This document shows positions 1 through 64,000 of a stretch of DNA of 64,000 nucleotides, in pieces. Made by a program: the position numbers and the translations under genes. Origin of the DNA: Candidatus Bathyarchaeia archaeon (lineage in GTDB: Archaea; Thermoproteota; CALKCG01; B24); assembly GCA_038870975.1 (NCBI GenBank), contig JAVZJD010000001.1:576001-640000 (forward strand), in the 5' to 3' direction. How positions within the stretch are numbered: the stretch's first letter is position 1; each line of letters opens with the position of its first letter. The notes under the pieces are model-generated. The model did not search any database. It saw nothing but the letters and a program-made list of their open reading frames with translations, and was not told the origin of the DNA.

Positions 1-1350
1 TGCTGTTCTACGTGGGAAAGCTGGCCAACATGGACTCTTCACACGGCCGATGTCGCTGTATGGAGCTGGAGGGATCAAGTAATCCGCTGGAGAAACCATC
101 CATCTGTCTTCCTTTACGCATATGGAAGTGACAAGTATCCACCCCCGGAGGTCGAAGCTAGATATATAGAGGTGCTCAATAAATACGACCCTACTAGACC
201 CTACATATCTTCGTGTACAAGTGCTCCATCTAAGATAGCGGGGCATACGGGGGTTTACATGGGTCCTTGGCCTGATGTGTACGCCTACTATCCCCCGTCA
301 TACTGGTATACGAAATTAGAATTCAACACTGAATGTGGTCCCAGTGGTGAGCAGGTTCCGCCTATAGCGAGTTTACGTAAAATGATGCCTGAAGAGGAGC
401 TGTGGCCACCTACTACTCCTTCGTGGATGGTGCGTTTACACCCAAGTTTCTACCCTAAGATGAGAGCGGCCTTATATTCACGCTACGGCGAGCCAACAAC
501 GCTTGAGGAATACTGCATGAAGTCGCAAGTGCTTCAGTATGAGGCTGTCCGTGCGATGTTTGAGGCATTTGCCCACAACAAGTACTTCTCCAGTGGCGTT
601 ATATTTTGGAAGCTCAACTCCGCCTGGCCAACACTGTACTGGCAACTTTACGACTACTATCTAAAACCTAACGGCGCTTTTTACGGTGCGCAAACCGCAT
701 GTGAGCCACTACACGTATATTACAACTATGTTGACAATTCAGTCTACGTTGTAAATGGATACCGTAAAAGCTTTGAAGATTTAGAAGTGCTTGTGAAGGT
801 TTTAAACTTCGATATGACGGAGAAGTTTTCCACGTCAGTAACTATAAACGCGGGGCCAGATAGCACCAACTTTGTCCTCACGATCCCCACATTGGAAAAC
901 CTGAGCCCAGTCTACTTCATAAAGCTTGAGCTTAAGGATAGAGGGGGGAACTTAATAAGCTCCAACTTCTACTGGCTGTCGACTAAAGGTGATGCATATG
1001 CTGACTTTACCCAATTGATGAAACTTCCACTTGTTGATTTAGATGTGACGGCGGAGTTGGAGGAGAAAAACGACGAATACATCGTTCACATAACGTTCGT
1101 AAATCCGACAAACAGCCTCGCGTTCTTCATCAACCCCAGCATACTTAAGGGTTCACATGGACCCGAAGTCCTGCCGACTCTCTGGAGCTCCAACTATTTC
1201 AGTTTGACCCCGGGAGAGAAAAGAACAGTGACAGCGACTTTCGCTAAGAAGACACTAGGTGCAGAAGACCCTCATTTAATGGTAGAAGGGTGGAACATAA
1301 AACCAAAAGAGATCAACCTGAGGGCGGTTAGAAGTTCAAGATTATCTTGA
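1..1350 (+). CDS. GH2 glycoside hydrolase, exo-beta-D-glucosaminidase (CsxA)-like; 5' end outside window
   Basis: Frame 1 is open from base 1 (CCSTWESW...RWRNHPSVFLYAYGSD). It shows NHPS plus GSD acid/base motif, FNTE nucleophile region, W-x-LN-x-AWP-x-LYWQLYDYY and a C-terminal Ig-like domain. Confidence 0.8.
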   Translation, partial: CCSTWESWPTWTLHTADVAVWSWRDQVIRWRNHPSVFLYAYGSDKYPPPEVEARYIEVLNKYDPTRPYISSCTSAPSKIAGHTGVYMGPWPDVYAYYPPSYWYTKLEFNTECGPSGEQVPPIASLRKMMPEEELWPPTTPSWMVRLHPSFYPKMRAALYSRYGEPTTLEEYCMKSQVLQYEAVRAMFEAFAHNKYFSSGVIFWKLNSAWPTLYWQLYDYYLKPNGAFYGAQTACEPLHVYYNYVDNSVYVVNGYRKSFEDLEVLVKVLNFDMTEKFSTSVTINAGPDSTNFVLTIPTLENLSPVYFIKLELKDRGGNLISSNFYWLSTKGDAYADFTQLMKLPLVDLDVTAELEEKNDEYIVHITFVNPTNSLAFFINPSILKGSHGPEVLPTLWSSNYFSLTPGEKRTVTATFAKKTLGAEDPHLMVEGWNIKPKEINLRAVRSSRLS

Positions 1351-1381
1351 AGAATTTTTTCTAAAAGACACATCAACATAA

Positions 1382-1406
1382 TCAAGCCTATTTTTCATAG
1401 GCTTGA
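1382..1406. terminator. Perfect 10-bp inverted repeat between convergent genes (candidate bidirectional terminator)
   Basis: TCAAGCCTAT-TTTTC-ATAGGCTTGA between the stops at 1350 and 1415. Confidence 0.5.
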
Positions 1407-1414
1407 AGCTATGT

Positions 1415-2302
1415 CTAGTAAAGCCGATATCTTGGAAAAACAACCTTGGAAAACTCTTTCAACATAGTTTTTGCCGTGCCAGTCGAAACCCTTGTCATCG
1501 AAAAGTCTATTATTATCGTATCGGCTCCAGCCTCAGAGTAACTCTCTATATTTGAAAGCCACTCTTCGGGGGTTTCGCCGAGTCCATCAGGATATGTAAA
1601 TGAGGGAGCTAATGAAATTCGTCTCCCCCCTGCGGTTTCAGCAAGGCATAGAGCTATTCTCCTAAAATCCTTAATTGGAATGTTTGAAAGCAGTAAGAGT
1701 CCATCACCATATTTAGCGGTAGCCTTCAATATCGCATTAGAAGAGCCTCCGAACCATATCGGTGGGTGGGGCTTCTGAATGGGTTTAGGCCAGAATGGCG
1801 CTTCAACAACCCTATAGAACTTGCCTATATATGTGACCTTATCTTCCTCAACCCAGAGCTTCAGTACAATTTCTAGGGCTTCCAGCATTCTAGATATACG
1901 CTCTTCATGTCTACCCCAGTAAACACCGTAGGATACGGCTTCATCTCTAAACCATCCTGCACCAACACCGAAGTTGACACGTCCTTCAGAAATAATGTCC
2001 ACTGTAGCTACGATTTTAGCCAATTTAGCCGGCTCGTAGAAGGGTAGAGGTGAAACCCTAGCGCCTAATCTTATTCTTTTCGTCTGTGTTGCTAATGCTG
2101 AAAGCAGAGTCCAAGCGTCAAGTTTATTCGGCTTATCAGGGTCCCATCCGGTCTTCTCGTAAAATTCCCTCGGAAGGAAGAAGTGATCTCCAACCCAAAG
2201 GGAGTTGAAGCCCAGTTCATCAGCTGCAAGAGAAACCTCTAGAACCTCCCTATAGCCGTATTCACCGTGAGTAGGAAGATGAACCCCGAATTTCAGATGC
2301 AA
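1415..2302 (-). CDS. LLM-class (probably F420-dependent) oxidoreductase
   Basis: KFGVHLP, SLWVGDH, LAKIVATVDIISEGR, GVGAGW and PKPIQKPHPPIWFGG motifs. The likely start is TTG at 2302 after a purine-rich SD, not 2389. Confidence 0.85.
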   Translation of the reverse strand: MHLKFGVHLPTHGEYGYREVLEVSLAADELGFNSLWVGDHFFLPREFYEKTGWDPDKPNKLDAWTLLSALATQTKRIRLGARVSPLPFYEPAKLAKIVATVDIISEGRVNFGVGAGWFRDEAVSYGVYWGRHEERISRMLEALEIVLKLWVEEDKVTYIGKFYRVVEAPFWPKPIQKPHPPIWFGGSSNAILKATAKYGDGLLLLSNIPIKDFRRIALCLAETAGGRRISLAPSFTYPDGLGETPEEWLSNIESYSEAGADTIIIDFSMTRVSTGTAKTMLKEFSKVVFPRYRLY

Positions 2303-2533
2303 AATCCTTCCCCCTTTAAAACTCCATGTATTTGATAGTCTTTTGCTCAGTCGTATAGAAGACTCTCTTTCACGAAAGCTTATAAGCATTTTTCGATTGA
2401 GAACTCTTCATTCGTTGAGCGTAGTTAATCGTAGTTTTATGGTGTTCCTCTTCATTGCATCTACGAAGAGGGTATCCAGAGTTTGCAAATCTTAGGTAGT
2501 TGAATGGAAAACGTAGTAGCAGGATAGATTACA

Positions 2534-2831
2534 ATGGTAAAGATGGTGGTTTATGAGTCAAAGTATGGTGATGCAAAACGTGTAGCGGAGTTAATAATCG
2601 AAGGAGTGAGTGAAATTGGCGGAATAGAAGTCTCCCTTAAAGAACTTCAAAAAAAGTAGATCTTAAAAACTATCCCCGATTATGATGTAATTCTAATTGG
2701 TTCCCCAAACCACATGGGTGGACCTAAAAGAGCTATTAAAGGCTTCATAGACAAGCTTGACAGATTACAGTTAGAAGGAAAGATGTTTGCCGTTTTCGAT
2801 ACATATATGGAGGGAAGATTTCCAAAAAGCC
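2534..2831 (+). pseudogene. Flavodoxin-domain pseudogene (multiple frameshifts, truncated)
   Basis: MVKMVVYESKYGDAKRVAELI...KELQKK then stop after an A7 run (2649-2655). Another frame continues IPDYDVILIGSPNHMGG...FAVFDTYM, then shifts again to EDFQKA and ends. Confidence 0.8.
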
Positions 2832-2854
2832 CCAAGGTTAAAGCAGATGGCGGT

Positions 2855-2972
2855 CTTTTTTACTTCTTCCTCTAAGGCCCTTCTTAGAACCTGGAATATT
2901 GATGCCAAGTCTCTCAGCTTCCTCCTTAATATCCTTTCTAACTTTAGTGGAGACCGTAATATACCTACTCAC
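2855..2972 (-). pseudogene. Frameshifted type II antitoxin remnant (VapB/CcdA-like RHH)
   Basis: GTG-SRYITVSTKVRKDIKEEAERLGINI, frameshift near 2894, then QVLRRALEEEVKK. This is a typical archaeal antitoxin pattern; no toxin follows. Confidence 0.7.
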
Positions 2973-3256
2973 TGAAAACGGTTATACGCTCATCAATTTT
3001 GCTTAGGTGATTTTTAGCCTTAATCTACACACGATTTGCTCTAACATATTGGATACTGTAGGATAGTCTCTGAAATTCTCCGCCCCTTGCTTTGAAACGT
3101 CTATGTCATTTCATAGTTAGGAGTACGTATGCCTAGAGGCTATTATAAGTCTACGGCTACACATAGAGGTAAGAGCCTTTTAATATATGGAGGGGGAACA
3201 CGTTAAGCTTATGTTTATCAAATGTCTAGTTTACCGACGTATGCTGGAGGCTTAAA

Positions 3257-4501
3257 ATGACTGCTTCCGATTTCTTTAAACGCTTAGATAGAAGGTTTAA
3301 GATTCTACTCGCCTCTATCGGTCTTCATACGTGGTCTTCAAGTCTACCATCGCAGTATAATCAGCTTTACGCAGTATCTTTAGGAGCCAACCCGATCGAA
3401 TTGGGCTCTTTAGATAGCATAGGAGGTGTGGTTAGCTCCATATTTTCAGCCCCAGCCGGGTGGCTTATAGACAAATACGGCGTTAAGAACATGTTAGTAG
3501 TAGGATTAATGATGTCGGCGCTAGTCGCAGCCATGTATGGTTTTGCGTTAAACTGGTGGATGCTCATACCAGCGATAATCTTAATGAGGATTAGTATGCT
3601 ACTTATAATGCCTTTAACCGATGTAATCATCATTGGAGTGACTGAACCTAAGAATAGAGCATTTGCAATGGGATTATCGCGTACAATATGGGCTATACCA
3701 AGCATTTTCGCACCATTCACAGCAGCAATGGTGGTCTCTAGCTTCGGAGGGATAAATGTTGAAGGTATAAGACCTCTATATTTCATACAACTAATAGCGT
3801 TCTTACTGACCGTAGTGTTCACTATGGTAATGCTCGAACCACTACCGATTCATAGGAGAGAGCCGCAATATGCTTCAAAGAAGTTCAACCTCTTCAACTA
3901 CTACAATGAATTTTTGAGAAGTGAAAAATGGCTTAAACATTGGCTGATTACGATGGCTGTTATACGTCTAGGAGGCATATCAACACCCTTTGTACCGCTA
4001 TGGATTGTGGACGTGAAAGGTGCCGATCCATATCTACTCGGGGTTTTGGGAACAGTAAGTGTAGCAGTATCACTCTTACTGCAGATTCCAATGGGTAAAC
4101 TTGCAGACACAATCGGACGGAAAAAGGTTTTTCTAATCCTCCGCCCCTTTAGCTACATCGGTACTCTACTACTTGTCTGGGCTCCAAACCCCATGGTCTT
4201 AATCTTTGCTGGGGCATTTGGGGCTATGGGGCTTATGGTTTTCGGCGGTGGAATAGGTGGTATAAGCTTTATTCCATTCATTACGATGTATTGGGAGAGC
4301 TTCCCAGCTGAGAAAAGAGGTAGACTTCAAGGGATAAGCGGTCTACTAGACTTTATAGGGTCATTCGCCACCATACTTGGAGGATTTCTATGGCAAGCTG
4401 GATACATGGAGCTTGTTCTACTATTGCCAATGCTAATAGATGTCATGGTTCTGGTTCCAACTTTCCTGGTTATACCGGAAAGCCTAGGTAGAAGTAGTTA
4501 G
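3257..4501 (+). CDS. MFS transporter
   Basis: About 12 hydrophobic segments; motif A repeated (GWLIDKYGVK, GKLADTIGRK). Confidence 0.9.
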   Translation: MTASDFFKRLDRRFKILLASIGLHTWSSSLPSQYNQLYAVSLGANPIELGSLDSIGGVVSSIFSAPAGWLIDKYGVKNMLVVGLMMSALVAAMYGFALNWWMLIPAIILMRISMLLIMPLTDVIIIGVTEPKNRAFAMGLSRTIWAIPSIFAPFTAAMVVSSFGGINVEGIRPLYFIQLIAFLLTVVFTMVMLEPLPIHRREPQYASKKFNLFNYYNEFLRSEKWLKHWLITMAVIRLGGISTPFVPLWIVDVKGADPYLLGVLGTVSVAVSLLLQIPMGKLADTIGRKKVFLILRPFSYIGTLLLVWAPNPMVLIFAGAFGAMGLMVFGGGIGGISFIPFITMYWESFPAEKRGRLQGISGLLDFIGSFATILGGFLWQAGYMELVLLLPMLIDVMVLVPTFLVIPESLGRSS

Positions 4502-4545
4502 GTGAAAACCATACCATGGATGGCTTAAACAGTGGACGTTAGAGT

Positions 4546-4755
4546 TTAAAAAGTTTTAAATTCAGATGGCTTAGATTTCAGTTTTTTAAGGTACTCTGAG
4601 GCTTCTCTGGCGTTTTTAAATCTGGCTATGATTCTTGAAGACGTTAAATGGATTGTTGTATTACAGTAGGGACACCTAGCAGACCTAGTTGAAGAAGTTA
4701 AAGATAAACGTCCACATTCAGGGCATCTATATATTTTGAATTGCCTCCTACTCAT
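4546..4755 (-). CDS. Small zinc-ribbon protein (DUF1922-like)
   Basis: CPECG...CPYC; overlaps the adenylate kinase stop by 4 nt (operon). Confidence 0.7.
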   Translation of the reverse strand: MSRRQFKIYRCPECGRLSLTSSTRSARCPYCNTTIHLTSSRIIARFKNAREASEYLKKLKSKPSEFKTF

Positions 4756-5327
4756 TCAAATACACCTCTAATGTACTTCTCAAGAAGACCCTCCTCAGCG
4801 AGTTTAGATATCCAATCAACTATGCCTATTTTAGGCTTAGCTTCACCCCTGTAGAAGGCTAAAGCCTCTGAAATAAGCTGTTCAACGGGTTTATCTGTTG
4901 AATCGAGTTCGCACAGTTTATCCATATAAACCTCTGAAGCCTCAACTAAACATACGTCTAAAATTTCAGCCATAACGTTTTCATGTATCTTTCTATGAGG
5001 ATAGCCTTTAGATTTAAGCCTCATCATTAAAACCCTAGGATGACATCTCAAGACGAAGGCGATTCTAACGTATTTATATGGCGCTATTAAATGCGCTATA
5101 TGACCATCCAGAACTACATCGTCATTTTTAATACCTCTAATAGCTCTCCTAAGTCTAACCATATCTACGATATGCGTCTGCCTTTCATCGTCAAACCCCA
5201 GTATTAACCCCCTATCTAAGCAGAATCTTCCCACGTCTATATGCGTAAAGCCGATTTCCCTAGCTAAAGCCTCTGAAAAAACAGTCTTACCAGTTCCAGG
5301 AGTACCAGTTACAACTATGAAAACCAA
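4752..5327 (-). CDS. Archaeal AK6/Fap7-type adenylate kinase
   Basis: TGTPGTGKT P-loop, DGH motif, VLRCHP, KI-x-EN-x-x-AE. Confidence 0.9.
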   Translation of the reverse strand: MVFIVVTGTPGTGKTVFSEALAREIGFTHIDVGRFCLDRGLILGFDDERQTHIVDMVRLRRAIRGIKNDDVVLDGHIAHLIAPYKYVRIAFVLRCHPRVLMMRLKSKGYPHRKIHENVMAEILDVCLVEASEVYMDKLCELDSTDKPVEQLISEALAFYRGEAKPKIGIVDWISKLAEEGLLEKYIRGVFE

Positions 5328-5429
5328 GCTTCTCTAAATTTTAAGAATTTCCCCTATAAATGGTTTCACCATTCACGTTAAAAATCGCCAAAATTAAATA
5401 AACGAATAGAGTAGCTATTTTCAAGGTTT

Positions 5430-7295
5430 ATGAAAATCCCCGACTTACATGAGCTGAAGAGGCTTGTTAGGAATCCCACTACCCGTCCACTTCTTCTAAC
5501 GGACATCGGCGGTTTTGAAGCTCTACGTAGTAGAATGATGGAAGATCGTTTGAGAAATCGTATAGAGGGTGTGTTGAAAAACGCAAATAAACTGTTAAAT
5601 GATTCAATTCCACAGCTTCCACGTTCTCTCTACGACGACTTTTTTAGAACAGGTCGCCGTCATGTTTTCGAAGAGCCATACTTTCTACGTAGAAGGGCGG
5701 TTGAAGATTTAACCCTAGCCTACATATTTACTGGGAGAAATACATACCTAGACCGCTGTAGGGACTACCTGTGGGCTATAATGGAGGAGTTTACATGGGT
5801 TATACCAGCTCATGCGAAAACACCCTTCAAACCCGGGGAAGAGCACGTGGTAGATCTATTCTCCTCTGGAACTGCTATGCTTTTAGCCGACACGTGGGAT
5901 TTGCTGTTCAACGATTTAGATAAGGAGACGCTTGAATGGATGCGCTACAATATTCTACGACGTGTTCTAATACCTTTAAGAGAACACTATTATGAACAAT
6001 GGTGGAGTAAAGGCTACGAATCCAACTGGTGCGGCGTCTGCGCTGGAAACTCTGGCTGTGCTTTAATACTAGTAGCGTTAGATGAGCCCTGGTCTATGGA
6101 ACTGCTCCATAAGATTCTTAAGAGCATCGACGGCTTTCTATCGACGGCAGATCCAGATGGTGCTTGGGTTGAAGGTGTCGGATACTGGTTTTACGGCTTC
6201 TCCAGGGTCTTCTACTTCTCAGATTTACTTGCTAAAGTAACAGATGGCAGGATAGATATACTTGAAGACCCCAGAATTAAAGCGACTATAACATTCCCCG
6301 TTTGGATGTATCTTCCACCACGCTCCCAAGTGAACTTTGGAGATACTGGAAATACACCCTCAGTGTACATGGATATTCTAAACCTTATCTTAAAACGTTA
6401 TAAAGAGCCTAGTATTGCATGGTACATTCAACGTCTTGAAGAAGAGGGGCTTATAAACAACGGTGTATCTCTACGCGAATTGATATGGAAGCCTGATGAG
6501 GTAGAGCCAAGACCTCCAGAACAGACCTCTAAATGGTATCGTAGAATAGGTGTTGTAATTACACGGTCTTCTTGGAACGACTTAGACGCCCCGATTCTCG
6601 CGGTGAAAGCTGGCCACAATGCCGAGCCCCACAACCACGTAGATGTAGGTCAATTTATATACCACTGCTATGGCAACAGTTTCATCTGCGACTTAGGAGT
6701 AGGCATCTACGATAGAGACTACTTCGGCTTTAAAAGATACGAGAACCCCATCTGTGGGGCGGAAGGGCATAATTTAATCTTCGTAGATGGGAGGAGTCAA
6801 GCCGTAGGCAGAGAGTATAAGGGAGAGATAGTCGAGTTTAAACATGAAGACGACTGGGAGCTCATTAAGTTAGACCTTACAGGAGCATATCCCTCCGACA
6901 TACTATCGAAAGCCATGAGAACCCTAGTATTCTTTAAACGTAGTGGTTTAGTTTTAGTAGATGAAGTCGCATGTAGAGAAAACGCTCTAGTGGAAACAAG
7001 GTTGCACTTTAGAGGAGACTTCCAACAGATGGACCATTGGGTTGACGTAGTCGCGGAGAAAGGTCGTGTACGGATACAACCTGAAGGCTACTCCATAGAA
7101 GTAGCTGTAGACCACCATAAGGGGCTGAAGACCCGTGACGCGATGCTCGTTAATGCTAAGTACATCAGGTTGATTAAACGGGCTATTAGAGGATGTGCTG
7201 AAATACGGGTTTACATGATCCCACATAGGACTATTGAGGAACTCAATATACGTCTAACAGAGTTGGAGGAGAAGTTACTAGAGTTGAAAATTTAG
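5430..7295 (+). CDS. Heparinase II/III-family protein (putative oligosaccharide lyase)
   Basis: SNW, DGAWVEG-x-x-YW-x-YG, NFGD, HN-x-EPHNH-x-D-x-G-x-F and GHN motifs. Confidence 0.8.
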   Translation: MKIPDLHELKRLVRNPTTRPLLLTDIGGFEALRSRMMEDRLRNRIEGVLKNANKLLNDSIPQLPRSLYDDFFRTGRRHVFEEPYFLRRRAVEDLTLAYIFTGRNTYLDRCRDYLWAIMEEFTWVIPAHAKTPFKPGEEHVVDLFSSGTAMLLADTWDLLFNDLDKETLEWMRYNILRRVLIPLREHYYEQWWSKGYESNWCGVCAGNSGCALILVALDEPWSMELLHKILKSIDGFLSTADPDGAWVEGVGYWFYGFSRVFYFSDLLAKVTDGRIDILEDPRIKATITFPVWMYLPPRSQVNFGDTGNTPSVYMDILNLILKRYKEPSIAWYIQRLEEEGLINNGVSLRELIWKPDEVEPRPPEQTSKWYRRIGVVITRSSWNDLDAPILAVKAGHNAEPHNHVDVGQFIYHCYGNSFICDLGVGIYDRDYFGFKRYENPICGAEGHNLIFVDGRSQAVGREYKGEIVEFKHEDDWELIKLDLTGAYPSDILSKAMRTLVFFKRSGLVLVDEVACRENALVETRLHFRGDFQQMDHWVDVVAEKGRVRIQPEGYSIEVAVDHHKGLKTRDAMLVNAKYIRLIKRAIRGCAEIRVYMIPHRTIEELNIRLTELEEKLLELKI

Positions 7296-7422
7296 AGGAT
7301 TCATAGCATAGTAGTGTTATAAGCAAATTAAATGGATGGCTGTGAAGCCCCAAATCTTCTACTTCCCGCGTTTATTCGTAAAATTTAAAACATTTTAAGA
7401 ATAACGTGTAGAGAGATGACTT

Positions 7423-8646
7423 ATGCGCTCTACGCACGTGAAAATTTCAGAGGTAATAGCGAATATGCACGTTGTAGACACGCATGAGCACACTTACCCA
7501 CAGGAACTCGTAGCGAGTAGAAACCCGTCTATTGTTGACATTTTCGAGGGCGCCTACATTTTCTGGACTGCCAAACCTCCTGCGAAGAGAAATGATCTCA
7601 AAAGCCTTGTAGAAAGCGTTAGAGAGATTTCAGGAAGTACCTTCTACAAAGCCTGTAGTATTGCGATTAAGGACATATACGGAGTGGATATAGATCCTCC
7701 TACTGAAGAGGCTTTCATAGAAGCTTCAAATTTAATCCGTGAAGCCTATAAGAGCAAGTATTGGACTAGGAGAATATTTAAGGAAAGTTCTCTAATAGAT
7801 GGTGTTCTTTGGGATCCATACTGGGATATTTGGGGAGAGAGCTTCGACCCAGAGCTTTTCAAGCCCGTCTTTAGGATAAACTCACTACTGTTTGGCTATA
7901 GGAGAGACGTTAGAGACCACAATGGAAACAGTCCCTACGTTTTCGAAAAGTACTTGAATCTTAAAGTTGAAACGTTTGAAGATTACATGAATCTCGTTGA
8001 TAAGGTTTTAGAGGAGGCTAAGAAGAGAGGCTATGTTGCGCTTAAATCGGCTCTTGCATACGATAGACCAATACTGTTTGAAGAAGTTGAGGAAGATGAA
8101 GCTAGAAGGGTTTTTAATAAGAGAGATTTAGGATTAACGTCTAGAGATGTTAAGCTATTCCAAGACTTCATCTTCCACCATATTCTAAGTAAAGCGAGCG
8201 AGCTTGACTTTCCAATTCAATTCCATACGGGTTTAGCCATCATAGAAGGGTCAAATCCCATGAACCTAGTAAACGTCATACGTAAGTACAGCAATGTCGA
8301 TTTCATACTTTTCCACGGTGGATATCCTTGGATAAGGGAAACCGCGGCAATAGCTGTGAGCTTCAGAAATGTCTATATAGATTTCTGCTGGCTTCCAATA
8401 ATATCTCCATCAGCCTGTAGACTTCTACTAAGGGAGGTTATTGAACTGGGGCTTTCAAGTAGAGTCATGTGGGGAGGGGATTGTTGGGTTGCTGAAGCCA
8501 CATATGGCGCATTAAAAGTGTTTAAAAGCCTAATATCTGAAGTACTCTGTGAAATGGTGGATAGAGGCTATCTAAAACTTGACGAAGCTTTGGAAATAGC
8601 ATTCCGAGTCTTAAGTGAGAATGCCAGACGGATATTCAACATCTAA
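7423..8646 (+). CDS. Amidohydrolase-superfamily protein (amidohydro_2 / uronate-isomerase-like)
   Basis: DTHEH, PIQFHTG, LFHGGYP and WGGD metal-binding motifs. Confidence 0.8.
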   Translation: MRSTHVKISEVIANMHVVDTHEHTYPQELVASRNPSIVDIFEGAYIFWTAKPPAKRNDLKSLVESVREISGSTFYKACSIAIKDIYGVDIDPPTEEAFIEASNLIREAYKSKYWTRRIFKESSLIDGVLWDPYWDIWGESFDPELFKPVFRINSLLFGYRRDVRDHNGNSPYVFEKYLNLKVETFEDYMNLVDKVLEEAKKRGYVALKSALAYDRPILFEEVEEDEARRVFNKRDLGLTSRDVKLFQDFIFHHILSKASELDFPIQFHTGLAIIEGSNPMNLVNVIRKYSNVDFILFHGGYPWIRETAAIAVSFRNVYIDFCWLPIISPSACRLLLREVIELGLSSRVMWGGDCWVAEATYGALKVFKSLISEVLCEMVDRGYLKLDEALEIAFRVLSENARRIFNI

Positions 8647-8737
8647 ATTTTCTAATTAAACAGGTGAATAAGCATCGGTGGATAAAATGTTTTATTTAAA
8701 GCTATACACTATGATCTTCCAGCGAAGATTATAACTG

Positions 8738-9403
8738 GTGAACACGATGCCATCATTTCAAACAGATTTATCCGACATGCCTTATTGGGCGACTGTGAAG
8801 AGCTGTGAAGAACTTCATAGGCTTGCCTGTAAGCTTCTAGCTAAGCAGGTGGTTGATGATTATGGAATTGCTAGAGGGGTATGTTTAGACCTTGGATGTG
8901 GCTTAGGTTGGTTTGGAATAGAGCTTGCAAAAATCACCGATCTAGAGGTTTTCCTGTTGGATGTAGACCTCGATAAACTACTTAAAGCTCGGGATAATGT
9001 TTTAAAAGAGAACGTTAAAAACCGTGTACATCTACAACGTGCTGACGCGCACAATCTACCTTTTAAAGACTGCTCTATAGACCTTCTCGTATGTAGAGGG
9101 GCTGTATTCTTCTGGGAAAAACCTGATGTTGCTTTCAAAGAGGTTTACCGTGTTATGAAGGTAGGCGCCATTGGCTTCCTAGGAGGAGCCATAGGAAGAT
9201 ACATGCCCATTGATTTAAGGACTAGGCTCATCGATGCCGTTAAAAAAGAGGTGGAAAAACTCGGTTCAAATAAAGAAAGTGAGTGGTGGCGCAGGAGAAG
9301 CCCTGAATGGCTAGCTAAGTGGGTTAATAGGGCTGGCATAGAGTGGTTTAAATTTATACCAGACCCACCAGGAATATGGGTAGAGATCAGAAAGACGACG
9401 TAG
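8738..9403 (+). CDS. Class I SAM-dependent methyltransferase
   Basis: LDLGCGLG motif I, ADAHNLPF, EVYRVMK. Confidence 0.85.
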   Translation: MNTMPSFQTDLSDMPYWATVKSCEELHRLACKLLAKQVVDDYGIARGVCLDLGCGLGWFGIELAKITDLEVFLLDVDLDKLLKARDNVLKENVKNRVHLQRADAHNLPFKDCSIDLLVCRGAVFFWEKPDVAFKEVYRVMKVGAIGFLGGAIGRYMPIDLRTRLIDAVKKEVEKLGSNKESEWWRRRSPEWLAKWVNRAGIEWFKFIPDPPGIWVEIRKTT

Positions 9404-9505
9404 CGAACTATGCTTCTCGTGGCTTTAAATCCGAGGAAAACAAGTCGACCTATTAATATACTCAAACCAAACAAACTTTAATTTTACGAGCCGCGTTAAT
9501 TTTAC

Positions 9506-10774
9506 ATGGGGATTGACATAAAACCGGAGAATTTGAGGGTTATAATCCCCATAGGTGGTGTAGCTAAACGATTACTACCTCTTACCGTGGAAGTTTCCAA
9601 GGCATGTGTTAGACTGGTAAATTTACCGTTGATTGAAATATCCATTTTAACTTTAGCCAAACAAGGTGTAAGGAATTTTATATTCGGTGTTAAAGGCTAT
9701 GTAAACTATAGGAGCTTACATGACCATTTTGAATCTGGAGTTGGCTTCTCAGCCAAGTATGGCATTAGCCCACGGGTACATATTAAGTATCAGCCTAATC
9801 TAGACGATTATGGGAGCGCTGATTCTGTTAGAATAAACGTTGAGTACTATGATGTTACAGACCCTGTTTTTGCCGTTCAAGGCGATAATATATTCAATAT
9901 AAATTTAGAAGAAATGTTAAAGTTTCACGAGGAAAGAAAGGCTTTCTTAACGATCGGGCTTATGCCAGTTTCAGATGTTACTGGATATGGTATCGCTAGA
10001 GTTGATAATGACATGCATATATCTGAATTCGTTGAAAAACCCAGTTTACGAGAAGCACCTTCAAACCTAGCCAATACAGGCCTCTACCTTTTTAGCCCAG
10101 AGGTTAGAGAGGTGTTTAAAGAAGATAGAGTTCAAGAGATGATACGTAAAAATAGGCGTTTAGACTTCGGTTACGACTTTATACCTTATCTTATTGAAAC
10201 TGGTAGAACTGTCTATGGATACGTCTTAAAGGGAACATGGTACGATGTTGGAACGCCTGAAAGATACTTAGAAGCTATGACTGGAATATTACAAGGTAGA
10301 TTGGAGGCCCTACAGGATTTTGGAGGAAGAGTTTCTGAAGATGTATCAGTCTGGATACAGGGTGAAAGCCCCGAGTCAATTCGCAGGAGGGAAGAGATTA
10401 TACGGAAAATAAAGGATGGGAGGATTGAAGTAGAGGGTGCTGTCTTAATCGGTAGACACTGTGAGATTTCAGATGGTGTTAGAATCGTAGACTCCTGTAT
10501 AGACAACTATACGAGAATAGGTAGAAACGCTACGATAGAGGGGTCAGCCATAATGGATAGATGTATAATAGGCGATAATGCTGAAATAAAGGAGAGTATT
10601 GTAGGGAGACATGTAACCGTAGATTCAAATGCATCTGAGAAAACGAAGCTTTTGCAAACTACAGTTGTAGCAGATGATGTATTTTTAGAGGCTGGATGCG
10701 AACTAATATCCACGAAGATCTACCCGCATAAACACGTATCTAAAAGATTGGTTCACGGTGGAGTGATAATTTGA
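9506..10774 (+). CDS. Sugar-1-phosphate nucleotidyltransferase (GlgC/GCD1-like) with left-handed beta-helix
   Basis: GG-x-A-x-RL-x-PLT...K, FVEKP, ANTGLY, DFG, W-x-DVGT and hexapeptide repeats; first gene of the glycogen cluster. Confidence 0.85.
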   Translation: MGIDIKPENLRVIIPIGGVAKRLLPLTVEVSKACVRLVNLPLIEISILTLAKQGVRNFIFGVKGYVNYRSLHDHFESGVGFSAKYGISPRVHIKYQPNLDDYGSADSVRINVEYYDVTDPVFAVQGDNIFNINLEEMLKFHEERKAFLTIGLMPVSDVTGYGIARVDNDMHISEFVEKPSLREAPSNLANTGLYLFSPEVREVFKEDRVQEMIRKNRRLDFGYDFIPYLIETGRTVYGYVLKGTWYDVGTPERYLEAMTGILQGRLEALQDFGGRVSEDVSVWIQGESPESIRRREEIIRKIKDGRIEVEGAVLIGRHCEISDGVRIVDSCIDNYTRIGRNATIEGSAIMDRCIIGDNAEIKESIVGRHVTVDSNASEKTKLLQTTVVADDVFLEAGCELISTKIYPHKHVSKRLVHGGVII

Positions 10775-10811
10775 AGTGTAAAATCGGTATCTACATAATA
10801 TACTGAAGTGT

Positions 10812-12371
10812 GTGAAAATGCCAGATATTTGTATGATTTTTGAAGTTCATCAGCCCCTAAGACTAAGACGACAATTCAACGTAGAAATTCTTAGACGACA
10901 AAGAATAGATAATAAAGACCTCTATGATATATACTTTAACAATTTATTAAACAGGGAAATTTTTAATCGAATATCGGAGAAATGCTATTTTCCAGCAAGC
11001 AGAATAATTCTAGAGCAAATAGATAGATTTAGAAGAGAGAGAAAGTCATTTAAAGTTTCATTCAGTTTTTCGGGTACGTTTCTAGAGCAGTGTGAAAAGT
11101 GGAGTCCAGATCTTTTAGAACTATTTAAAGAAATGACTGAAAGTGGATGTGTCGAACTACTTAGTCAAACATACTATCATTCACTTGCAAGTTTAAACCA
11201 CATGGATCAATCAGAGTTCTCTGAGCAGGCCGAGGAACATCGTCAACTTATAAAGGATTTATTCGACTATGAGCCTAAAACATTTGAAAATACAGAGTGT
11301 ATTTACAATAACGATATTGCTAAAAAGGTAGAAGCTTTAGGGTTTGAAGCAATCGTAACCGAGGGGGCTGAAAGGGTTTTAGGTTGGAGGTCTCCAAACT
11401 TCGTCTACAAGGCGAAAGAATCTGATGTTAAGATTCTGACACGAAACTATAGACTTTCAGATGACGTAGGCTTTAGATTCACATCGGTTGATTGGGATCA
11501 GTGGCCTTTAACAGCAGATAAGTATGCTACTTGGCTAGCACACACTTATGGCCAAGTTATAGTACTATTCTTAGACTATGAAACATTCGGCGAACACTAC
11601 TGGGCTGAAAGCGGCATTTTCGATTTCTTAAAGTGGCTTCCATTGGAAGTCTCTAAGTGGGATAATCTCTCATGGATCACGCCTTCTGAAGCCGTTCAGA
11701 AATACGCTCCATGTGGAGAGCTGGATGTTCCACCGGATAAAACAGTCTCATGGGCTGATGTTGAACGAGATACGAGTGCTTGGTTAGGCAATCCCCAGCA
11801 GAACATTTCATTTAGTTTATTAAATGAAGTTGGTTTAATCGTTAAAGAGTTAAACGAGACGGATTTATTAAGGGTTTGGCGTTACCTGCAGACGAGCGAC
11901 CACTTCTACTATATGTATACTAGAGGAGGCGAGAGCGGTATTGTACATGATTCATTCAACCCGTATGGAAGTCCAACTGAGGCCTTCATCGCCTACATGG
12001 GTGTACTATTAGATTTTGAAGCTAGATGTAAAATCCTGCTTGAAAGCTCTGAATTTAAGTATAAACATATACTGCGCCGTGTGCCCTGGGATAAAAGTTT
12101 CAAATTCTTTTATGGATTTGCCATGCCAACTGGCTTATCTGCCAACAGCCTGGAGGAATTTTACGAGGCAATTAGAATAGTGGATGTTAAATCTGTGATC
12201 TTCCATTTGGAGAGGGGGGATTTTGAAAGGTGGATTTTAAACGTTATTGAGGACCATGAGCTTGCTGAACTTATAGCGGATATACGGAGTAGAAAGATCG
12301 ACGCTGAGGAAAAACGTAAATTGCTACTCGACTTAATTGAGAGAAGAATAAAAGAGCTAAAGGAAGCTTAG
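10812..12371 (+). CDS. GH57 alpha-amylase-family protein with C-terminal DUF5752-like domain
   Basis: EVHQP, QTYYHSL, NTE nucleophile, DYETFGEH and TSDH GH57 motifs. Confidence 0.9.
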   Translation: MKMPDICMIFEVHQPLRLRRQFNVEILRRQRIDNKDLYDIYFNNLLNREIFNRISEKCYFPASRIILEQIDRFRRERKSFKVSFSFSGTFLEQCEKWSPDLLELFKEMTESGCVELLSQTYYHSLASLNHMDQSEFSEQAEEHRQLIKDLFDYEPKTFENTECIYNNDIAKKVEALGFEAIVTEGAERVLGWRSPNFVYKAKESDVKILTRNYRLSDDVGFRFTSVDWDQWPLTADKYATWLAHTYGQVIVLFLDYETFGEHYWAESGIFDFLKWLPLEVSKWDNLSWITPSEAVQKYAPCGELDVPPDKTVSWADVERDTSAWLGNPQQNISFSLLNEVGLIVKELNETDLLRVWRYLQTSDHFYYMYTRGGESGIVHDSFNPYGSPTEAFIAYMGVLLDFEARCKILLESSEFKYKHILRRVPWDKSFKFFYGFAMPTGLSANSLEEFYEAIRIVDVKSVIFHLERGDFERWILNVIEDHELAELIADIRSRKIDAEEKRKLLLDLIERRIKELKEA

Positions 12372-12459
12372 GGATTTAAAGACTTAACAGACTGAATTAA
12401 CGAATAACCGCAATATTTTTCTCTTTGAAGAATGAAATCTTTACGAAACGTTTAACTTA

Positions 12460-13728
12460 GTGAAGAAGAGTGAAACTATGATGGAAATAACATTTTTCAC
12501 TTACGAGTACCCTCCATATGTCGTTGGAGGGCTTGGAACGTATGCCGAATATTTGACTAGATGGCTTGTAAGAATGGGTCATGATGTGACCGTTTTCTCC
12601 ATGCATACGAAGAATGCCCCAACAAGAGACGTATACATGGGTGTTGAAGTCCATCGACCGATTGTTGAGAATATAAACATAAGCTTACTGCTTCCAATGT
12701 TCATACCTGAGGAAGTACAACGTTGGTCTGAGGAAGGTAGAAAATTCTTCGGCGATGTCTTCCTCTACAATGTGCTTTCAGCGAGCAAGCTGGTGAATGA
12801 TCTCGTCAGAAATGAAGGTAGGAAGGTTGACTTAATAGCTTCACACGACTGGTTGGGTTCAATAGGTGGGATACTTTCAAGCAGAGGCTTGAATAAGCCT
12901 CTTGTTTTCCATGTCCACAGTACAGAACAAGGACGGACTGGAGATGGCTCGGAAACGATTAAACGCTTAGAGAGATTAACAGCTGAACACGCTAGTAGAA
13001 TCATAACTGTAAGCTATGCCATGAGGGACCACCTTATAGGCTTAGGCTATGATGAAAAGAAGATACATGTCGTCTATAACGGTGTGGATGCCGAAAAATA
13101 CGATCCAGGGAGGATTTCACCTGAAGACGTAACCAATGTCAGAAAAAGCCTTGGTATAGATGAAGATGAGTACATGATTCTATTCATAGGGAGACTGACT
13201 TGGGTTAAAGGTGCCGATACGCTTATACTTGCCATGCCTGAGGTTCTGAGTAAAGTACCAAACGCAAAGCTTGTGGTCGTGGGTGTTGGTGAACAGGAAG
13301 AATTATTAAGAAACGAAATCCAAAGACTTAGACTTAAGGATAAGGTCGTCCTTAAATGTGAATTCGTACCAGAAGACTTGAGGATAAAATACTATGCAGC
13401 TGCAGATGTATGCGTTTTCCCATCTAAATACGAGCCCTTTGGCATTGTCTGCGCTGAAGCCATGAGCATGGGTAAGCCTGTAGTCGTCGGAGCTAGAAAT
13501 GTCAGCGGTATGCGCGAACAAGTCATCCCTTCAGGTCCAGATCAATGCGGTTTTCACATAAATCCTTATGATCCAAGCGACATAGCTAAATTCGTAGTAG
13601 TACTATTAGAAGACGAAGATTTGAGGAGAAAATGTGGATTAAATGCTAGGAAAAGAGTTCTTGAGCAATTCACGTGGAAAAACGTGGCGGAGAATACAGT
13701 AAGAGTGTATGAAGAAGCTTTACGGTAA
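12460..13728 (+). CDS. GT4 glycosyltransferase, glycogen-synthase-like (start may be 12478/12481)
   Basis: YEYPPYVVGGLG, HDW, HSTE, YEPFGIV-x-x-EA. Confidence 0.85.
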   Translation: MKKSETMMEITFFTYEYPPYVVGGLGTYAEYLTRWLVRMGHDVTVFSMHTKNAPTRDVYMGVEVHRPIVENINISLLLPMFIPEEVQRWSEEGRKFFGDVFLYNVLSASKLVNDLVRNEGRKVDLIASHDWLGSIGGILSSRGLNKPLVFHVHSTEQGRTGDGSETIKRLERLTAEHASRIITVSYAMRDHLIGLGYDEKKIHVVYNGVDAEKYDPGRISPEDVTNVRKSLGIDEDEYMILFIGRLTWVKGADTLILAMPEVLSKVPNAKLVVVGVGEQEELLRNEIQRLRLKDKVVLKCEFVPEDLRIKYYAAADVCVFPSKYEPFGIVCAEAMSMGKPVVVGARNVSGMREQVIPSGPDQCGFHINPYDPSDIAKFVVVLLEDEDLRRKCGLNARKRVLEQFTWKNVAENTVRVYEEALR

Positions 13729-13860
13729 TGGTCCATCTAATTACAGTAGTCGATTCTACAGTAAATACGATGGTTTCTCGATAAAGGAAGATCATGGAGG
13801 AGGAAACCTATATATTGGAAAAGGCTTTAAACAATTTTGGTAGACTGGGCTGACAATCCG

Positions 13861-15030
13861 ATGAATATTTGCATGATAACGTGGGAATATCCACCTAGAA
13901 TAGTTGGTGGTATTGCAAGACATTGTGAGGGGCTTGCGAAGGCACTTGTAAAAATAGGACATCCTGTGCATGTCATTACTCTTGATTTTCCAGGAGCATT
14001 GCAATATGAAGAAGTTGAAGGTGTGAAAATTCATCGGACGTCTGTAGAACTCGGTCATCCGAGTTTCATCGCTTGGGTGTTCATATTCAACCACTTTATG
14101 GAGAAGAAGGTTGCGATGTTAAGTAAGGATGTTAAATTTGACATAGTTCACATTCACGATTGGCTTGTAGCCTTCTCAGGCATAGCTACGAAGCACTATC
14201 TTAAGATACCACTCGTTTTGACTCTACATAGTACGGAATTTGGTAGAGCATTCAGCCTTAACAATCCAGACTCCTACCTTATCGATGGAATAGAATGGTG
14301 GGCAACATACGAGTCGAAGAGAGTAATTGTTACGAGCAACTCCATGAAACATGAAGTTGAAGAACACTTTCACCTTCCACAAAGCAAGATTGACGTAATT
14401 CCAAACGCTATTGATGCCTCCAAGTACAATGTTAAAGTTGATCGTGAAGCCGTTAAGAGACGTTATGGAATAGCTCCCGATGATAGAGTCGTCCTCTTCG
14501 TGGGAAGACTAGTTCCTCAGAAAGGAGTGGAACACCTGATTAAAGCCACGTCCAAAATCGTTAGTAACCATCCGAATACCCGCATTGTGATAGTTGGAGA
14601 TGGCTGGCTGAAGGAACACTTATGGAACCTTGCGGTTTCAAGTGAATACAAACATAAAATATTGTTTCTAGGCTTTTTATCAGACCAGGAACTCATCGAA
14701 CTGACTCTCAGCTCAGATGTTCTCGTAGTCCCCTCTATATATGAACCGTTTGGTATAGTTGCTCTCGAAGGAATGGCTGCAGGAGTCCCAGTTGTAGCCA
14801 GTAACGTCGGAGGTTTAGCTGAGATTATTGAACATGATAGAACCGGAGTCTTGGTCTATGCTGGAGACCCAAATTCAATAGCATGGGGAGTAAATAGAGT
14901 TTTATCGGATTTAAATTATGCACGTTGGCTGGTGGAAAATGCTAAAAGGAAGATCCGGGAAATATATAGTTGGGATGCTGTCGCGAAAAGAACGGTTGAA
15001 GTCTATGAGAAGTCATGCGTAGGGGTGTAG
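13861..15030 (+). CDS. GT4 glycosyltransferase, paralog of the upstream gene
   Basis: WEYPPRIVGG, HDW, HSTE, YEPFGIVALE. Confidence 0.85.
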   Translation: MNICMITWEYPPRIVGGIARHCEGLAKALVKIGHPVHVITLDFPGALQYEEVEGVKIHRTSVELGHPSFIAWVFIFNHFMEKKVAMLSKDVKFDIVHIHDWLVAFSGIATKHYLKIPLVLTLHSTEFGRAFSLNNPDSYLIDGIEWWATYESKRVIVTSNSMKHEVEEHFHLPQSKIDVIPNAIDASKYNVKVDREAVKRRYGIAPDDRVVLFVGRLVPQKGVEHLIKATSKIVSNHPNTRIVIVGDGWLKEHLWNLAVSSEYKHKILFLGFLSDQELIELTLSSDVLVVPSIYEPFGIVALEGMAAGVPVVASNVGGLAEIIEHDRTGVLVYAGDPNSIAWGVNRVLSDLNYARWLVENAKRKIREIYSWDAVAKRTVEVYEKSCVGV

Positions 15031-15032
15031 TT

Positions 15033-15293
15033 ATGCATAGAGGAAGACCTATGCCAATTTCAGATGAAGTATACTTCTTATGCATGCTCCACAATATTGG
15101 TATGACGACTCCTGAGAAGTCCCTCACGATTGAAGAAATATCACGTTGGACAGCTGTAGAACCATCTAAAGCTGAGGAAAACTTGAATAAACTTTTAAAA
15201 GCGAAGTACGTAGACGTAAGAATCATTTCTGGAATTAAGAAGTATTTCATAACGTCTGATGGAATAAGAAAGGTTTTAAGTATGTATAGTTGA
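15033..15293 (+). CDS. Small winged-helix-like protein
   Basis: SLTIEEIS...NLNKLLKAKYV...YFIT-x-x-G wHTH pattern; GGGGTG SD before ATG 15033. Confidence 0.6.
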   Translation: MHRGRPMPISDEVYFLCMLHNIGMTTPEKSLTIEEISRWTAVEPSKAEENLNKLLKAKYVDVRIISGIKKYFITSDGIRKVLSMYS

Positions 15294-16352
15294 CTACTCA
15301 TTACTCTTGAGCATGCTTTCCTCCATTTTAAAGGATTCTTTTAAACTCTCCGCAGCATCCTCTGGAGGAACTGTGTTTATAAATACCCCGGTACTCTTCT
15401 CCAATCCAGCCCATATAGTTAATCTAGGATAAACCTCTACATGCCAATGGTAGTGGTTCTCCAGTAGCATGTGAAAACCAAGATTATACGGGGGATCATT
15501 CAACAGACTCTTCAATCCACCTAGACTCACTCTTAGGGTTTCAGCAAGATTTTCAACTTCAATATCAGTCATTTCTAAAATAGATGATTGATGCCTCTTC
15601 GGGAAAATCCAGAATTCAAATGGGTTTAATGACGCCCAGGGTGTGAACACTATAAAGCTTTCATTATCCCAGATGAAACGTTCGCTTTTAGCCTCTTCTT
15701 CAATTATACTGCAGAAGATGCATCTACCTTCAGCTTTGTAGTAGCCCCTACTTGCCTTAGCTTCCTCTTTAACTATTCTTGGAAGTATCGGCATTGCTAT
15801 TATTTGAGAATGAGGATGTGAAAGAGAGGCGCCAGCGTTTGCACCATGATTTCTAAAGACGGATACGTATTTCACATACTCCTTTGATGATAAATAGTGA
15901 AATCTATCTTTAATGGCATTGATAGCAAGTTTCAGTTGAGATTTTCTAGCCATACTTGGATGCTCATCGTGAAACGGTGACTCAATGAGGACCTCGTGAA
16001 AACCCAAAGTTTTCATGGAGTTGCGGAAATCCGTAGATTTAAATCCCCGCTCAGGTTTTTGATCATCTGGCGGAGAAAAAGCTGGGTAAAGATTTGGAAT
16101 ACATCTAACAACCCAATTCTTATGACGAAAGACATCGACCTCTACGGTTTTTCTGACATCTCCATCGTCTATCAGATAGACCAGTGTTGCTGGTGGTGTT
16201 AGATGCTCATTACCTGGACAGAAGGGACATATCGTCTTTTTCACCTCATCCTTCTTCGCTTCAAAAAAATCTGAAGGCCTCCTCCTCCTTTGAGGAGCTA
16301 TTACAACCCATCGATCAAGTATGTAATCCTTTCTCAACTCGTTTTTAGACAC
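15294..16352 (-). CDS. galT: GalT-family nucleotidyltransferase (galactose-1-P uridylyltransferase / ADP-glucose phosphorylase-like)
   Basis: ELR-x-D, CPFCPGNE, NLYPA, GASLSHPHSQ (HxHxQ), C-x-FC. Confidence 0.85.
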   Translation of the reverse strand: MSKNELRKDYILDRWVVIAPQRRRRPSDFFEAKKDEVKKTICPFCPGNEHLTPPATLVYLIDDGDVRKTVEVDVFRHKNWVVRCIPNLYPAFSPPDDQKPERGFKSTDFRNSMKTLGFHEVLIESPFHDEHPSMARKSQLKLAINAIKDRFHYLSSKEYVKYVSVFRNHGANAGASLSHPHSQIIAMPILPRIVKEEAKASRGYYKAEGRCIFCSIIEEEAKSERFIWDNESFIVFTPWASLNPFEFWIFPKRHQSSILEMTDIEVENLAETLRVSLGGLKSLLNDPPYNLGFHMLLENHYHWHVEVYPRLTIWAGLEKSTGVFINTVPPEDAAESLKESFKMEESMLKSNE

Positions 16353-16500
16353 TTTAGCATCACCATTTTAAACGGAACACCTTAAGCGGTAATCTTAAAT
16401 TTACTACATCCTCATAAACTCTACCATCCGATACTTAGTAGTTGATGTTGAAATTCTAAACGTTTAAAAGGAGGGATCTTCTAATTGAGCAGGGAGATTT

Positions 16501-17055
16501 TTGAAGCAGTTGAGTAAAGAGAAGAAGGATATATTGGAGCTACTGTGGAGGGTAAATAAGCCAGTAAACCTAGAAGACATAGTTCGAGAAGCCAAATTGA
16601 AGACAAGATCTGCCGTTATGCATCTTTCAACTCTCAGAAGGATGGACTACATATCGGTAACAGAAGACGGACTATACACATTGACGTATCGGGGTAAAGA
16701 GGCCTTGGGCTTACCGAAGATAGATAGAGATTTTGCTAGGAAAATTTTAAGTAAAGTGCCTCAAGAGAAGGCCTTCAACTTTTACATTGAAATAGATAAA
16801 CCACTAATGATTTCATCAGACTCTTTAACAGATTTCTGTGAGAGGATTAAGAATATCGATGTGAAATCGATAGAATTTCACTCTTCACGTGGAGACTTCG
16901 AGCTATGGATTCACTTCCTAGGCGATGTAGAATTAGCTAAAAGATTGAGATTCATTAGAGAGATGAATCTAACCGGCGAAGAACTTAGAAAAGAGATATA
17001 TGAAACCGTAAAATCAAGGTGCGAAGAACTCCAGAGAATCGCCTCCTCTAATTGA
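16501..17055 (+). CDS. Winged-HTH protein fused to a DUF5752-like domain
   Basis: N-terminal wHTH; the C-terminal domain aligns by eye with the C-terminus of the GH57 at 10812. Confidence 0.75.
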   Translation: MKQLSKEKKDILELLWRVNKPVNLEDIVREAKLKTRSAVMHLSTLRRMDYISVTEDGLYTLTYRGKEALGLPKIDRDFARKILSKVPQEKAFNFYIEIDKPLMISSDSLTDFCERIKNIDVKSIEFHSSRGDFELWIHFLGDVELAKRLRFIREMNLTGEELRKEIYETVKSRCEELQRIASSN

Positions 17056-17096
17056 GAGGAGCATAAAATCTCCATCTTAAGTTGGATGCAGATATG

Positions 17097-17128
17097 AATT
17101 AAAGTCGTCTTTTCTGACGACTTTAATT
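17097..17128. terminator. Perfect 13-bp inverted repeat downstream of the HTH gene
   Basis: AATTAAAGTCGTC-TTTTCT-GACGACTTTAATT. Confidence 0.5.
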
Positions 17129-17487
17129 ACGGAGTTTATTTTAGTAGCTCTTATGAGGCTGCTTGAGATGGGTTTAAGCATGGTAGGAGTAGGCCAAGGA
17201 GTAGGTGTAAGTCTAAGCGTGGAAGACCATATAGGTTCGATATAGTTACATATAAGAGCATGAGAAGCACCGTTGAAAGTTTCTCCATATAAATAAAAGT
17301 ATTTAGAAGAATAGCCATGAAATGGGGGAGACCTACATCGACATTCCTAGGCTTCATAAAAAATAGCCCGCATTACTGCTAAGGGTTTTCAGATAATATC
17401 GCAATTAGTATAGTCGATGCACTCTTCTATCGATTCTATTCGTAGGTTTAAAATACTATCTTCAAGAATAATACAGAGTGTTTAAAA

Positions 17488-19864
17488 ATGGAGTTAATCG
17501 ATATTTCCGATACAATCATTTTAACGCCGAGACATATTTCAAGGATAGAAGCTAAAAGCAATTGCCATTTTAGTCGAGGAAGTAGAGAAGAGAACTGGGC
17601 TCAAGCTTCCAGTAGTCCATCAATGGGATGGGGAAGATTTAACAGTCATACTGGTAAGCTCAGAGGAATCTTTAAAGAATCTAAATTTCCCATATCTTAA
17701 TCTTCTAGACGGATTGGAAAAGCCGGGTAAGGAAGGCTATAGGATTCTTGTGGAAAAACTGAAAAACCATCCAGTTATTTTTATTGTCGGAAGAGATGAA
17801 CGGGGAGTTCTTTATGGCGTTGGAAGATTCTTACGTAAACTCATATGGGGAAGGGGCTTCATTAAAATACATTATGGCTTAAAGATCTCCAGTACACCAG
17901 CATTCCCTCTAAGGGGGCATCAGTTAGGCTACAGACCTAAGAGCAACACTTACGACGCGTGGTCTATTGAACAGTTTGACCAGTATATACGTGAACTGAC
18001 ATTCTTTGGAGCGAACGCGATTGAAATAGTTCCACCTAGAACAGACGACGAGCCAATAAACTCTCTCATGAATATTCCACCTTTAGAAATGATGGCGAAG
18101 CTGTCTCAAATAATCGACTCATATGGGCTAGATGTATGGATTTGGTATCCCAATATGTTCTCTGACTCAGAAATCGTAAACGAAGAAAACATGAAGAGGG
18201 AGCTGACTGAACGTGAAGAGATCTTCAGTAGACTACCTCGAATAGATGCGGTTTTCATTCCAGGTGGAGACCCTGGAATACTGAAAGCCGATGAATTATT
18301 CCAATGGGCTGAGAAGGTGGCAGCCATACTACGTAAATACCATCCAAATGCCAAAATTTGGCTATCTCCCCAGTTTCCAGAAACACCTTCAGACAGTTGG
18401 TATGCTGAATTCTACAAGAACGTTAAAAGAAGACCCGATTGGTTGGGTGGAATAGTTTTCGGACCTAGGGTAAAAACTCCACTACCAGAATTACGTAGAA
18501 TAATCCCCGATGAGTACCCCATCCGTCATTATCCAGATATTACCCATTCTATTAGATGTCAATACCCTGTTCCAAACTGGGATGTGGCCTTCGCCATAAC
18601 CCTAGGACGTGAGTGTATTAATCCGAGGCCTAAAGCTGAAAAACATATTCACAATCTATTTGCACCATATACGATTGGAAGCATAAGCTATTCGGAAGGC
18701 GTTAACGACGATGTAAATAAATTCATATGGAGCGATCAAGACTGGAACCCAAATACACCTGTAATAGAAACATTGAGAGATTATGTTCGAGTATTTATCA
18801 GTAGCGAGTGGGCAGATGAAATAGCCCACTGTATTATGGCTTTAGAGGATAATTGGATTGGCCCAGCTATAGCTAATGACAGTATAGAAGTAACTTTAAG
18901 ACAGTGGCAAGAGCTGGAGAAGAAAGTTCCTCAGGAGGTTTTAGAGAACTGGCGTTTTCAGATGGGACTACTTAGAGCATACTATGATGCTTATGTTAGG
19001 AGGAGGTTAATTTATGAGACAGAATTAGAAGAAGAGGCCATTGAACGGCTGGAATCTGCTAATTCAATAGGCTCACTAAGAGCAATAGAAGAGGCTGAAA
19101 AAATATTGAGAAAAGCTCAAACAGAACCTGTAGCCGTAGAATATCGAAAGAGGTGCGAAGAACTAGCTGATAAACTCTTCAAAAACATTGGACTACAACT
19201 TTCAGTAAAAAGGCATCAAGCTGCAAATTGGGAGCGGGGGGCATTTATGGACGATATTGACATGCCGCTAAACAACATGAATTGGTTGTTAGCTCAATTC
19301 CAAATAGTACGTAAAATGGAAGACGAAGATCAAAGACTGAAGGCAATAGATAGGATCATAAACAGGGTGAACCCTGGCCCTGGAGGGTTCTATGAAAATT
19401 TCGGAAGTTATGTAAGCATAAACCGCTTATTTGAAGCCAATGATTGGAGGAAAGACCCAGGATTCATATCATCTAGAGGCATAACGTTTGCCACGCCCTT
19501 ACTTCACTTAGAAGGGAAGCGATTTAAATATGACGGTGTTCCATTAGCTTGGGTTAATAAGATCTTCTCACCTTATCAGCATCCCCTAACTATTTCCTAT
19601 GACGGTTTAGACCCAACGGCATCTTACAGAATCAGAATAACATACGTAGGCTTTTCTGGAGATGAAGTGAAATTATTGGCCGATGAAAAATACATTATAC
19701 ACGATTTCATCAACATTACTGGTAAATGTATAACCATAGAGTGCTCCATCCCCCAGGAAGCAACCATCGGTGGAAAATTGAATTTAACTTGGATTGCAAA
19801 AGAGGGAAGTCGAGGAGTGAGTGTAGCTGAACTCTGGATAATGAAAACAAGAAATATCGATTAG
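17488..19864 (+). pseudogene. Putative glycoside hydrolase (GH20/GH67/GH115-type N-terminal domain) with a 1-nt frameshift near 17554-17557
   Basis: Removing one A from AAAA joins MELIDISD...IEAK to AIAILVEEVEKRTG, which is in frame with the 17714 ORF. IVGRDERGVLYGVG and LRGHQLGYRPK follow. Confidence 0.7.
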
Positions 19865-19911
19865 CCTTTTTTAAACTGAAAATACGCTATATTCTTTATT
19901 TATGAATATTA

Positions 19912-20772
19912 TTACTCAGTCGGCTTCAGTATCTTACGGATTATCTCCTCCATTTCTTTTGTATCGAATACTTTCCTCCAATCTGGTTTTAAAATCCTAT
20001 CGCAACCATATCTTATGGCATTCTCAGCAGCTTTAGAGATTTTATGAGAGGATTCTTCGAATAAAACAGCCAGTAAAATTCTAATATGCCCGAGTAAAAA
20101 CGCCCGAGCTGCTTCTTCTGAGACGCCGTGTTTCACAACCTCATTAAACGCTTCCCTCATAAGATAGGATGCTGCTCCTATAATAACTTCTGAGGCTATT
20201 GGTTCAAGGATAGCCATTTCATCGACGGTTAACCTGTAACAGTTAACCACTGGTGCAAATATTTCCCTACAGATTCTCTCAGCGATCTTAAAATTTTCCT
20301 CTCTCCCATGCAGTAAAGCTATCACTATATCCTGTTTAGCGACCCCCCCAAAGAAGTCTCTATATGCTTCTGCCGACTCCTGATCTTGGAAAAGTTGAGG
20401 ATGGCACGGATGTGCTATGACGAAGCTACAGTCATCCCTTAAATATACATCCCCTATATACGCGGCCGCAGCATCCAGTAGAATCATAGTGGCATTTCTT
20501 TTCATCAGTGGAACAATTATTCTAGATAAATCACTTATCTTATCATCTGGAACAGTCATGATGACTACATCGCTTATCGGAACCGCTTTCTCCATTTCAA
20601 CGGCTTTAAACCCTTTTTTCTGAAGCCTGATAAGTCCTTCGTCTTTTTCACATAGAAGAACATTATAGTCTCCCTTAAGTAGTCTGTCTGTAATATAGCT
20701 ACCAGCCGTTCCCCCAGCACCTATAATTGTAACGGTTAGTTTCCCTCGGCTCTCTCCCAATTCAGCTTTCAT
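19912..20772 (-). CDS. apnO: D-apionate oxidoisomerase-like protein (Rossmann + PGDH_C)
   Basis: IIGAGG Rossmann fold; LDAAA, HPCHP, DFFGG-x-AKQ-x-IV-x-AL and MAILEP motifs typical of the ApnO family. Confidence 0.75.
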   Translation of the reverse strand: MKAELGESRGKLTVTIIGAGGTAGSYITDRLLKGDYNVLLCEKDEGLIRLQKKGFKAVEMEKAVPISDVVIMTVPDDKISDLSRIIVPLMKRNATMILLDAAAAYIGDVYLRDDCSFVIAHPCHPQLFQDQESAEAYRDFFGGVAKQDIVIALLHGREENFKIAERICREIFAPVVNCYRLTVDEMAILEPIASEVIIGAASYLMREAFNEVVKHGVSEEAARAFLLGHIRILLAVLFEESSHKISKAAENAIRYGCDRILKPDWRKVFDTKEMEEIIRKILKPTE

Positions 20773-21584
20773 TCCAGCATCCTCCTCTTTAAATACTCAA
20801 TACTTCTAATAGCCCACTCTTCTTCTTTTAATATTGTTTTTTCTATTGACCCTAGAAACGGTACCCACAATTCTACTATTACATTTGGCGTTCTCCCTTT
20901 ACGTTTCAAAACTTTAAAAAGCCAATCGACGTTCAGTTTCCCCCCACCTACAGGACGGCCGACCACTTTAAACCCCATTCTATGTTTAACTCTTAATATG
21001 TCGAAATCCTTTAGGTGTAGATTTATCGTGAAAGATGCAAGCCTGTTTACAACCTCCTCTAAACCTTCTAGAGCACCGAACGAATTGACCGTATCTAGAC
21101 AAACTCCAACATAAGAGCTGCCTAGCCTCTTCACGAGAAGGGCCAGTTCTTTTGATTTAAATTGTTCATAGTTTTCTAAGGCTATGTAAACACCGTCCTT
21201 TTCAAACAGGGGAAGAACAGGTTTAATCTGTGTTATCATCTTATTTAAACTCGGTTTTTCACCAGGGACTTCAAATACCGTTCGAAGCAATTTCGCATTC
21301 AACTTTTTCGCTATCCTTAGATACGTTAGTAGGTTTTCAGGCTCAATTCCACGTGTACCAACTTCAATTTTAATCCCCATATCAAAGGCAATTTTTGAAA
21401 GATCGTTCAGTGCTTCATCTTCCATCCTATGTAGGGGGAAATTGTCACATATTTGAACAACATTAACCCCTAAAGATTCAGCTTTCTCCAGTAATCTTAT
21501 AGCGTTTAAGGGAGTTTTAAGTTGAGGATATCCTTGAACACCGAAAGCCCATGGAAAAGTATAGGAACTTATACCCAATTCCAT
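20769..21584 (-). CDS. Xylose-isomerase-like TIM barrel, 3-oxo-isoapionate decarboxylase (OiaC)-like
   Basis: GISSY-x-F-x-W, VQICD, EVGTRG, ALENYE, CLDTVN, HLKDF; 4-nt overlap with the apnO-like gene. Confidence 0.65.
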   Translation of the reverse strand: MELGISSYTFPWAFGVQGYPQLKTPLNAIRLLEKAESLGVNVVQICDNFPLHRMEDEALNDLSKIAFDMGIKIEVGTRGIEPENLLTYLRIAKKLNAKLLRTVFEVPGEKPSLNKMITQIKPVLPLFEKDGVYIALENYEQFKSKELALLVKRLGSSYVGVCLDTVNSFGALEGLEEVVNRLASFTINLHLKDFDILRVKHRMGFKVVGRPVGGGKLNVDWLFKVLKRKGRTPNVIVELWVPFLGSIEKTILKEEEWAIRSIEYLKRRMLE

Positions 21585-21678
21585 TTATACAGCCTCCGTT
21601 GCATTCTACAATTAAATTTCAACGCTGGTTAAATTTAATAATTAACCGATGAAGATTCTGGTTTAAAGAGGTGGTGAT

Positions 21679-22680
21679 TTGAACTCTTTAACTATCGGTT
21701 ATAAAACCTGCCATGAACAGTATCAACCCGATAAACTTCTAGCACACGCCGTTTTAGCTGAAGAATACGGTTTTGAAACACTTTGGACAAGCGACCATTT
21801 CCACCCGTGGGCTCATACTGGAGCAGCCGGAGGTTTTGCCTGGACGTGGATAGCTTCAGCTGCTGAGAGAACGAAAAAGATTAAAATTGGAACGGCTGTA
21901 ACTGCGCCTATTCTTAGGTATCATCCGGCAATCGTTGCTCAAGCTTTTGCAACTCTCGCCTATATGTATCCCGATAGAATATTTCTCGGGCTTGGTGCAG
22001 GTGAGGCGTTAAATGAATCTCCCTTGGGGTATGTTTGGCCTACTCCAAAACAGCGTGTTGAAATGCTTGAAGAAGCGATAGTCATTATTAAGAAACTGTG
22101 GAGCGGAAAATTCATAACCTTTAGAGGAAAATACTATAGGTTGAAGAAGGCGAAACTATACACTACGCCAGTAAGGCCCATAAAAATTTACGTAGCTGCT
22201 GGTGGACCTAAAGTTGCAGAATTAGCTGGGAGACATGCCGATGGAATCCTTACAGGTCCTGGAGGATTGAAGATTTTTAGAGAGCTATTTCACGCTTTTG
22301 AAGAAGGGGCGAAGAAGGTTGGTAGAAAACCTGAGCTATTAGAAAAGGTGGTGGAACTCCTAGTCTCATACGATGAAGACTACGAGAAAGCGTTAAAATC
22401 GTGTAGATTCTGGAGAGGGTCTATGTTACCTCTCTTCTTTAAATATGATATATCTGATCCTAGAGAAATAGAAGAGCATGGAAAACTCGTCGGAGATGAA
22501 GCATTGGCTGAAAGATGGATAATTGCAACGACGGCAGATGAACATATTGAAGTAATAGAGAAGTACGTTAAAGCGGGTTTTAACCATATATACTTTGTAA
22601 GTTCAAGCCCAGATGAGAAAAAGTTCATAAAATTCTACGGAGAGAAGGTTCTACCATATTTTAGACAATATTCAAAATAA
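21679..22680 (+). CDS. F420-dependent LLM dehydrogenase (Fgd/Adf sugar-6-phosphate or alcohol dehydrogenase family)
   Basis: HEQ, SDHFHPW, RYHPAIVAQAFATL, GAGEALNE, AAGGPK. Confidence 0.85.
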   Translation: MNSLTIGYKTCHEQYQPDKLLAHAVLAEEYGFETLWTSDHFHPWAHTGAAGGFAWTWIASAAERTKKIKIGTAVTAPILRYHPAIVAQAFATLAYMYPDRIFLGLGAGEALNESPLGYVWPTPKQRVEMLEEAIVIIKKLWSGKFITFRGKYYRLKKAKLYTTPVRPIKIYVAAGGPKVAELAGRHADGILTGPGGLKIFRELFHAFEEGAKKVGRKPELLEKVVELLVSYDEDYEKALKSCRFWRGSMLPLFFKYDISDPREIEEHGKLVGDEALAERWIIATTADEHIEVIEKYVKAGFNHIYFVSSSPDEKKFIKFYGEKVLPYFRQYSK

Positions 22681-22880
22681 CCATCGTTTTCAATTTGACA
22701 TCCATATTAGAAGGCGTTGAAAAATATCCATAGACAAGTGAAACTTGCCACTTCTCCTATTATTATGCTTAAAATAAAAATACTTCATAATTTTATATTG
22801 AAGAGTACATTTCTCTTAAAACTAATAGCTATCCAGTAAAATTATACGTCTTAGAAACACATTTAACAGATGGTGTTAGT

Positions 22881-24197
22881 TTGCCAGAAGAAAGTATGGT
22901 GAAAGTGGTTCCAGAGGAGATTGACGATCTACTAGCGAATCCTGATATGGGTTGGCAGACCTTCCACTGTTTCGCCGACGAAGATGAGACCTTAGAAGGG
23001 TTGCCAAGTACTTCAGCCTACTTCAGATTCTACTGGGCTGAAATCGAGCCAACTGAAGGCGAAATAGACTATCCAAAGTTTGACTATCTGTTATCACGTG
23101 CAAGAAAAGCTGGTCAAAAACTAGCCTTTCGCATTATGTGCGCTGGAACTGGAAGTAGTTATATGTATGTTCCACGTTGGCTGAAAGATAAAGGTTGTAG
23201 AGGTTTTGAGTATCAATACCGGGAAGGGAGCAGTTTAAAGTACTGGATACCGGACATGGATGACCCGATTTTTCAAGATGCACATTTTAGACTACTCGAA
23301 GAACTTGGAAGACGATATGACGGACATCCAGACTTAGGTCTCGTAGACATAGGCTCTGTTGGACTCTGGGGTGAGTGGCATATGAGCGGTACAGGCTTAA
23401 GCCTTCCCAGTCTCAAAACGCGTTTTGCTGTAATTGATACATATTGTGAAGCATTCCCAAAAACGCCTAAACTCATTAATATAGATGATGAAGACGGTAT
23501 GAGGTATGCTATACGTAAAGGCTGTGGTTGGCGTGCCGACTGTCTAGGCGACATGGGTGGCTTCTCGAAGAATTGGAACCATATGGAGCATTTCTACCCG
23601 CAACAGATTAGTAAGACTGGTGCTGAAGAAGCTTGGAAGATAATGCCAGTTGCTTTCGAAAGTTGCTGGGATATGAGAAAATGGAAGCAAGAAGGCTGGG
23701 ACATACACTACATTTTCGATTATGCTCTTAAATACCATGTCAGCTACTTTAACAATAAATCTACACCAATCCCTGTAAATACAAGACAAGAAGTTGAATA
23801 CTTTCTCAGAAGAATTGGCTATCGTCTTGTTCTAAGGGAACTTGAGAATAGTAGAGCTATAACGCCGGATTCACCGCTTTTAATTCACATGATTTGGGAG
23901 AACGTTGGCGTTGCACCACCATACAGAGATAGTTTACTCGCCTTTCGGTTAAAGAGCTTAGAGAGTAGAGAGGTGAAAGTATTCATAAGTCAAACATCGA
24001 TAAAAGGCTGGATGCCAGGTAGAATAGAGGTGACTACGTGGCTTAGGGTTTCTGATGATCTTAAACCTGGACCGTATGAATTAGCGATCGCTATTGTAGA
24101 CCCGGAGCTTAAGATTCCAACCATAAGAGTAGCTATAGCTGGACGCGCTGAAGATGGATGGTATCCTCTAAGTCGAGTTGAAGTAGAGAGTAGATAA
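22881..24197 (+). CDS. DUF4832/DUF4874-type putative glycoside hydrolase (GH-A-like TIM barrel)
   Basis: NP-x-MG, Y-x-R-x-x-W-x-x-IEP-x-EG, LG-x-RYDG, G-x-WGEWH, GYRLVL, EN-x-GVAP-x-Y. Confidence 0.7.
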   Translation: MPEESMVKVVPEEIDDLLANPDMGWQTFHCFADEDETLEGLPSTSAYFRFYWAEIEPTEGEIDYPKFDYLLSRARKAGQKLAFRIMCAGTGSSYMYVPRWLKDKGCRGFEYQYREGSSLKYWIPDMDDPIFQDAHFRLLEELGRRYDGHPDLGLVDIGSVGLWGEWHMSGTGLSLPSLKTRFAVIDTYCEAFPKTPKLINIDDEDGMRYAIRKGCGWRADCLGDMGGFSKNWNHMEHFYPQQISKTGAEEAWKIMPVAFESCWDMRKWKQEGWDIHYIFDYALKYHVSYFNNKSTPIPVNTRQEVEYFLRRIGYRLVLRELENSRAITPDSPLLIHMIWENVGVAPPYRDSLLAFRLKSLESREVKVFISQTSIKGWMPGRIEVTTWLRVSDDLKPGPYELAIAIVDPELKIPTIRVAIAGRAEDGWYPLSRVEVESR

Positions 24198-24272
24198 AGT
24201 AAAAGTTTCCTGGAATCCTTCTAAGTTAGACATAAAACCAGCAGTTTAAAAATCTACTTAAATGTTAAGGTT

Positions 24273-25427
24273 TTACTTTTTATGAACAGCTTGGAAAATG
24301 GTCACGGTAAGGCTTATGAATAAGCCTAGAATGTATGGAGCATTCGGCGCATATTCCGATACAAAACCTCCTGTTAATGAGCCTAGGAAATATCCTATAC
24401 CTATGAGGCTTTCGAACAGCCCACCAGCGTAACCTTTCTTAGAACCCCAGTCTTTAAGAAGGGTTGCTATTGAAGACGCATAGAGTACTCCTGCTCCAAA
24501 GCCGAAGAGTGCAAAAGATATGGCAAACATCGAGGCCGTAGAGCCGACTGCTGTTAAAGCTGAAGCAAATGCCATTATTAGCGAGCCAGTTAAAAACATG
24601 AAATGTCTACCGAATTTAGCCTCAATCTTATAAGTTTCAAGGAAGGCTATGAGTCTGAATAGCCCATTAATCAACATTATCAAGCCGACAGTATAAGCGG
24701 GAATTCCTAGGTTGACTGCGTACGCTGGAAAGAGGTTGAATATTATCCCACCGATTGAGGAGAATAGAATTATCTCTATTACAGCTCCAACTATTGAAAC
24801 TCTATTGTTTCCATTTGCTGAAGAGACTTCACTATGTTCAACTAGCCTTTCACCTTTTAACTGCTCTTCAATTAAAATAACCGATAGTAGAGCTAGTATA
24901 AGTGAAGTGGCTGAAGATGCTATGAAAGGCGTTCTAATTCCAAGAGCACTAATCAATGAGCCCCCTATCATAGGTCCTACGATAGTTGCAGAACCCCATG
25001 AAAGGTTGAATCTTCTAAGTGTCTCCTCGATATTTACTTCCGAGACTTCCGTTAGAAGAGCTTCCACGGATGGCCAGAATAGCGCTACTGAGACCCATTC
25101 TAAAGCTTTAATGGGAATAAGCATGTAGGGATCTTCCACTATGCCATATGCTACACAAGATAAACAGTATAGGAAGGTAGAAGTAAGAATGAAGGTTTTC
25201 CTTTTAAATTTATCGGAGAGAATACCTGAGACAAGAGGCATGAAGGAGTATATCAATCCTCCAGTGGCTCCTATAAATCCCAGTAGTAGCGGTGAAGCCT
25301 CCAGTTCCGCTGCATATATAGGTACGGTTATTCCAACAATTCCAGTAAGCATCTGCATTAGAAAAGCCGAGGCCAATAGAAAGCTTGAAGTAAGGCTTTT
25401 GCCGCGTTTTATGCTCTCCATATCCAC
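24273..25427 (-). CDS. MFS transporter
   Basis: About 12 TM segments; GILSDKFKRK motif A. Confidence 0.85.
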   Translation of the reverse strand: MDMESIKRGKSLTSSFLLASAFLMQMLTGIVGITVPIYAAELEASPLLLGFIGATGGLIYSFMPLVSGILSDKFKRKTFILTSTFLYCLSCVAYGIVEDPYMLIPIKALEWVSVALFWPSVEALLTEVSEVNIEETLRRFNLSWGSATIVGPMIGGSLISALGIRTPFIASSATSLILALLSVILIEEQLKGERLVEHSEVSSANGNNRVSIVGAVIEIILFSSIGGIIFNLFPAYAVNLGIPAYTVGLIMLINGLFRLIAFLETYKIEAKFGRHFMFLTGSLIMAFASALTAVGSTASMFAISFALFGFGAGVLYASSIATLLKDWGSKKGYAGGLFESLIGIGYFLGSLTGGFVSEYAPNAPYILGLFISLTVTIFQAVHKK

Positions 25428-25588
25428 TTAGAAAACTCACATTTAAGTACTTACAATATAAATTTATTGTTTAACTTTTACCTGCACCTTCTGAATACCA
25501 TTGCCCTACTAAATGTCTTCACGTGGTTTAAACCATATGCTCTAACTTTTAAATACCATTGGAGATTGCTATTATCACTAGATGACCG

Positions 25589-26746
25589 ATGATTTCAAGA
25601 GATAGAATGATGACTACCATAAACTGTGAAGAGCCTGATCGTGTGCCAGTATATCTTAGACTTTTTGAAAGAAGCTTCTTGATAGACGAGGGCATTGTTT
25701 GGAGAAACCAGTTTGAGAGGGCTAAGATACTTTTACATCTAGACCTTGATGACGCATTGAGTCTTCATGCTCCACTTACGATAAGTTCTGATGTAGACGT
25801 TAAGGTTATTAAAAAGTCTGAGGATGGCGAGAAATATCCGTTGATAGTTAAAGAATATCACACTTCTAGAGGTGTGTTAAAACAAGTTGTAAGAATGACG
25901 AGAGATTGGCCACACGGAGAGGATATTCCAACATTTGATGATTATATCGTTCCAAGGGCTAGGACTAAGAAGTACCTAGTAGAGAGAGAAGAAGACTTAG
26001 ATGCATTATCCGTTTTATTCGCTAGGCCAAGTGGTTTAAAACTTGAAAGCTTTCTAAAAGAGGCTGAGAAGGTTGGAGAGTTTGCTGAAGTAAATGGAGT
26101 TTTAGTAGAGGGCTGGGGACCTATGGGTGGTGACGCCGCAGTATGGCTCTGTGGAATAGAGAAGACTATTAAATGGGCATTCGAAGAGCCTAAACTTATG
26201 GATAGGCTTCTTAAAATAGTGCTAGAGTGGGATCTACAGAGTATAGAACTGCTTTCGAGGACTAAGTGCGTAGATTTAATCGTCCACAGGGGCTGGTATG
26301 AGAATACACACTTCTGGCCTCCAAGACTTTACAGAAAATTCATAGCTCCAATGCTTAAAAAGGAGGCTGAAGAAACTCATAAAAGAGGGTTGAAATTCGG
26401 CTATATCGTAACTACAGGTATTATGCATATTCTTAACGATATTGTAGATTGTGGGGTAGATCTTCTACTAGGTGTCGACCCAATTCAGGACCACGTGGAT
26501 CTAAACGTTGTAAAGGAGAGACTTGACGGGAGAGTATGTATATGGGGCGGTGTAAATTCAGCTGTTACACTTAGATCATCGAGTGAAATTATTGGGAAAG
26601 CTGTAAAGGAGGCTATTGGGAAACTGGCTCCGGGGGGAGGTTTTATTCTCGGGCCAGTAGATGCCGTATTTAAGGATACTCCACCCCAAGGCTTGAAAGC
26701 TTTTATAGATGCTTGGCGTAGAATACATTCATATCCATACCGTTAG
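25589..26746 (+). CDS. Uroporphyrinogen decarboxylase / MtaA-fold family protein
   Basis: EPDRVP N-terminus, CIWGGV, GGGFILG, TPP C-terminus. Confidence 0.75.
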   Translation: MISRDRMMTTINCEEPDRVPVYLRLFERSFLIDEGIVWRNQFERAKILLHLDLDDALSLHAPLTISSDVDVKVIKKSEDGEKYPLIVKEYHTSRGVLKQVVRMTRDWPHGEDIPTFDDYIVPRARTKKYLVEREEDLDALSVLFARPSGLKLESFLKEAEKVGEFAEVNGVLVEGWGPMGGDAAVWLCGIEKTIKWAFEEPKLMDRLLKIVLEWDLQSIELLSRTKCVDLIVHRGWYENTHFWPPRLYRKFIAPMLKKEAEETHKRGLKFGYIVTTGIMHILNDIVDCGVDLLLGVDPIQDHVDLNVVKERLDGRVCIWGGVNSAVTLRSSSEIIGKAVKEAIGKLAPGGGFILGPVDAVFKDTPPQGLKAFIDAWRRIHSYPYR

Positions 26747-26824
26747 TTTCAGATACCGACGTGTTTTAACTTACGTAGAGAAAAAATTAAAGACTGTCTT
26801 CACAAGACAAGTGTCTGTGAAAAT

Positions 26825-27901
26825 ATGCCTACGAGAAGTCCTTCAATATCATGGAGGGAGAACTACCTTAGGACTGTTGAGTTTAGAGAGCCTGAGTATA
26901 TACCATGCCGTATAACAGTTATGTGGCCTCTATGGAATACTTATAGGGAGAAGCTTGAGGAGGTCGCGTTAAGACATCCACTTGTTTTCCCAGGGTTTAA
27001 ACCTGGAGGTGTAAAGTACGGTGTTAAACCCGGCGTTTTAAGAGCCGACCGAAAGGTTAAAGACCCCTTCGGATGCATCTGGAGTTTCAATATAGAGGGG
27101 TTTCAAGGCCAAGTTATACAGCATCCATTGGAAAGTTGGGAGAATTTTAGAGATTATGAAATGCCCGATCCAGAGGATGGAGTCCCCGTTGAGGGCGCTG
27201 AAAAACCCATTCCATGGAATGAAGTATTTTCAAGTTTAGATAAAGCTAGGGCTGAGGGCAATCTAATAACTGCAGGTATGCCCCACGGTTTCTTCTTCCA
27301 GAGACTCTACTACCTTAGGGGGTTTACAAACCTCCTGAGGGATTTCATCCAGAAGCCTCCTCAGATTTACGAATTGATATATAGACTCACAGAATTCAAC
27401 CTCAAACTTGTAGATAAGTTTCTAGAGTACGGCAAGATAGATGTGATCTATTTTGGAGACGACCTTGGTACACAAACCAGAATGCCTATAAGCCCTAGAA
27501 CATTTAGAGAGTTCATATTTCCAAGCTATGCTAAAATATTTCAGAAGATAAGAAGCCGAGGCATTCACGTATATTTGCATACAGATGGACATGTCGTCGA
27601 GGTTTTAAACCAGCTTATGGAGGCTGGTGCCGACATCTTAAACATTCAAGATAGAGTAAACGGCTTAGACAACATAGCTTCCATATGTAAAGGCAAGATT
27701 TGCATAGATCTAGACATAGATAGACAATATCTAGTGCCATTTGGGAAGAGTGAAGACATTAAAAGCTACATCAAACGTATTGTTAAACTTCTCGCTTTAA
27801 AGACGGGTGGATTGATGCTTGAAGCCGAGATACACCCTCCGACACCGTTAGAGAATATAGAGGCTGTAGCTAGTGCTATGGAGACATACATGTGGCTTTA
27901 G
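26825..27901 (+). CDS. Uroporphyrinogen decarboxylase / MtaA-fold family protein
   Basis: GDDLGTQ, ISP-x-x-FR, HTDG, TPLEN. Confidence 0.8.
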   Translation: MPTRSPSISWRENYLRTVEFREPEYIPCRITVMWPLWNTYREKLEEVALRHPLVFPGFKPGGVKYGVKPGVLRADRKVKDPFGCIWSFNIEGFQGQVIQHPLESWENFRDYEMPDPEDGVPVEGAEKPIPWNEVFSSLDKARAEGNLITAGMPHGFFFQRLYYLRGFTNLLRDFIQKPPQIYELIYRLTEFNLKLVDKFLEYGKIDVIYFGDDLGTQTRMPISPRTFREFIFPSYAKIFQKIRSRGIHVYLHTDGHVVEVLNQLMEAGADILNIQDRVNGLDNIASICKGKICIDLDIDRQYLVPFGKSEDIKSYIKRIVKLLALKTGGLMLEAEIHPPTPLENIEAVASAMETYMWL

Positions 27902-28024
27902 ACTCAGCATAGTTATACAAGCATCGTGGATCGGACAATAGATGAAACCTCAATGTTAATAGTCACACAATTTTGAGAATATTTAAATAGCTTGGAATAC
28001 CGTGTCTGAAAGAGGTATACGTAC

Positions 28025-29113
28025 ATGTACGATGAAAAAAGAATCTCAGATAGATTTAACGTAGGAGGTCTTGCAGAGTCTTTTCCAGAGCAGTTTGAAG
28101 AAGCCTATAGAATAGGCTTAGAGTCTACACAGCTTATAGAATTTGAAAAACTCAACCCCAATATGATCCTATTTGCTGGTGTAGGTGGTTCTGCAGTCGG
28201 AGGGGATTTAATCCGAGATTGGCTTAGATTTAAAGTAAGAATTCCAATAGATGTTTACAGAGGATACGACCCGCCAGTTTACATTTCAGATAGGACAGTA
28301 GTATTTGCTATAAGCTATTCTGGAAATACTGAGGAAACGTTAAACTTCATGGTTAAAGCTCATAAACTCGGGTGCAGAGTAATCTCGTTAAGCTCAGGCG
28401 GTCTTATGGAGAAATTGTCTGAGAGACTTAAAATACCTCATGTGAAAGTTCCACCAGGTCTGCTTCCGAGGACTGCTATAGCCTACCTATCCACACCATT
28501 AATACCTATAATCGAAAAACTGGCGGAGGTTGATCTTAAATGGGAAGTTGATGAAACTTTAGAAAACCTAAAAAAGCTTAAGATTAAACTTGCAAGAGCC
28601 GCTCCTACCGAAGAGAATCCTGCTAAAAGACTCGCTGGGATGATCTATGGGAAAATGCCCGTAATATTTGGATACGGGTATCTTTCATCCGTAGCTAGGA
28701 GGTTTAAAAACCAGCTTAATGAGAATAGTAAAGTTACAGCCAGATGGGATGAATTCCCAGAATTAAACCATAACGAGGTTATGGCGTATCAGAAGCCAGA
28801 ATACTACGTGAAAAACCAGTTTATCATATTTTTAAGAGGAAAAATAGAGCCTCCTGAAATCACAGCCAGAATCGAGATCACTAAGGAGATTATGAGGGAA
28901 TCCGTTTCAGGCATCTACGATTTATACGGGTTTGGAAGCTCAATACTTTCAAATATGTACACAGTATTGTACATGGCAGATTTTACATCCATATATCTAG
29001 CTTATCTTAGAAGTGTAGACCCAGGTGATACATCACTAATAGAGGATTTGAAGAAGAAGCTCGACTCATCAATAGGAATGCTCTCCAAGATTAGAAATGA
29101 ATATGAACTCTAG
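28025..29113 (+). CDS. Bifunctional phosphoglucose/phosphomannose isomerase
   Basis: GVGGS, SYSGNTEET, NENSK, PELNHNE. Confidence 0.92.
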   Translation: MYDEKRISDRFNVGGLAESFPEQFEEAYRIGLESTQLIEFEKLNPNMILFAGVGGSAVGGDLIRDWLRFKVRIPIDVYRGYDPPVYISDRTVVFAISYSGNTEETLNFMVKAHKLGCRVISLSSGGLMEKLSERLKIPHVKVPPGLLPRTAIAYLSTPLIPIIEKLAEVDLKWEVDETLENLKKLKIKLARAAPTEENPAKRLAGMIYGKMPVIFGYGYLSSVARRFKNQLNENSKVTARWDEFPELNHNEVMAYQKPEYYVKNQFIIFLRGKIEPPEITARIEITKEIMRESVSGIYDLYGFGSSILSNMYTVLYMADFTSIYLAYLRSVDPGDTSLIEDLKKKLDSSIGMLSKIRNEYEL

Positions 29114-29117
29114 CATT

Positions 29118-29546
29118 TTAGAGGTCGAGTAAAAACCTTAAAATCCATACTCCGTTTTTCTCCTCCACGTTCATCATGTGATAAGTTACTGCTTTAACAC
29201 CGACTTTCTGCTCGTGCTTGTTTGAATCGTAATCCTCACCCCATACTCTAGCCTTAAGCCTATAGCCTTCAGTCGTCTGATGAATACTTTCAATTTTAAA
29301 CTTTGAATAAAGTCTACTGTTTACGTCGAACATCACTAAAAGGCTTTCAAGCCAATTGTAGAGAAGCGATTCTAAGTCGAAGCCTTCAACTTCAACAACT
29401 TCTTCCATTGAAGGTTCAACTTTAGATGTATCGGTCATTACTTCAAACATAGCTAATGCCGCATTTTGAAACGCTTCTTCCAACGATGAGCCATAAGCTT
29501 CTATTAAAGCATCACCCATATGGGGAAGAAACTTAAACCTATTCAT
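29118..29546 (-). CDS. Archease (RtcB cofactor)
   Basis: H-x-x-D N-terminus, KAVTYH, LDL C-terminus. Confidence 0.92.
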   Translation of the reverse strand: MNRFKFLPHMGDALIEAYGSSLEEAFQNAALAMFEVMTDTSKVEPSMEEVVEVEGFDLESLLYNWLESLLVMFDVNSRLYSKFKIESIHQTTEGYRLKARVWGEDYDSNKHEQKVGVKAVTYHMMNVEEKNGVWILRFLLDL

Positions 29547-29594
29547 AACGATAAATAAAGTTGTAAAGTGGCGCTTAAACTTTCCAGTTCAGAA

Positions 29595-29942
29595 CTAAGT
29601 AAGTTTAAACTTTTCGATGTTTTCTCTAATCCTCTTCCAGTCCACAATCTTAGTAACGATTACTCTAAGGTGTTCTTTCATGAGCTTCATAGCGGCTTCA
29701 CTTCCAAGTCTACTGTTATTCCAAGTTACGAATGGTGGGTAGAACATAGCTTCCTTAAACACAGGAGAGCCTTCTTTAATATCGAATTTTATATACCCAA
29801 GCTCTCTCAGGTAGCATGAGTCGTTTGGACATAGAATATCTATCTCCTTCATCTCCATCTTCAGGAAAAGCAGTTTAAACTCCTGCGGATTTGTAATGAT
29901 TCTTCCACATGGACACTGAAGAGTTGGGGCCTGCTCGCTCAC
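29595..29942 (-). CDS. Hypothetical protein, possible Zn-binding
   Basis: CPC...CPNDSC; SD-like GGTGA before GTG; co-oriented with archease. Confidence 0.6.
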   Translation of the reverse strand: MSEQAPTLQCPCGRIITNPQEFKLLFLKMEMKEIDILCPNDSCYLRELGYIKFDIKEGSPVFKEAMFYPPFVTWNNSRLGSEAAMKLMKEHLRVIVTKIVDWKRIRENIEKFKLT

Positions 29943-30045
29943 AGACTCACCGAGAAGAAGAATACCTATACTATAAGTTAAAGTTTTCCCTATCGATCCG
30001 ACTTAAGCAATTATTTATAGTAGAGTTCTACGAATAGTCTTCTAG

Positions 30046-31197
30046 ATGAGTGCAAAATGTACAGTTTTAGAATTGATCTTCGGAGTGATCGCCTTAGATG
30101 ATAAGATGAAGACCATAGACTATATACTCTTTCCAAACAATCCAGTAGAGTTGGCGGAGAGGCTTTACACCATGGAGGCTGGAGGAGTTGTAGATGAATT
30201 GGTAAAACTCGTTGAGAGGCTTAAAAGCAAGGGGTTCAAGTCTTTCATAGTAGAGCGTGAGCCATCAGCACGTTTTATACGAGAACGTTTAAACGTTGAG
30301 ACTGTAGTTGAAAGCCCGAGCACGATTGGGAGAATTGTTAGAAGAGAACTTGCATCTAAGGCATTAGAACTTGGATTTGTGAAAAATAGGGGCGAATATT
30401 TAGATGTTGTTCAAAAATCTTTAGACCTATTGGCAAGGAGAATTATAAGGGAACGGAGTGGGAGAGGAGACGTATATGTTATCCAGACGATACATGCACT
30501 AGAAGAGCTTGATAAAACGATAAACCTATTCTACGGACGGCTACGAGAATGGTATGGACTGTACTTCTCAGAGTTAAGCGATGCTGTGGAAACCCCTAAG
30601 GAGTATTTTAAAATAGTGTCTGAAATAGGTTGGAAGGAAAATATCAATATTGAAAGTTTGAGTAAAATTGGAATAAGCAAGAAGACGGCTTCAGCTGTTC
30701 TCGACGCTTTAAAAACATCTATAGACGTTGAAATGGATAGGCGGGACCTTGAGGAAATACAAGCAGTAGCTTCAACCGTTTTAAAACTCGTAAATCTTAG
30801 AGAGAGGCTGGAAAAATACGTGGAGGAAAGAATTAAAGAGATCTCTCCCAATCTATACGCATTAGTCGGACCGATATTGGCTGCTAAACTAATAGCTCAA
30901 GCAGGAGGCTTAGAAGCTCTGTCTAAAATGCCATCAAGTACAATCCAAGTGTTGGGGGCTGAAAAAGCCCTGTTTAGAGCCTTAAGAACTGGGTCGAAGC
31001 CTCCAAAGCACGGGCTCATATTTCAACATCCACTTATAAGGCAGAGTCCTAGGAAGCTTAGAGGAAGAATATCTAGAGTTTTAGCCGCTAAACTATCTAT
31101 TGCTGCTAGAATAGATGCATTCTCGGGGAAAGATGTTAGCAACAGGCTTAAGGAGGAACTTAACAAGAGGATTGAAGAAATTCTAAAGCAAGATTAG
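30046..31197 (+). CDS. nop5: Box C/D sRNP protein Nop5 (Nop56/58)
   Basis: RLREWY, PSSTIQVLGAEKALF, PKHGLIFQHP. Confidence 0.95.
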   Translation: MSAKCTVLELIFGVIALDDKMKTIDYILFPNNPVELAERLYTMEAGGVVDELVKLVERLKSKGFKSFIVEREPSARFIRERLNVETVVESPSTIGRIVRRELASKALELGFVKNRGEYLDVVQKSLDLLARRIIRERSGRGDVYVIQTIHALEELDKTINLFYGRLREWYGLYFSELSDAVETPKEYFKIVSEIGWKENINIESLSKIGISKKTASAVLDALKTSIDVEMDRRDLEEIQAVASTVLKLVNLRERLEKYVEERIKEISPNLYALVGPILAAKLIAQAGGLEALSKMPSSTIQVLGAEKALFRALRTGSKPPKHGLIFQHPLIRQSPRKLRGRISRVLAAKLSIAARIDAFSGKDVSNRLKEELNKRIEEILKQD

Positions 31198-31205
31198 CCA
31201 TTTTA

Positions 31206-31252
31206 AACGTCGTCAATATTATATACCAATTAAAATTGCATTTGACGACGTT
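31206..31252. repeat. 11-bp inverted repeat with 25-nt spacer between convergent nop5 and rpl37e
   Basis: AACGTCGTCAA ... TTGACGACGTT. Confidence 0.55.
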
Positions 31253-31439
31253 AGTTTTTTCTAAGCCTATTGATCGTTCTATTGCGCCAAGAGAAGTCTA
31301 AAAGCTTTCTGGAAGCACCAAAGCCACATGCAACACATTTGCGTTTTTTGACGTTGTAGGACCTACGTCCACACCTTCTGCAACGTATATGTAATGTTTC
31401 TCTTCCATATTTACCCATAGAGGGGGTTCCTTTAACCAC
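31251..31439 (-). CDS. rpl37e: 50S ribosomal protein L37e
   Basis: [15 protein letters not shown]...C-x-ACGFG. Confidence 0.95.
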
Positions 31440-31449
31440 GGTTGTTCAC

Positions 31450-31674
31450 CTAACCCGCTGGAGATATTATTACTACATTATCCCCCCTAAGTATAATAGG
31501 TCCTAAACTCTTAACCTCGCCATTTGACAGGATCTCTTCAGCATCTTCTAAGAAGAGGTTCATGTGTTGGTCGTAGCCCTCAAGCCGTCCTCTAATCCTT
31601 TTATCTCCCTTAAGTTTAACCAATACGATTTTACCTAAACTGTTCTCAAGAAGCTTTATAGACACGTCGGACAT
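31450..31674 (-). CDS. Sm-like protein SmAP1
   Basis: G-x-L-x-GYDQHMN and LRGDNV Sm motifs; conserved adjacency to rpl37e. Confidence 0.95.
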   Translation of the reverse strand: MSDVSIKLLENSLGKIVLVKLKGDKRIRGRLEGYDQHMNLFLEDAEEILSNGEVKSLGPIILRGDNVVIISPAG

Positions 31675-31760
31675 TAAGAGACACCGTTTAATGAAGAGTA
31701 GTGAGAATCTATAATATTAATCTTTTCCAAAAAATCAATAAGCCGTAATTTACCGACAGA

Positions 31761-32186
31761 CTACTTTCCAGACAACAATGTCCTCAAACTATCCGTAATA
31801 TCGTAGTTTAAAACCTCAGATTCTTCAACCCACACAGCTTCTGCAACCTCTTCCGATGGCTTAATGGGAGGGGTGCCCTCAACGTAGGCTGAGAAACATA
31901 TCAGTACGTAGTGGAATCGCACAGCGCCTTTTTTATCCCTCTCAATATAGTCTACAACGTTCAAAAGTTTACCAAGTTTAACCGTTAATCCAGTCTCCTC
32001 ATAGACTTCCCTTAAAGCCGCCTCACGTACAGTTTCACCGAGCTCGATTAAACCGCCTGGAACAGACCATCTTCCTGAGCCTGGATTGAATCGACGCTTA
32101 ATTAAGAGAACCTTACTTCCAGACTTAATAAAAACAGAGACTGCTACAACTGGTCTAACTGGATACTCTCTAGAGTTAAAAACCAT
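31761..32186 (-). CDS. Nudix hydrolase
   Basis: GG-x5-E-x7-REVYEETGL Nudix box. Confidence 0.9.
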   Translation of the reverse strand: MVFNSREYPVRPVVAVSVFIKSGSKVLLIKRRFNPGSGRWSVPGGLIELGETVREAALREVYEETGLTVKLGKLLNVVDYIERDKKGAVRFHYVLICFSAYVEGTPPIKPSEEVAEAVWVEESEVLNYDITDSLRTLLSGK

Positions 32187-32265
32187 TTTTCAATCACAGT
32201 ATTATAAACCCATCCTGAGTGAAAAACTTAATGAATATACTGTCTTAACTATAATGGGGTAAATA

Positions 32266-33577
32266 TTGGTCAGACTTTACGCCGATCTACATGTACATAG
32301 TAGGTATTCAGCTGCAACAAGTAGAGATATGACGATTGAGGAAATCGATTTCTACGCTACTATGAAAGGACTTAACATAGTTGGCACTGGAGACGCTTTA
32401 CATGGGTCTTGGCTTAAAGAACTTAAAAGTAAACTCACCGAAGTGGATGATTCTGGAATTTATAAAAGTAAGAGCGGAGGTTCAACACTTTTCATAGTTC
32501 AAACAGAAGTTGCTACTATTCATGAGTATGAGGGGAAAACTAGGAGGATACACCACGTCATAACTATGTCAAACCTAGACAAGGCAGAAGAACTTAGAGA
32601 AAAACTTAGAAGATATGGCGAATTGGATACAGATGGACGACCGATACTCTCAATTAGACCAGCTGAACTTGTGGAAATCCTCTTAGAGACAGATAGAAAC
32701 ATTGTTATTTTCCCGGCTCATGCTTGGACGCCATGGTGGGGTATATTCGGCTCCATAAGTGGAGTCAATAAAATGGAGGAATGCTATGAAGATATGGCTA
32801 AACATATAAATGCCCTTGAAACGGGTCTTAGCTCTGACCCATCTATGAACTGGAGGATTTCAGCTTTAGATAGATACACTCTTCTAAGCTTCTCAGATTC
32901 TCACAGTCCCTATCCATATAGATTGGGCAGGGAGGCTACTGTCTTCAATTTAAAGGAGAAGACATACAGAGAAATTGCCGAAGCGATTAAAAATAAAGAC
33001 CCTACGAAAATAGTGATGACAGTCGAAGTTAACCCGGCCTACGGGAAAGGCTTTAAACCCCCCGATGTACCATTGGTCGGGCCATAGAAAGTGTGGCATA
33101 GGACCACTATCGCCTGAAGAGGCCTCTAAACTTAAATATAAATGCCCTATCTGCGGTAGAACGCTTACGAAGGGTGTTGAAAGCAGAATTGAAGAGTTGG
33201 CCGACCGGCCTAGGGGATTTAAGCCTTATAACGCCATACCGTATGTTTCAACATTGCCGCTCCATGAGCTCATAGCATTGTCTCATGGTTTAGACCCATC
33301 TTATGAGGGAGCGTTATCCACTAAGAAGGTTTGGGAAACCTATCGAAACTTAACATCGAAACTTGGAAGTGAATATTTCATCCTTCTGGAGGCTTCACGT
33401 GAAGATATTTTGAAAATCACAGATAACATGAAGCTGGTTGAACTTATAACTGCTCAGAGAACAGGCTCCTTAAGGATAAAACCTGGTTTTGATGGGGTTT
33501 ACGGTAGACTCGTATTTGAAGCAGGCGAAGATGTGAAGATGATTAAAGCTTCAAAGAAGCTGGAGGACTTTTTATGA
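32266..33577 (+). CDS. endoQ: Endonuclease Q-family (PHP domain + Zn finger) DNA repair protein; predicted exons 32266-33047 and 33067-33577 (430 aa)
   Basis: DLHVHSRYS, GTGD, HH, PAHAWTP, ETGLSSD, SDSHS, then YG-K-YH-x-x-GHR-x-C, CPICG, KGV-x-x-R, PG-x-DG-x-YG. The two ORF halves join after removal of 19 nt. Confidence 0.88.
33048..33066 (+). other. Predicted 19-nt archaeal bulge-helix-bulge intron in endoQ mRNA
   Basis: Central helix CGGG(33042-45)/CCCG(33061-64); 3-nt bulges AAA(33046-48) and AUG(33065-67); flanking helices on both sides. Cutting after the 2nd bulge nt gives GGG AA|G TAC CAT. Confidence 0.85.
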
Positions 33578-33706
33578 AATACTTTACGAAAGAAGCTGGA
33601 GGCCTTGGCGTTCATAGTGGATCACACCGATCGAACGGATTTTTAAGTGTAATCTTGTAAGAATACTTATTATACCGTCTCCAATTCTTCTCCTCTTAAG
33701 AGCAGG

Positions 33707-35437
33707 TTGACTTTAGAATTCGAAATTAAAGATCGGGATGCTGGAGCTAGACTTGGCAAAATTAGAGTTAAGGGGAAAACTGTTGAAACTCCTCTCTTTC
33801 TGCCGGTCTATAATCCGAATATACCTATTATACCTCCTGTTGAAATGAAAGAGAAGTATGGTTTTAAAGCGATAATGACTAATGCATATATAATATATAA
33901 AAACGAGGCTTTAAGAGAGAAAGCTCTTAAGAATGGTATACATTCTTTTTTAAACTTCGATGGAATAGTATTTACGGATTCAGGTGCATATCAAAGCTTT
34001 AAGAGTAGATTAGCATTAAAACAAGAAGAAATAATTAGTTTTCAAGAGAAAATAAACGTTGACGTAGGAGTCATGTTGGATGTACCATCTCGCGGCGAAA
34101 GCTTCGAGGAATGTAGGGAAAGCGTTATAGAAACCGCTAAACGGGGGGAGGAGTGGTCTACTTTAAGGTCTAAAGGTAGGATTGCTTGGGAGGGTGTTAT
34201 ACAGGGCGGAGCCTATCCTGAGCTTTTAGAATTATCGTGTAGACTTATGTCCAACTTCGACTTTGACGTATTCGCTGTGGGAGTCCCGCCGAAATATTGG
34301 ATGAGTTATAACTTCGAGTTCATAGCTATCCAGGGATTGAATAGCAGGATTAATATTTCCCCGGAAAAACCCTTACATGCGTTTGGAATGGGTAATCCGA
34401 TAGTACTGTCTCTTCTAACAGCGATAGGTTATGACATATTTGACTCTGCCAGTTATGCTATTTACGCTAAAGACGGAAGATATATGACTGAGTGGGGTGT
34501 TAAGCGAATCGAAGAATTAGACTACCTACCGTGCAACTGCCCTCAATGTTCAAATAGAGACCTAGGTGAAATTAGAAGAATGGCTAAAGATGAGCGTATA
34601 AACTTCTTAGCGAGGCATAACCTTTATGCAATATGTAGGGAAATAAACGCTATAAAACAAGCCATAAGAGAGAATAGACTATGGGAGCTTGTCCAGCAAA
34701 GGGCGAGAGCTCATCCAAAAGTACTTGAAGCCCTCATAAGAGCCTTCAAAGATGGTTGGAGCTACTTTAAAATGGTAGACCCAATAAGGAAGAGGTCTGC
34801 CCTCTTCTACTCGGGTGAAGAGACGAGTTTAAGACCTGAACTTAGAAGAGCATTGGAGAGAGTTAAGAAGAGGCTTGGTTCTGATAAAGTCCCATCAGCT
34901 TTATCCGAGGTCTATCCTTTCGGACAATGCATTCTTAAAAATGAGATTCTAAACTTTGATGGGAAGGAATACAGCGACTTGGAGAAAATTAGGATAATAG
35001 CAGACTACCAGTTTGGTTCAGAAGTTGGATCGAGGCTAATACCTGATGATGCATTTATAGAGAAAAGCAGGCGTACTGGCAGAATTAGACGCATATGGAT
35101 TGGGGATAAACTTATAGGAGCAATAAGGCCTAGTGATGGCTTCATAAGTTTGGGCTTAGAAGGCGCTCTTAGACTTAGGAAGATCTTACAGCCTCCAAAG
35201 TATAGGGTTTATGTAGATGAAGATTTAAAGCTTATCCAAACGGTTAAATCAGGCGGAGATGTTTTCTCGAAATTTGTTACTAAATGCGACCCAGAGATAG
35301 TTCCAAAGGAGGAAGTTATGGTGGTTGACCAAAGCGATTCGCTGTTGGCTGTCGGCCAAGCAGTTTTAGCGGGCTTTGAAATGGGTAAGTTTAGAAGAGG
35401 CATTGCCGTTAAAGTTAGGAGGGGGATTGAAGGGTGA
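33707..35437 (+). CDS. tgtA: Archaeosine tRNA-guanine transglycosylase with PUA domain
   Basis: TNAYI, TDSG-x-YQ, IQGG, HAFGMG, FDSASY, C-x-C-x-x-C...HN, C-terminal PUA. Confidence 0.93.
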   Translation: MTLEFEIKDRDAGARLGKIRVKGKTVETPLFLPVYNPNIPIIPPVEMKEKYGFKAIMTNAYIIYKNEALREKALKNGIHSFLNFDGIVFTDSGAYQSFKSRLALKQEEIISFQEKINVDVGVMLDVPSRGESFEECRESVIETAKRGEEWSTLRSKGRIAWEGVIQGGAYPELLELSCRLMSNFDFDVFAVGVPPKYWMSYNFEFIAIQGLNSRINISPEKPLHAFGMGNPIVLSLLTAIGYDIFDSASYAIYAKDGRYMTEWGVKRIEELDYLPCNCPQCSNRDLGEIRRMAKDERINFLARHNLYAICREINAIKQAIRENRLWELVQQRARAHPKVLEALIRAFKDGWSYFKMVDPIRKRSALFYSGEETSLRPELRRALERVKKRLGSDKVPSALSEVYPFGQCILKNEILNFDGKEYSDLEKIRIIADYQFGSEVGSRLIPDDAFIEKSRRTGRIRRIWIGDKLIGAIRPSDGFISLGLEGALRLRKILQPPKYRVYVDEDLKLIQTVKSGGDVFSKFVTKCDPEIVPKEEVMVVDQSDSLLAVGQAVLAGFEMGKFRRGIAVKVRRGIEG

Positions 35438-36135
35438 AGACGAAGAGCTTCATCAAATTTTTTGATACTCCTGAGCTTGAAAATCCCATCCTTATAGAGG
35501 GGCTTCCAGGAATAGGTTTAGTTGCTAGCTTAGCCGCACACTATATTATAGAAAAGTTTAAAGCCAGTAAATTCTGCGACATTAAGTCGCCCTTCTTTAA
35601 GCCCATAGCTATTGTTGGCAGAAACGGTTATCTGAGACACCCAATAAGTAGCTTATTTTATGTTAAGATGCCGTCTGATGCCAGAGGAGACCTTATAATA
35701 CTATATGGAAATAGTCAGGCGTCTACATTTACAGGTCAAAATGATTTAGCCGAGACAATTATAGATTTAGCTTCCAAGTTTAGATGTAGTACCGTTGTGA
35801 CTCTTGGTGGATTTTCAACATTAACACCGTCAAGTCCACCCAAAGTTTACTATGCTACAAATTGCTTAGAGTATTCTTCAATATTTAGAGACATGGGTCT
35901 ACCGAAGTTATCTGGACGGGTATATGGAATAGCCGGAGTTTTAGCTGGTTTAGCTAAGCTTAGAGGAATGCGAAGTATCTGCCTACTTGGAGAAGTTAAG
36001 AGTGGAGAATTAGGTCGAGAAGCAGCAGAAGAAATTCTAAAAGTATTGAGTGTTTTTCTAAACTTCCATATTGAGCTAGCTAATTTAGAAAAATGTCTAG
36101 ACCACGTAAAGGAGGATGCTCTCGGTTTAGTATAG
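35434..36135 (+). CDS. PAC2-family proteasome assembly chaperone
   Basis: IEGLPGIGLVA, TLGG, CLLGE. Confidence 0.85.
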   Translation: MKTKSFIKFFDTPELENPILIEGLPGIGLVASLAAHYIIEKFKASKFCDIKSPFFKPIAIVGRNGYLRHPISSLFYVKMPSDARGDLIILYGNSQASTFTGQNDLAETIIDLASKFRCSTVVTLGGFSTLTPSSPPKVYYATNCLEYSSIFRDMGLPKLSGRVYGIAGVLAGLAKLRGMRSICLLGEVKSGELGREAAEEILKVLSVFLNFHIELANLEKCLDHVKEDALGLV

Positions 36136-36139
36136 TTTG

Positions 36140-36574
36140 CTATTCCGCTACTTCTCTAATGAACTCTTCATAAATCTTCTGAACTCTCTCAGCAGCTGGA
36201 CCTGAACCTTCAATTACTCCTTTCTCCGTGACCCTTATCTTATCCATAACTACTATTACACCCTGATCCTCATACAATTTGACGAGCCTTGGGAAAACTC
36301 TCTCAAGTCTTTCAGCCAGATTTCTGAGGCTTAAAGGTTTTTCAGACGTGTATACCTGTGCTATAATTCCACCACTTATTATAAGCCTATACATAACTGT
36401 TCCTTTTTCATCTCTAGCATCTCGAAGCGATAGATTCAATCTATCTGGATCGAAACCCGTTAAAATTCCCGTGTATTTTTTCCCATCTATTGTAATAACG
36501 GTGACGTTTTTATTTAATAAAGAAGCCATCTCTTCTGCAAACTTGCTTCTAGATACTAAGCTCACTTCCGACAC
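36140..36574 (-). CDS. Extended Sm-like protein (SmAP3-type)
   Basis: N-terminal Sm fold plus a C-terminal domain (VMDKIRVTEKGV-x-x-GSG). Confidence 0.85.
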   Translation of the reverse strand: MSEVSLVSRSKFAEEMASLLNKNVTVITIDGKKYTGILTGFDPDRLNLSLRDARDEKGTVMYRLIISGGIIAQVYTSEKPLSLRNLAERLERVFPRLVKLYEDQGVIVVMDKIRVTEKGVIEGSGPAAERVQKIYEEFIREVAE

Positions 36575-36727
36575 CCTTGAAATACTTATTAGAACATCTC
36601 AGTAAATTAAGAGTTATCCTACGACTCCATATAGAAGTCTCTCAGCTTTAAAACCAGCTTGTCTTTAAACAAAGAAGAGTTCGAATAAAATTTAAGGGCT
36701 TGAACAAGCACATATTACCAGATACAT

Positions 36728-37003
36728 TTGGGTAGGAGAAGAAGAAGGAAAGTTTTACGGACGTTTAGAAGAATTATACCAAAGGTTTTCACATGTCCAA
36801 TATGTGGGAGAAGGACAATAACCGTGCGGATAATTAGAGAGACAAATATTGCACATGTAGCATGCGGATCGTGTAAAATATCGGGCGATGTTGCACTCTC
36901 CGAGGGTATGACTGCTGTCGACGCGTATTGTACATGGTATGATGAAGTCGTGTCTGGGAAAGGGTCTGAAGAGGTTAAACAGGTAAGCTCTGAGGGGGTT
37001 TAA
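36728..37003 (+). CDS. elf1: Transcription elongation factor Elf1
   Basis: MGRRRR, F-x-CP-x-C...C-x-x-C, VDAY-x-x-WYD. Confidence 0.9.
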   Translation: MGRRRRRKVLRTFRRIIPKVFTCPICGRRTITVRIIRETNIAHVACGSCKISGDVALSEGMTAVDAYCTWYDEVVSGKGSEEVKQVSSEGV

Positions 37004-37045
37004 ATTCATACAATAGTGTATGGATGATGTAACCGGAGGCATACT

Positions 37046-37831
37046 ATGACCGTCAAATTGGGGAAAGTCGAAAAGTATTTGATTAAGAGGATTGATGAAG
37101 AGGGGGCTCTACATGTACCATTAATAGACCCTGAAAACGTTTCGCCAGAGAGAGCTGCTGAAATAAGCGTTATCGCTGAAAAAATGGGATCAGCAGCTAT
37201 AATGGTGGGTGGATCAACCGTTGCTTCCACCAGTAAATTAAACGATGTTATAAAACTTATTAGAGAAAAAATTTCAATACCAACGATACTATTTCCAAAC
37301 AATCTTTCAGGCATAAGTCCATATGCAGACGCCATATGGTTTATGTCGCTTCTAAACTCGTTAAATCCATACTACATAATAGGTGCACAGGTTTTAGGCG
37401 CCTCCGCCGTTAAAGAGTATGGATTAGAGCCGCTTCCTCTCGCATACTTAATCATAGGAGACGGGGGTGCGGCTGGATACATCGGCCAAGCCCACCCAAT
37501 ACCTTACGATAAACCCGAGATAGCGGCGTTATACGCATTAGCCGCCCAGTATCTCGGTATGAGATTCGTATATCTTGAAGCAGGATCTGGAGCGAAAAAT
37601 CCAGTTCCAGTTGAAATGGTTGCTTTAGTTAGAAAAACCATAAGCATCCCCATTATAGTTGGTGGTGGTTTAAGGCATCCAGATGCTGTAGAAGAGAGGG
37701 TTTACGCTGGTGCTGATATAATCGTAACTGGGACGGTGGTGGAGACGTCCATGGACGTCGAGAGCTCACTACGACTCTTCGTAGATTCTGTGAAGAGAGG
37801 TTTCAAGAGAAGATGCGAGAGGCAGATGTAA
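37046..37831 (+). CDS. Geranylgeranylglyceryl phosphate synthase
   Basis: LIDP, MVGGS, YLEAGSGA, VGGG-x-R, VTGT. Confidence 0.93.
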   Translation: MTVKLGKVEKYLIKRIDEEGALHVPLIDPENVSPERAAEISVIAEKMGSAAIMVGGSTVASTSKLNDVIKLIREKISIPTILFPNNLSGISPYADAIWFMSLLNSLNPYYIIGAQVLGASAVKEYGLEPLPLAYLIIGDGGAAGYIGQAHPIPYDKPEIAALYALAAQYLGMRFVYLEAGSGAKNPVPVEMVALVRKTISIPIIVGGGLRHPDAVEERVYAGADIIVTGTVVETSMDVESSLRLFVDSVKRGFKRRCERQM

Positions 37832-37832
37832 A

Positions 37833-40800
37833 TTGGAGCCTCAACCCGGTTTAAATTCATCAGACGAATATGAAGAATACTTTAAGACTATAGAGTTTCA
37901 ACTTAGAGCCCTTTACAATATTGCGCATGAAGCTAGGTCTAAAGGATTGGATCCAAATCCACAACCTGAGCCGAAACTCTCAAAGGATTTAGCTGAACGT
38001 GTAGAGTTTTTAGTTGGTCCCAAGGGAATTGCAGAGCGTATAAGGGAACTCAGTTCTACGATGAGTAGAGAGGCTTTAGCATTAAAGGTTTCAGAGGATA
38101 TAATCTATAAGGGCTACGGTAGATTAAGCCCAGAGAAAATTGCTGATCAGAGTTTAAGAACTGCTTTAGCCATAATAACTGAAGGTGTCACAGTAGCACC
38201 TGTTCAAGGAATATCAAAAGTTTCAATAAAAACGAATACGGACGGTTCTAAATACTTGGCTGTATATTTTGCAGGTCCTATAAGGCCTGCCGGGGGGACG
38301 GAACAAGCCTTCACAGTTGTAATAGCGGATTTTATTAGGAAAAAACTCGGGCTAGATAGGTGGAAGCCGTCTGAAGAAGAAGTCTTTAGACTCATAGAGG
38401 AGATTAGAACATATGAGAGGTTTATACGCCCCTTCCAGTATCAAGTTCCAGACAGCGTTTTAGAGAAGATAATTCGAAACCTACCCGTTGAAGTAACTGG
38501 TGTTGAGACAGACCCCGTTGAAGTAACATCTTACAGAGACTTACCTAGGGTCGAGACCAACAGAGTAAGAGGGGGAGCTTTGATAGTGCTTAATGACGGA
38601 TTGGCAGGTAGAGCTAGGAAACTTTTGAAGATTATAGAATCTCTTGGAATAGAAGACTGGAAGTGGATAGGGAATGTATGGAACTCCAATCAGAATGGAG
38701 GAAGCGTGGAAACCATAGAAACGATGTACCTTGAGGAGATACTTGCTGGTAGACCCGTCTTTGGATTTCCATCGAAATTCGGAGGATTTAGAGTAAGGTA
38801 TGGGCGTGCTAGGAATACTGGGTTTGCAGCACTAGGAATACATCCAGCAACCATGGTGATAGTTGATAGTTTCTTAGCAGTAGGTACTCAGATAAAAACT
38901 GAAAAACCAGGTAAAGCAGGCATAGTTGCATCAGTGGATTCTATAGAACCACCTATCGTTAAGCTCAAAGACGGTTCCGTTGTAAGAGTTGAGACAATTG
39001 AAGAAGCATTAAACGTCAAAGATAAGATTGATAAAATACTTTTTCTAGGGGATATTCTCATAAGCTTCTACGAGTTTCTTGAAAATAAGGCTAATCTACT
39101 TCCACCTGGTTTTACGGAAGAATTATGGAGTCAAATGCTCTTAAATAGTTTAAGAGAAAAATATGGATTAGACTACGAAAAGTTCAGTATAGCCTCTAAA
39201 ATATCTGTTAATAGGCTTAAAGCGTTTATAGAAGACCCGTTTTATACGAAGCCTTCACCTACCGAAGCTTTAACTATATCCCGTCTACTAGGAATACCCA
39301 TCCATCCGCGTTTTATTTACGCATGGGAAAATCTAACGTTTAAAGAGCTTAAACAACTGCGGAGGACCCTCTCAGAGGCTGAAATTGAATATGTTAATGG
39401 TATTATCAAACGATTGAGATTAAAGAACGATCAGATTATTAAAGACATTCTTGAGAGACTTCTTCTCCCCCACCGAGTGGCAGGAGGGTGGATAATCATA
39501 GAGGACGATGGCTACGTATTATATGAATGCCTAAAGCCCAATACGATGATAGATATAGACAGCTTGAATATAGACAACATTTTCAATGTAATATCTACGA
39601 TTTCAGGAGTTGAAGTTAAACCCAAATTCATAAGTTTCATAGGCGCCCGAATGGGTAGACCGGAGAAGGCCAATCGAAGACTCATGAAAACTTCAGTTCA
39701 CAGTTTATTTCCCATAGGTCTTGCGGGGGGATTTAGAAGAAACATAGTAGAAGCCGCCGAGAAAGACTTTGTAGAGGTTGAATTAGTCCACCGTAAATGC
39801 TCGACGTGCGGTTTTGAAACGTACAGACCAATTTGCCCTAGGTGTGGAGGTAAAACGACCGTTCAATATGGATGCCCAGCCTGTGGAAGACCATTGAGTG
39901 TAGACGCCGTATGTCCATCTTGTAAAACCCCTTCGTCTGCTTACAGGAAAATGCGTATAGCTCTAAAGAATGAATTGTATAATTCGCTAAGAAGCCTAGA
40001 TTCTCCAAAGCTGGAGACGATTAAAGGCGTTATTAAACTTATGAATGCTACTAGAACACCAGAACCCCTCGAAAAGGGAATATTGAGGGCCAAATATGAC
40101 CTGACGGTGTTTAAAGACGGTACCATTAGATTCGATATGACAAATGCTCCATTAACTCATTTCAAACCATCGGAGATAAATACGCCTATTCCCAAGCTTA
40201 AGGAGCTTGGATATTATAGGGATTTCAATGATAAACCACTTGAAAGCCCCGATCAAATATGTGAGCTTAAAATCCACGATATAATACTTCCAAAGAGCTG
40301 CGGTAAATATCTTGTGAAGGTGGCAAATTTCATAGATGAGTTGCTCGAAAAATTCTATAGGTTACCAACGTTCTATAACGTTAAAAACGAAAACGATCTC
40401 ATAGGGCACTTGGTTATTGGACTTGCTCCCCATACGTCAGTTGGCGTAGTCGGTAGAATCATAGGTTTTACCGATGCAAATGTATGCTTTGCCCATCCAT
40501 ATTGGCATGCTTGTAAGAGGAGAGATTGCGATGGAGATGAGGATTCCATTATGCTTGCTTTAGACAGCTTGATAAATTTCTCAGTTGAATATCTGCCAGC
40601 TCAAGTAGGGGGTTTAATGGATGCACCACTTATGATAACTTATAGGATTAATCCCTTAGAAGTTGACTCTGCGGTTCATAGTTTGGATGTTTCAGACAAG
40701 TACCCTATGGATTTTTACAGCATGTGTTTTAAAGAAGTCGACGCTAGGGAAGCTAAGGATTTAATAGAAATTGTTGAGAAAAGACTTAGCTCTAATATAC

Positions 40801-41306
40801 AGTTTAAAGGGTTTAAATACACACATCCTACAGCAACCATAGCCGGCGGAAATCTAAAGACGAGTTATAAAAAGCTTAAAACCATGAATCAGAAAATGTT
40901 AAGCCAACTCACTCTTGCGGATAAAATACTAGCGGTCGACGCCGCTAAAATCGCTGAGAAAATTTTGACAACGCATCTACTTAAGGATATAACTGGCAAT
41001 CTCAGAGCGTTTACATCTCAGACATTTAGATGTAAAGTTTGTAATACAAAATACCGTAGAGTACCTTTAAGTGGAAAGTGTAGAAGATGCGGCGGTAAGT
41101 TGATATTAACAGTTTTCAAGGGAGGTATTGAAAAATACCTTAAAATGGCTGAAAACATCATTGAGAAGTATAAACTTGGAAATTACTACCACCAAAGACT
41201 CATGTTAATAAAGGATGAGATATCTACGCTCCTAGTTAACGGTAAGACTGGCGCACAAGAAAGCCTAAGCAAGTTTATTCACGATTCAGAAATTAGAAGC
41301 ACTTAA
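37833..41306 (+). CDS. polC: DNA polymerase D large subunit DP2 (no intein)
   Basis: AGPIR-x-AGGT, RYGR-x-RNTG, ARMGRPEK, APHTS, RRDCDGDED, C-terminal Zn finger. Confidence 0.97.
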   Translation: MEPQPGLNSSDEYEEYFKTIEFQLRALYNIAHEARSKGLDPNPQPEPKLSKDLAERVEFLVGPKGIAERIRELSSTMSREALALKVSEDIIYKGYGRLSPEKIADQSLRTALAIITEGVTVAPVQGISKVSIKTNTDGSKYLAVYFAGPIRPAGGTEQAFTVVIADFIRKKLGLDRWKPSEEEVFRLIEEIRTYERFIRPFQYQVPDSVLEKIIRNLPVEVTGVETDPVEVTSYRDLPRVETNRVRGGALIVLNDGLAGRARKLLKIIESLGIEDWKWIGNVWNSNQNGGSVETIETMYLEEILAGRPVFGFPSKFGGFRVRYGRARNTGFAALGIHPATMVIVDSFLAVGTQIKTEKPGKAGIVASVDSIEPPIVKLKDGSVVRVETIEEALNVKDKIDKILFLGDILISFYEFLENKANLLPPGFTEELWSQMLLNSLREKYGLDYEKFSIASKISVNRLKAFIEDPFYTKPSPTEALTISRLLGIPIHPRFIYAWENLTFKELKQLRRTLSEAEIEYVNGIIKRLRLKNDQIIKDILERLLLPHRVAGGWIIIEDDGYVLYECLKPNTMIDIDSLNIDNIFNVISTISGVEVKPKFISFIGARMGRPEKANRRLMKTSVHSLFPIGLAGGFRRNIVEAAEKDFVEVELVHRKCSTCGFETYRPICPRCGGKTTVQYGCPACGRPLSVDAVCPSCKTPSSAYRKMRIALKNELYNSLRSLDSPKLETIKGVIKLMNATRTPEPLEKGILRAKYDLTVFKDGTIRFDMTNAPLTHFKPSEINTPIPKLKELGYYRDFNDKPLESPDQICELKIHDIILPKSCGKYLVKVANFIDELLEKFYRLPTFYNVKNENDLIGHLVIGLAPHTSVGVVGRIIGFTDANVCFAHPYWHACKRRDCDGDEDSIMLALDSLINFSVEYLPAQVGGLMDAPLMITYRINPLEVDSAVHSLDVSDKYPMDFYSMCFKEVDAREAKDLIEIVEKRLSSNIQFKGFKYTHPTATIAGGNLKTSYKKLKTMNQKMLSQLTLADKILAVDAAKIAEKILTTHLLKDITGNLRAFTSQTFRCKVCNTKYRRVPLSGKCRRCGGKLILTVFKGGIEKYLKMAENIIEKYKLGNYYHQRLMLIKDEISTLLVNGKTGAQESLSKFIHDSEIRST

Positions 41307-41349
41307 ATAGTGAATTTTTCTTAAACCATGAGGAGCTAAAGACGGGTGG

Positions 41350-43008
41350 TTGGTGCATAGTATGCGTAGAGTGGAAAGTTATGTACTATTGACCGTAGTT
41401 ATCATACTTATGTTTACTCCATCTGTACGACCTACCGACAACATAACATACGAGAGGAAAATAACTCTATATTCTACTGGATACATTCTTTTAGAAGATC
41501 GGATTGCGGGTTTCACTGAAAAGCCACTCACTTTAAGATTTCCTAGAAATATTACTGATAATTTATTAGATTATAGAGCTGAAACAGCAGATGGTTTAAA
41601 TTTAAACGTAGAAATCTTCCAGCTAACGGAAAATGAGACCATTATAGAAATAGCGGATTCTGCTTCCTCGTCTCTAAAATTATTCCTTTTAATTAATGGT
41701 AGTGCGCTAATCGAGCAGAGAGAACCATTTACAATTTACTTACCCGTGTATCCTGGGTTAAATGCGGATATTGCAAGATTAAACTTTACACTGACAGTAC
41801 CAGAGACTACTGAGTTTAAAAATTATCCAAGCGATTTCAACAAGTCTGCTGGCAAAATTTGGCTTATACGTGAGAATTTAGAGCCTGACGCGTTTAGAGT
41901 TGAACAGATATCTATAACTAGAAGCCCGCTGTTCAAAGTTGAACAATTCAATAAAACCATTATAATCTCAGAAGTCGGAGACGTAATAATAGAGGAGTTT
42001 TACAGAATCTTAAACATTGGCTCGACTACCTCGGAAATATCTTTCAATCTTCCAGTTAACGCTTGCGAGGCAAAAGCTAAAGATGAATTTGGAAGCCTTC
42101 AATCTTCGGTGAAAACCCAAGGGGATTATCTAAAGCTGACGGTTAAACCAAGATACGAGTTAAGGAAAGGCGACAAGTATTCCTTGATAGTATCTTATAA
42201 ATTCCCAGCAGGTCTACTGACGGAGCATAGTCTATTCAAGGATTCCCATAAGCTGAGTATTAAATTGGAACCGGCTCTACCCGTATTTATTAGAATCCTA
42301 CATGTGAATTTGAAGATGCCTAGGTATTCTACGATCGTAGATATTAAACCTGAAAATTTCACGGTGAGGAAGAATGATGTTTTAAGTTTGATTTTAGAAA
42401 GTCGATATACTCCAATTCTATCTCCTATTAGACCACAGCCTATCCTCATGGTAAACTATAACTATAATGTTCTCTGGTCATCTATTCAACCAGTTCTATG
42501 GACACTATGTGGACTGGTCGTGATCGCAATCATACACTATACGCATAGAGTTAGAGCTATGAAAACAGTAGAGGCTACGTCTAAAGTTAGACCTTCTGTT
42601 GCTATTAAGGAGGTTCAAGAGTTTGTCTCAGCATATGAAGAAAAACTTAATCTCAGAAGGGAATTACGCAACCTTGAAAGCGACTATTTATCACGGAATA
42701 TATCGAAGGCTGAGTTTACAACACGCTCTACGAAAATTAAAAATAGGATTGCTGAAATCGATAGAATAATTGAAAACTTAAAACAAAACATTAGACAAGC
42801 CGGTTTCTCCGATGAATTGACCACCATAGAAGAGGCTGAAACCGATTTAAACATTTGTGACGTTGGTCTAAGCGAACTTAGAAATAGATATCGAACTGGC
42901 AAGGTTTCAAAACACGTCTATGAGCGGCTTCTCAACGAGTATAATAAACGAATCCGTAATAATGAGAATAAGATAAGAAGAGCTATTGAGGTAATTTCAT
43001 CGAGCTAA
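41350..43008 (+). CDS. Ribophorin-I-like membrane protein (signal peptide, beta-rich ectodomain, one TM, coiled-coil tail)
   Basis: Hydrophobic N-terminus, many N-x-S/T sites, A-x-D-x-x-G-x-L and PRY-x-L motifs, TM near residue 380-398, helical C-terminus. Confidence 0.6.
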   Translation: MVHSMRRVESYVLLTVVIILMFTPSVRPTDNITYERKITLYSTGYILLEDRIAGFTEKPLTLRFPRNITDNLLDYRAETADGLNLNVEIFQLTENETIIEIADSASSSLKLFLLINGSALIEQREPFTIYLPVYPGLNADIARLNFTLTVPETTEFKNYPSDFNKSAGKIWLIRENLEPDAFRVEQISITRSPLFKVEQFNKTIIISEVGDVIIEEFYRILNIGSTTSEISFNLPVNACEAKAKDEFGSLQSSVKTQGDYLKLTVKPRYELRKGDKYSLIVSYKFPAGLLTEHSLFKDSHKLSIKLEPALPVFIRILHVNLKMPRYSTIVDIKPENFTVRKNDVLSLILESRYTPILSPIRPQPILMVNYNYNVLWSSIQPVLWTLCGLVVIAIIHYTHRVRAMKTVEATSKVRPSVAIKEVQEFVSAYEEKLNLRRELRNLESDYLSRNISKAEFTTRSTKIKNRIAEIDRIIENLKQNIRQAGFSDELTTIEEAETDLNICDVGLSELRNRYRTGKVSKHVYERLLNEYNKRIRNNENKIRRAIEVISSS

Positions 43009-43013
43009 AAACA

Positions 43014-43021
43014 TTTATATA
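43014..43021 (+). promoter_or_regulatory. TATA box for the TRAM gene
   Basis: TTTATATA preceded by an A-rich BRE-like stretch, about 25 nt upstream of the leader hairpin. Confidence 0.55.
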
Positions 43022-43043
43022 TTTGCTGAATCCTATGTTCTAC

Positions 43044-43100
43044 GGATTAAGAAGGTGAAAAAGCACCTCTCAAAAGAGGCCTTTTTCTACCTTCTTAACC
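43044..43100 (+). promoter_or_regulatory. Long stem-loop in the predicted 5' UTR of the TRAM gene
   Basis: TTAAGAAGGT/ACCTTCTTAA, GAAAAAG/CTTTTTC and CCTCT/AGAGG nested stems with a CAAA loop. Confidence 0.6.
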
Positions 43101-43125
43101 CAATAATTCAAAAGGAGGTTAGATT

Positions 43126-43380
43126 ATGGAAAGGAGAAATAGGAGAAGGCGGCCGGCTACAGGCAGTTTCAGACCAGCTAGACCAGTGCCAGTTGTCGTT
43201 GGCGGTGAATACGATGTAGAAATAGAAAGCCTTGGAAGCAGAGGAGATGGAATAGCTAGAATCGAAGGCTTTGTGATATTCGTTAAGAATACTAAAGTTG
43301 GCGATAAGCTTAAAGTTAAAGTTAATTCCGTCAGTAGGAGGTTTGCCATAGCTACGCCGGTTGCTCAAGGTGGGGAGTAG
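43126..43380 (+). CDS. Single-TRAM-domain RNA chaperone
   Basis: PV-x-x-G-x-x-YDV-x-IE-x-x-G-x-x-GDGIARIEGFVIFV; strong SD AAGGAGGT. Confidence 0.92.
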   Translation: MERRNRRRRPATGSFRPARPVPVVVGGEYDVEIESLGSRGDGIARIEGFVIFVKNTKVGDKLKVKVNSVSRRFAIATPVAQGGE

Positions 43381-43533
43381 TAGATAGAATACAATCCATT
43401 TCTAGGTATTTCTTTAAGACGAACAATATTTTTCTAGCAGTTTATCCTGTAAAATACTTTCGATTTTTCCATGGATCTCTGGAAACATTGAGGATATAGG
43501 AAAAACCTAATATTTTGTTTAAGACTTTTCCAA

Positions 43534-44259
43534 TTGTTGAAAAATAACGGTTTTAAACTCGAAGATGTAGACGATGTAGTTAAGTGTGAAATTGTTGATC
43601 GGATAAATCGATTTCTTGTAAAAGTAGTTATAGATGGCTTTTCAACTATAGCGTACATGAATAACACGGGTAGACTCTCAGAATTCTTAGTAACGGGTAA
43701 GAAGGCTTATTGTTTAAAAACGTATGGGGGGAAGACTGGGCATCGTCTTTTTGCAGTAGATGTTGAAGACGGTATGGCTGCAATTATAGATACTAAAATC
43801 CAAATGCGTCTTTTTGAAAAGGCAGTTAACGAGGGGTTAATATACTGGCTTGGAAAATGCAGAATAGTTAAGAGGAACTGTAGACTGGGTAGGTCTTTGA
43901 TAGACTATTTAGTAGAGCTAGACGGTAGACTCGCATATCTCGAAGTCAAAAGTGCGGTTTTACGGAATGATAGGGGTTACGCCATGTATCCAGACTGTCT
44001 AACCCTTAGGGGAAGAAAGCATATAATGGAGATTATAAAACATACTGAGGGCGGTGGTTTAGGAATAATATTATTCATAGCGGCACTACCATATGTCAGT
44101 GCTTTTAAACCAAATCCCATGGGAGATGCTGAAATACCAAAGCTACTTTTAAAAGCCTATGATGTTGGATGTATTTTAAAGGCGATAAGTATGCATTATG
44201 ATGGATACTCTTCATCATTCTACCTAGATAACTCAGACATTCCAGTAGTTCTCCAATAG
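43534..44259 (+). CDS. sfsA: SfsA-family nuclease-like protein
   Basis: R-x-NRF, NTGRL, ID-x-L...EVKS, PD-x-x-T-x-RGRKH. Confidence 0.9.
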   Translation: MLKNNGFKLEDVDDVVKCEIVDRINRFLVKVVIDGFSTIAYMNNTGRLSEFLVTGKKAYCLKTYGGKTGHRLFAVDVEDGMAAIIDTKIQMRLFEKAVNEGLIYWLGKCRIVKRNCRLGRSLIDYLVELDGRLAYLEVKSAVLRNDRGYAMYPDCLTLRGRKHIMEIIKHTEGGGLGIILFIAALPYVSAFKPNPMGDAEIPKLLLKAYDVGCILKAISMHYDGYSSSFYLDNSDIPVVLQ

Positions 44260-44261
44260 GA

Positions 44262-44906
44262 GTGGTCTACTTGTCTAGAGCAGATGAACTACTTGAAAAA
44301 ATTAACGGTTTAAAAAATAGCCATGTAAAAAAGTTGGTAGACATGCGCATGGAAGAATTTAAACAGAACGGCGGGAAAGCTAGTAGAGAAATTTTTAAAG
44401 AACTATGCTTCTGCATTTTAACAGCAAACTTTAACGCTGAAAGGAGTATAGAAATTCAGAAGAAGATAGATGACGGTTTTCTAACTCTTCCAATTTCCCA
44501 GCTGACGGAAGAGCTTAGGAAGCTTGGCCACCGTTACCCTCAGACAAGAGCACGGTATATTGTAGAAGCTAGGAGGTATGCCGACTCACTAAAAGATGTC
44601 ATTTCACGTTTTAAAGATTCAAGTCTACTGAGGGAATGGCTTACTAAAAACATAAAAGGGATTGGGTTTAAAGAGGCGAGCCATTTCCTCAGGAACATCG
44701 GCTATAGCGATTTAGCTATAATAGATTTTCACATAATCAACATACTATCGAAGTATGGCTTAACGGATAGACCCAAGACCATGACTAAGAAGAAGTACCT
44801 AGAAATAGAATCTATATTGAGGAAAATAGCTAAACTTTCAGACATTTCACTAGCTGAGCTTGATCTGTTCTTATGGTATCTTGAAACGGGTAAAGTTTTA
44901 AAATAA
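44262..44906 (+). CDS. ogg: 8-oxoguanine DNA glycosylase/AP lyase (Ogg2-type)
   Basis: ELCFCILTAN, KGIG-x-KEASHFLRN, AIIDFH, C-terminal GKVLK. Confidence 0.93.
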   Translation: MVYLSRADELLEKINGLKNSHVKKLVDMRMEEFKQNGGKASREIFKELCFCILTANFNAERSIEIQKKIDDGFLTLPISQLTEELRKLGHRYPQTRARYIVEARRYADSLKDVISRFKDSSLLREWLTKNIKGIGFKEASHFLRNIGYSDLAIIDFHIINILSKYGLTDRPKTMTKKKYLEIESILRKIAKLSDISLAELDLFLWYLETGKVLK

Positions 44907-44944
44907 GAGGGGGACTAAAATGTTATCTTAAATTAATGAATATA

Positions 44945-46819
44945 CTACGATATTTGAAGCCGCTGTTTAACTCTCTCTAAGGCTTCTCTAACTTCACTTA
45001 TACCCAATTTCTCAAGAGTCTCGCCCTTAGGTAAACCGTATTCATCCCATCCGGCTACTCTATAGTAAATCTGCTTCAGTTTATCGACATCTTCCCTTTT
45101 AACAGTTGCACCTTTCTTAGGTCCTGATGGTAGGGGTTCATAGAACCTAGGTGGATTATCATCGTCAACTCGTGGGTCCCAGTAGACATCTGGACCACCT
45201 AGTAGGAGTAGCGTTCTTTGAATTGCGGCTATTCTTGGAGCTATCTCATTATAGAGTTCATCTTCGGATATATTCCACCCAGCTACCGCTCTGAAAAACC
45301 TGTATACGTGCTCTTTCCTGAAGTTAAACCAGCATACAACTGCAGAATCTATGAGTATTATTTCCCATTCCTCTGGTCTGTTCTTCTCATCTAGATTCGA
45401 GACGGATGTATGGTCTCCACCTTGCAGATTGCAGACGTAAGCTGTAGGTTTTGTATAGTCTAAGCCACTCCTTATACCATGGGCTCCTACCCCTATACCT
45501 TTAACTTGCACAGCATACGGCATCGCGTCAATTTTCTTCATTTTGCTTATCTTTAAGGCAGCTCTATACGTGCCTTCAGCCAAAACATCTCCAATACCTA
45601 CTCTATGTGCTATCATTTCCTGAAGTTTTGCAAAGGCTTCAACATCTCCCCATTTAAGTTCAAACCCTAAATCTTCCTTTGTCAATATACCGCGTTGGTA
45701 TAATTCGGCCGTGAAACCTAATACATTACCAACTTGTATGCCGCATAAGCCGAGGTCGTCTGCTTTAGCAGACAAATACACACTTCCATCTGGTTCAAAT
45801 ACTCCAAGATTCGTACCTAAGTATGCTTGCAGTTCGTAGTCTGGATTATCCGTTAAAGTGCCTTTAAACTTACCGTATTTAATCATGGCCAATTTGAGAC
45901 ATGTTGTAGGACATCCAAAGTCTCCCCAGAATCTTTTAATCCAAACTTTGCTCTCGAAGGAGCTCGACCCATATCTAGCTTCATCATGCCATTCTTCCTG
46001 CCAATTCCTAACAGGTTCACTGCTTGTATCAGCGCCAACAGTATACCCCGCTGAACCCGTACCCCAATACCTCATCGTAAATGACCGTGTAAGACTTTTA
46101 CAGACATCGTCTAAGGCTTTCCCGAACTCATCTGGCTCTGCAACTTCAGGTAGTGGACCAGTGCCTTTAACGGCTATTGCTTTAAGCATTTTAGACCCCA
46201 TAACTGCTCCATAGCCTCCATACCCAGCAGCATGTGTAATTTTAGCAGCTACGGCTGCAATTCGGACTCTATTTTCACCAGCAGGACCTATATATAGGAT
46301 GCTCGGCTCTTTACAAACGCCTCGTAATTGATGCTTTTTAGATGCTTCACTCCTAAGCTCTCTAGTAAGCGTTCTCAACGTTTCTTTTGCGTCTTTCCCC
46401 CAGATGTGTAATGCATCTTTAATTTCCACTTCTTCATCTTCAATCCATATATAGACTGGTTTTTCAGCAACACCGTTTACAATTATCCCGTCATATCCTG
46501 CACACTTAAGTTCAACCCCAAACTCTCCTCCCACCGTTGACCCCACTATACCGTTACTTTGAGGAGATTTGCCTGTTACGCAGACCCTTCCTCCTGGATA
46601 GTAGCCAGTTAATGGACCAGTAAGTATGAGAAGTATATTATCAGGTCCCAGGGGATCTATTTCTTCCCATTTTTGACCAAGCCTATCCCATAGGAGTTTA
46701 ACGCCTAAACCACGACCCCCTATGTATCTACGCATAACGCTCCTATCTACTTTAGTGATCTTCACATTTTTCGTCGACAGGTCAACTTCTAAAAGTCTAC
46801 CCCACCACCCATATGGCAT
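44945..46819 (-). CDS. Tungsten aldehyde:ferredoxin oxidoreductase family, large subunit
   Basis: YIGGRGLG, KSP, LK-x-AGYD, IGPAGEN, GAVMGSK, DDLGL; start MPYGWWG at 46819. Confidence 0.9.
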   Translation of the reverse strand: MPYGWWGRLLEVDLSTKNVKITKVDRSVMRRYIGGRGLGVKLLWDRLGQKWEEIDPLGPDNILLILTGPLTGYYPGGRVCVTGKSPQSNGIVGSTVGGEFGVELKCAGYDGIIVNGVAEKPVYIWIEDEEVEIKDALHIWGKDAKETLRTLTRELRSEASKKHQLRGVCKEPSILYIGPAGENRVRIAAVAAKITHAAGYGGYGAVMGSKMLKAIAVKGTGPLPEVAEPDEFGKALDDVCKSLTRSFTMRYWGTGSAGYTVGADTSSEPVRNWQEEWHDEARYGSSSFESKVWIKRFWGDFGCPTTCLKLAMIKYGKFKGTLTDNPDYELQAYLGTNLGVFEPDGSVYLSAKADDLGLCGIQVGNVLGFTAELYQRGILTKEDLGFELKWGDVEAFAKLQEMIAHRVGIGDVLAEGTYRAALKISKMKKIDAMPYAVQVKGIGVGAHGIRSGLDYTKPTAYVCNLQGGDHTSVSNLDEKNRPEEWEIILIDSAVVCWFNFRKEHVYRFFRAVAGWNISEDELYNEIAPRIAAIQRTLLLLGGPDVYWDPRVDDDNPPRFYEPLPSGPKKGATVKREDVDKLKQIYYRVAGWDEYGLPKGETLEKLGISEVREALERVKQRLQIS

Positions 46820-47349
46820 TAAACCCACCCCTCCCATTCTTCGCCATAAACTTTTAAAGCCAAATCTCTGACTACGTCTTCAGGTCTTCTAGCGTAGACT
46901 TTGTAGGCTTGTGTTGGAAATCTAGGAATTTTTATAAGTGCATTATAGCCAGCTTCTGTGCAAACTCGAACGCATTCTGGTTCTCCTCCACATAAGTCGC
47001 ATATCACGGCGTACCGCATCCTCGGATGAATATAGGGTACTTTACCAGGGCAAGCATCTATACATTTACCGCATCCAGTACATTTATCTACGTCTACTAA
47101 GACCGCACCAGTTTTATCATCCACAGTCAATGCGTTGAACGGACACGCGGAAACGCATGGATAGTCTGGGCACTGAGTACATAGATGTGGGATTTCAAGC
47201 CCCGGTATAAGCATAAAGACACGTATTCTTGAAGCCTCAGGCCATATTCTTCCTTCGTGTCTTAAAGAGCAGATTATTTCACATCTCCGACAGCCGCTAC
47301 AGCGTTCATAGTCTCTAAATATCCATATTTTTGCCTTCTCTTCACCCAA
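46819..47349 (-). CDS. 4Fe-4S polyferredoxin subunit of the AOR-family enzyme
   Basis: Four CxxCxxC...C(P) clusters; coupled to the AOR gene. Confidence 0.9.
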   Translation of the reverse strand: MGEEKAKIWIFRDYERCSGCRRCEIICSLRHEGRIWPEASRIRVFMLIPGLEIPHLCTQCPDYPCVSACPFNALTVDDKTGAVLVDVDKCTGCGKCIDACPGKVPYIHPRMRYAVICDLCGGEPECVRVCTEAGYNALIKIPRFPTQAYKVYARRPEDVVRDLALKVYGEEWEGWV

Positions 47350-47386
47350 TAAACAATCACCTAGTTAGATTTTCAGCAAAATGGCT

Positions 47387-48175
47387 TTATAATTTTTCCC
47401 CAGATCTTGCTCTTCTGGCGGCTCTGTTAGCTATTAAACCTGCTACAACACCAGCAGCTACTCCAGAATCTATGTTTACAACAGCTAAGCCTAGCGGACA
47501 TGCTTGAAGCATCGCCTGTAAGGCTGCCAATCCATCGCCTCCGAATCCATATCCTTGAGATGTTGGAACCCCTATTACTGGAACATCCACTAGACTGGCT
47601 ACTAAAGACGGGAGAGCCCCCTCTCTACCTGCTATGGCGATAATAACGTCAACATTTTTCGCCAACATCTCTTTCACTGCTTCAAACACTCTATGCAATC
47701 CGGCAACACCTACATCATAAGCCTTGTACACTTCACAACCCATTTCTTCAGCGATTAAACGGGCTTCTTCAGCTATGGGTATGTCCGCTGTTCCAGCCGT
47801 TATTATTCCAACACGCCCCCCGCAAGCACATCTAACGTCTTTCCGACGTAAAATTATCATACGGGCTTTCTCGTGAGTCTCGACAATAACTCCCTTCTTC
47901 GAAAAAATATCCTTAAACTTCTCTAAGGTTTGTTTATCGACTCTACTCACAATCAACCGGTCAGTTTTCTCAAGAACGTTTAGACAGATTTCTAAGAGGT
48001 CTTCTAAATCCTTCCCTTCTGCTAGAATTATCTCAGGTACTTTTCTTCTAAGCTCTCTACCGATATCTATGCGAGCTATTTCAGAGACATACTCTACTGT
48101 GAATAGTTTAAGGGCTCTCAATGCCTCTTCAAGAGAGATTTCGCCTTTAGAAAGCTTCTTCAAAACTTCCTCCAT
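47387..48175 (-). CDS. larB: Nickel-pincer cofactor biosynthesis protein LarB
   Basis: AGTAD, DVGVAGLHR, G-x-EGAL-x-S, VPTS-x-GYG, VNID-x-G. Confidence 0.93.
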   Translation of the reverse strand: MEEVLKKLSKGEISLEEALRALKLFTVEYVSEIARIDIGRELRRKVPEIILAEGKDLEDLLEICLNVLEKTDRLIVSRVDKQTLEKFKDIFSKKGVIVETHEKARMIILRRKDVRCACGGRVGIITAGTADIPIAEEARLIAEEMGCEVYKAYDVGVAGLHRVFEAVKEMLAKNVDVIIAIAGREGALPSLVASLVDVPVIGVPTSQGYGFGGDGLAALQAMLQACPLGLAVVNIDSGVAAGVVAGLIANRAARRARSGEKL

Positions 48176-48308
48176 AAGTAGCCCATTTAAGAAAAGGCAT
48201 ATAACCTTTAAATAGTTTTAGCAAATTTGCTCTAAAGCATAAAACATGACGAAATAAACAGGTAAAGTTTAGATATTTTTAACTGGCTATTTAACTCAAG
48301 TGCAAAAT

Positions 48309-49547
48309 ATGAAGATTCTATATATCGACTGCTCTTTAGCCGGTATATCTGGCGACATGATGCTTTCAGCTCTCCTAAACCTTGGAGCAAAAATAGACCT
48401 TGAAAAGCTTTCCAAATCCATCATGGAGAGCCTCGATGGCGTTAAACAGCTGGAAGTATCGTATAATATCGGATCTAAGATGGGCTTTCAAGCTGGTTTA
48501 CTAAGGGTTACTTTTTCCGATTCTAAATACTGTAGGCGGGGAATCGAATTGAAGAATGGTTTGGAGAAAACGCTGGAACATATGAGCGCTGGTCGTAAAG
48601 CGAAAGAGTACGCTGTTAGAGTTCTTGAAACACTTTTAAATGCTGAAAGCATTATACATGGCGAGACAGTAGATGAAGTTCATTTACATGAAATAGGCTC
48701 ACCAGATACCCTAGTAGATATAGTGGGAACAGCTTTAGCTTTGGAAGAGCTCGGCGTTTTTGAAGATGTTAAAGTGTATGGTAGTCCTATATCGGTGGGT
48801 GTTGGACTGGTTAAGACGGAGCATGGATATCTTCCAATACCAGCACCAGTAACCCTTGAAATTTTAAAATCTAGAGGCTATCCTTTTAAAGGCGGCCCTG
48901 TTGAGGGGGAGCTGGCAACGCCAACTGGTGTTGCCTTACTTGTAAACATTGTAGATGAAGTTGTACAGATGCACCCGTTAATTAAACCCATTAAAGTTGG
49001 ATATGGTGCTGGCTTTAAGGAACTTTCTGATGTTCCCAATATTCTGAGGCTTATTTATGGTGAACAGCAAACTCACTATATTCAGGAAGATGTCTATGTT
49101 TTAGAGACGAATATAGACGATGTCCAAGGGGAAGTTTTAGGACATGTCATTGAGAAACTCATTGAAAATGGAGCGAAAGATGCATGTGCCATACCAATCA
49201 CATGTAAGAAGAGTAGACCGGGATACATTCTTAAAGTAATTTCAGATTGTGAAAATCTCAATAGTATGGTAGACATTATTTTCAGAGAGACCGGCACCTT
49301 AGGAATTAGGTCGACGAAAACATCTAGATTTATCGTTCCTAGAGAGTTCAAAACGGTAACAGTTCAGATAAATGGTGTAGACTTCTCGGTTAAAGTTAAA
49401 ATAGCTAGAGACTTCAGAGGAAGAGTTGTCAGAGTTAAACCCGAGTATGAGGATCTAAAAAAGATTTCAAGCCTTACAGGCATACCGGTGAGAGAACTTT
49501 CTTCGATGATTGAAGAAAAAGCTAAAGATTACCTGAAAACTTCTTAA
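48309..49547 (+). CDS. larC: Nickel-pincer cofactor biosynthesis protein LarC
   Basis: GISGDM, HLHEIG-x-x-D, HG-x-LP-x-PAP, EL-x-TPTG, ETNIDD, KK-x-RPG, PEYED. Confidence 0.93.
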   Translation: MKILYIDCSLAGISGDMMLSALLNLGAKIDLEKLSKSIMESLDGVKQLEVSYNIGSKMGFQAGLLRVTFSDSKYCRRGIELKNGLEKTLEHMSAGRKAKEYAVRVLETLLNAESIIHGETVDEVHLHEIGSPDTLVDIVGTALALEELGVFEDVKVYGSPISVGVGLVKTEHGYLPIPAPVTLEILKSRGYPFKGGPVEGELATPTGVALLVNIVDEVVQMHPLIKPIKVGYGAGFKELSDVPNILRLIYGEQQTHYIQEDVYVLETNIDDVQGEVLGHVIEKLIENGAKDACAIPITCKKSRPGYILKVISDCENLNSMVDIIFRETGTLGIRSTKTSRFIVPREFKTVTVQINGVDFSVKVKIARDFRGRVVRVKPEYEDLKKISSLTGIPVRELSSMIEEKAKDYLKTS

Positions 49548-49589
49548 CGTTTAAATAAGCCATCTGTCATCCTTCTCTAAGGTGGTTTA

Positions 49590-49982
49590 TTGGCTTACTG
49601 GCACAGCGACCTTCACAAGCGTAAAAGAACTGGAGGGAAAAGCCATCCATACAGGGGCAGGAGGAAATACGAGCGGGGTGGATACCCCGTTGAAACACAA
49701 GTAGGCGATAGAGCTATAAGAGTGGAACGCGTCAGAGGCGGGAATGTAAAGATTAGAGTGATTAGAGATAGCACTGTCAATTTAAGTATTCCATCTTCTG
49801 GCAAGACCGTCAAATGTAAGATTTTACGGGTAGTTAAAAACCCGTCGAATAAAGACTATGATAGAAGAGGAGTAATAACTAAAGGAACTATAATTGAAAC
49901 GGAACATGGCTTAGCTAGAGTAACAAGTAAACTTAGCTCGGATGGTGTAGTAAACGCTGTACTCATAGAATCTAAGGCCTAG
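49590..49982 (+). CDS. rps8e: 30S ribosomal protein S8e
   Basis: RKRTGG, R-x-RGGN-x-K, ITKG-x-IIET, DGVVNA. Confidence 0.95.
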   Translation: MAYWHSDLHKRKRTGGKSHPYRGRRKYERGGYPVETQVGDRAIRVERVRGGNVKIRVIRDSTVNLSIPSSGKTVKCKILRVVKNPSNKDYDRRGVITKGTIIETEHGLARVTSKLSSDGVVNAVLIESKA

Positions 49983-50111
49983 ATTTAGGTCTAAATAAGA
50001 CTAAACTTTGTTTAAGTCTTCTATAGCTATGCGGCTTTGACCGAAGCATTAGGTAGTTTTGTAAACTTTCTATTTTTGGTTGAAATAATGGAGGGGAGAG
50101 TTAAGTAAGAA

Positions 50112-50654
50112 CTACCACCACATTTTCTTAAGCGGCATAGCAAGTATTTCCCTAATCTCAAGTTTTTTAGACCTATCTCTACTAAACATATCACTAGTCT
50201 TACAGGCTCTAGCTACTATAGCTGTATCTGACCCTCTATCTGTTCCTGCGACTGCTATAACATCTTCTCCAGTACTTATAGCTTCAAGGTCTGAAGCTAT
50301 AAGAATAACTTCTACACAGACTTTAAACCCCTGACCTAGTGTATAGAAGCTGTTTCTAATGCTGTCCATCCCACGTGAATGTAGGGGTAGATGCGTCTTA
50401 TCTAAGGGTTTTCCCCCGTATTTTACTATCTCCTCCTTAAATCCCTTGTCCATTTCTTCGTAAGATACCGCTATGACGTTACATAGCCCTTTGAGGGCTT
50501 TGGCGAATTTGACGCCTGTTTCGCCGGTCGTACTTGCGACCACAACTGTTTTAATGTCTCCCTCTTTAATTCTTCTAATTACACAATCTAAAACAGCATC
50601 GGTATTCACTGGTCCAGGTTCTTTAAAATATACGACTTGTTTTACTATACTCAT
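50112..50654 (-). CDS. Stand-alone pyruvate-kinase C-terminal-like domain protein
   Basis: YF-x-x-PG-x-x-NT, VVASTTGETG, GQG-x-KVCVE, AGT-x-RG-x-DTA. Confidence 0.8.
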   Translation of the reverse strand: MSIVKQVVYFKEPGPVNTDAVLDCVIRRIKEGDIKTVVVASTTGETGVKFAKALKGLCNVIAVSYEEMDKGFKEEIVKYGGKPLDKTHLPLHSRGMDSIRNSFYTLGQGFKVCVEVILIASDLEAISTGEDVIAVAGTDRGSDTAIVARACKTSDMFSRDRSKKLEIREILAMPLKKMWW

Positions 50655-50700
50655 GCCACTACTATTGTTGTCCCAGAAGACTTATAAGCAATTTGCCCAT

Positions 50701-51840
50701 CTAGATGTATACGCCGCGCTTCTTAGCGTAATCAACCATGAGTAGAAAATTCTCAGCATTAGTATTAATCGATACGTTTGCTGAAGCCGATAAAACGTAT
50801 CCTCTATCTCCCCCTTCACGTATACACCTCTCAACTTCCGCTACTACGTCTTCCCATCTACCGAATTCAAGTACTCTGGGGTCTACGTTTCCTACAAGGC
50901 ATATTCTATCACCGTAATTTTGTTTAACCCATTTTAAACTCATTCCAGCTGTTACGTCTATACCTTGATATGCATTTATCCCAGCGTCTACAACATCTGA
51001 AAGTATTGATGCGATGTTTCCATCTGAATGGAGGACTGCAAAGGCACCTCTACGTTTAAAAGCGTCGCATTGCTTTTTAAGAGCAGGTTTTACAAACCTC
51101 CTGAACATTTCAGGGGAAAGCCAAGGGCCCAATTTATGGCCGTAATCTACACACATTTGTATGGCATCTGCCCCTTCATCGATGGCCCATTTGCCGACTT
51201 CTAAAGCGTACTTGGTATTGGAATCTATGAGAGCCTCGACAGCTTCGGGGCGTTTATATGCCCATATGAGCACGTGTTTAAGTAGATTTGGGTTTGAGAC
51301 TATAGGTCCCCAGGATCCGTCGGCATCAAAGGATAGGAAGAATTCTCCTTTAACTTCCTTCACAAGATACCTTAATACGTCAAATATTTTAGGGTTGACT
51401 TCAATAGTAGAACTTCTACAAATTTCGATTAATTCGCCTGGGTCATAGTTTGCAGGCTCATCCATATCCCAGAGAGTCCCACCAGTCCATTTATATCTCC
51501 TCCCATTTATCATCCACATGTGTTTACCGAGCTTTTTCAGGGTTTTAGGTTTAGCCGTATAGGCTGAAACAACTCTTATCCAGTCAATCCCCGTTATTCT
51601 ATGGAGGAGGAGAAGTTCTCTAGACATATGTTTATTTATACTATCTACGTCTAAACTATTTTCCAACATTAGTGAATAAACAGCCTCAGGATTATGTATG
51701 AGGATAGAATCCGCGGGTTTTCCAAGTATTCTAGACGCGATCACAGGTGGTATATGCATCTCGTATAGTGGAACTCTATCGGGTGTCGAAATTTCCATAG
51801 CTTTTACTACTCTCTCCCAAGAATTCATACATCTTGACAA
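50701..51840 (-). CDS. Uroporphyrinogen decarboxylase / MtaA-fold family protein
   Basis: PDRVP, DYG, SP-x-MFR, HSDG, GNVD. Confidence 0.8.
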   Translation of the reverse strand: MSRCMNSWERVVKAMEISTPDRVPLYEMHIPPVIASRILGKPADSILIHNPEAVYSLMLENSLDVDSINKHMSRELLLLHRITGIDWIRVVSAYTAKPKTLKKLGKHMWMINGRRYKWTGGTLWDMDEPANYDPGELIEICRSSTIEVNPKIFDVLRYLVKEVKGEFFLSFDADGSWGPIVSNPNLLKHVLIWAYKRPEAVEALIDSNTKYALEVGKWAIDEGADAIQMCVDYGHKLGPWLSPEMFRRFVKPALKKQCDAFKRRGAFAVLHSDGNIASILSDVVDAGINAYQGIDVTAGMSLKWVKQNYGDRICLVGNVDPRVLEFGRWEDVVAEVERCIREGGDRGYVLSASANVSINTNAENFLLMVDYAKKRGVYI

Positions 51841-51916
51841 ACATATACTGGCAGTAAAAATAGTTTTCCATTGTAAGGGGTGAAATTTATATGCCTATTT
51901 GGACAGAATTTAAATC

Positions 51917-52528
51917 ATGCCCAAGTATGTTAAACGTACGGGACCAAATTGCAAACTTGAAAATCGTAGGGTAGCCATAGTGGTTGCCCATGAATTTGAA
52001 GACGTGGAGCTTTTATACCCATTTCTAAGGCTCAGCGAGGAGGGAGCTGAAGTAATAATAGCACCTGTTGAAGCAGGTTTACATCCAAGACCATCTGTCA
52101 AGGATAAGCCAGTAACCGGACGATACGGAACTCCAATACCTCTTGAAGTCTTTGAAGAAGGCGGTAGATACGTTATAAAGAAGATAAGCCAAATAGACTT
52201 AGAAGACTTAGATGCATTAATAATCCCAGGAGGCTTCTCTCCAGATGCCTTAAGATTAGTACCCGAGGTTTTGGAGCTTGTTAGGAAAGCCTATGAGCGT
52301 GGTAAGATTATAGCGGCGATATGTCACGGTCCTCAAGTCCTAATATCAGCCGGATTGGTGAAAGGCAGGAAAGTGACAAGCTATGTAGCTATTAAGGATG
52401 ATTTGATAAATGCTGGAGCGATTTTCGTAGATGAGCCGGCGGTTAGAGATGGAAATATTATAACTGGTAGAGTACCGGATGATCTACCGGAATTTTGCCA
52501 AATGATAATTGAATCTTTAGCAACTTAG
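51917..52528 (+). CDS. PfpI/DJ-1 family protease/deglycase
   Basis: FEDVE, IPGG-x-x-PD, AICHGP, DGNIIT. Confidence 0.9.
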   Translation: MPKYVKRTGPNCKLENRRVAIVVAHEFEDVELLYPFLRLSEEGAEVIIAPVEAGLHPRPSVKDKPVTGRYGTPIPLEVFEEGGRYVIKKISQIDLEDLDALIIPGGFSPDALRLVPEVLELVRKAYERGKIIAAICHGPQVLISAGLVKGRKVTSYVAIKDDLINAGAIFVDEPAVRDGNIITGRVPDDLPEFCQMIIESLAT

Positions 52529-52829
52529 CTTTTTACTTCTCCAATTGCCGATACAGTTTCAAACACTTTTAAGAGCGCGGTCAAACGTTACCATTACCTT
52601 AAAAGTTAAGAGTAGACGCGTAGTTTCACTTCGTATAGAGGCGTCTGCACATACATGAAGAAAGCCGGAGGAAGAGATAAACTAAAAATTTAAGGTAGAA
52701 GCATCAGTATTTTCAATAAAACACTATACATGTACTTTAGTCTGGTGCAAATTTTACGGAATAAGGAGTAACCTATTATTCAAGGAATTTCAGGTTAAAG
52801 CATTCACGTGATTGATTACAGTGGTCTTG

Positions 52830-53711
52830 CTATAACTTCTTTGACGATACTTTAGACAATACTGGCTTAACTATGACCGTTATGATTAATGATACGGCTA
52901 CTTGTCCGAATACATCTCTGAATAATGATATTAGCGCTGGTCCAAGTCCCTTAATGAACACGTTTACGTAAAAGTATGTTAAAGCCATGACTATTCCCCC
53001 CAATAAGCATAAAGCTATTTGTATGTATATCCTCCGACCTTTGCCGAAGCCTGCTATAAACCCTTCAAGTCCATGAGCAGGTATTGATATAAACCACCTT
53101 GGATAGCCTACGTATAGGTCTGCAGCTACAGCGCCAATTGCTCCTATAAGAGCCCCTGCCTTCGGACCATATATAAGGGCGGCTATAAATATTACAGAGT
53201 CGCCTATGTGCGTATACCCGCCCGTCGGCGATGGAAAAAATTGCCCTGTGAAGGCGGTAGCTGAGGCTGTTAAAGCTGAGAATATTGCTATAGAGGCTGT
53301 TTCAACTGTTGAAAGTTTTAACGTAGGTGGAGTTGCACTAGGTTCATATGATAACCCTGAACCGTAAGCTAACAATCCAATCGATATTAAACCCAACGTT
53401 TCAAGGAAGACTAGAGTTTGAAGATCCATGAGCTTTACAGATGACATGGAAGCTATTCCGAAGACCACGGCTAAAACTGATAGTAAAGACGCCCAGAAGC
53501 CGCTACTAATTGCTGAAGCTGAAGCAAGAAGTAGCGATAGAAGACTTAATGTTAACAATAGGCTTAAATTGTTCTTCAAAATGCTGGGCAGATTTACAGC
53601 CTCCAGTATTCCGAATCCAGCTGTGTAAACCACGAAGGCAGCTTCAATAATTCCATATAGCATTATTAGAATAGCACCAGAGATAAGTAGGTAGGACCTA
53701 AGACCTCTCAT
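52830..53711 (-). CDS. ECF transporter S component with an extra N-terminal membrane domain
   Basis: C-terminal P-x-x-GGY-x-H-x-GD, G-x-x-x-AD-x-x-x-GY and HGLEG S-component motifs. Confidence 0.75.
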   Translation of the reverse strand: MRGLRSYLLISGAILIMLYGIIEAAFVVYTAGFGILEAVNLPSILKNNLSLLLTLSLLSLLLASASAISSGFWASLLSVLAVVFGIASMSSVKLMDLQTLVFLETLGLISIGLLAYGSGLSYEPSATPPTLKLSTVETASIAIFSALTASATAFTGQFFPSPTGGYTHIGDSVIFIAALIYGPKAGALIGAIGAVAADLYVGYPRWFISIPAHGLEGFIAGFGKGRRIYIQIALCLLGGIVMALTYFYVNVFIKGLGPALISLFRDVFGQVAVSLIITVIVKPVLSKVSSKKL

Positions 53712-53994
53712 TTAGTATCTAAAAATATTCAAGATTTACCTTTAATATATTTAAGTTTTTCCTTGAAATTTTATATCACCCATGGAAAGAGGCAACCTCC
53801 AGTTAAATGTATGAAGTAGTTTTTAAGCCTCATATTACCATAATGGTTAATAGTATACAAGATTTGCAGATGCCCTTAATACGAGCCAGTAGGTGTGATA
53901 TAACCATCCTTCTCCCAGCCATCATAGGCAGTTAACGACAGACCTGAAAGAAGAACAAAAATTGGGGCTTACCGTAAAACAGCTCTTTTAAAAA

Positions 53995-54103
53995 TGGCGG
54001 GCCCGGCGGGAGTTGAACCCGCGACCACCGGGTTACTTCAGTAATTTGGGGCATTCTTCTTACTTTAAAAGCCCGGCACTCTACCATTCTGAGCTACGGG
54101 CCC
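53995..54103 (-). tRNA. tRNA-Lys(UUU) with a 32-nt BHB intron at 37/38 (intron 54034-54065); CCA encoded
   Basis: Full cloverleaf GGGCCCG...CGGGCCC-G-CCA and anticodon stem CCGGG/CCCGG. BHB: CUUU/GAAG helix, UAA bulges, AGUAA/UUACU intron stem. Confidence 0.96.
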
Positions 54104-54203
54104 ACTTATCGCTTAATATGAAAATTCTCCTTTTTAAGGTTTCTCAGCGTGCGAGTCTAAAGCCTATAAGCTTGAGTCTTTATCCTATAGTTTTAGGGAG
54201 ACT

Positions 54204-55079
54204 TTGGAAGTAGGTATTTTAACTAGAAATGAGTTCTCATGGTGTAGTCTTCAACTAAAACAAGCTTTAAACAGCAGAGGTTGTAAATTTACATGTCTTA
54301 GTTTTAACGATTTAACTGCTTATATAGGTTTTGAGAACAGTGTACGTTTTAAGGGCAGACCCATTGAAGAACTCGATGCACTCATAGTCAGGCCCATAGG
54401 CAGAGGTTCACTTGAGGAGATAATTTTCCGCATGGATCTTTTAAGAGCAATTGAAAGTTTAGGGGTATACGTGGTTAATAGAGCCGAAGCCATAGAGAGA
54501 GCTGTAGACAAATACCTTTCACTTTTCCTATTGAAAAAAGCCGGATTGCCTGTCCCAAGAACAATAGTCACTGAAAACCCAAGAATCAGTTTGGAAGCTT
54601 TTAAAAAGCTTAATTCAAAAGTTGTCTTAAAGCCGATTTTTGGATCGAGGGGTTTTGGATTGACGAGGGTTAGAAGCCGTCAGACACTCTACCGCTTAAC
54701 AAGCGTTTTAAGCTACTATCGCCACGTTGTCTACATGCAAGAGTATATCCCCCACTCTAGGGAAGACGTTAGAGCATTCGTAGTCGGAGATAACGTTGTA
54801 GCATCGATGAAGAGAATTGGAGCCACGTGGAGAACGAACATAGCCCAGGGAGGTAAACCTGAGCCTTACAAGCTTTCTGAAGAATTGAAAGATGCTGCTT
54901 TAAAAGCATGCAGAATTTTGGGATGTGAAATAGCTGGTGTTGACATTCTAAATCCGAGTGGCGAATTCTGTATAAATGAGGTGAATAGTCAGCCAGACTG
55001 GAGAGGGTTGCAAAACGTCTCAGAGGTGAATATAGCTGGAGAAATCGTAGACTACGTAGTATCAAAAGTTAAACGCTAG
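54204..55079 (+). CDS. RimK-family alpha-L-glutamate ligase (MptN/CofF-like)
   Basis: VRPIGRGSLE-x-x-IFR-x-D, KP-x-FGS-x-G, QEY, W-x-TN-x-AQG, EVNS ATP-grasp motifs. Confidence 0.85.
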   Translation: MEVGILTRNEFSWCSLQLKQALNSRGCKFTCLSFNDLTAYIGFENSVRFKGRPIEELDALIVRPIGRGSLEEIIFRMDLLRAIESLGVYVVNRAEAIERAVDKYLSLFLLKKAGLPVPRTIVTENPRISLEAFKKLNSKVVLKPIFGSRGFGLTRVRSRQTLYRLTSVLSYYRHVVYMQEYIPHSREDVRAFVVGDNVVASMKRIGATWRTNIAQGGKPEPYKLSEELKDAALKACRILGCEIAGVDILNPSGEFCINEVNSQPDWRGLQNVSEVNIAGEIVDYVVSKVKR

Positions 55080-55831
55080 CGAAACAGATCTCTCTCTATA
55101 GGTCTCACGAGGTCTTTAGCTGATCCTTCACCTCTGATTGGCTTAAATCCCCTTATTATGGCCACAGGTATCTTTGAAAGCTTACCCATAACGAGTTCAG
55201 CCGCCGCTGCAAGCTCATCAGCTACGGCTATAGCTGTAACTTTAAGTGTATATCCATATGGATCGTTTAAACCCCTATAGTCTGTGATGGGCATCATACC
55301 TGCTACTCCAACTGCAAAATTAACCTGACCAATCCGCCAAGCTCTGCCAAACGTATCAGACACTATAACTGCTACGTCAACTCCTTTAATCTCCCTTATA
55401 CGTTCTCTAATTCTTCTGGCGGATTCATCTGGGTCTATCGGTAGAAGTGAAACTGTATCGTCACCAGGTATGTTAGACTTATCCACTCCGGAGTTTGCAC
55501 ATACAAATCCATGCCTAGTCTCAGTTATTATGTGTCCATCTCTCACTCTAACTATACGTTTTGCTTCTCTAAGTATTACTTCTACAAGCCTAGGGTCTTT
55601 TCCTTCAGCCTCTGCAAGATTGATAGCAAAATCCGAGGGTGTGATTTCCCTTAAGCGTACTATTCTATTCTCAGCCTTAGACACTATCTTCTGAGATACA
55701 ACTACGATGTCGTCGTCCATAAGACCTACGTTACTTCTTTCGGCTGCTTCAACTATAAGCTTAGGTAAATCGTCGCCAGGTTTAACCTCAGGAATCCCCT
55801 CTAAACCATAAATACATATTTTACGACTCAT
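55076..55831 (-). CDS. cofE: Coenzyme F420-0:L-glutamate ligase
   Basis: PEV-x-PGDD, KIVSKAE, ANSGVD-x-SN, DTFGR-x-WR, DELAAAA; start MSRKI at 55831. Confidence 0.93.
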   Translation of the reverse strand: MSRKICIYGLEGIPEVKPGDDLPKLIVEAAERSNVGLMDDDIVVVSQKIVSKAENRIVRLREITPSDFAINLAEAEGKDPRLVEVILREAKRIVRVRDGHIITETRHGFVCANSGVDKSNIPGDDTVSLLPIDPDESARRIRERIREIKGVDVAVIVSDTFGRAWRIGQVNFAVGVAGMMPITDYRGLNDPYGYTLKVTAIAVADELAAAAELVMGKLSKIPVAIIRGFKPIRGEGSAKDLVRPIERDLFR

Positions 55832-56182
55832 TATACCACTTGAGCTATAAACGGTAATATTTAAAAATGTTTGAAATAGAATCTTTACTTTTAATAATCT
55901 CAGCAGATTCAAGCTAGGAATTTTGATTCGGACACTTTTATACCCTTAAACAATCATATGACACTTCATAACGTCAGTAATACTTCAATTTGTTGGAATT
56001 TTAACGGAGTCTATTTATCCTCTAGTAAAACTGGAATCTCATGCTTTATCATAAGATCGATAGCTGTTTAGATGAGTGGACACTCTAACGAGGATGAGTA
56101 TTTTAGCTTAGGGGCTATTCCAAAAAATTAATACGTTTAAAAGTGAGATTTTAAACCATCAGTAAGGGGGGCTAAAACTACC

Positions 56183-57763
56183 ATGGAGTTTAAACTTAGA
56201 GGAGAAGTTCGAGTGAGTGGTAGTTTAGAGAATTTAAAAGAAGCTGTGACTTCTTGGATTGGTGAACTTAATAGAGACGTTTTAATGAGGGGGGCTAAGA
56301 CTCCTGAGGAGGGCGCCAGAATATCTGACTGGAAGATCGAGGAAAATAGACTGCTACTTACAATAGAGTCTGGAAGGACTGTTAGAGCCCATTCAGCCCT
56401 ATTAAGAGTTAGAAACTTTCTCGCGGATAAGCTTGGACAGTATAAGTTGGGTGTGAGAGGTTTAAAAGCCGAAGAAATTAGAGTAACTTTCGATGGTTTA
56501 GCTGCGTCAACTGATGCCATCGAAAAACTTTTAGAAAATCTAGCCGAAGTCGAAAGAATCGAAGGTAAAATAGTAATAGTCTTTAGAGATGTTAGCAGTA
56601 GAGATTTAGAGAAGGGTGTTATAGACCGTGTTTTAAAGAAGATTGAACCTTTAGCAAAGAAAGAACTTATTACCGTGGAGAAAACGCTCACTACAGTTTC
56701 AGTGGTAAGAGAGCAAAAGCTTGTCCCAATGGGGTATGTAATCAAAGCTTCATCTGTGAAAGACGTCAAATTTAATGGAGACGTTTCAGATTGGGCTGAA
56801 AAGCTTAATTGGATTAAAAGATATCCTGGGAGGGGGCAGTGGATTTTAACAGCCCCTATGACTGCTTTAATCAACCTTATATCAGATATGATAATAAATG
56901 ATGTTTTAAAGCCTATGGGTTTTGTAGAGTGGATGCTCCCCAAATTAACACCTCTTCAAGTTATGGCTAAAATGCCTGGCTACTTTGACAATCTTGCAGA
57001 GGGTATGCTCTATGTTTTCACACCTGAACGGGAGGAGGAGGCTTTAAAAGAATTTAAACGCAAGTTTTCGCTTACTGGCGAACTAGACCTTGAATCTTTA
57101 AAGAGAGAGCTTAGTGGTCCTAATTACGTCTTAGAGCCTGCTCAATGCACACCCTTCTACCAGTTTTTCTCGGGGGAAATCGTCAACTTAGACGATTTAC
57201 CAGTTAAGATATTCGATCGAAGCGGCTGGACATGGAGGTGGGAGGGGAAGGCGACTAGGGGACTTGAAAGGACTACTGAATTCTATAGAATAGAGGCTAT
57301 TTGGCTGGCGAGTCCTGAAGATGCCGTTAGAATACGCGATGCAGTAGCTGAGAAATCTATGGAGCTTGCAGATAAAAAGCTTGATCTAGAAGTTAGAATG
57401 GTTGTAGGCGCACCATTCTACATGAGTAGCGATGAAGCTTCTAAAACTTATGTCGATATATCGAGTAGCGATAAGATTCCTACAATCGACTTGGAGGCTT
57501 GGCTCCCCTACAGAGGCTCTAGAGAAGACTCTGAATGGCTTGAAATCGGAGGAGCATTCTCATGCCATAGAGATAAGTATGTGAAAAGTTTTAAGATCAA
57601 GGAAGCCAAGAATAGAGATGTTTGGACTGGTTGCTCAGGCTTCGGCATAACCCGGTGGGCTACAGCGTTTTTAGCTCAGAAGGGTTTCAACCCAAATGAT
57701 TGGCCCAGTGAAGTCAAGCGTAGATTAGGAGAATTACCCAAACCAGTTAAAACGATTACTTAA
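56183..57763 (+). CDS. serS: Methanogen-type (type 2) seryl-tRNA synthetase
   Basis: I-x-SG-x-x-VRAH-x-ALLR N-terminal domain; PGRGQW, PAQC, EF-x-RIE and WTGC Zn-ligand motifs. Confidence 0.92.
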   Translation: MEFKLRGEVRVSGSLENLKEAVTSWIGELNRDVLMRGAKTPEEGARISDWKIEENRLLLTIESGRTVRAHSALLRVRNFLADKLGQYKLGVRGLKAEEIRVTFDGLAASTDAIEKLLENLAEVERIEGKIVIVFRDVSSRDLEKGVIDRVLKKIEPLAKKELITVEKTLTTVSVVREQKLVPMGYVIKASSVKDVKFNGDVSDWAEKLNWIKRYPGRGQWILTAPMTALINLISDMIINDVLKPMGFVEWMLPKLTPLQVMAKMPGYFDNLAEGMLYVFTPEREEEALKEFKRKFSLTGELDLESLKRELSGPNYVLEPAQCTPFYQFFSGEIVNLDDLPVKIFDRSGWTWRWEGKATRGLERTTEFYRIEAIWLASPEDAVRIRDAVAEKSMELADKKLDLEVRMVVGAPFYMSSDEASKTYVDISSSDKIPTIDLEAWLPYRGSREDSEWLEIGGAFSCHRDKYVKSFKIKEAKNRDVWTGCSGFGITRWATAFLAQKGFNPNDWPSEVKRRLGELPKPVKTIT

Positions 57764-57888
57764 ATTTTCAACTAGAGATTTCTCTCGATGGAACCTCCAT
57801 AAAACCCCTATTTTAGAGCCTCTAAAGGAAAAGTTCATCCTGATATGCTCAGATAAAGACCTATGTAGAGCTACGGAATAGAAGGGGA

Positions 57889-57920
57889 GTTTCCAACTTT
57901 TGCTTCCAAAAGTTGGAAAC
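57889..57920. terminator. Perfect 14-bp hairpin between convergent serS and lrp genes
   Basis: GTTTCCAACTTTTG-CTTC-CAAAAGTTGGAAAC. Confidence 0.55.
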
Positions 57921-57988
57921 GGGATCTTTCCTCAAATAAGCATCTCAACAAATTCACAGTCATGTTGAAAACATGCTTGACTTGGAGA

Positions 57989-58438
57989 TTATCGTATAGT
58001 CACTCCAAACTCTTCCTTTAAAACTCTTAAAACAAGCATTGTCACCGTGTTTTTAACCCCAGGTATAGCACCAACTTGATCGATCACTTCAGTAAGCTCT
58101 TTCTTACTTCCGACTTTAACGTCTATTAACGCTGAGAACTCACCTGTTACGTCATAAACAGCGTAAACTCCATCGATTTCGCGAATTCTCTTTAAGATAC
58201 TTTCATAAAGCGACGGGTCTGCCTGTAAACCTATGAAAGCCCTTATAGGAAGCCCAATCTTATCTGGGTCCAGTATCGTATAGAAGCCTTTTATAACCCC
58301 TTCTTCAACAAGTTTTTTAACCCTTAAATGAACAGTGCCCTCGCTTACACCTAGTTGTTTAGCTATTTTCACGAAGCTCATTCTAGCGTCATTTTTAAGA
58401 AAATTTAAAATCTTCTTGTCTAAATCGTCAAGGTTCAT
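57989..58438 (-). CDS. Lrp/AsnC-family transcriptional regulator
   Basis: LDDLD-x-KIL, DAR, IAK-x-LGVS-x-x-TV-x-x-R, VTGE. Confidence 0.93.
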   Translation of the reverse strand: MNLDDLDKKILNFLKNDARMSFVKIAKQLGVSEGTVHLRVKKLVEEGVIKGFYTILDPDKIGLPIRAFIGLQADPSLYESILKRIREIDGVYAVYDVTGEFSALIDVKVGSKKELTEVIDQVGAIPGVKNTVTMLVLRVLKEEFGVTIR

Positions 58439-58488
58439 AATTGTCTCGATAAATATTTTTCAAAGTCCTCACATATATGTCTTAGCAG

Positions 58489-59169
58489 TTGGGAATATTG
58501 GAAGATTTGGTGAAGCGAGAAGTTTTAAAAACACTTTTAAAAATTAAACGGACTGAAAATTGGAGCCTGGCAAAACTTAGTGAAGAAACTAGGGTGCCAG
58601 TTGAAATAGTCAGAAGCATTTTAACGGAAATTGCGGATGCTGTTGTAGTGAAAGATGACACTGTTAGTATAGCTGATCACGGTAAGGTTCAAATCGCCAT
58701 ATACTGTCTTAATCTAGCTACAGATCCATTATACATCTCTAAGTATTTAAATTGGAGAGAATTTGAAGATTTCACAGCGGCTATCGTAGATGCTTATGGA
58801 TATGTTGTCTACAGAAGCTTTAGATTTAAAAGCATCAATCGACGTTGGGAAGTAGATATTTTGGCTATTAAAAAGCCGATTTTACTGTGTTTAAACTGTA
58901 AACACTTTCTTAAACAAAGCTGGTCTTCTTTGAGAAGAGCCGCTTTAGAAGAGTTTGAGAGAGCTGAAGCCTTACGGCAAGCACTACCGAAATTGAAACT
59001 TGAGCCCAAACCGGCTAAGGGATGGAGAATTCTACCGACTCTAATAACACTACTTACGCCTAAGTTTAAATTTTACGATAAAATTCCAATAGTCAAGGTG
59101 ACTGAGTTGAGAAGTTTTCTTGAAGAACTGCCTTTACACGCCGATTCGCTAAAATTTTTACAGGTCTAG
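58489..59169 (+). CDS. HTH + PD-(D/E)XK restriction-endonuclease-like protein
   Basis: W-x-EFE...EVDILA...NCKH. Confidence 0.65.
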   Translation: MGILEDLVKREVLKTLLKIKRTENWSLAKLSEETRVPVEIVRSILTEIADAVVVKDDTVSIADHGKVQIAIYCLNLATDPLYISKYLNWREFEDFTAAIVDAYGYVVYRSFRFKSINRRWEVDILAIKKPILLCLNCKHFLKQSWSSLRRAALEEFERAEALRQALPKLKLEPKPAKGWRILPTLITLLTPKFKFYDKIPIVKVTELRSFLEELPLHADSLKFLQV

Positions 59170-59184
59170 TAGGGGTGTCTACAC

Positions 59185-59625
59185 TTAGACATACGCCATT
59201 TTTCGTTCTGGATAAGTTTTACTGAAGAACTCTTCAACTTTCTTAGTCAATTCTTCATCTATGGGTTTTTCGGATTCGAATAATGGAGTCCTACGCTTTA
59301 CGGCATATTTACCCAATCCAAACATGAGTATGGTTTTTAAGTCGTCTTGCGGGAATAATGCTTGAAAACCAAAGGGTTGACCTTCATTAAAGACCTTCAT
59401 AAATATTTCAGAGTTTAAGTCGCGTATCTCCGCTCCTACAGTTATGTAACTGTAGGGGTTTATTGGTTTAGATTTAAGCTTCCAGAGTAATTCGTTTCTA
59501 TGGGATATGTAGAAGTCTAGTCTTCCTCCACTGTCAAGACCTGCGAGAACACTCCAACCACGGCTATCTTTATCGTAAATATCCTTTATGCGTTTAACTA
59601 TCTGACTCCCGAGCTCTATCAACAT
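59185..59625 (-). CDS. Hypothetical protein
   Basis: 146-codon ORF from the likely ATG at 59625; no recognised motif. Confidence 0.55.
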   Translation of the reverse strand: MLIELGSQIVKRIKDIYDKDSRGWSVLAGLDSGGRLDFYISHRNELLWKLKSKPINPYSYITVGAEIRDLNSEIFMKVFNEGQPFGFQALFPQDDLKTILMFGLGKYAVKRRTPLFESEKPIDEELTKKVEEFFSKTYPERKMAYV

Positions 59626-59754
59626 CTCTATACTTGAAGACCGCAGTTGAGGTAAATAAACCTTAATAACGGTCTTCTTTTTAATCTTATAATGGCACTT
59701 TCCATCCACTTTTAGATACGACTATTTCTTAAGAGTGAGAGATTATGGGAGGGG

Positions 59755-60159
59755 TTGGCTTTAGAGCTAGAAGTATGGTTTATGGGTTATAGTGGTAGGA
59801 AAACTAGGGATTTTTTAGACTCCCTTAAGAATAATCATATAGAGCTCCTTGTCGATATTAGAAGATTCCCTACTTCTAAAGTGGAAGACTTTAGAAGGGA
59901 TGTATTGGCTGAACTTCTTAGACGCGAGAACATAGCATATTTATGGTTAGGCGACTTGCTTGGGGGTTATAGACATGGAGGATTTGAAAAATACATGGAG
60001 ACAGATGACTTTAAAAAAGGACTGGATATATTAATTGGGGAAATCTCTAGAAGAAGGATTTGCATAATGTGTCTTGAACGCAATCAGAAATACTGTCACA
60101 GACGTTTCATAGCCGAAGCCTTAAAGAAGAGGGGTTTTAAAGTGATAGGAATACCGTAA
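59755..60159 (+). CDS. DUF488 family protein
   Basis: GYS, LVDIRRFP-x-S, LGG-x-R, MC-x-E...CHR. Confidence 0.85.
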   Translation: MALELEVWFMGYSGRKTRDFLDSLKNNHIELLVDIRRFPTSKVEDFRRDVLAELLRRENIAYLWLGDLLGGYRHGGFEKYMETDDFKKGLDILIGEISRRRICIMCLERNQKYCHRRFIAEALKKRGFKVIGIP

Positions 60160-60199
60160 TCGAAACTCTTAATTAGCAGAAAAAAGAATAAACTTGAAT

Positions 60200-60264
60200 G
60201 GCGAATGAAGATAGGATGATTTACAGAGCGTAGAGCTATGAAGCCAGACGGGCGGACTGACGCC
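60200..60264 (+). ncRNA. Box C/D methylation guide sRNA (predicted target 16S rRNA C1402, E. coli numbering)
   Basis: Terminal stem GGCG/CGCC; C box ATGAAGA, 12-nt guide, D' CAGA, short hairpin, C' ATGAAGC, 12-nt guide CAGACGGGCGGA, D box CTGA. Confidence 0.85.
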
Positions 60265-60292
60265 TTCCACATGTCGTTGCAAATAATCGTCA

Positions 60293-61120
60293 CTAAAGCT
60301 CTTCTATCAGTTGCTCATAAAATGATAGATGCTTATTCGAATCTGCGTTGACAAACAATCTTCCAGAGCCTTTTTCATTAAGGTCCCCTATGAACGTGTA
60401 AAAGCGCCCTTTCAATCTTTCAGTCTCTACCCTAATACTCGGTCTAATTTCTTCAAAGCTAAAACTTGCGAGGATTGATGGAATATAGCCGAGCACGATT
60501 ATTCTACCATTTTTCATAAAAGCTCCAGCACCCATACCGCACCCACCTTTTATAAGTATAGTGCCGCCAATCATATGGATCCCTGGAAAACCGCCAACAT
60601 CACCATCAACCATGATCAGTCCGTTCTTCATTTTATAGCCTATATTCCAACCAGTTTTACCGTGAACCACTATAGTTCCTCCCCTCATGCCGAAGTTTTC
60701 ACCTCTATAAGCCCCTCCTAGAAAGTCTCCCACATCACCGTAGACCTCTATAGAGCCGCCTTTCATTTTAGCCCCTAACCATGGTCCAGCGGAGCCTTCT
60801 ATTATAATCTTACCACCTCTCATGGCTTCACCAAATCCTATGCCTGCTATTCCTTTAATTCGTATTATACCGCGGCTCATCTCTCTACCGATTCTCCTAA
60901 CTTTTGAGAAGTCTCCGATAAATTCAAGCGTAGTTTCTTCAGCCTCTCCAACTTCCTTTATCTTAAACAGCTCTTCCAAACGCTTCCTTTTATTTCCCTC
61001 GTAGACTTCAACGTTTAAGACCTCCGACAATTGCTTCTCTTCAAATAATTCAGGTTTTAAATTATCCGCTAATATTGGAAGCTTAAAATCGTAAGCTGGG
61101 GTTAACTGATAGATTTTCAA
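60293..61120 (-). CDS. fwdC: Formylmethanofuran dehydrogenase subunit C
   Basis: GxGxxM-x-GG beta-helix repeats; operon with fwdA and fwdB. Confidence 0.92.
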   Translation of the reverse strand: MKIYQLTPAYDFKLPILADNLKPELFEEKQLSEVLNVEVYEGNKRKRLEELFKIKEVGEAEETTLEFIGDFSKVRRIGREMSRGIIRIKGIAGIGFGEAMRGGKIIIEGSAGPWLGAKMKGGSIEVYGDVGDFLGGAYRGENFGMRGGTIVVHGKTGWNIGYKMKNGLIMVDGDVGGFPGIHMIGGTILIKGGCGMGAGAFMKNGRIIVLGYIPSILASFSFEEIRPSIRVETERLKGRFYTFIGDLNEKGSGRLFVNADSNKHLSFYEQLIEEL

Positions 61121-61121
61121 A

Positions 61122-62825
61122 TTAAATACCTCCCTTAATGCTTAATGGATGAGAATTAACGAGGAGACTTTCATCGGTAATATAGTTTTCAAATTCAACG
61201 GTATAATAATCTCTAAATCTTCTACGGATATCTGAAACAACTGAATCTTCAAGGTCTTTTGAAATTGATGGGTTAACCCAGAAAATCGCTCCATCAACAC
61301 TTTTAACTACTTCACCGTTTACACAAACTATATTCCCAGCTTTTATCGTATATGCAGCTTTTCTAAACGCCTTTCTAATCAACTTGTAGTCTCTAGATAG
61401 GTCAATATTACGCGGATTAAAGTTGTATATCGCTATATCTGCATCAGCTCCAACTCCGAGGTGCCCCTTTGAGCTTAAACCTAAAATCTTAGCAGTGCCA
61501 GCTCTAGTAATTATGGCTATCTCATAGAGGCTGTATTCTCTGTCAATACTGTTGAGTAATGTTCTCCTCAAGGCCCTAGGATTCACTTTTTTCATGGTGG
61601 CTTCTCTAGCCTTACGGCTTATAAGCCAGGCCATAACCCTTGGGTATTCAGTGAATGGCCCAGCATTCGGATGGTCTGTTGTGAGGAAAACCCTCCATGG
61701 GTCTTTAATTAATAGAGCAAGCTCAAGCCCTGTGATCCATTGAATTGCATGTACGTAGTTTCGCTTCTTATATCTAAATGGTACGACTCCAGCTGAAGTT
61801 TCACATTCTACATCTGCATTAACCCATTTATAGTCCGTTAAAAGGTGAAGTTGAAATTGAAATGGGCCATCTGCAGTCATTGTCGTAGCATTGGAGAATA
61901 TGACCTGGCCTATATCTATAACTACGTGAGAATGCTTGTTTACGTAGTCGGCTACTTCCGGCGCTCCTGAATATAATTCAATCCAACTTTCACCAGCATA
62001 AGAGTTAAACTGGCAGTGAGTCAAGTATATAATCGGTTTGGATCCATCATATAAGTCTCTAACACAATCCATAGTCTCTATGAGAGTTTTATAATTTCCA
62101 GGCTGTCCAAGCCTATTGGCGTGTACATGTATAGGATGGGGGGCGTTTATCATCAGATTAACCTTACACAATCCCCTTAAGATCTCCCTCGGCGTCAAAT
62201 TAAACCCAAGTACGTTATCATCTAGGTTTCTGACGTTTCTTCCCCATCCCCACGACTCTAAACCACCGGGGTTCACAATTTTTAAAGCATATCCTTTTAA
62301 AGACTTTAAAAGCCAAGCTGTATAAGCCGCACATTCTTTAATCATGCCTTTTTCAAGATACTCCATTATAAACCAGCAATCTCCTACAAGGGGGAAAGAA
62401 GCTTTATCTACTATGGGAATATCATTAAGCTCCTCAATTGTATGCTTCTGTTTAAGCATTGGAGTTGCGGGTTCTACAACCATGGTGTAACCCATTCTGG
62501 CGTAACGGTAGCCAGTTACGAAAGTCGAGGGGACTGTATATCCTACACCCGACCTCAAACCGGGTTTACGTAGCTCATAGTCTCTATAATGGTCTTCAGG
62601 CCTTAGAGCTCTACCCGAGTTGACCTTTGAACCTGCTACATGACTGTGTATATCTACTCCTCCAGGCATTACAACCATACCAGTCGCATTTATGACCTTA
62701 ACATCGGTCCCTTTAACGTCTTCTACTATTTTGCCATTTTCCACGGCAATATCGATAATTTCACCATCAATGCCATTTATCGGATCAAAAACAAGACCAT
62801 TTTTTATCAGCAGTTTTCCAGACAT
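61122..62825 (-). CDS. fwdA: Formylmethanofuran dehydrogenase subunit A
   Basis: GGVDIHSH, RPEDH, KIVNPGG, H-x-H, TTDHPNAGPF. Confidence 0.95.
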   Translation of the reverse strand: MSGKLLIKNGLVFDPINGIDGEIIDIAVENGKIVEDVKGTDVKVINATGMVVMPGGVDIHSHVAGSKVNSGRALRPEDHYRDYELRKPGLRSGVGYTVPSTFVTGYRYARMGYTMVVEPATPMLKQKHTIEELNDIPIVDKASFPLVGDCWFIMEYLEKGMIKECAAYTAWLLKSLKGYALKIVNPGGLESWGWGRNVRNLDDNVLGFNLTPREILRGLCKVNLMINAPHPIHVHANRLGQPGNYKTLIETMDCVRDLYDGSKPIIYLTHCQFNSYAGESWIELYSGAPEVADYVNKHSHVVIDIGQVIFSNATTMTADGPFQFQLHLLTDYKWVNADVECETSAGVVPFRYKKRNYVHAIQWITGLELALLIKDPWRVFLTTDHPNAGPFTEYPRVMAWLISRKAREATMKKVNPRALRRTLLNSIDREYSLYEIAIITRAGTAKILGLSSKGHLGVGADADIAIYNFNPRNIDLSRDYKLIRKAFRKAAYTIKAGNIVCVNGEVVKSVDGAIFWVNPSISKDLEDSVVSDIRRRFRDYYTVEFENYITDESLLVNSHPLSIKGGI

Positions 62826-64000
62826 CTATCTCAACCTCCTAAGTATATGGGTTAAAATCTCAACGTCTGATAAAATTCCAGGAGGAGGTTCGATAATCTT
62901 CTTGAGTTGTATAGGAACACCATCCATTCTATAAGCCGTTCCAGCAGTTTCAATTCCAACATAAGCAACTGGTATCGCAACGTCAGCCATTTTAACTGTC
63001 GGTGTTATACTCGGATCTAAAATGATGAGCTTTACGTTTTTAAGCTTTTCAACGATGGAATATGGCAGATGGCTACATGGATCAGCGCCTACGACAAAAA
63101 GTAGATCGCATTCACCTCTGGCTAATACATCCACAGCTGATGTTTCTCCGGGGTTATACCTTGGATAACCCATTGAGAAGTCTACGCAGAAAGGATACCC
63201 AGTTTGCCAAGTGAAGACTTCATTGGCTCCAGTTACATTGAAGTGACCTCTCATAGGAATCATTACAAACTTTGTTTTCTTATTCAGGTCTCTAGTAAGA
63301 GCTATAGCAGCCTCGATGTTATGTTCTTTTCCATAGCTCATCGTAAGACCTAAGCCGAAGAATAATGCTCCAAATCTTGCGTTAACCATTATATCGGCTA
63401 ATTCCTCAAGCTTTGCCACTGCAACACCGCCAACTTCTTCAACTTCTAAATCTAAATCGTTTATCAATGCTCTTAAAGCTGTTAAAATTTCAAAGTCAGT
63501 ATTTGGTCTAACTTGGATAAACATATCCGCCATTGCGGCCGTGGGCGTTTTCCTAACATCTACAACCACCATACGTCTGTCTTTTCTACCAGTTACAAAT
63601 CTACCAGTAGATAGAGGACCGTAGCGCATCATATGCCTAGGATGAGCTTCCAAAGGATTGCAACCCCAGTACAGTATTAGGTCCGCTCTATGTCTAACTT
63701 GTCCCAGCGTCGCTGAAGGGATTCCCATATCTTGAAGGCCTAGAATCGTTGGGCCATGACATACGACAGATATGTTGTCTGCAAGACCACCGGATAAATC
63801 GGCCATTTCTAAGCATAGCTTTATTGCTTCACAACTGGTACATCCAAACCCATAGAAGACAGGGTAGTTGGAACTTTTAACCATTTCCACGGTTTTTTCG
63901 ATTGCCTTTTCTAGACCTGTCTCTACAGACTCTCCGTTAACTTTAACCCGTGGTTTTAGAAGTCTATTTTCACTTACACTTAAGAATTTACCACGACCAA
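62826..64000 (-). CDS. fwdB: Formylmethanofuran dehydrogenase subunit B; 5' end beyond window
   Basis: Frame open to the window edge; CHGP (Cys form), WG-x-NP-x-x-AHPRH, PMRGHFNV, GYP, YRMD. Confidence 0.93.
   Translation of the reverse strand, partial: GRGKFLSVSENRLLKPRVKVNGESVETGLEKAIEKTVEMVKSSNYPVFYGFGCTSCEAIKLCLEMADLSGGLADNISVVCHGPTILGLQDMGIPSATLGQVRHRADLILYWGCNPLEAHPRHMMRYGPLSTGRFVTGRKDRRMVVVDVRKTPTAAMADMFIQVRPNTDFEILTALRALINDLDLEVEEVGGVAVAKLEELADIMVNARFGALFFGLGLTMSYGKEHNIEAAIALTRDLNKKTKFVMIPMRGHFNVTGANEVFTWQTGYPFCVDFSMGYPRYNPGETSAVDVLARGECDLLFVVGADPCSHLPYSIVEKLKNVKLIILDPSITPTVKMADVAIPVAYVGIETAGTAYRMDGVPIQLKKIIEPPPGILSDVEILTHILRRLR

What the first reader, a model, noticed from the sequence alone, without database searches (positions are those of the whole stretch)
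33033..33081. Candidate bulge-helix-bulge intron inside a protein-coding gene (endoQ)
Seen: the ORF track splits EndoQ at AYGK / YHWSGHR. The junction reads CCCGGCC UA CGGG AAA GG CUUUAAAC CC CCCG AUG UA CCAUU GGUCGGG and folds into a canonical hBHBh'. The 4-bp central helix CGGG/CCCG carries two 3-nt bulges (AAA, AUG), with an intron-side GG/CC helix and an exon-side UA/UA helix extended by CCCGGCC/GGUCGGG. Cutting after the second nucleotide of each bulge, the splicing endonuclease rule, removes exactly 19 nt (33048-33066). This restores the frame and rebuilds the Lys codon of the conserved GKYH motif (AA|G), giving a 430-aa protein. Established: BHB introns occur in archaeal tRNA and rRNA, and the classic mRNA case is crenarchaeal cbf5. 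Inference: this is an EndA/RtcB-spliced mRNA intron in a DNA repair gene, a host gene I do not know to be described. It would make EndoQ production depend on tRNA-splicing capacity, and pipelines would mislabel the gene as a pseudogene.
Basis: partly seen in the sequence, partly recalled or inferred. Interest (0 to 1): 0.95.

Follow-up and report, generated by a model that had tools for sequence, protein, structure and literature searches.

The report
tRNA-type intron splitting endoQ gene
The only endonuclease Q (DNA-repair) gene of this hot-spring archaeon is broken by a 19-base insert shaped like a tRNA intron; relatives keep it at the same codon, so the mRNA very probably has to be spliced by the tRNA-splicing enzymes, which is published for only one archaeal protein gene (cbf5).

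Summary
endoQ is split at 33047/33067. ORF1 aligns to P. furiosus EndoQ residues 5-243 and ORF2 continues from residue 244. Removing 33048-33066 (19 nt) rebuilds the invariant G-K-Y-H motif and gives a 430-aa protein.

The junction forms a 4-bp helix (CGGG/CCCG) between two 3-nt bulges, and the standard cut sites fall exactly on the boundaries set by homology. The motif is minimal rather than textbook: both flanking helices have only 2 bp.

Nineteen of 123 related loci, from two families, carry an insert of 19, 20, 21, 30 or 31 nt at this same codon. Every one breaks the frame or holds a stop. All keep the helix, with one compensatory and one wobble change.

Exon 2 is under purifying selection, and it has no start codon in four of seven lineages. 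The genome encodes alpha and beta EndA subunits and RtcB. cbf5, pcm, mtnA and a radical-SAM gene of the same genome carry inserts of the same kind.

Published work reports such an intron inside a coding sequence only for cbf5. Earlier notes of this scan report endoQ introns in Asgard genomes; I did not test those.

Verdict: a real BHB mRNA intron (about 0.85), a new member of a known kind.

The parts
32266..33047 (+). endoQ exon 1: PHP nuclease domain, ending with the first two bases (AA) of the Lys codon. The TTG start at 32266 is putative.
   Evidence: Aligns to PfuEndoQ 5-243 at E 1.8e-42 and to TIGR00375 positions 2-234.
33048..33066 (+). 19-nt BHB intron (A GG CUUUAAAC CC CCCG AU).
   Evidence: Its boundaries are set independently by homology and by the rule of cutting after the second bulge base. 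Relatives carry 19-31 nt inserts at the same site.
33067..33577 (+). endoQ exon 2: third base of the Lys codon, Zn-binding domain, C-terminal helical domain and stop codon.
   Evidence: Aligns to PfuEndoQ 244-381 and to TIGR00375 positions 238-373. dN/dS is 0.12-0.14 within the genus.
33033..33039 (+). 5' strand of the outer exon helix (CCCGGCC).
   Evidence: Pairs with 33075-33081; 94.6% of cells are paired across 8 variants; it is part of the minimum-energy fold.
33040..33041 (+). Helix h, 5' strand (UA).
   Evidence: Pairs with 33068-33069 and is invariant in all variants. It is not predicted by the energy model.
33042..33045 (+). Central helix H, 5' strand (CGGG, exon).
   Evidence: Pairs with 33061-33064; 100% paired in 8 variants, with one G-C to A-U and one G-C to G-U change.
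33046..33048 (+). 5' bulge AAA; cut after 33047.
   Evidence: Invariant in all variants.
33049..33060 (+). Intron hairpin h': GG / CC around the loop CUUUAAAC.
   Evidence: In relatives it is replaced by stems of 4-9 bp.
33061..33064 (+). Central helix H, 3' strand (CCCG, intron).
33065..33067 (+). 3' bulge AUG; cut after 33066.
   Evidence: Reads AUG, AUA, AGA or CGA in relatives. The third base is always a purine, so AA+R stays a Lys codon.
33068..33081 (+). Exon-2 side: UA (h), CCAUU (5-nt bulge), GGUCGGG (outer helix).

Best explanation
The 19 nt at 33048-33066 are an archaeal bulge-helix-bulge intron inside the endoQ coding sequence. In the pre-mRNA, exon bases CGGG pair with intron bases CCCG, and this helix lies between the bulges AAA and AUG. 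The heterotetrameric (alpha-beta)2 splicing endonuclease, whose two subunits the genome encodes, cuts after the second base of each bulge. RtcB then joins the exons. This rebuilds the Lys codon (AA|G) and fuses the PHP nuclease domain to the Zn-binding and C-terminal DNA-binding domains, giving a 430-aa enzyme. Unspliced mRNA would give only a truncated PHP fragment. Shown here: the motif, the exact restoration of frame and motif, conservation with compensatory change, selection on exon 2, and presence of the enzymes. Inferred: cleavage and ligation themselves, and any regulatory consequence.
For: (1) The two ORFs abut without loss on PfuEndoQ 243/244 and on TIGR00375. (2) 19 of 123 related loci have an insert at this same codon, of 19, 20, 21, 30 or 31 nt. 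The 19, 20 and 31 nt forms shift the frame, and the 21 and 30 nt forms carry an in-frame TAG. The other 104 loci read GK-YH without interruption. (3) H is paired in 100% of cells, with CGGG/CCCG changed to CGGA/UCCG in L013 and to CGGG/CCUG in L004. h' changes from 2 bp to 4-9 bp stems. Sliding the partners by one column drops pairing from 94.7% to 53-55%. (4) The BHB fold is the minimum-energy fold in 7 of 8 variants. (5) Exon 2 has dN/dS 0.12-0.14 at dS about 0.85. (6) Four of 7 lineages have no ATG, GTG or TTG between the upstream stop and YHW. (7) Only 8 of 160 conserved degenerate codon columns keep one codon in all 7 lineages, and 3 of those 8 abut the intron. (8) The genome has two EndA paralogs, one with the catalytic His and one beta-like, and RtcB. 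Of about 44 tRNA genes ARAGORN calls, it gives 13 an intron, some doubtfully. (9) It is the only endoQ copy in the genome. (10) The insert is present in independent assemblies, including a JGI contig 99% identical to the window, and the exact ORF2 protein is on record on 7 contigs. (11) cbf5 of the same genome has a 17-nt BHB intron between the first and second base of the catalytic Asp codon, the published crenarchaeal position (PMC2738675). mtnA, a radical-SAM gene and pcm carry similar inserts.
Against: Helix h is only two A-U pairs and is not predicted thermodynamically, so the 3' cut site lies in a 10-nt asymmetric loop unless those pairs form. In a 66-nt context the minimum-energy fold is different and no better than shuffles, z -0.85. 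The comparative sample holds only about four or five deeply separated lineages. In the 19- and 20-nt forms the inner h' pairs counted cannot all form, because too few or no loop bases would remain. The protein tree places the two intron-bearing families apart, which needs two changes, although one clade is not rejected.
Confidence: 0.85

Rival explanations
1. The gene is natively split. The PHP domain and the Zn-binding plus C-terminal part are translated as two polypeptides that assemble non-covalently, and the insert is only an intergenic spacer.
For: In the window and its nearest relatives an ATG (33065) sits just before YHW. Gene callers predict a 170-aa ORF2, which is on record on 7 contigs.
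Against: Four of 7 distinct lineages have no ATG, GTG or TTG in the exon-2 frame between the upstream stop and YHW. The tail of ORF1 after GK is not conserved in length or sequence, whereas the RNA pairing is. The break lies inside an invariant G-K-Y-H motif, and K243A and Y244A impair PfuEndoQ. A spacer would not need frozen synonymous sites in both flanks.
Confidence: 0.06
2. Translational recoding (frameshift, stop read-through or ribosome hopping) carries the ribosome across the insert.
For: Exon 2 is clearly under selection for translation.
Against: The variants would each need a different event: a shift of one sign for 19 and 31 nt, the opposite sign for 20 nt, and TAG read-through for 21 and 30 nt. 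No slippery site or matched take-off and landing codons are conserved. Only removal of the whole insert works for all variants.
Confidence: 0.03
3. The gene is a pseudogene, or the insert is an assembly or sequencing artefact.
For: Two out-of-frame ORFs are the usual signature of either.
Against: Exon 2 has dN/dS 0.12-0.14 and stays open over its full length in all lineages, down to 52% identity. The insert appears in independent MAGs and metagenome assemblies from different studies. A 19-31 nt insertion with conserved structure is not a typical sequencing error.
Confidence: 0.02

Closest known systems
BHB intron in the cbf5 pre-mRNA of Crenarchaeota (Watanabe 2002; Yoshinari 2006; Yokobori 2009, PMC2738675)
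   Same: It is a short intron inside a coding sequence that splits the codon of a functionally important residue. The BHB is often relaxed and is cut by a hetero-oligomeric (alpha-beta)2 endonuclease. Intron length varies between lineages and includes in-frame sizes, and the distribution is patchy enough to suggest gain and loss. The same genome carries this cbf5 intron at the published position.
   Different: The host gene is a DNA-repair nuclease, not an RNA-modification enzyme. The lineage consists of MAGs that NCBI labels Bathyarchaeia, in a GTDB class with 17 species representatives. For cbf5, cDNA and in-vitro cleavage data exist; for endoQ there are none.
BHB intron in the 5' UTR of Haloferax volcanii HVO_1309 mRNA (Schwarz 2020, PMC7714728)
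   Same: It is an mRNA substrate of the archaeal splicing endonuclease outside tRNA and rRNA.
   Different: It lies in the untranslated leader and does not interrupt a reading frame, and the enzyme there is of the homodimeric type. It was shown in vivo and in vitro.
Archaeal tRNA and rRNA BHB introns
   Same: They share the motif geometry (4-bp helix, two 3-nt bulges, cut after the second bulge base) and the enzymes. tRNA introns of this genome with a clear BHB also have purine-rich bulges such as AGA, AAA and GGA.
   Different: The exon context is a coding sequence. There is no mature-domain scaffold, so recognition must rest on the BHB alone.
Unconventional HAC1/XBP1 mRNA splicing in eukaryotes (IRE1 cleavage, tRNA-ligase or RtcB joining)
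   Same: Splicing is spliceosome-independent, changes the reading frame, and uses tRNA-splicing ligation chemistry.
   Different: The nuclease and the RNA motif are different, and the process is regulated by stress. No regulation is shown here.

Membership tests
Archaeal bulge-helix-bulge intron (EndA substrate) | Two 3-nt bulges on opposite strands, separated by a 4-bp helix, each bulge 3' of its helix strand. | tested here: met
   CGGG(33042-45)/CCCG(33061-64) with bulges AAA(33046-48) and AUG(33065-67). The arrangement is kept in all 8 distinct variants, with H 100% paired.
Archaeal bulge-helix-bulge intron (EndA substrate) | Flanking helices h and h' that close the bulges (strict hBHBh'). 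| tested here: inconclusive
   h' is 2 G-C pairs here and 4-9 bp in relatives. h is only UA/UA and the energy model does not predict it; a 7-bp outer helix follows a 5-nt bulge. This is best called a minimal or relaxed BHB.
Archaeal bulge-helix-bulge intron (EndA substrate) | Cutting after the second bulge base and joining the exons gives the functional product. | tested here: met
   It removes 19 nt, restores the frame and the invariant G-K-Y-H, and the exons are then contiguous on PfuEndoQ 243/244 and on TIGR00375.
Archaeal bulge-helix-bulge intron (EndA substrate) | Structure conserved through sequence and length change in relatives. | tested here: met
   Inserts of 19, 20, 21, 30 and 31 nt occur at the same codon. 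There is one G-C to A-U and one G-C to G-U change in H, and the h' stems are remodelled.
Archaeal bulge-helix-bulge intron (EndA substrate) | The host encodes the splicing endonuclease (a broad-specificity type for relaxed motifs) and the RtcB ligase. | tested here: met
   There are two EndA paralogs of 185 and 184 aa, 31% identical. One has the catalytic-type GIDHAPY segment and the other matches beta-subunit models. RtcB is present at 494 bits.
Archaeal bulge-helix-bulge intron (EndA substrate) | Cleavage and exon ligation observed in RNA. | not testable with these tools
Endonuclease Q (PfuEndoQ / TIGR00375) | PHP domain with the metal ligands (Pfu H8, H10, E76, H84, H139, D193). | tested here: met
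   The alignment to 5zb8 places DLHVHS, EV, RRIHHV, PAHAW and SDSHSP on the Pfu ligands. These residues are invariant in alignment A1. The ligand list is from PMC5961232.
Endonuclease Q (PfuEndoQ / TIGR00375) | Zn-binding domain (Pfu C249, C252, C268, C271) followed by the C-terminal helical domain. | tested here: met
   Exon 2 aligns to Pfu 244-381. The ligand positions read H, C, C, C (GHRKC ... CPIC), with His in place of the first Cys.

The most novel reading that the evidence does not exclude
This lineage splices a set of mRNAs, not just one. At least five protein genes of one 1.85-Mb genome (endoQ, cbf5, pcm, mtnA, a radical-SAM gene) carry tiny BHB introns, each inside a highly conserved motif. 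endoQ may also be a recurrent host across archaeal phyla: unchecked notes of this scan report BHB introns in Asgard endoQ genes, one in the same GKYH motif. That would mean either an ancient intron or site-specific insertion into conserved motifs. It would make EndA/RtcB pre-mRNA splicing a regular layer of gene expression in some archaea.
Probability: 0.5. Interest if true: 0.85.

Novelty: new member of a known kind. Interest (0 to 1): 0.72.

Why it matters
Published work gives one protein-coding gene, cbf5, whose coding sequence is interrupted by an archaeal tRNA-type intron (PMC7714728 said so in 2020; a 2025 paper still cites only the cbf5 work). A second, unrelated host gene is conserved here over two families. 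Four more spliced-looking genes lie in the same genome. Together these suggest that endonuclease-dependent mRNA splicing is more common in uncultured archaea than the literature implies.

There is also a practical consequence. Annotation pipelines split such genes into a truncated ORF and a 'hypothetical protein'. DNA-repair capacity and pseudogene counts in these MAGs are therefore misjudged.

The finding also offers a clean test substrate, a 19-nt intron recognised without any tRNA body, for the substrate range of (alpha-beta)2 endonucleases.

Tried and rejected
I did not try another route.

2. Genome-wide screen for further mRNA introns, using the BHB motif plus the test that splicing joins two open frames. 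It was not specific. There were 309 candidates against 300 for a 5-nt-bulge control, 171 against 166 with stronger helices, and 72 against 67 with A-started bulges. A codon-usage filter (32 against 26) even lost endoQ, cbf5, mtnA and the radical-SAM gene. The motif alone cannot find such introns; homology is needed.

3. ARAGORN intron calls for the tRNAs are imprecise. A strict BHB lies at the called site in only 5 of 13, so I made no firm bulge consensus.

4. A search for exon-2-sized fragments in the 5.8-billion-protein set found only 8 close relatives. It gives no support for, and no evidence against, the same split in other phyla.

5. Pfam gave no hit for either ORF at E 0.01. NCBIfam and PDB searches identified the family.

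6. L111, a JGI contig, shows a frame change 80 nt upstream of an intact GKYH site. A 14-nt BHB-like removal would mend it, but a one-base homopolymer error explains it as well. I did not count it as an intron.

7. L005/L024 has a run of N just after the 5' bulge and could not be scored.

Full report
**Observation.** The window reads CCCGGCC TA CGGG AAA GG CTTTAAAC CC CCCG ATG TA CCATT GGTCGGG at 33033-33081, exactly as reported. Two same-strand ORFs meet here. The first, 32266-33087, ends ...NPAYGK followed by 12 out-of-frame residues. The second, 33065-33577, starts M-YHWSGHR. The first aligns to P. furiosus EndoQ residues 5-243 (E 1.8e-42), ending in GK. Residue 2 of the second aligns to residue 244. 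On NCBIfam TIGR00375 the two pieces cover profile positions 2-234 and 238-373 of 374. Nothing is missing and exactly 19 nt are extra. It is the only endoQ copy in the genome.

**The motif.** CGGG (33042-45) pairs with CCCG (33061-64). AAA (33046-48) and AUG (33065-67) are the two 3-nt bulges, each 3' of its helix strand, as in tRNA introns. Cutting after the second bulge base removes 33048-33066 and joins AA|G. This gives Y-G-K-Y-H and a 430-aa protein. The motif is minimal. Helix h' is GG/CC around an 8-nt loop. Helix h is UA/UA, which ViennaRNA does not predict. A 7-bp helix, CCCGGCC/GGUCGGG, follows a 5-nt bulge.

In the 58-nt context the minimum-energy fold contains H, the AAA bulge and h'. 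In a 66-nt context it does not, and it folds no better than shuffles. A strict motif of fixed length occurs at about 2.7e-4 of registers, about 1000 times per length in this genome. The motif alone therefore proves nothing. The point is that it sits in one of the only two registers that restore GKYH.

**Relatives.** I collected 128 endoQ loci from related genomes, GTDB representative genomes and JGI metagenomes. Of the 123 that could be scored, 104 read GK-YH without interruption. The other 19 carry an insert at exactly this codon: 19 nt in 10 loci, 20 nt in 2, 21 nt in 3, 30 nt in 2 and 31 nt in 2. All members of the window's family with a match, and both members of a second family of the same order, are interrupted. 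Two other families are intact.

The 19, 20 and 31 nt forms shift the frame. The 21 and 30 nt forms carry an in-frame TAG. In every variant the same cut rule gives AA+R, a Lys codon.

Across 8 distinct variants the central helix is paired in 100% of cells. L013 has CGGA/UCCG, a change on both sides, and L004 has CGGG/CCUG, a wobble pair. The intron hairpin is rebuilt as stems of 4 to 9 bp. Sliding the 3' partners by one column drops pairing from 94.7% to 53-55%. One caution: in the 19- and 20-nt forms the inner h' pairs counted cannot all form, because too few or no loop bases would remain. The useful covariation is therefore in H and in the longer variants. The BHB fold is the minimum-energy fold in 7 of 8 variants.

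**Exon 2 is expressed, but not on its own.** Within the genus, exon 2 has dN/dS 0.12-0.14 at dS about 0.85, and exon 1 has 0.04-0.07. Exon 2 stays open over its full length down to 52% identity. Four of seven distinct lineages have no ATG, GTG or TTG between the upstream in-frame stop and YHW. This argues against a two-polypeptide enzyme. No single recoding event fits all insert lengths; only removal of the insert does.

Among 160 codon columns with an invariant degenerate amino acid, only 8 keep one codon in all seven lineages. Three of those 8 are the Ala and Tyr codons before the intron and the Tyr codon after it. The Gly codon is GGG in six lineages, and GGA in the one lineage where the intron partner changed to U. 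Intron-less relatives use TAT or TAC and GGC, GGT or GGA freely. Exon bases next to the insert are thus constrained as RNA.

**Not an artefact.** A JGI contig 99% identical to the window has the same 19 nt. MAGs from several independent studies carry the insert. The exact ORF2 protein is on record on 7 contigs.

**Machinery and context.** The genome encodes two EndA paralogs of 185 and 184 aa, 31% identical. One has the catalytic-type GIDHAPY segment and matches the catalytic half of fused enzymes. The other lacks the His and matches beta-subunit models. This is the (alpha-beta)2 architecture that the literature links to relaxed motifs and to cbf5 splicing (PMC2738675, PMC5829648). RtcB is present. 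ARAGORN tRNA genes and gives 13 of them an intron, some doubtfully.

cbf5 of this genome is also broken. A BHB with an 8-bp exon helix, H CUCU/GGAG and bulges AGA and AUA removes 17 nt and restores GHGGTL-D-PPATGVLP. The junction lies between the first and second base of the catalytic Asp codon. That is exactly the position published for Crenarchaeota (PMC2738675).

Following leads from earlier notes of this scan, I checked three more genes of the same genome:
- mtnA has a 19-nt insert at C2:729926-729944; its removal restores THCNAGALAT.
- A radical-SAM gene has a 30-nt insert at C1:783508-783537; its removal restores PIEKKPLYHF.
- pcm has a 29-nt insert at C2:34531-34559 on the minus strand; its removal restores QTISAPHM.

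**Where the intron sits in the protein.** In PfuEndoQ the PHP domain is residues 1-238, the Zn-binding domain 239-303 and the helical domain 304-400. K243A strongly reduces activity and Y244A reduces it (PMC5961232). G, Y and H of the motif are invariant or nearly so in 114 sequences. In every intron-less locus inspected the codon between G and Y is AAG or AAA, that is Lys. Unspliced mRNA would give a PHP fragment without the two DNA-binding domains.

**History.** In the EndoQ protein tree the ten rows of the window's family form one clade with 100% support. The two rows of the second family branch outside a group that includes 20 intron-less sequences, which needs two changes. An AU test does not reject holding all intron-bearing rows together (lnL difference 1.3, p 0.44). 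One gain followed by a loss, or simply one gain, is compatible. The shared site, the shared helix CGGG/CCCG and the AAA bulge favour a common origin.

**Literature.** Full-text searches found no report of an intron in endoQ or of mRNA introns in Bathyarchaeia. A 2020 paper states that cbf5 was the only other mRNA BHB intron reported until then, apart from the 5'-UTR case it describes. A 2025 structural paper still cites only the cbf5 work. Earlier notes of this scan report endoQ BHB introns in several Asgard genomes, one of them in the GKYH motif. I could not reach those genomes and did not test this.

**Verdict.** It is a new host gene and lineage for a known mechanism, and it is part of a multi-gene set of spliced mRNAs in this genome.

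Noticed in passing
Genome contig C2, minus strand, about 281526-281705 (outside the window; loci L133/L134): cbf5 is split by a 17-nt BHB intron (8-bp exon helix, H CUCU/GGAG, bulges AGA and AUA). The junction lies between the first and second base of the catalytic Asp codon, the position published for Crenarchaeota. Splicing changes GAA (Glu) to GAU (Asp).
   Followed up: yes
Genome C2:729926-729944 (+), C1:783508-783537 (+), C2:34531-34559 (-): Three more protein genes have BHB-like inserts whose removal restores conserved motifs: mtnA (19 nt, THCNAG), a radical-SAM gene (30 nt, PIEKKPLYHF, 10-bp intron stem) and pcm (29 nt, QTISAPHM, 9-bp stem).
   Followed up: partly
window 53998-54103 (-): Rfam finds a tRNA of 106 nt against a 71-position model (58.9 bits). 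Default ARAGORN finds nothing there, and with -i it miscalls it as 'tRNA-Stop (tta)' with an 11-nt intron. It is probably a tRNA with one or more introns at non-standard positions.
   Followed up: no
Genome C1:62226-65000 (-), loci L131/L132: The RtcB match is split (profile positions 1-50 and 49-426) by about 1.4 kb within one 986-aa open frame. This looks like an intein inside the RNA ligase that would join the exons.
   Followed up: no
L111:2150-2340 (JGI contig JGI20132J14458_1003980): An endoQ with an intact GKYH site has a frame change about 80 nt upstream. Removing 14 nt at a CCUC/GAGG BHB-like motif would give ...ALTRSSILMTVEV. A one-base error in a G run explains it equally well.
   Followed up: partly
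window 33068-33160: The first Zn ligand of the EndoQ Zn-binding domain (Cys249 in P. furiosus) is His here (GHRKC...CPIC), and this G-H is invariant in the 114 sequences aligned.
   Followed up: no
L005 / L024 (JAWCKO010000160.1), just after the endoQ 5' bulge: A same-genus MAG has a run of N starting 11 nt into the insert (AAAGTCTGTAA-NNN). Its intron, which begins differently from the others, cannot be read.
   Followed up: no

Follow-up and report, generated by a model that had tools for sequence, protein, structure and literature searches.

A box C/D sRNA of a Bathyarchaeia genome with a D guide predicted to direct 2'-O-methylation of 16S rRNA C1402

The window, i.e. the whole stretch of 64,000 nucleotides that was analysed, belongs to contig 1 of the genome of a hot-spring Bathyarchaeia archaeon (G000, family f1; 1.85 Mb, 92.9% complete). 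In this window, a DUF488 gene (59755-60159, + strand) and a gene with a GXGXG motif that ends at 60293 (- strand) converge on a gap of 133 nt, which contains an element of about 65 nt at positions 60200-60264 of the + strand (G000:C1:636200-636264), with the DUF488 gene upstream and the GXGXG-motif gene downstream. A 65-aa antisense ORF (60096..60293) spans the element. As read from the sequence, the element presents a complete archaeal box C/D arrangement, in the order GGCG-A-AUGAAGA-UAGGAUGAUUUA-CAGA-GCGUAGAGCU-AUGAAGC-CAGACGGGCGGA-CUGA-CGCC, and the symmetric architecture, terminal stem, two 12-nt guides and hairpin between the D' and C' boxes that an earlier note on this DNA had described were all found in place.

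The terminal stem is formed by GGCG (60200-60203) and CGCC (60261-60264), which pair over 4 bp. The C box, AUGAAGA (60205-60211), has a single departure from the RUGAUGA consensus, an A at position 5, and is followed by the D' guide, UAGGAUGAUUUA (60212-60223), which is orphan or decayed, and by the D' box, CAGA (60224-60227). The last A of the D' box and the ends of the 10-nt linker GCGUAGAGCU form an internal 3-bp hairpin (A-G-C/G-C-U, loop GUAGA; 60227-60237) that closes the C'/D' motif and is present in both the MFE and the centroid folds. The C' box, AUGAAGC (60238-60244), the D guide, CAGACGGGCGGA (60245-60256), in which G60252 is the N+5 nucleotide, and the canonical D box, CUGA (60257-60260), complete the arrangement. 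Both spacers are exactly 12 nt long, the GA dinucleotides of the C and D boxes are intact, and the D' and C' boxes retain GA while their other positions are off consensus.

Upstream of the element we identified a putative promoter (60161..60175, + strand), composed of a BRE-like CGAAAC followed by the TATA-like CTTAATTA (60168-60175). The TATA-like box ends 24 nt before the RNA, and the centre of the BRE/TATA-like element lies some 28 nt upstream of the 5' end, at the distance expected for an archaeal BRE/TATA element; the earlier note had placed the TATA-like sequence about 25 nt upstream. The sequence CGAAACyCTTAATTA is kept in the four orthologs of the same genus, and an A/T-rich box is found at a similar distance in other families; the sRNA may well be transcribed independently. 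The DUF488 gene lies directly upstream of the sRNA in every f1 ortholog for which the flanks were read; such synteny is specific to the family and is lost in f12.

The strict full-architecture pattern matched at only two places in G000 (1.85 Mb), whereas three Markov-shuffled controls gave no match, and a relaxed scan gave 11 matches as compared with one or two in the controls. No Rfam family matched the element at gathering thresholds. The best candidate among the curated families, the Pyrococcus-type sR2 (RF01139), scored 17.3 bits against a cut-off of 42 bits, with similarity restricted to the boxes and a different guide, and was rejected.

Conservation provides the strongest evidence for the sRNA. 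BLAST recovered the element in three MAGs of the same genus and two of the same family, and weakly in one other family. When a covariance model built from eight copies was used to search 151 genomes of the phylum, orthologs were found in at least ten families, with strong matches in six of seven genomes of f1, all 15 of f12, both genomes of f28 and four of five of f17, as well as in at least one genome each of f35, f26, f8, f9 and f19. In other families the matches reached E values of 1e-13 to 1e-19, with different flanks. The order to which f1 belongs has three further families, represented by nine MAGs (79-95% completeness); these contained no strong ortholog, and the weak covariance-model matches found in them were discarded, as they resembled other sRNAs.

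The paired positions were examined in an alignment of 25 orthologs. In the terminal stem, 99% of the cells were paired, and double-sided changes (G-C to U-A and C-G to A-U) occurred in two of its four pairs. When the two Watson-Crick positions of the k-turn were added to the stem, 96.7% of the cells were paired, with double-sided changes in three of six pairs. The covariation score of the alignment was not reached in any of 500 shuffles, and the pairing collapsed when the partners were displaced by one to three columns. Position 5 of the C box and position 2 of the D box formed A-U in 19 sequences, G-C in two and a non-standard U/U or U/C in four, a covariation that explains the non-consensus AUGAAGA. 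Genus g2 and family f28, which have U or G at C-box position 5, carry CCGA as the D box. Among the orthologs, position 2 of the D' box is A, U or G and its GA is kept, and the internal hairpin is extended to 4 bp in G006 (AGCC/GGCU). The D guide does not vary within f1, in contrast to the D' guide, which drifts and includes a 1-nt insertion.

These results bear on the possibility that there is no functional RNA at this position, and that the boxes arose by chance in the intergenic region or the DUF488 3' UTR, or are part of the 65-aa antisense ORF. The boxes are indeed short and partly degenerate, the ORF spans the element, and the folding z-score (MFE) is -0.8, a value that is uninformative, as expected for C/D RNAs. 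However, the full pattern was absent from the controls, the orthologs are recovered across families whose flanks differ, their paired positions covary, and the 1-nt indel among close relatives would shift the frame of the 65-aa ORF, which counts against that ORF and breaks any reading frame. We regard such an explanation as extremely improbable; conservation has effectively refuted it, and positions 60200-60264 (+) almost certainly correspond to a real RNA gene.

The 16S rRNA gene of this genome (G000:C1:504336-505972, minus strand) contains CCGCCCGUC once, at nt 1505-1513, equivalent to E. coli 1399-1407 in standard E. coli numbering; the E. coli sequence as aligned by Dennis et al. (2015; PMC4644070) is consistent with this. 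The GACGGGCGG portion of the D guide is complementary to this segment over nine contiguous Watson-Crick base pairs, with positions 2-10 of the guide paired and positions 1, 11 and 12 unpaired (numbering starts at the D box). According to the N+5 rule, G60252 lies opposite nt 1508, the equivalent of C1402, with which it forms a G-C pair; the complementarity and the nucleotide proposed in the earlier note were thus recovered in the 16S rRNA of the same genome. In a duplex-energy scan this duplex, at -21.1 kcal/mol, was the best in either rRNA, followed by -17.2 kcal/mol in 16S and -15.4 kcal/mol for the best site in 23S, and 2 of 60 composition-matched shuffled guides (3%) reached the same energy. 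A score tolerant of mismatches and G:U pairs was equalled by 16% of the shuffles, which is not significant alone and makes the match on a single sequence suggestive rather than decisive. Since these two measures gave 16% and 3%, we relied on conservation of the guide.

All 30 parsed orthologs carry GAYGGGCG followed by two bases and CUGA or CCGA, with one substitution in the core in each of G101 and G143, and in all 30 the register puts a G opposite C1402. Guide position 8 alternates between C and U, generating C-G1405 or U:G1405, several lineages have a C at position 11 that pairs with G1408, and the D guide of G087 pairs with 16S at 12 of 12 positions. The invariance of the 16S target makes target-side covariation impossible; the changes observed in the D guide are of the kind expected for pairing with an invariant strand. 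C1402 is in contact with the codon in the P site, and very few rRNA modifications other than its ribose methylation are common to bacteria and eukaryotes. Considering the anatomy, the duplex energy, the conserved register and the sRNP proteins described below, we consider it likely that the sRNA guides 2'-O-methylation of 16S C1402, as the earlier note proposed.

A different target for the D guide of a genuine C/D sRNA would be the 23S rRNA near the A loop. Two candidate sites were considered: nt 2699-2710 of the 23S rRNA of this genome, where N+5 falls at approximately E. coli 2554, and the CGCCYAUUA segment that directly follows the A loop on its 3' side and fits the f12 orthologs. In G000 the A-loop site ranks second by the mismatch-tolerant score, with seven Watson-Crick pairs, two G:U pairs and one mismatch over positions 2-11. 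In f12, where the D guide has U at positions 8 and 11, pairing with 23S CGCCCAUUA involves eight Watson-Crick pairs and one G:U, as compared with seven and two on 16S, and this segment lies 32 nt upstream of a strong 23S target of the f12 D' guide, a spacing typical of dual guides. The fit and the spacing together make a 23S target a real possibility in f12. In f1, in contrast, the corresponding 23S site reads CGCCUAUUA, and the C at guide position 8 leaves a broken duplex (x:||||:x|:xx), as opposed to nine Watson-Crick pairs on 16S. Moreover, no 23S site is more stable than -15.4 kcal/mol, against -21.1 kcal/mol for 16S, and the register over the A loop is lost in other families and is missing from the best 23S duplexes by energy. 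A 23S target in place of C1402 appears improbable for the sRNA studied here, and 16S C1402 is retained as its predicted target. That the f12 guide fits CGCCCAUUA about as well as the C1402 segment suggests that the target may toggle between the two rRNAs.

The D' guide of the sRNA gave no convincing target in the rRNA or tRNA of its own genome, as the earlier note had anticipated: its score was equalled by 72% of the shuffles and its best duplexes were weak, at about -8.9 to -10 kcal/mol. The weak match to AAGUCGU (1492-1498, helix 44) that had been put forward for it did not hold, since the 16S rRNA of this genome reads AAGGCGU at that position and the proposed target is absent. Matches to tRNA-Leu(GAG) and tRNA-Ala(GGC) were rejected, as they contained mismatches and were lost in variants of the same genus. 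Nucleotides ~1588-1594 of this 16S rRNA (E. coli 1492-1498) are AAGGCGUAACAAGG, as opposed to AAGUCGUAACAAGG in G024, G087 and E. coli; a G occupies the place of U1495, a normally conserved nucleotide that pairs with U1406 in helix 44.

The f12 and f28 orthologs have GACGAUGGUCUC or GACGACGGUCUC as D' guide, which forms 10 bp with 23S UAGACCGUCGUG, within a pairing region that corresponds to E. coli 2586-2597, and its N+5 nucleotide is a C of 23S aligned with E. coli 2590. By arithmetic from the equivalence of U2552 and yeast U2921, E. coli 2590 would correspond to yeast Cm2959. The D' guide GACGAYGGUCUC at L009:1502-1566 (G024), together with those of other f12, f28 and f35 orthologs, shows the same 10-bp match to UAGACCGUCGUG. 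On this 23S site the D' guide of G000 forms seven Watson-Crick and three G:U pairs out of 12 positions, with a mismatch at N+5, and looks like what is left, after decay, of an ancestral guide for 23S. The D' half probably no longer directs methylation and may still have a structural role as the other half of the RNP.

The proteins of such an RNP are encoded in the genome. The Nop domain of nop5 (PF01798, 251.6 bits, above cut-off) was found at positions 30499-31176 of the + strand (G000:C1:606499-607176), i.e. in the same window as the sRNA, as previously reported. A fibrillarin gene (PF01269, above cut-off) is present at G000:C2:668838-669497, and two L7Ae-family proteins (PF01248, above cut-off) are encoded elsewhere on contig 1. 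Adjacent nop5 and fibrillarin genes are the common archaeal arrangement; here the two genes lie on different contigs and are not adjacent. Taken together, the features of an archaeal box C/D sRNA that can be read from sequence were found: the boxes, the terminal stem, the spacers, a guide paired at N+5 (for the D guide only), conservation and the core proteins.

The following mechanism can be proposed. Held together by the GGCG/CGCC stem, the C and D boxes would fold into a k-turn, and the C' and D' boxes, closed by the 3-bp hairpin, into a second one. L7Ae would bind both k-turns, and a Nop5 dimer would bridge them and place fibrillarin. The 12-nt D guide would then pair with 16S 1399-1407 (E. 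coli numbering) during small-subunit assembly, and fibrillarin would 2'-O-methylate the nucleotide opposite the fifth guide position, C1402, at the P-site and decoding centre.

Guides for the homologous nucleotide are known outside archaea as well. The box C/D snoRNAs snR70 in yeast and SNORD43/U43 in human and plants guide 2'-O-methylation of the homologous 18S cytidine, and they differ from the G000 sRNA in being longer, in having degenerate C'/D' boxes and in associating with four proteins. The assignment of U43 is documented in Arabidopsis (PMC11542601), and Table 2 of this 2024 review tabulates Cm1369 of P. abyssi 16S as equivalent to E. coli Cm1402, yeast Cm1639, human Cm1703 and Arabidopsis Cm1645. 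P. abyssi shares with our proposal the target nucleotide and an RNA-guided mechanism; it belongs to a different phylum (Thermococcales). In bacteria, RsmI (with RsmH) adds the 2'-O-methyl group to C1402, a universally conserved nucleotide (PMC2831307 and PMC5053481). RsmI is a stand-alone protein enzyme that uses no guide RNA, unlike the route proposed for G000, and a search of the G000 genome (92.9% completeness) revealed no homolog of it.

The closest published guides are sR25 of Pyrobaculum (Pca) and sR35 of T. tenax (Tte), whose D guides, like that of the G000 sRNA, pair with the C1402 segment of 16S. Both are listed at 16S C1389*, the asterisk denoting a mismatch at the modified position, and C1389, an alignment position, corresponds to E. 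coli C1402 by the offset A1395 = A1408 used in the paper (Dennis et al., 2015; PMC4644070). The D guide of Pca sR25, ...GACGGACGGA-CUGA, is one base off that of G000. In Pyrobaculum and Thermoproteus an A lies opposite the C at N+5, which has been interpreted as non-methylating, while in G000 the pair is G-C; in addition, their D' guide targets 16S C1349 (alignment numbering), whereas that of G000 is orphan.

The corresponding guide in Pyrobaculum, with its conserved N+5 mismatch (sR25:C1368; Lui et al., 2018; PMC6009581), indicates that pairing at the C1402 site need not mean methylation. In line with the proposal made for sR25, for which the pairing itself was argued to be beneficial, the G000 sRNA could act mainly as an assembly chaperone on 16S 1399-1407, with methylation absent or incidental. 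The existence of both Pca sR25 and Tte sR35 at this site fits such a role, as does the fact that only one guide is intact in the G000 sRNA. On the other hand, the N+5 pair is a Watson-Crick G-C in G000 and in the 30 parsed orthologs, the spacer has the canonical 12 nt, fibrillarin is encoded, and an Nm is known at the C1402 site in both Pyrococcus and eukaryotes. We consider a chaperone role without directed methylation unlikely and favour guided methylation of C1402 as the function of the sRNA.

As these reports show, C1402 is not new as an archaeal target, and guides for the same site are already in the literature. The earlier note, which mentioned only RsmI in bacteria and snoRNA guidance in eukaryotes, implied a novelty that the published archaeal equivalents (PMC11542601, PMC4644070, PMC6009581) do not allow; of its interpretation, the C1402 guide sRNA is upheld, while the helix-44 target of the D' guide and the implied novelty are not. 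The duplex of the G000 sRNA with the C1402 site is a cleaner Watson-Crick one than those of the published crenarchaeal guides and involves no new mechanism. In the literature searched, no paper named both 'Bathyarchaeota' and 'box sRNA', and the G000 sRNA is the first such guide that we can point to in Bathyarchaeia. It adds one sRNA gene to the annotation of Bathyarchaeia genomes, and comes from an uncultured lineage that keeps a dedicated C1402 guide and in which crude motif scans found few C/D candidates. A dedicated guide whose register is held across many families supports the idea that Cm1402 is under broad selection and is introduced by machineries that differ between domains.

Three further published, RNA-seq-supported sRNAs (PMC4644070) resemble the G000 guide. 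Sac-sR122 of S. acidocaldarius, MKAsR114 (Mka-sR114) of M. kandleri and MmasR106 (Mma-sR106) of M. maripaludis contain GAUGGGCG, with two bases between it and a D or D' box; its register matches that of G000, and all three form U:G1405 where G000 has C-G1405. In Sac-sR122 and MKAsR114 the guide occupies the D' position of sRNAs otherwise unrelated to that of G000. Additional file 1 of Dennis et al. (2015; PMC4644070) lists Sac sR122 and Mma sR106 as 'NP', i.e. with no predicted target. By our reading, Sac sR122 (11 bp) and Mma sR106 (8 bp), with one U:G each, would pair with the C1402 region in the methylating register, and both probably belong to the C1402 target class. The string GACGGGCG was not found in the supplement of Dennis et al. 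(2015; PMC4644070). A pattern search for a C or C' box, guide and box in 401 genomes of the phylum gave matches in 73, and in one family all 15 genomes contained a 22-nt string identical to that of Sac-sR122.

The one element of this analysis with some novelty is the wider pattern, in which we infer an ancestral dual guide for the 16S P-site and the 23S PTC, guide toggling, and orphan guides that fit C1402. Tentatively, and with more doubt than confidence, the sRNA may descend from an ancient Thermoproteota dual guide for 16S C1402 and the 23S PTC (E. coli 2590/yeast Cm2959), whose D guide can toggle between two similar sites, 16S CGCCCGUCG and 23S CGCCCAUUA, through C/U changes at positions 8 and 11. 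If this were true, C1402 guides would be far commoner in archaea than published target lists show, and the lack of a prediction for Sac sR122 and Mma sR106 would stem from lists that penalize G:U pairs. Cm1402 would then be near-universal, with RsmI as its source in bacteria and guide RNAs in the other two domains.

Several other features of this genome were observed. The 16S rRNA gene (1637 nt) has an AT-rich insertion of 139 nt at nt 141-279 with respect to the 16S of G024 and G087, possibly an intron of the rRNA or else an expansion segment. In the window, a tRNA gene at 53998-54103 (- strand) spans 106 nt, as compared with a model of 71 positions, and is probably intron-bearing. By crude scans, the number of C/D candidates in G000 is low for a thermophile-associated lineage. 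Further plausible C/D sRNA candidates are located on contig 1 at G000:C1:1022732-1022781(-), 1022848-1022906(-), 702837-702897(-), 255709-255761(-) and 214906-214956(+), the first two of them being 67 nt apart.
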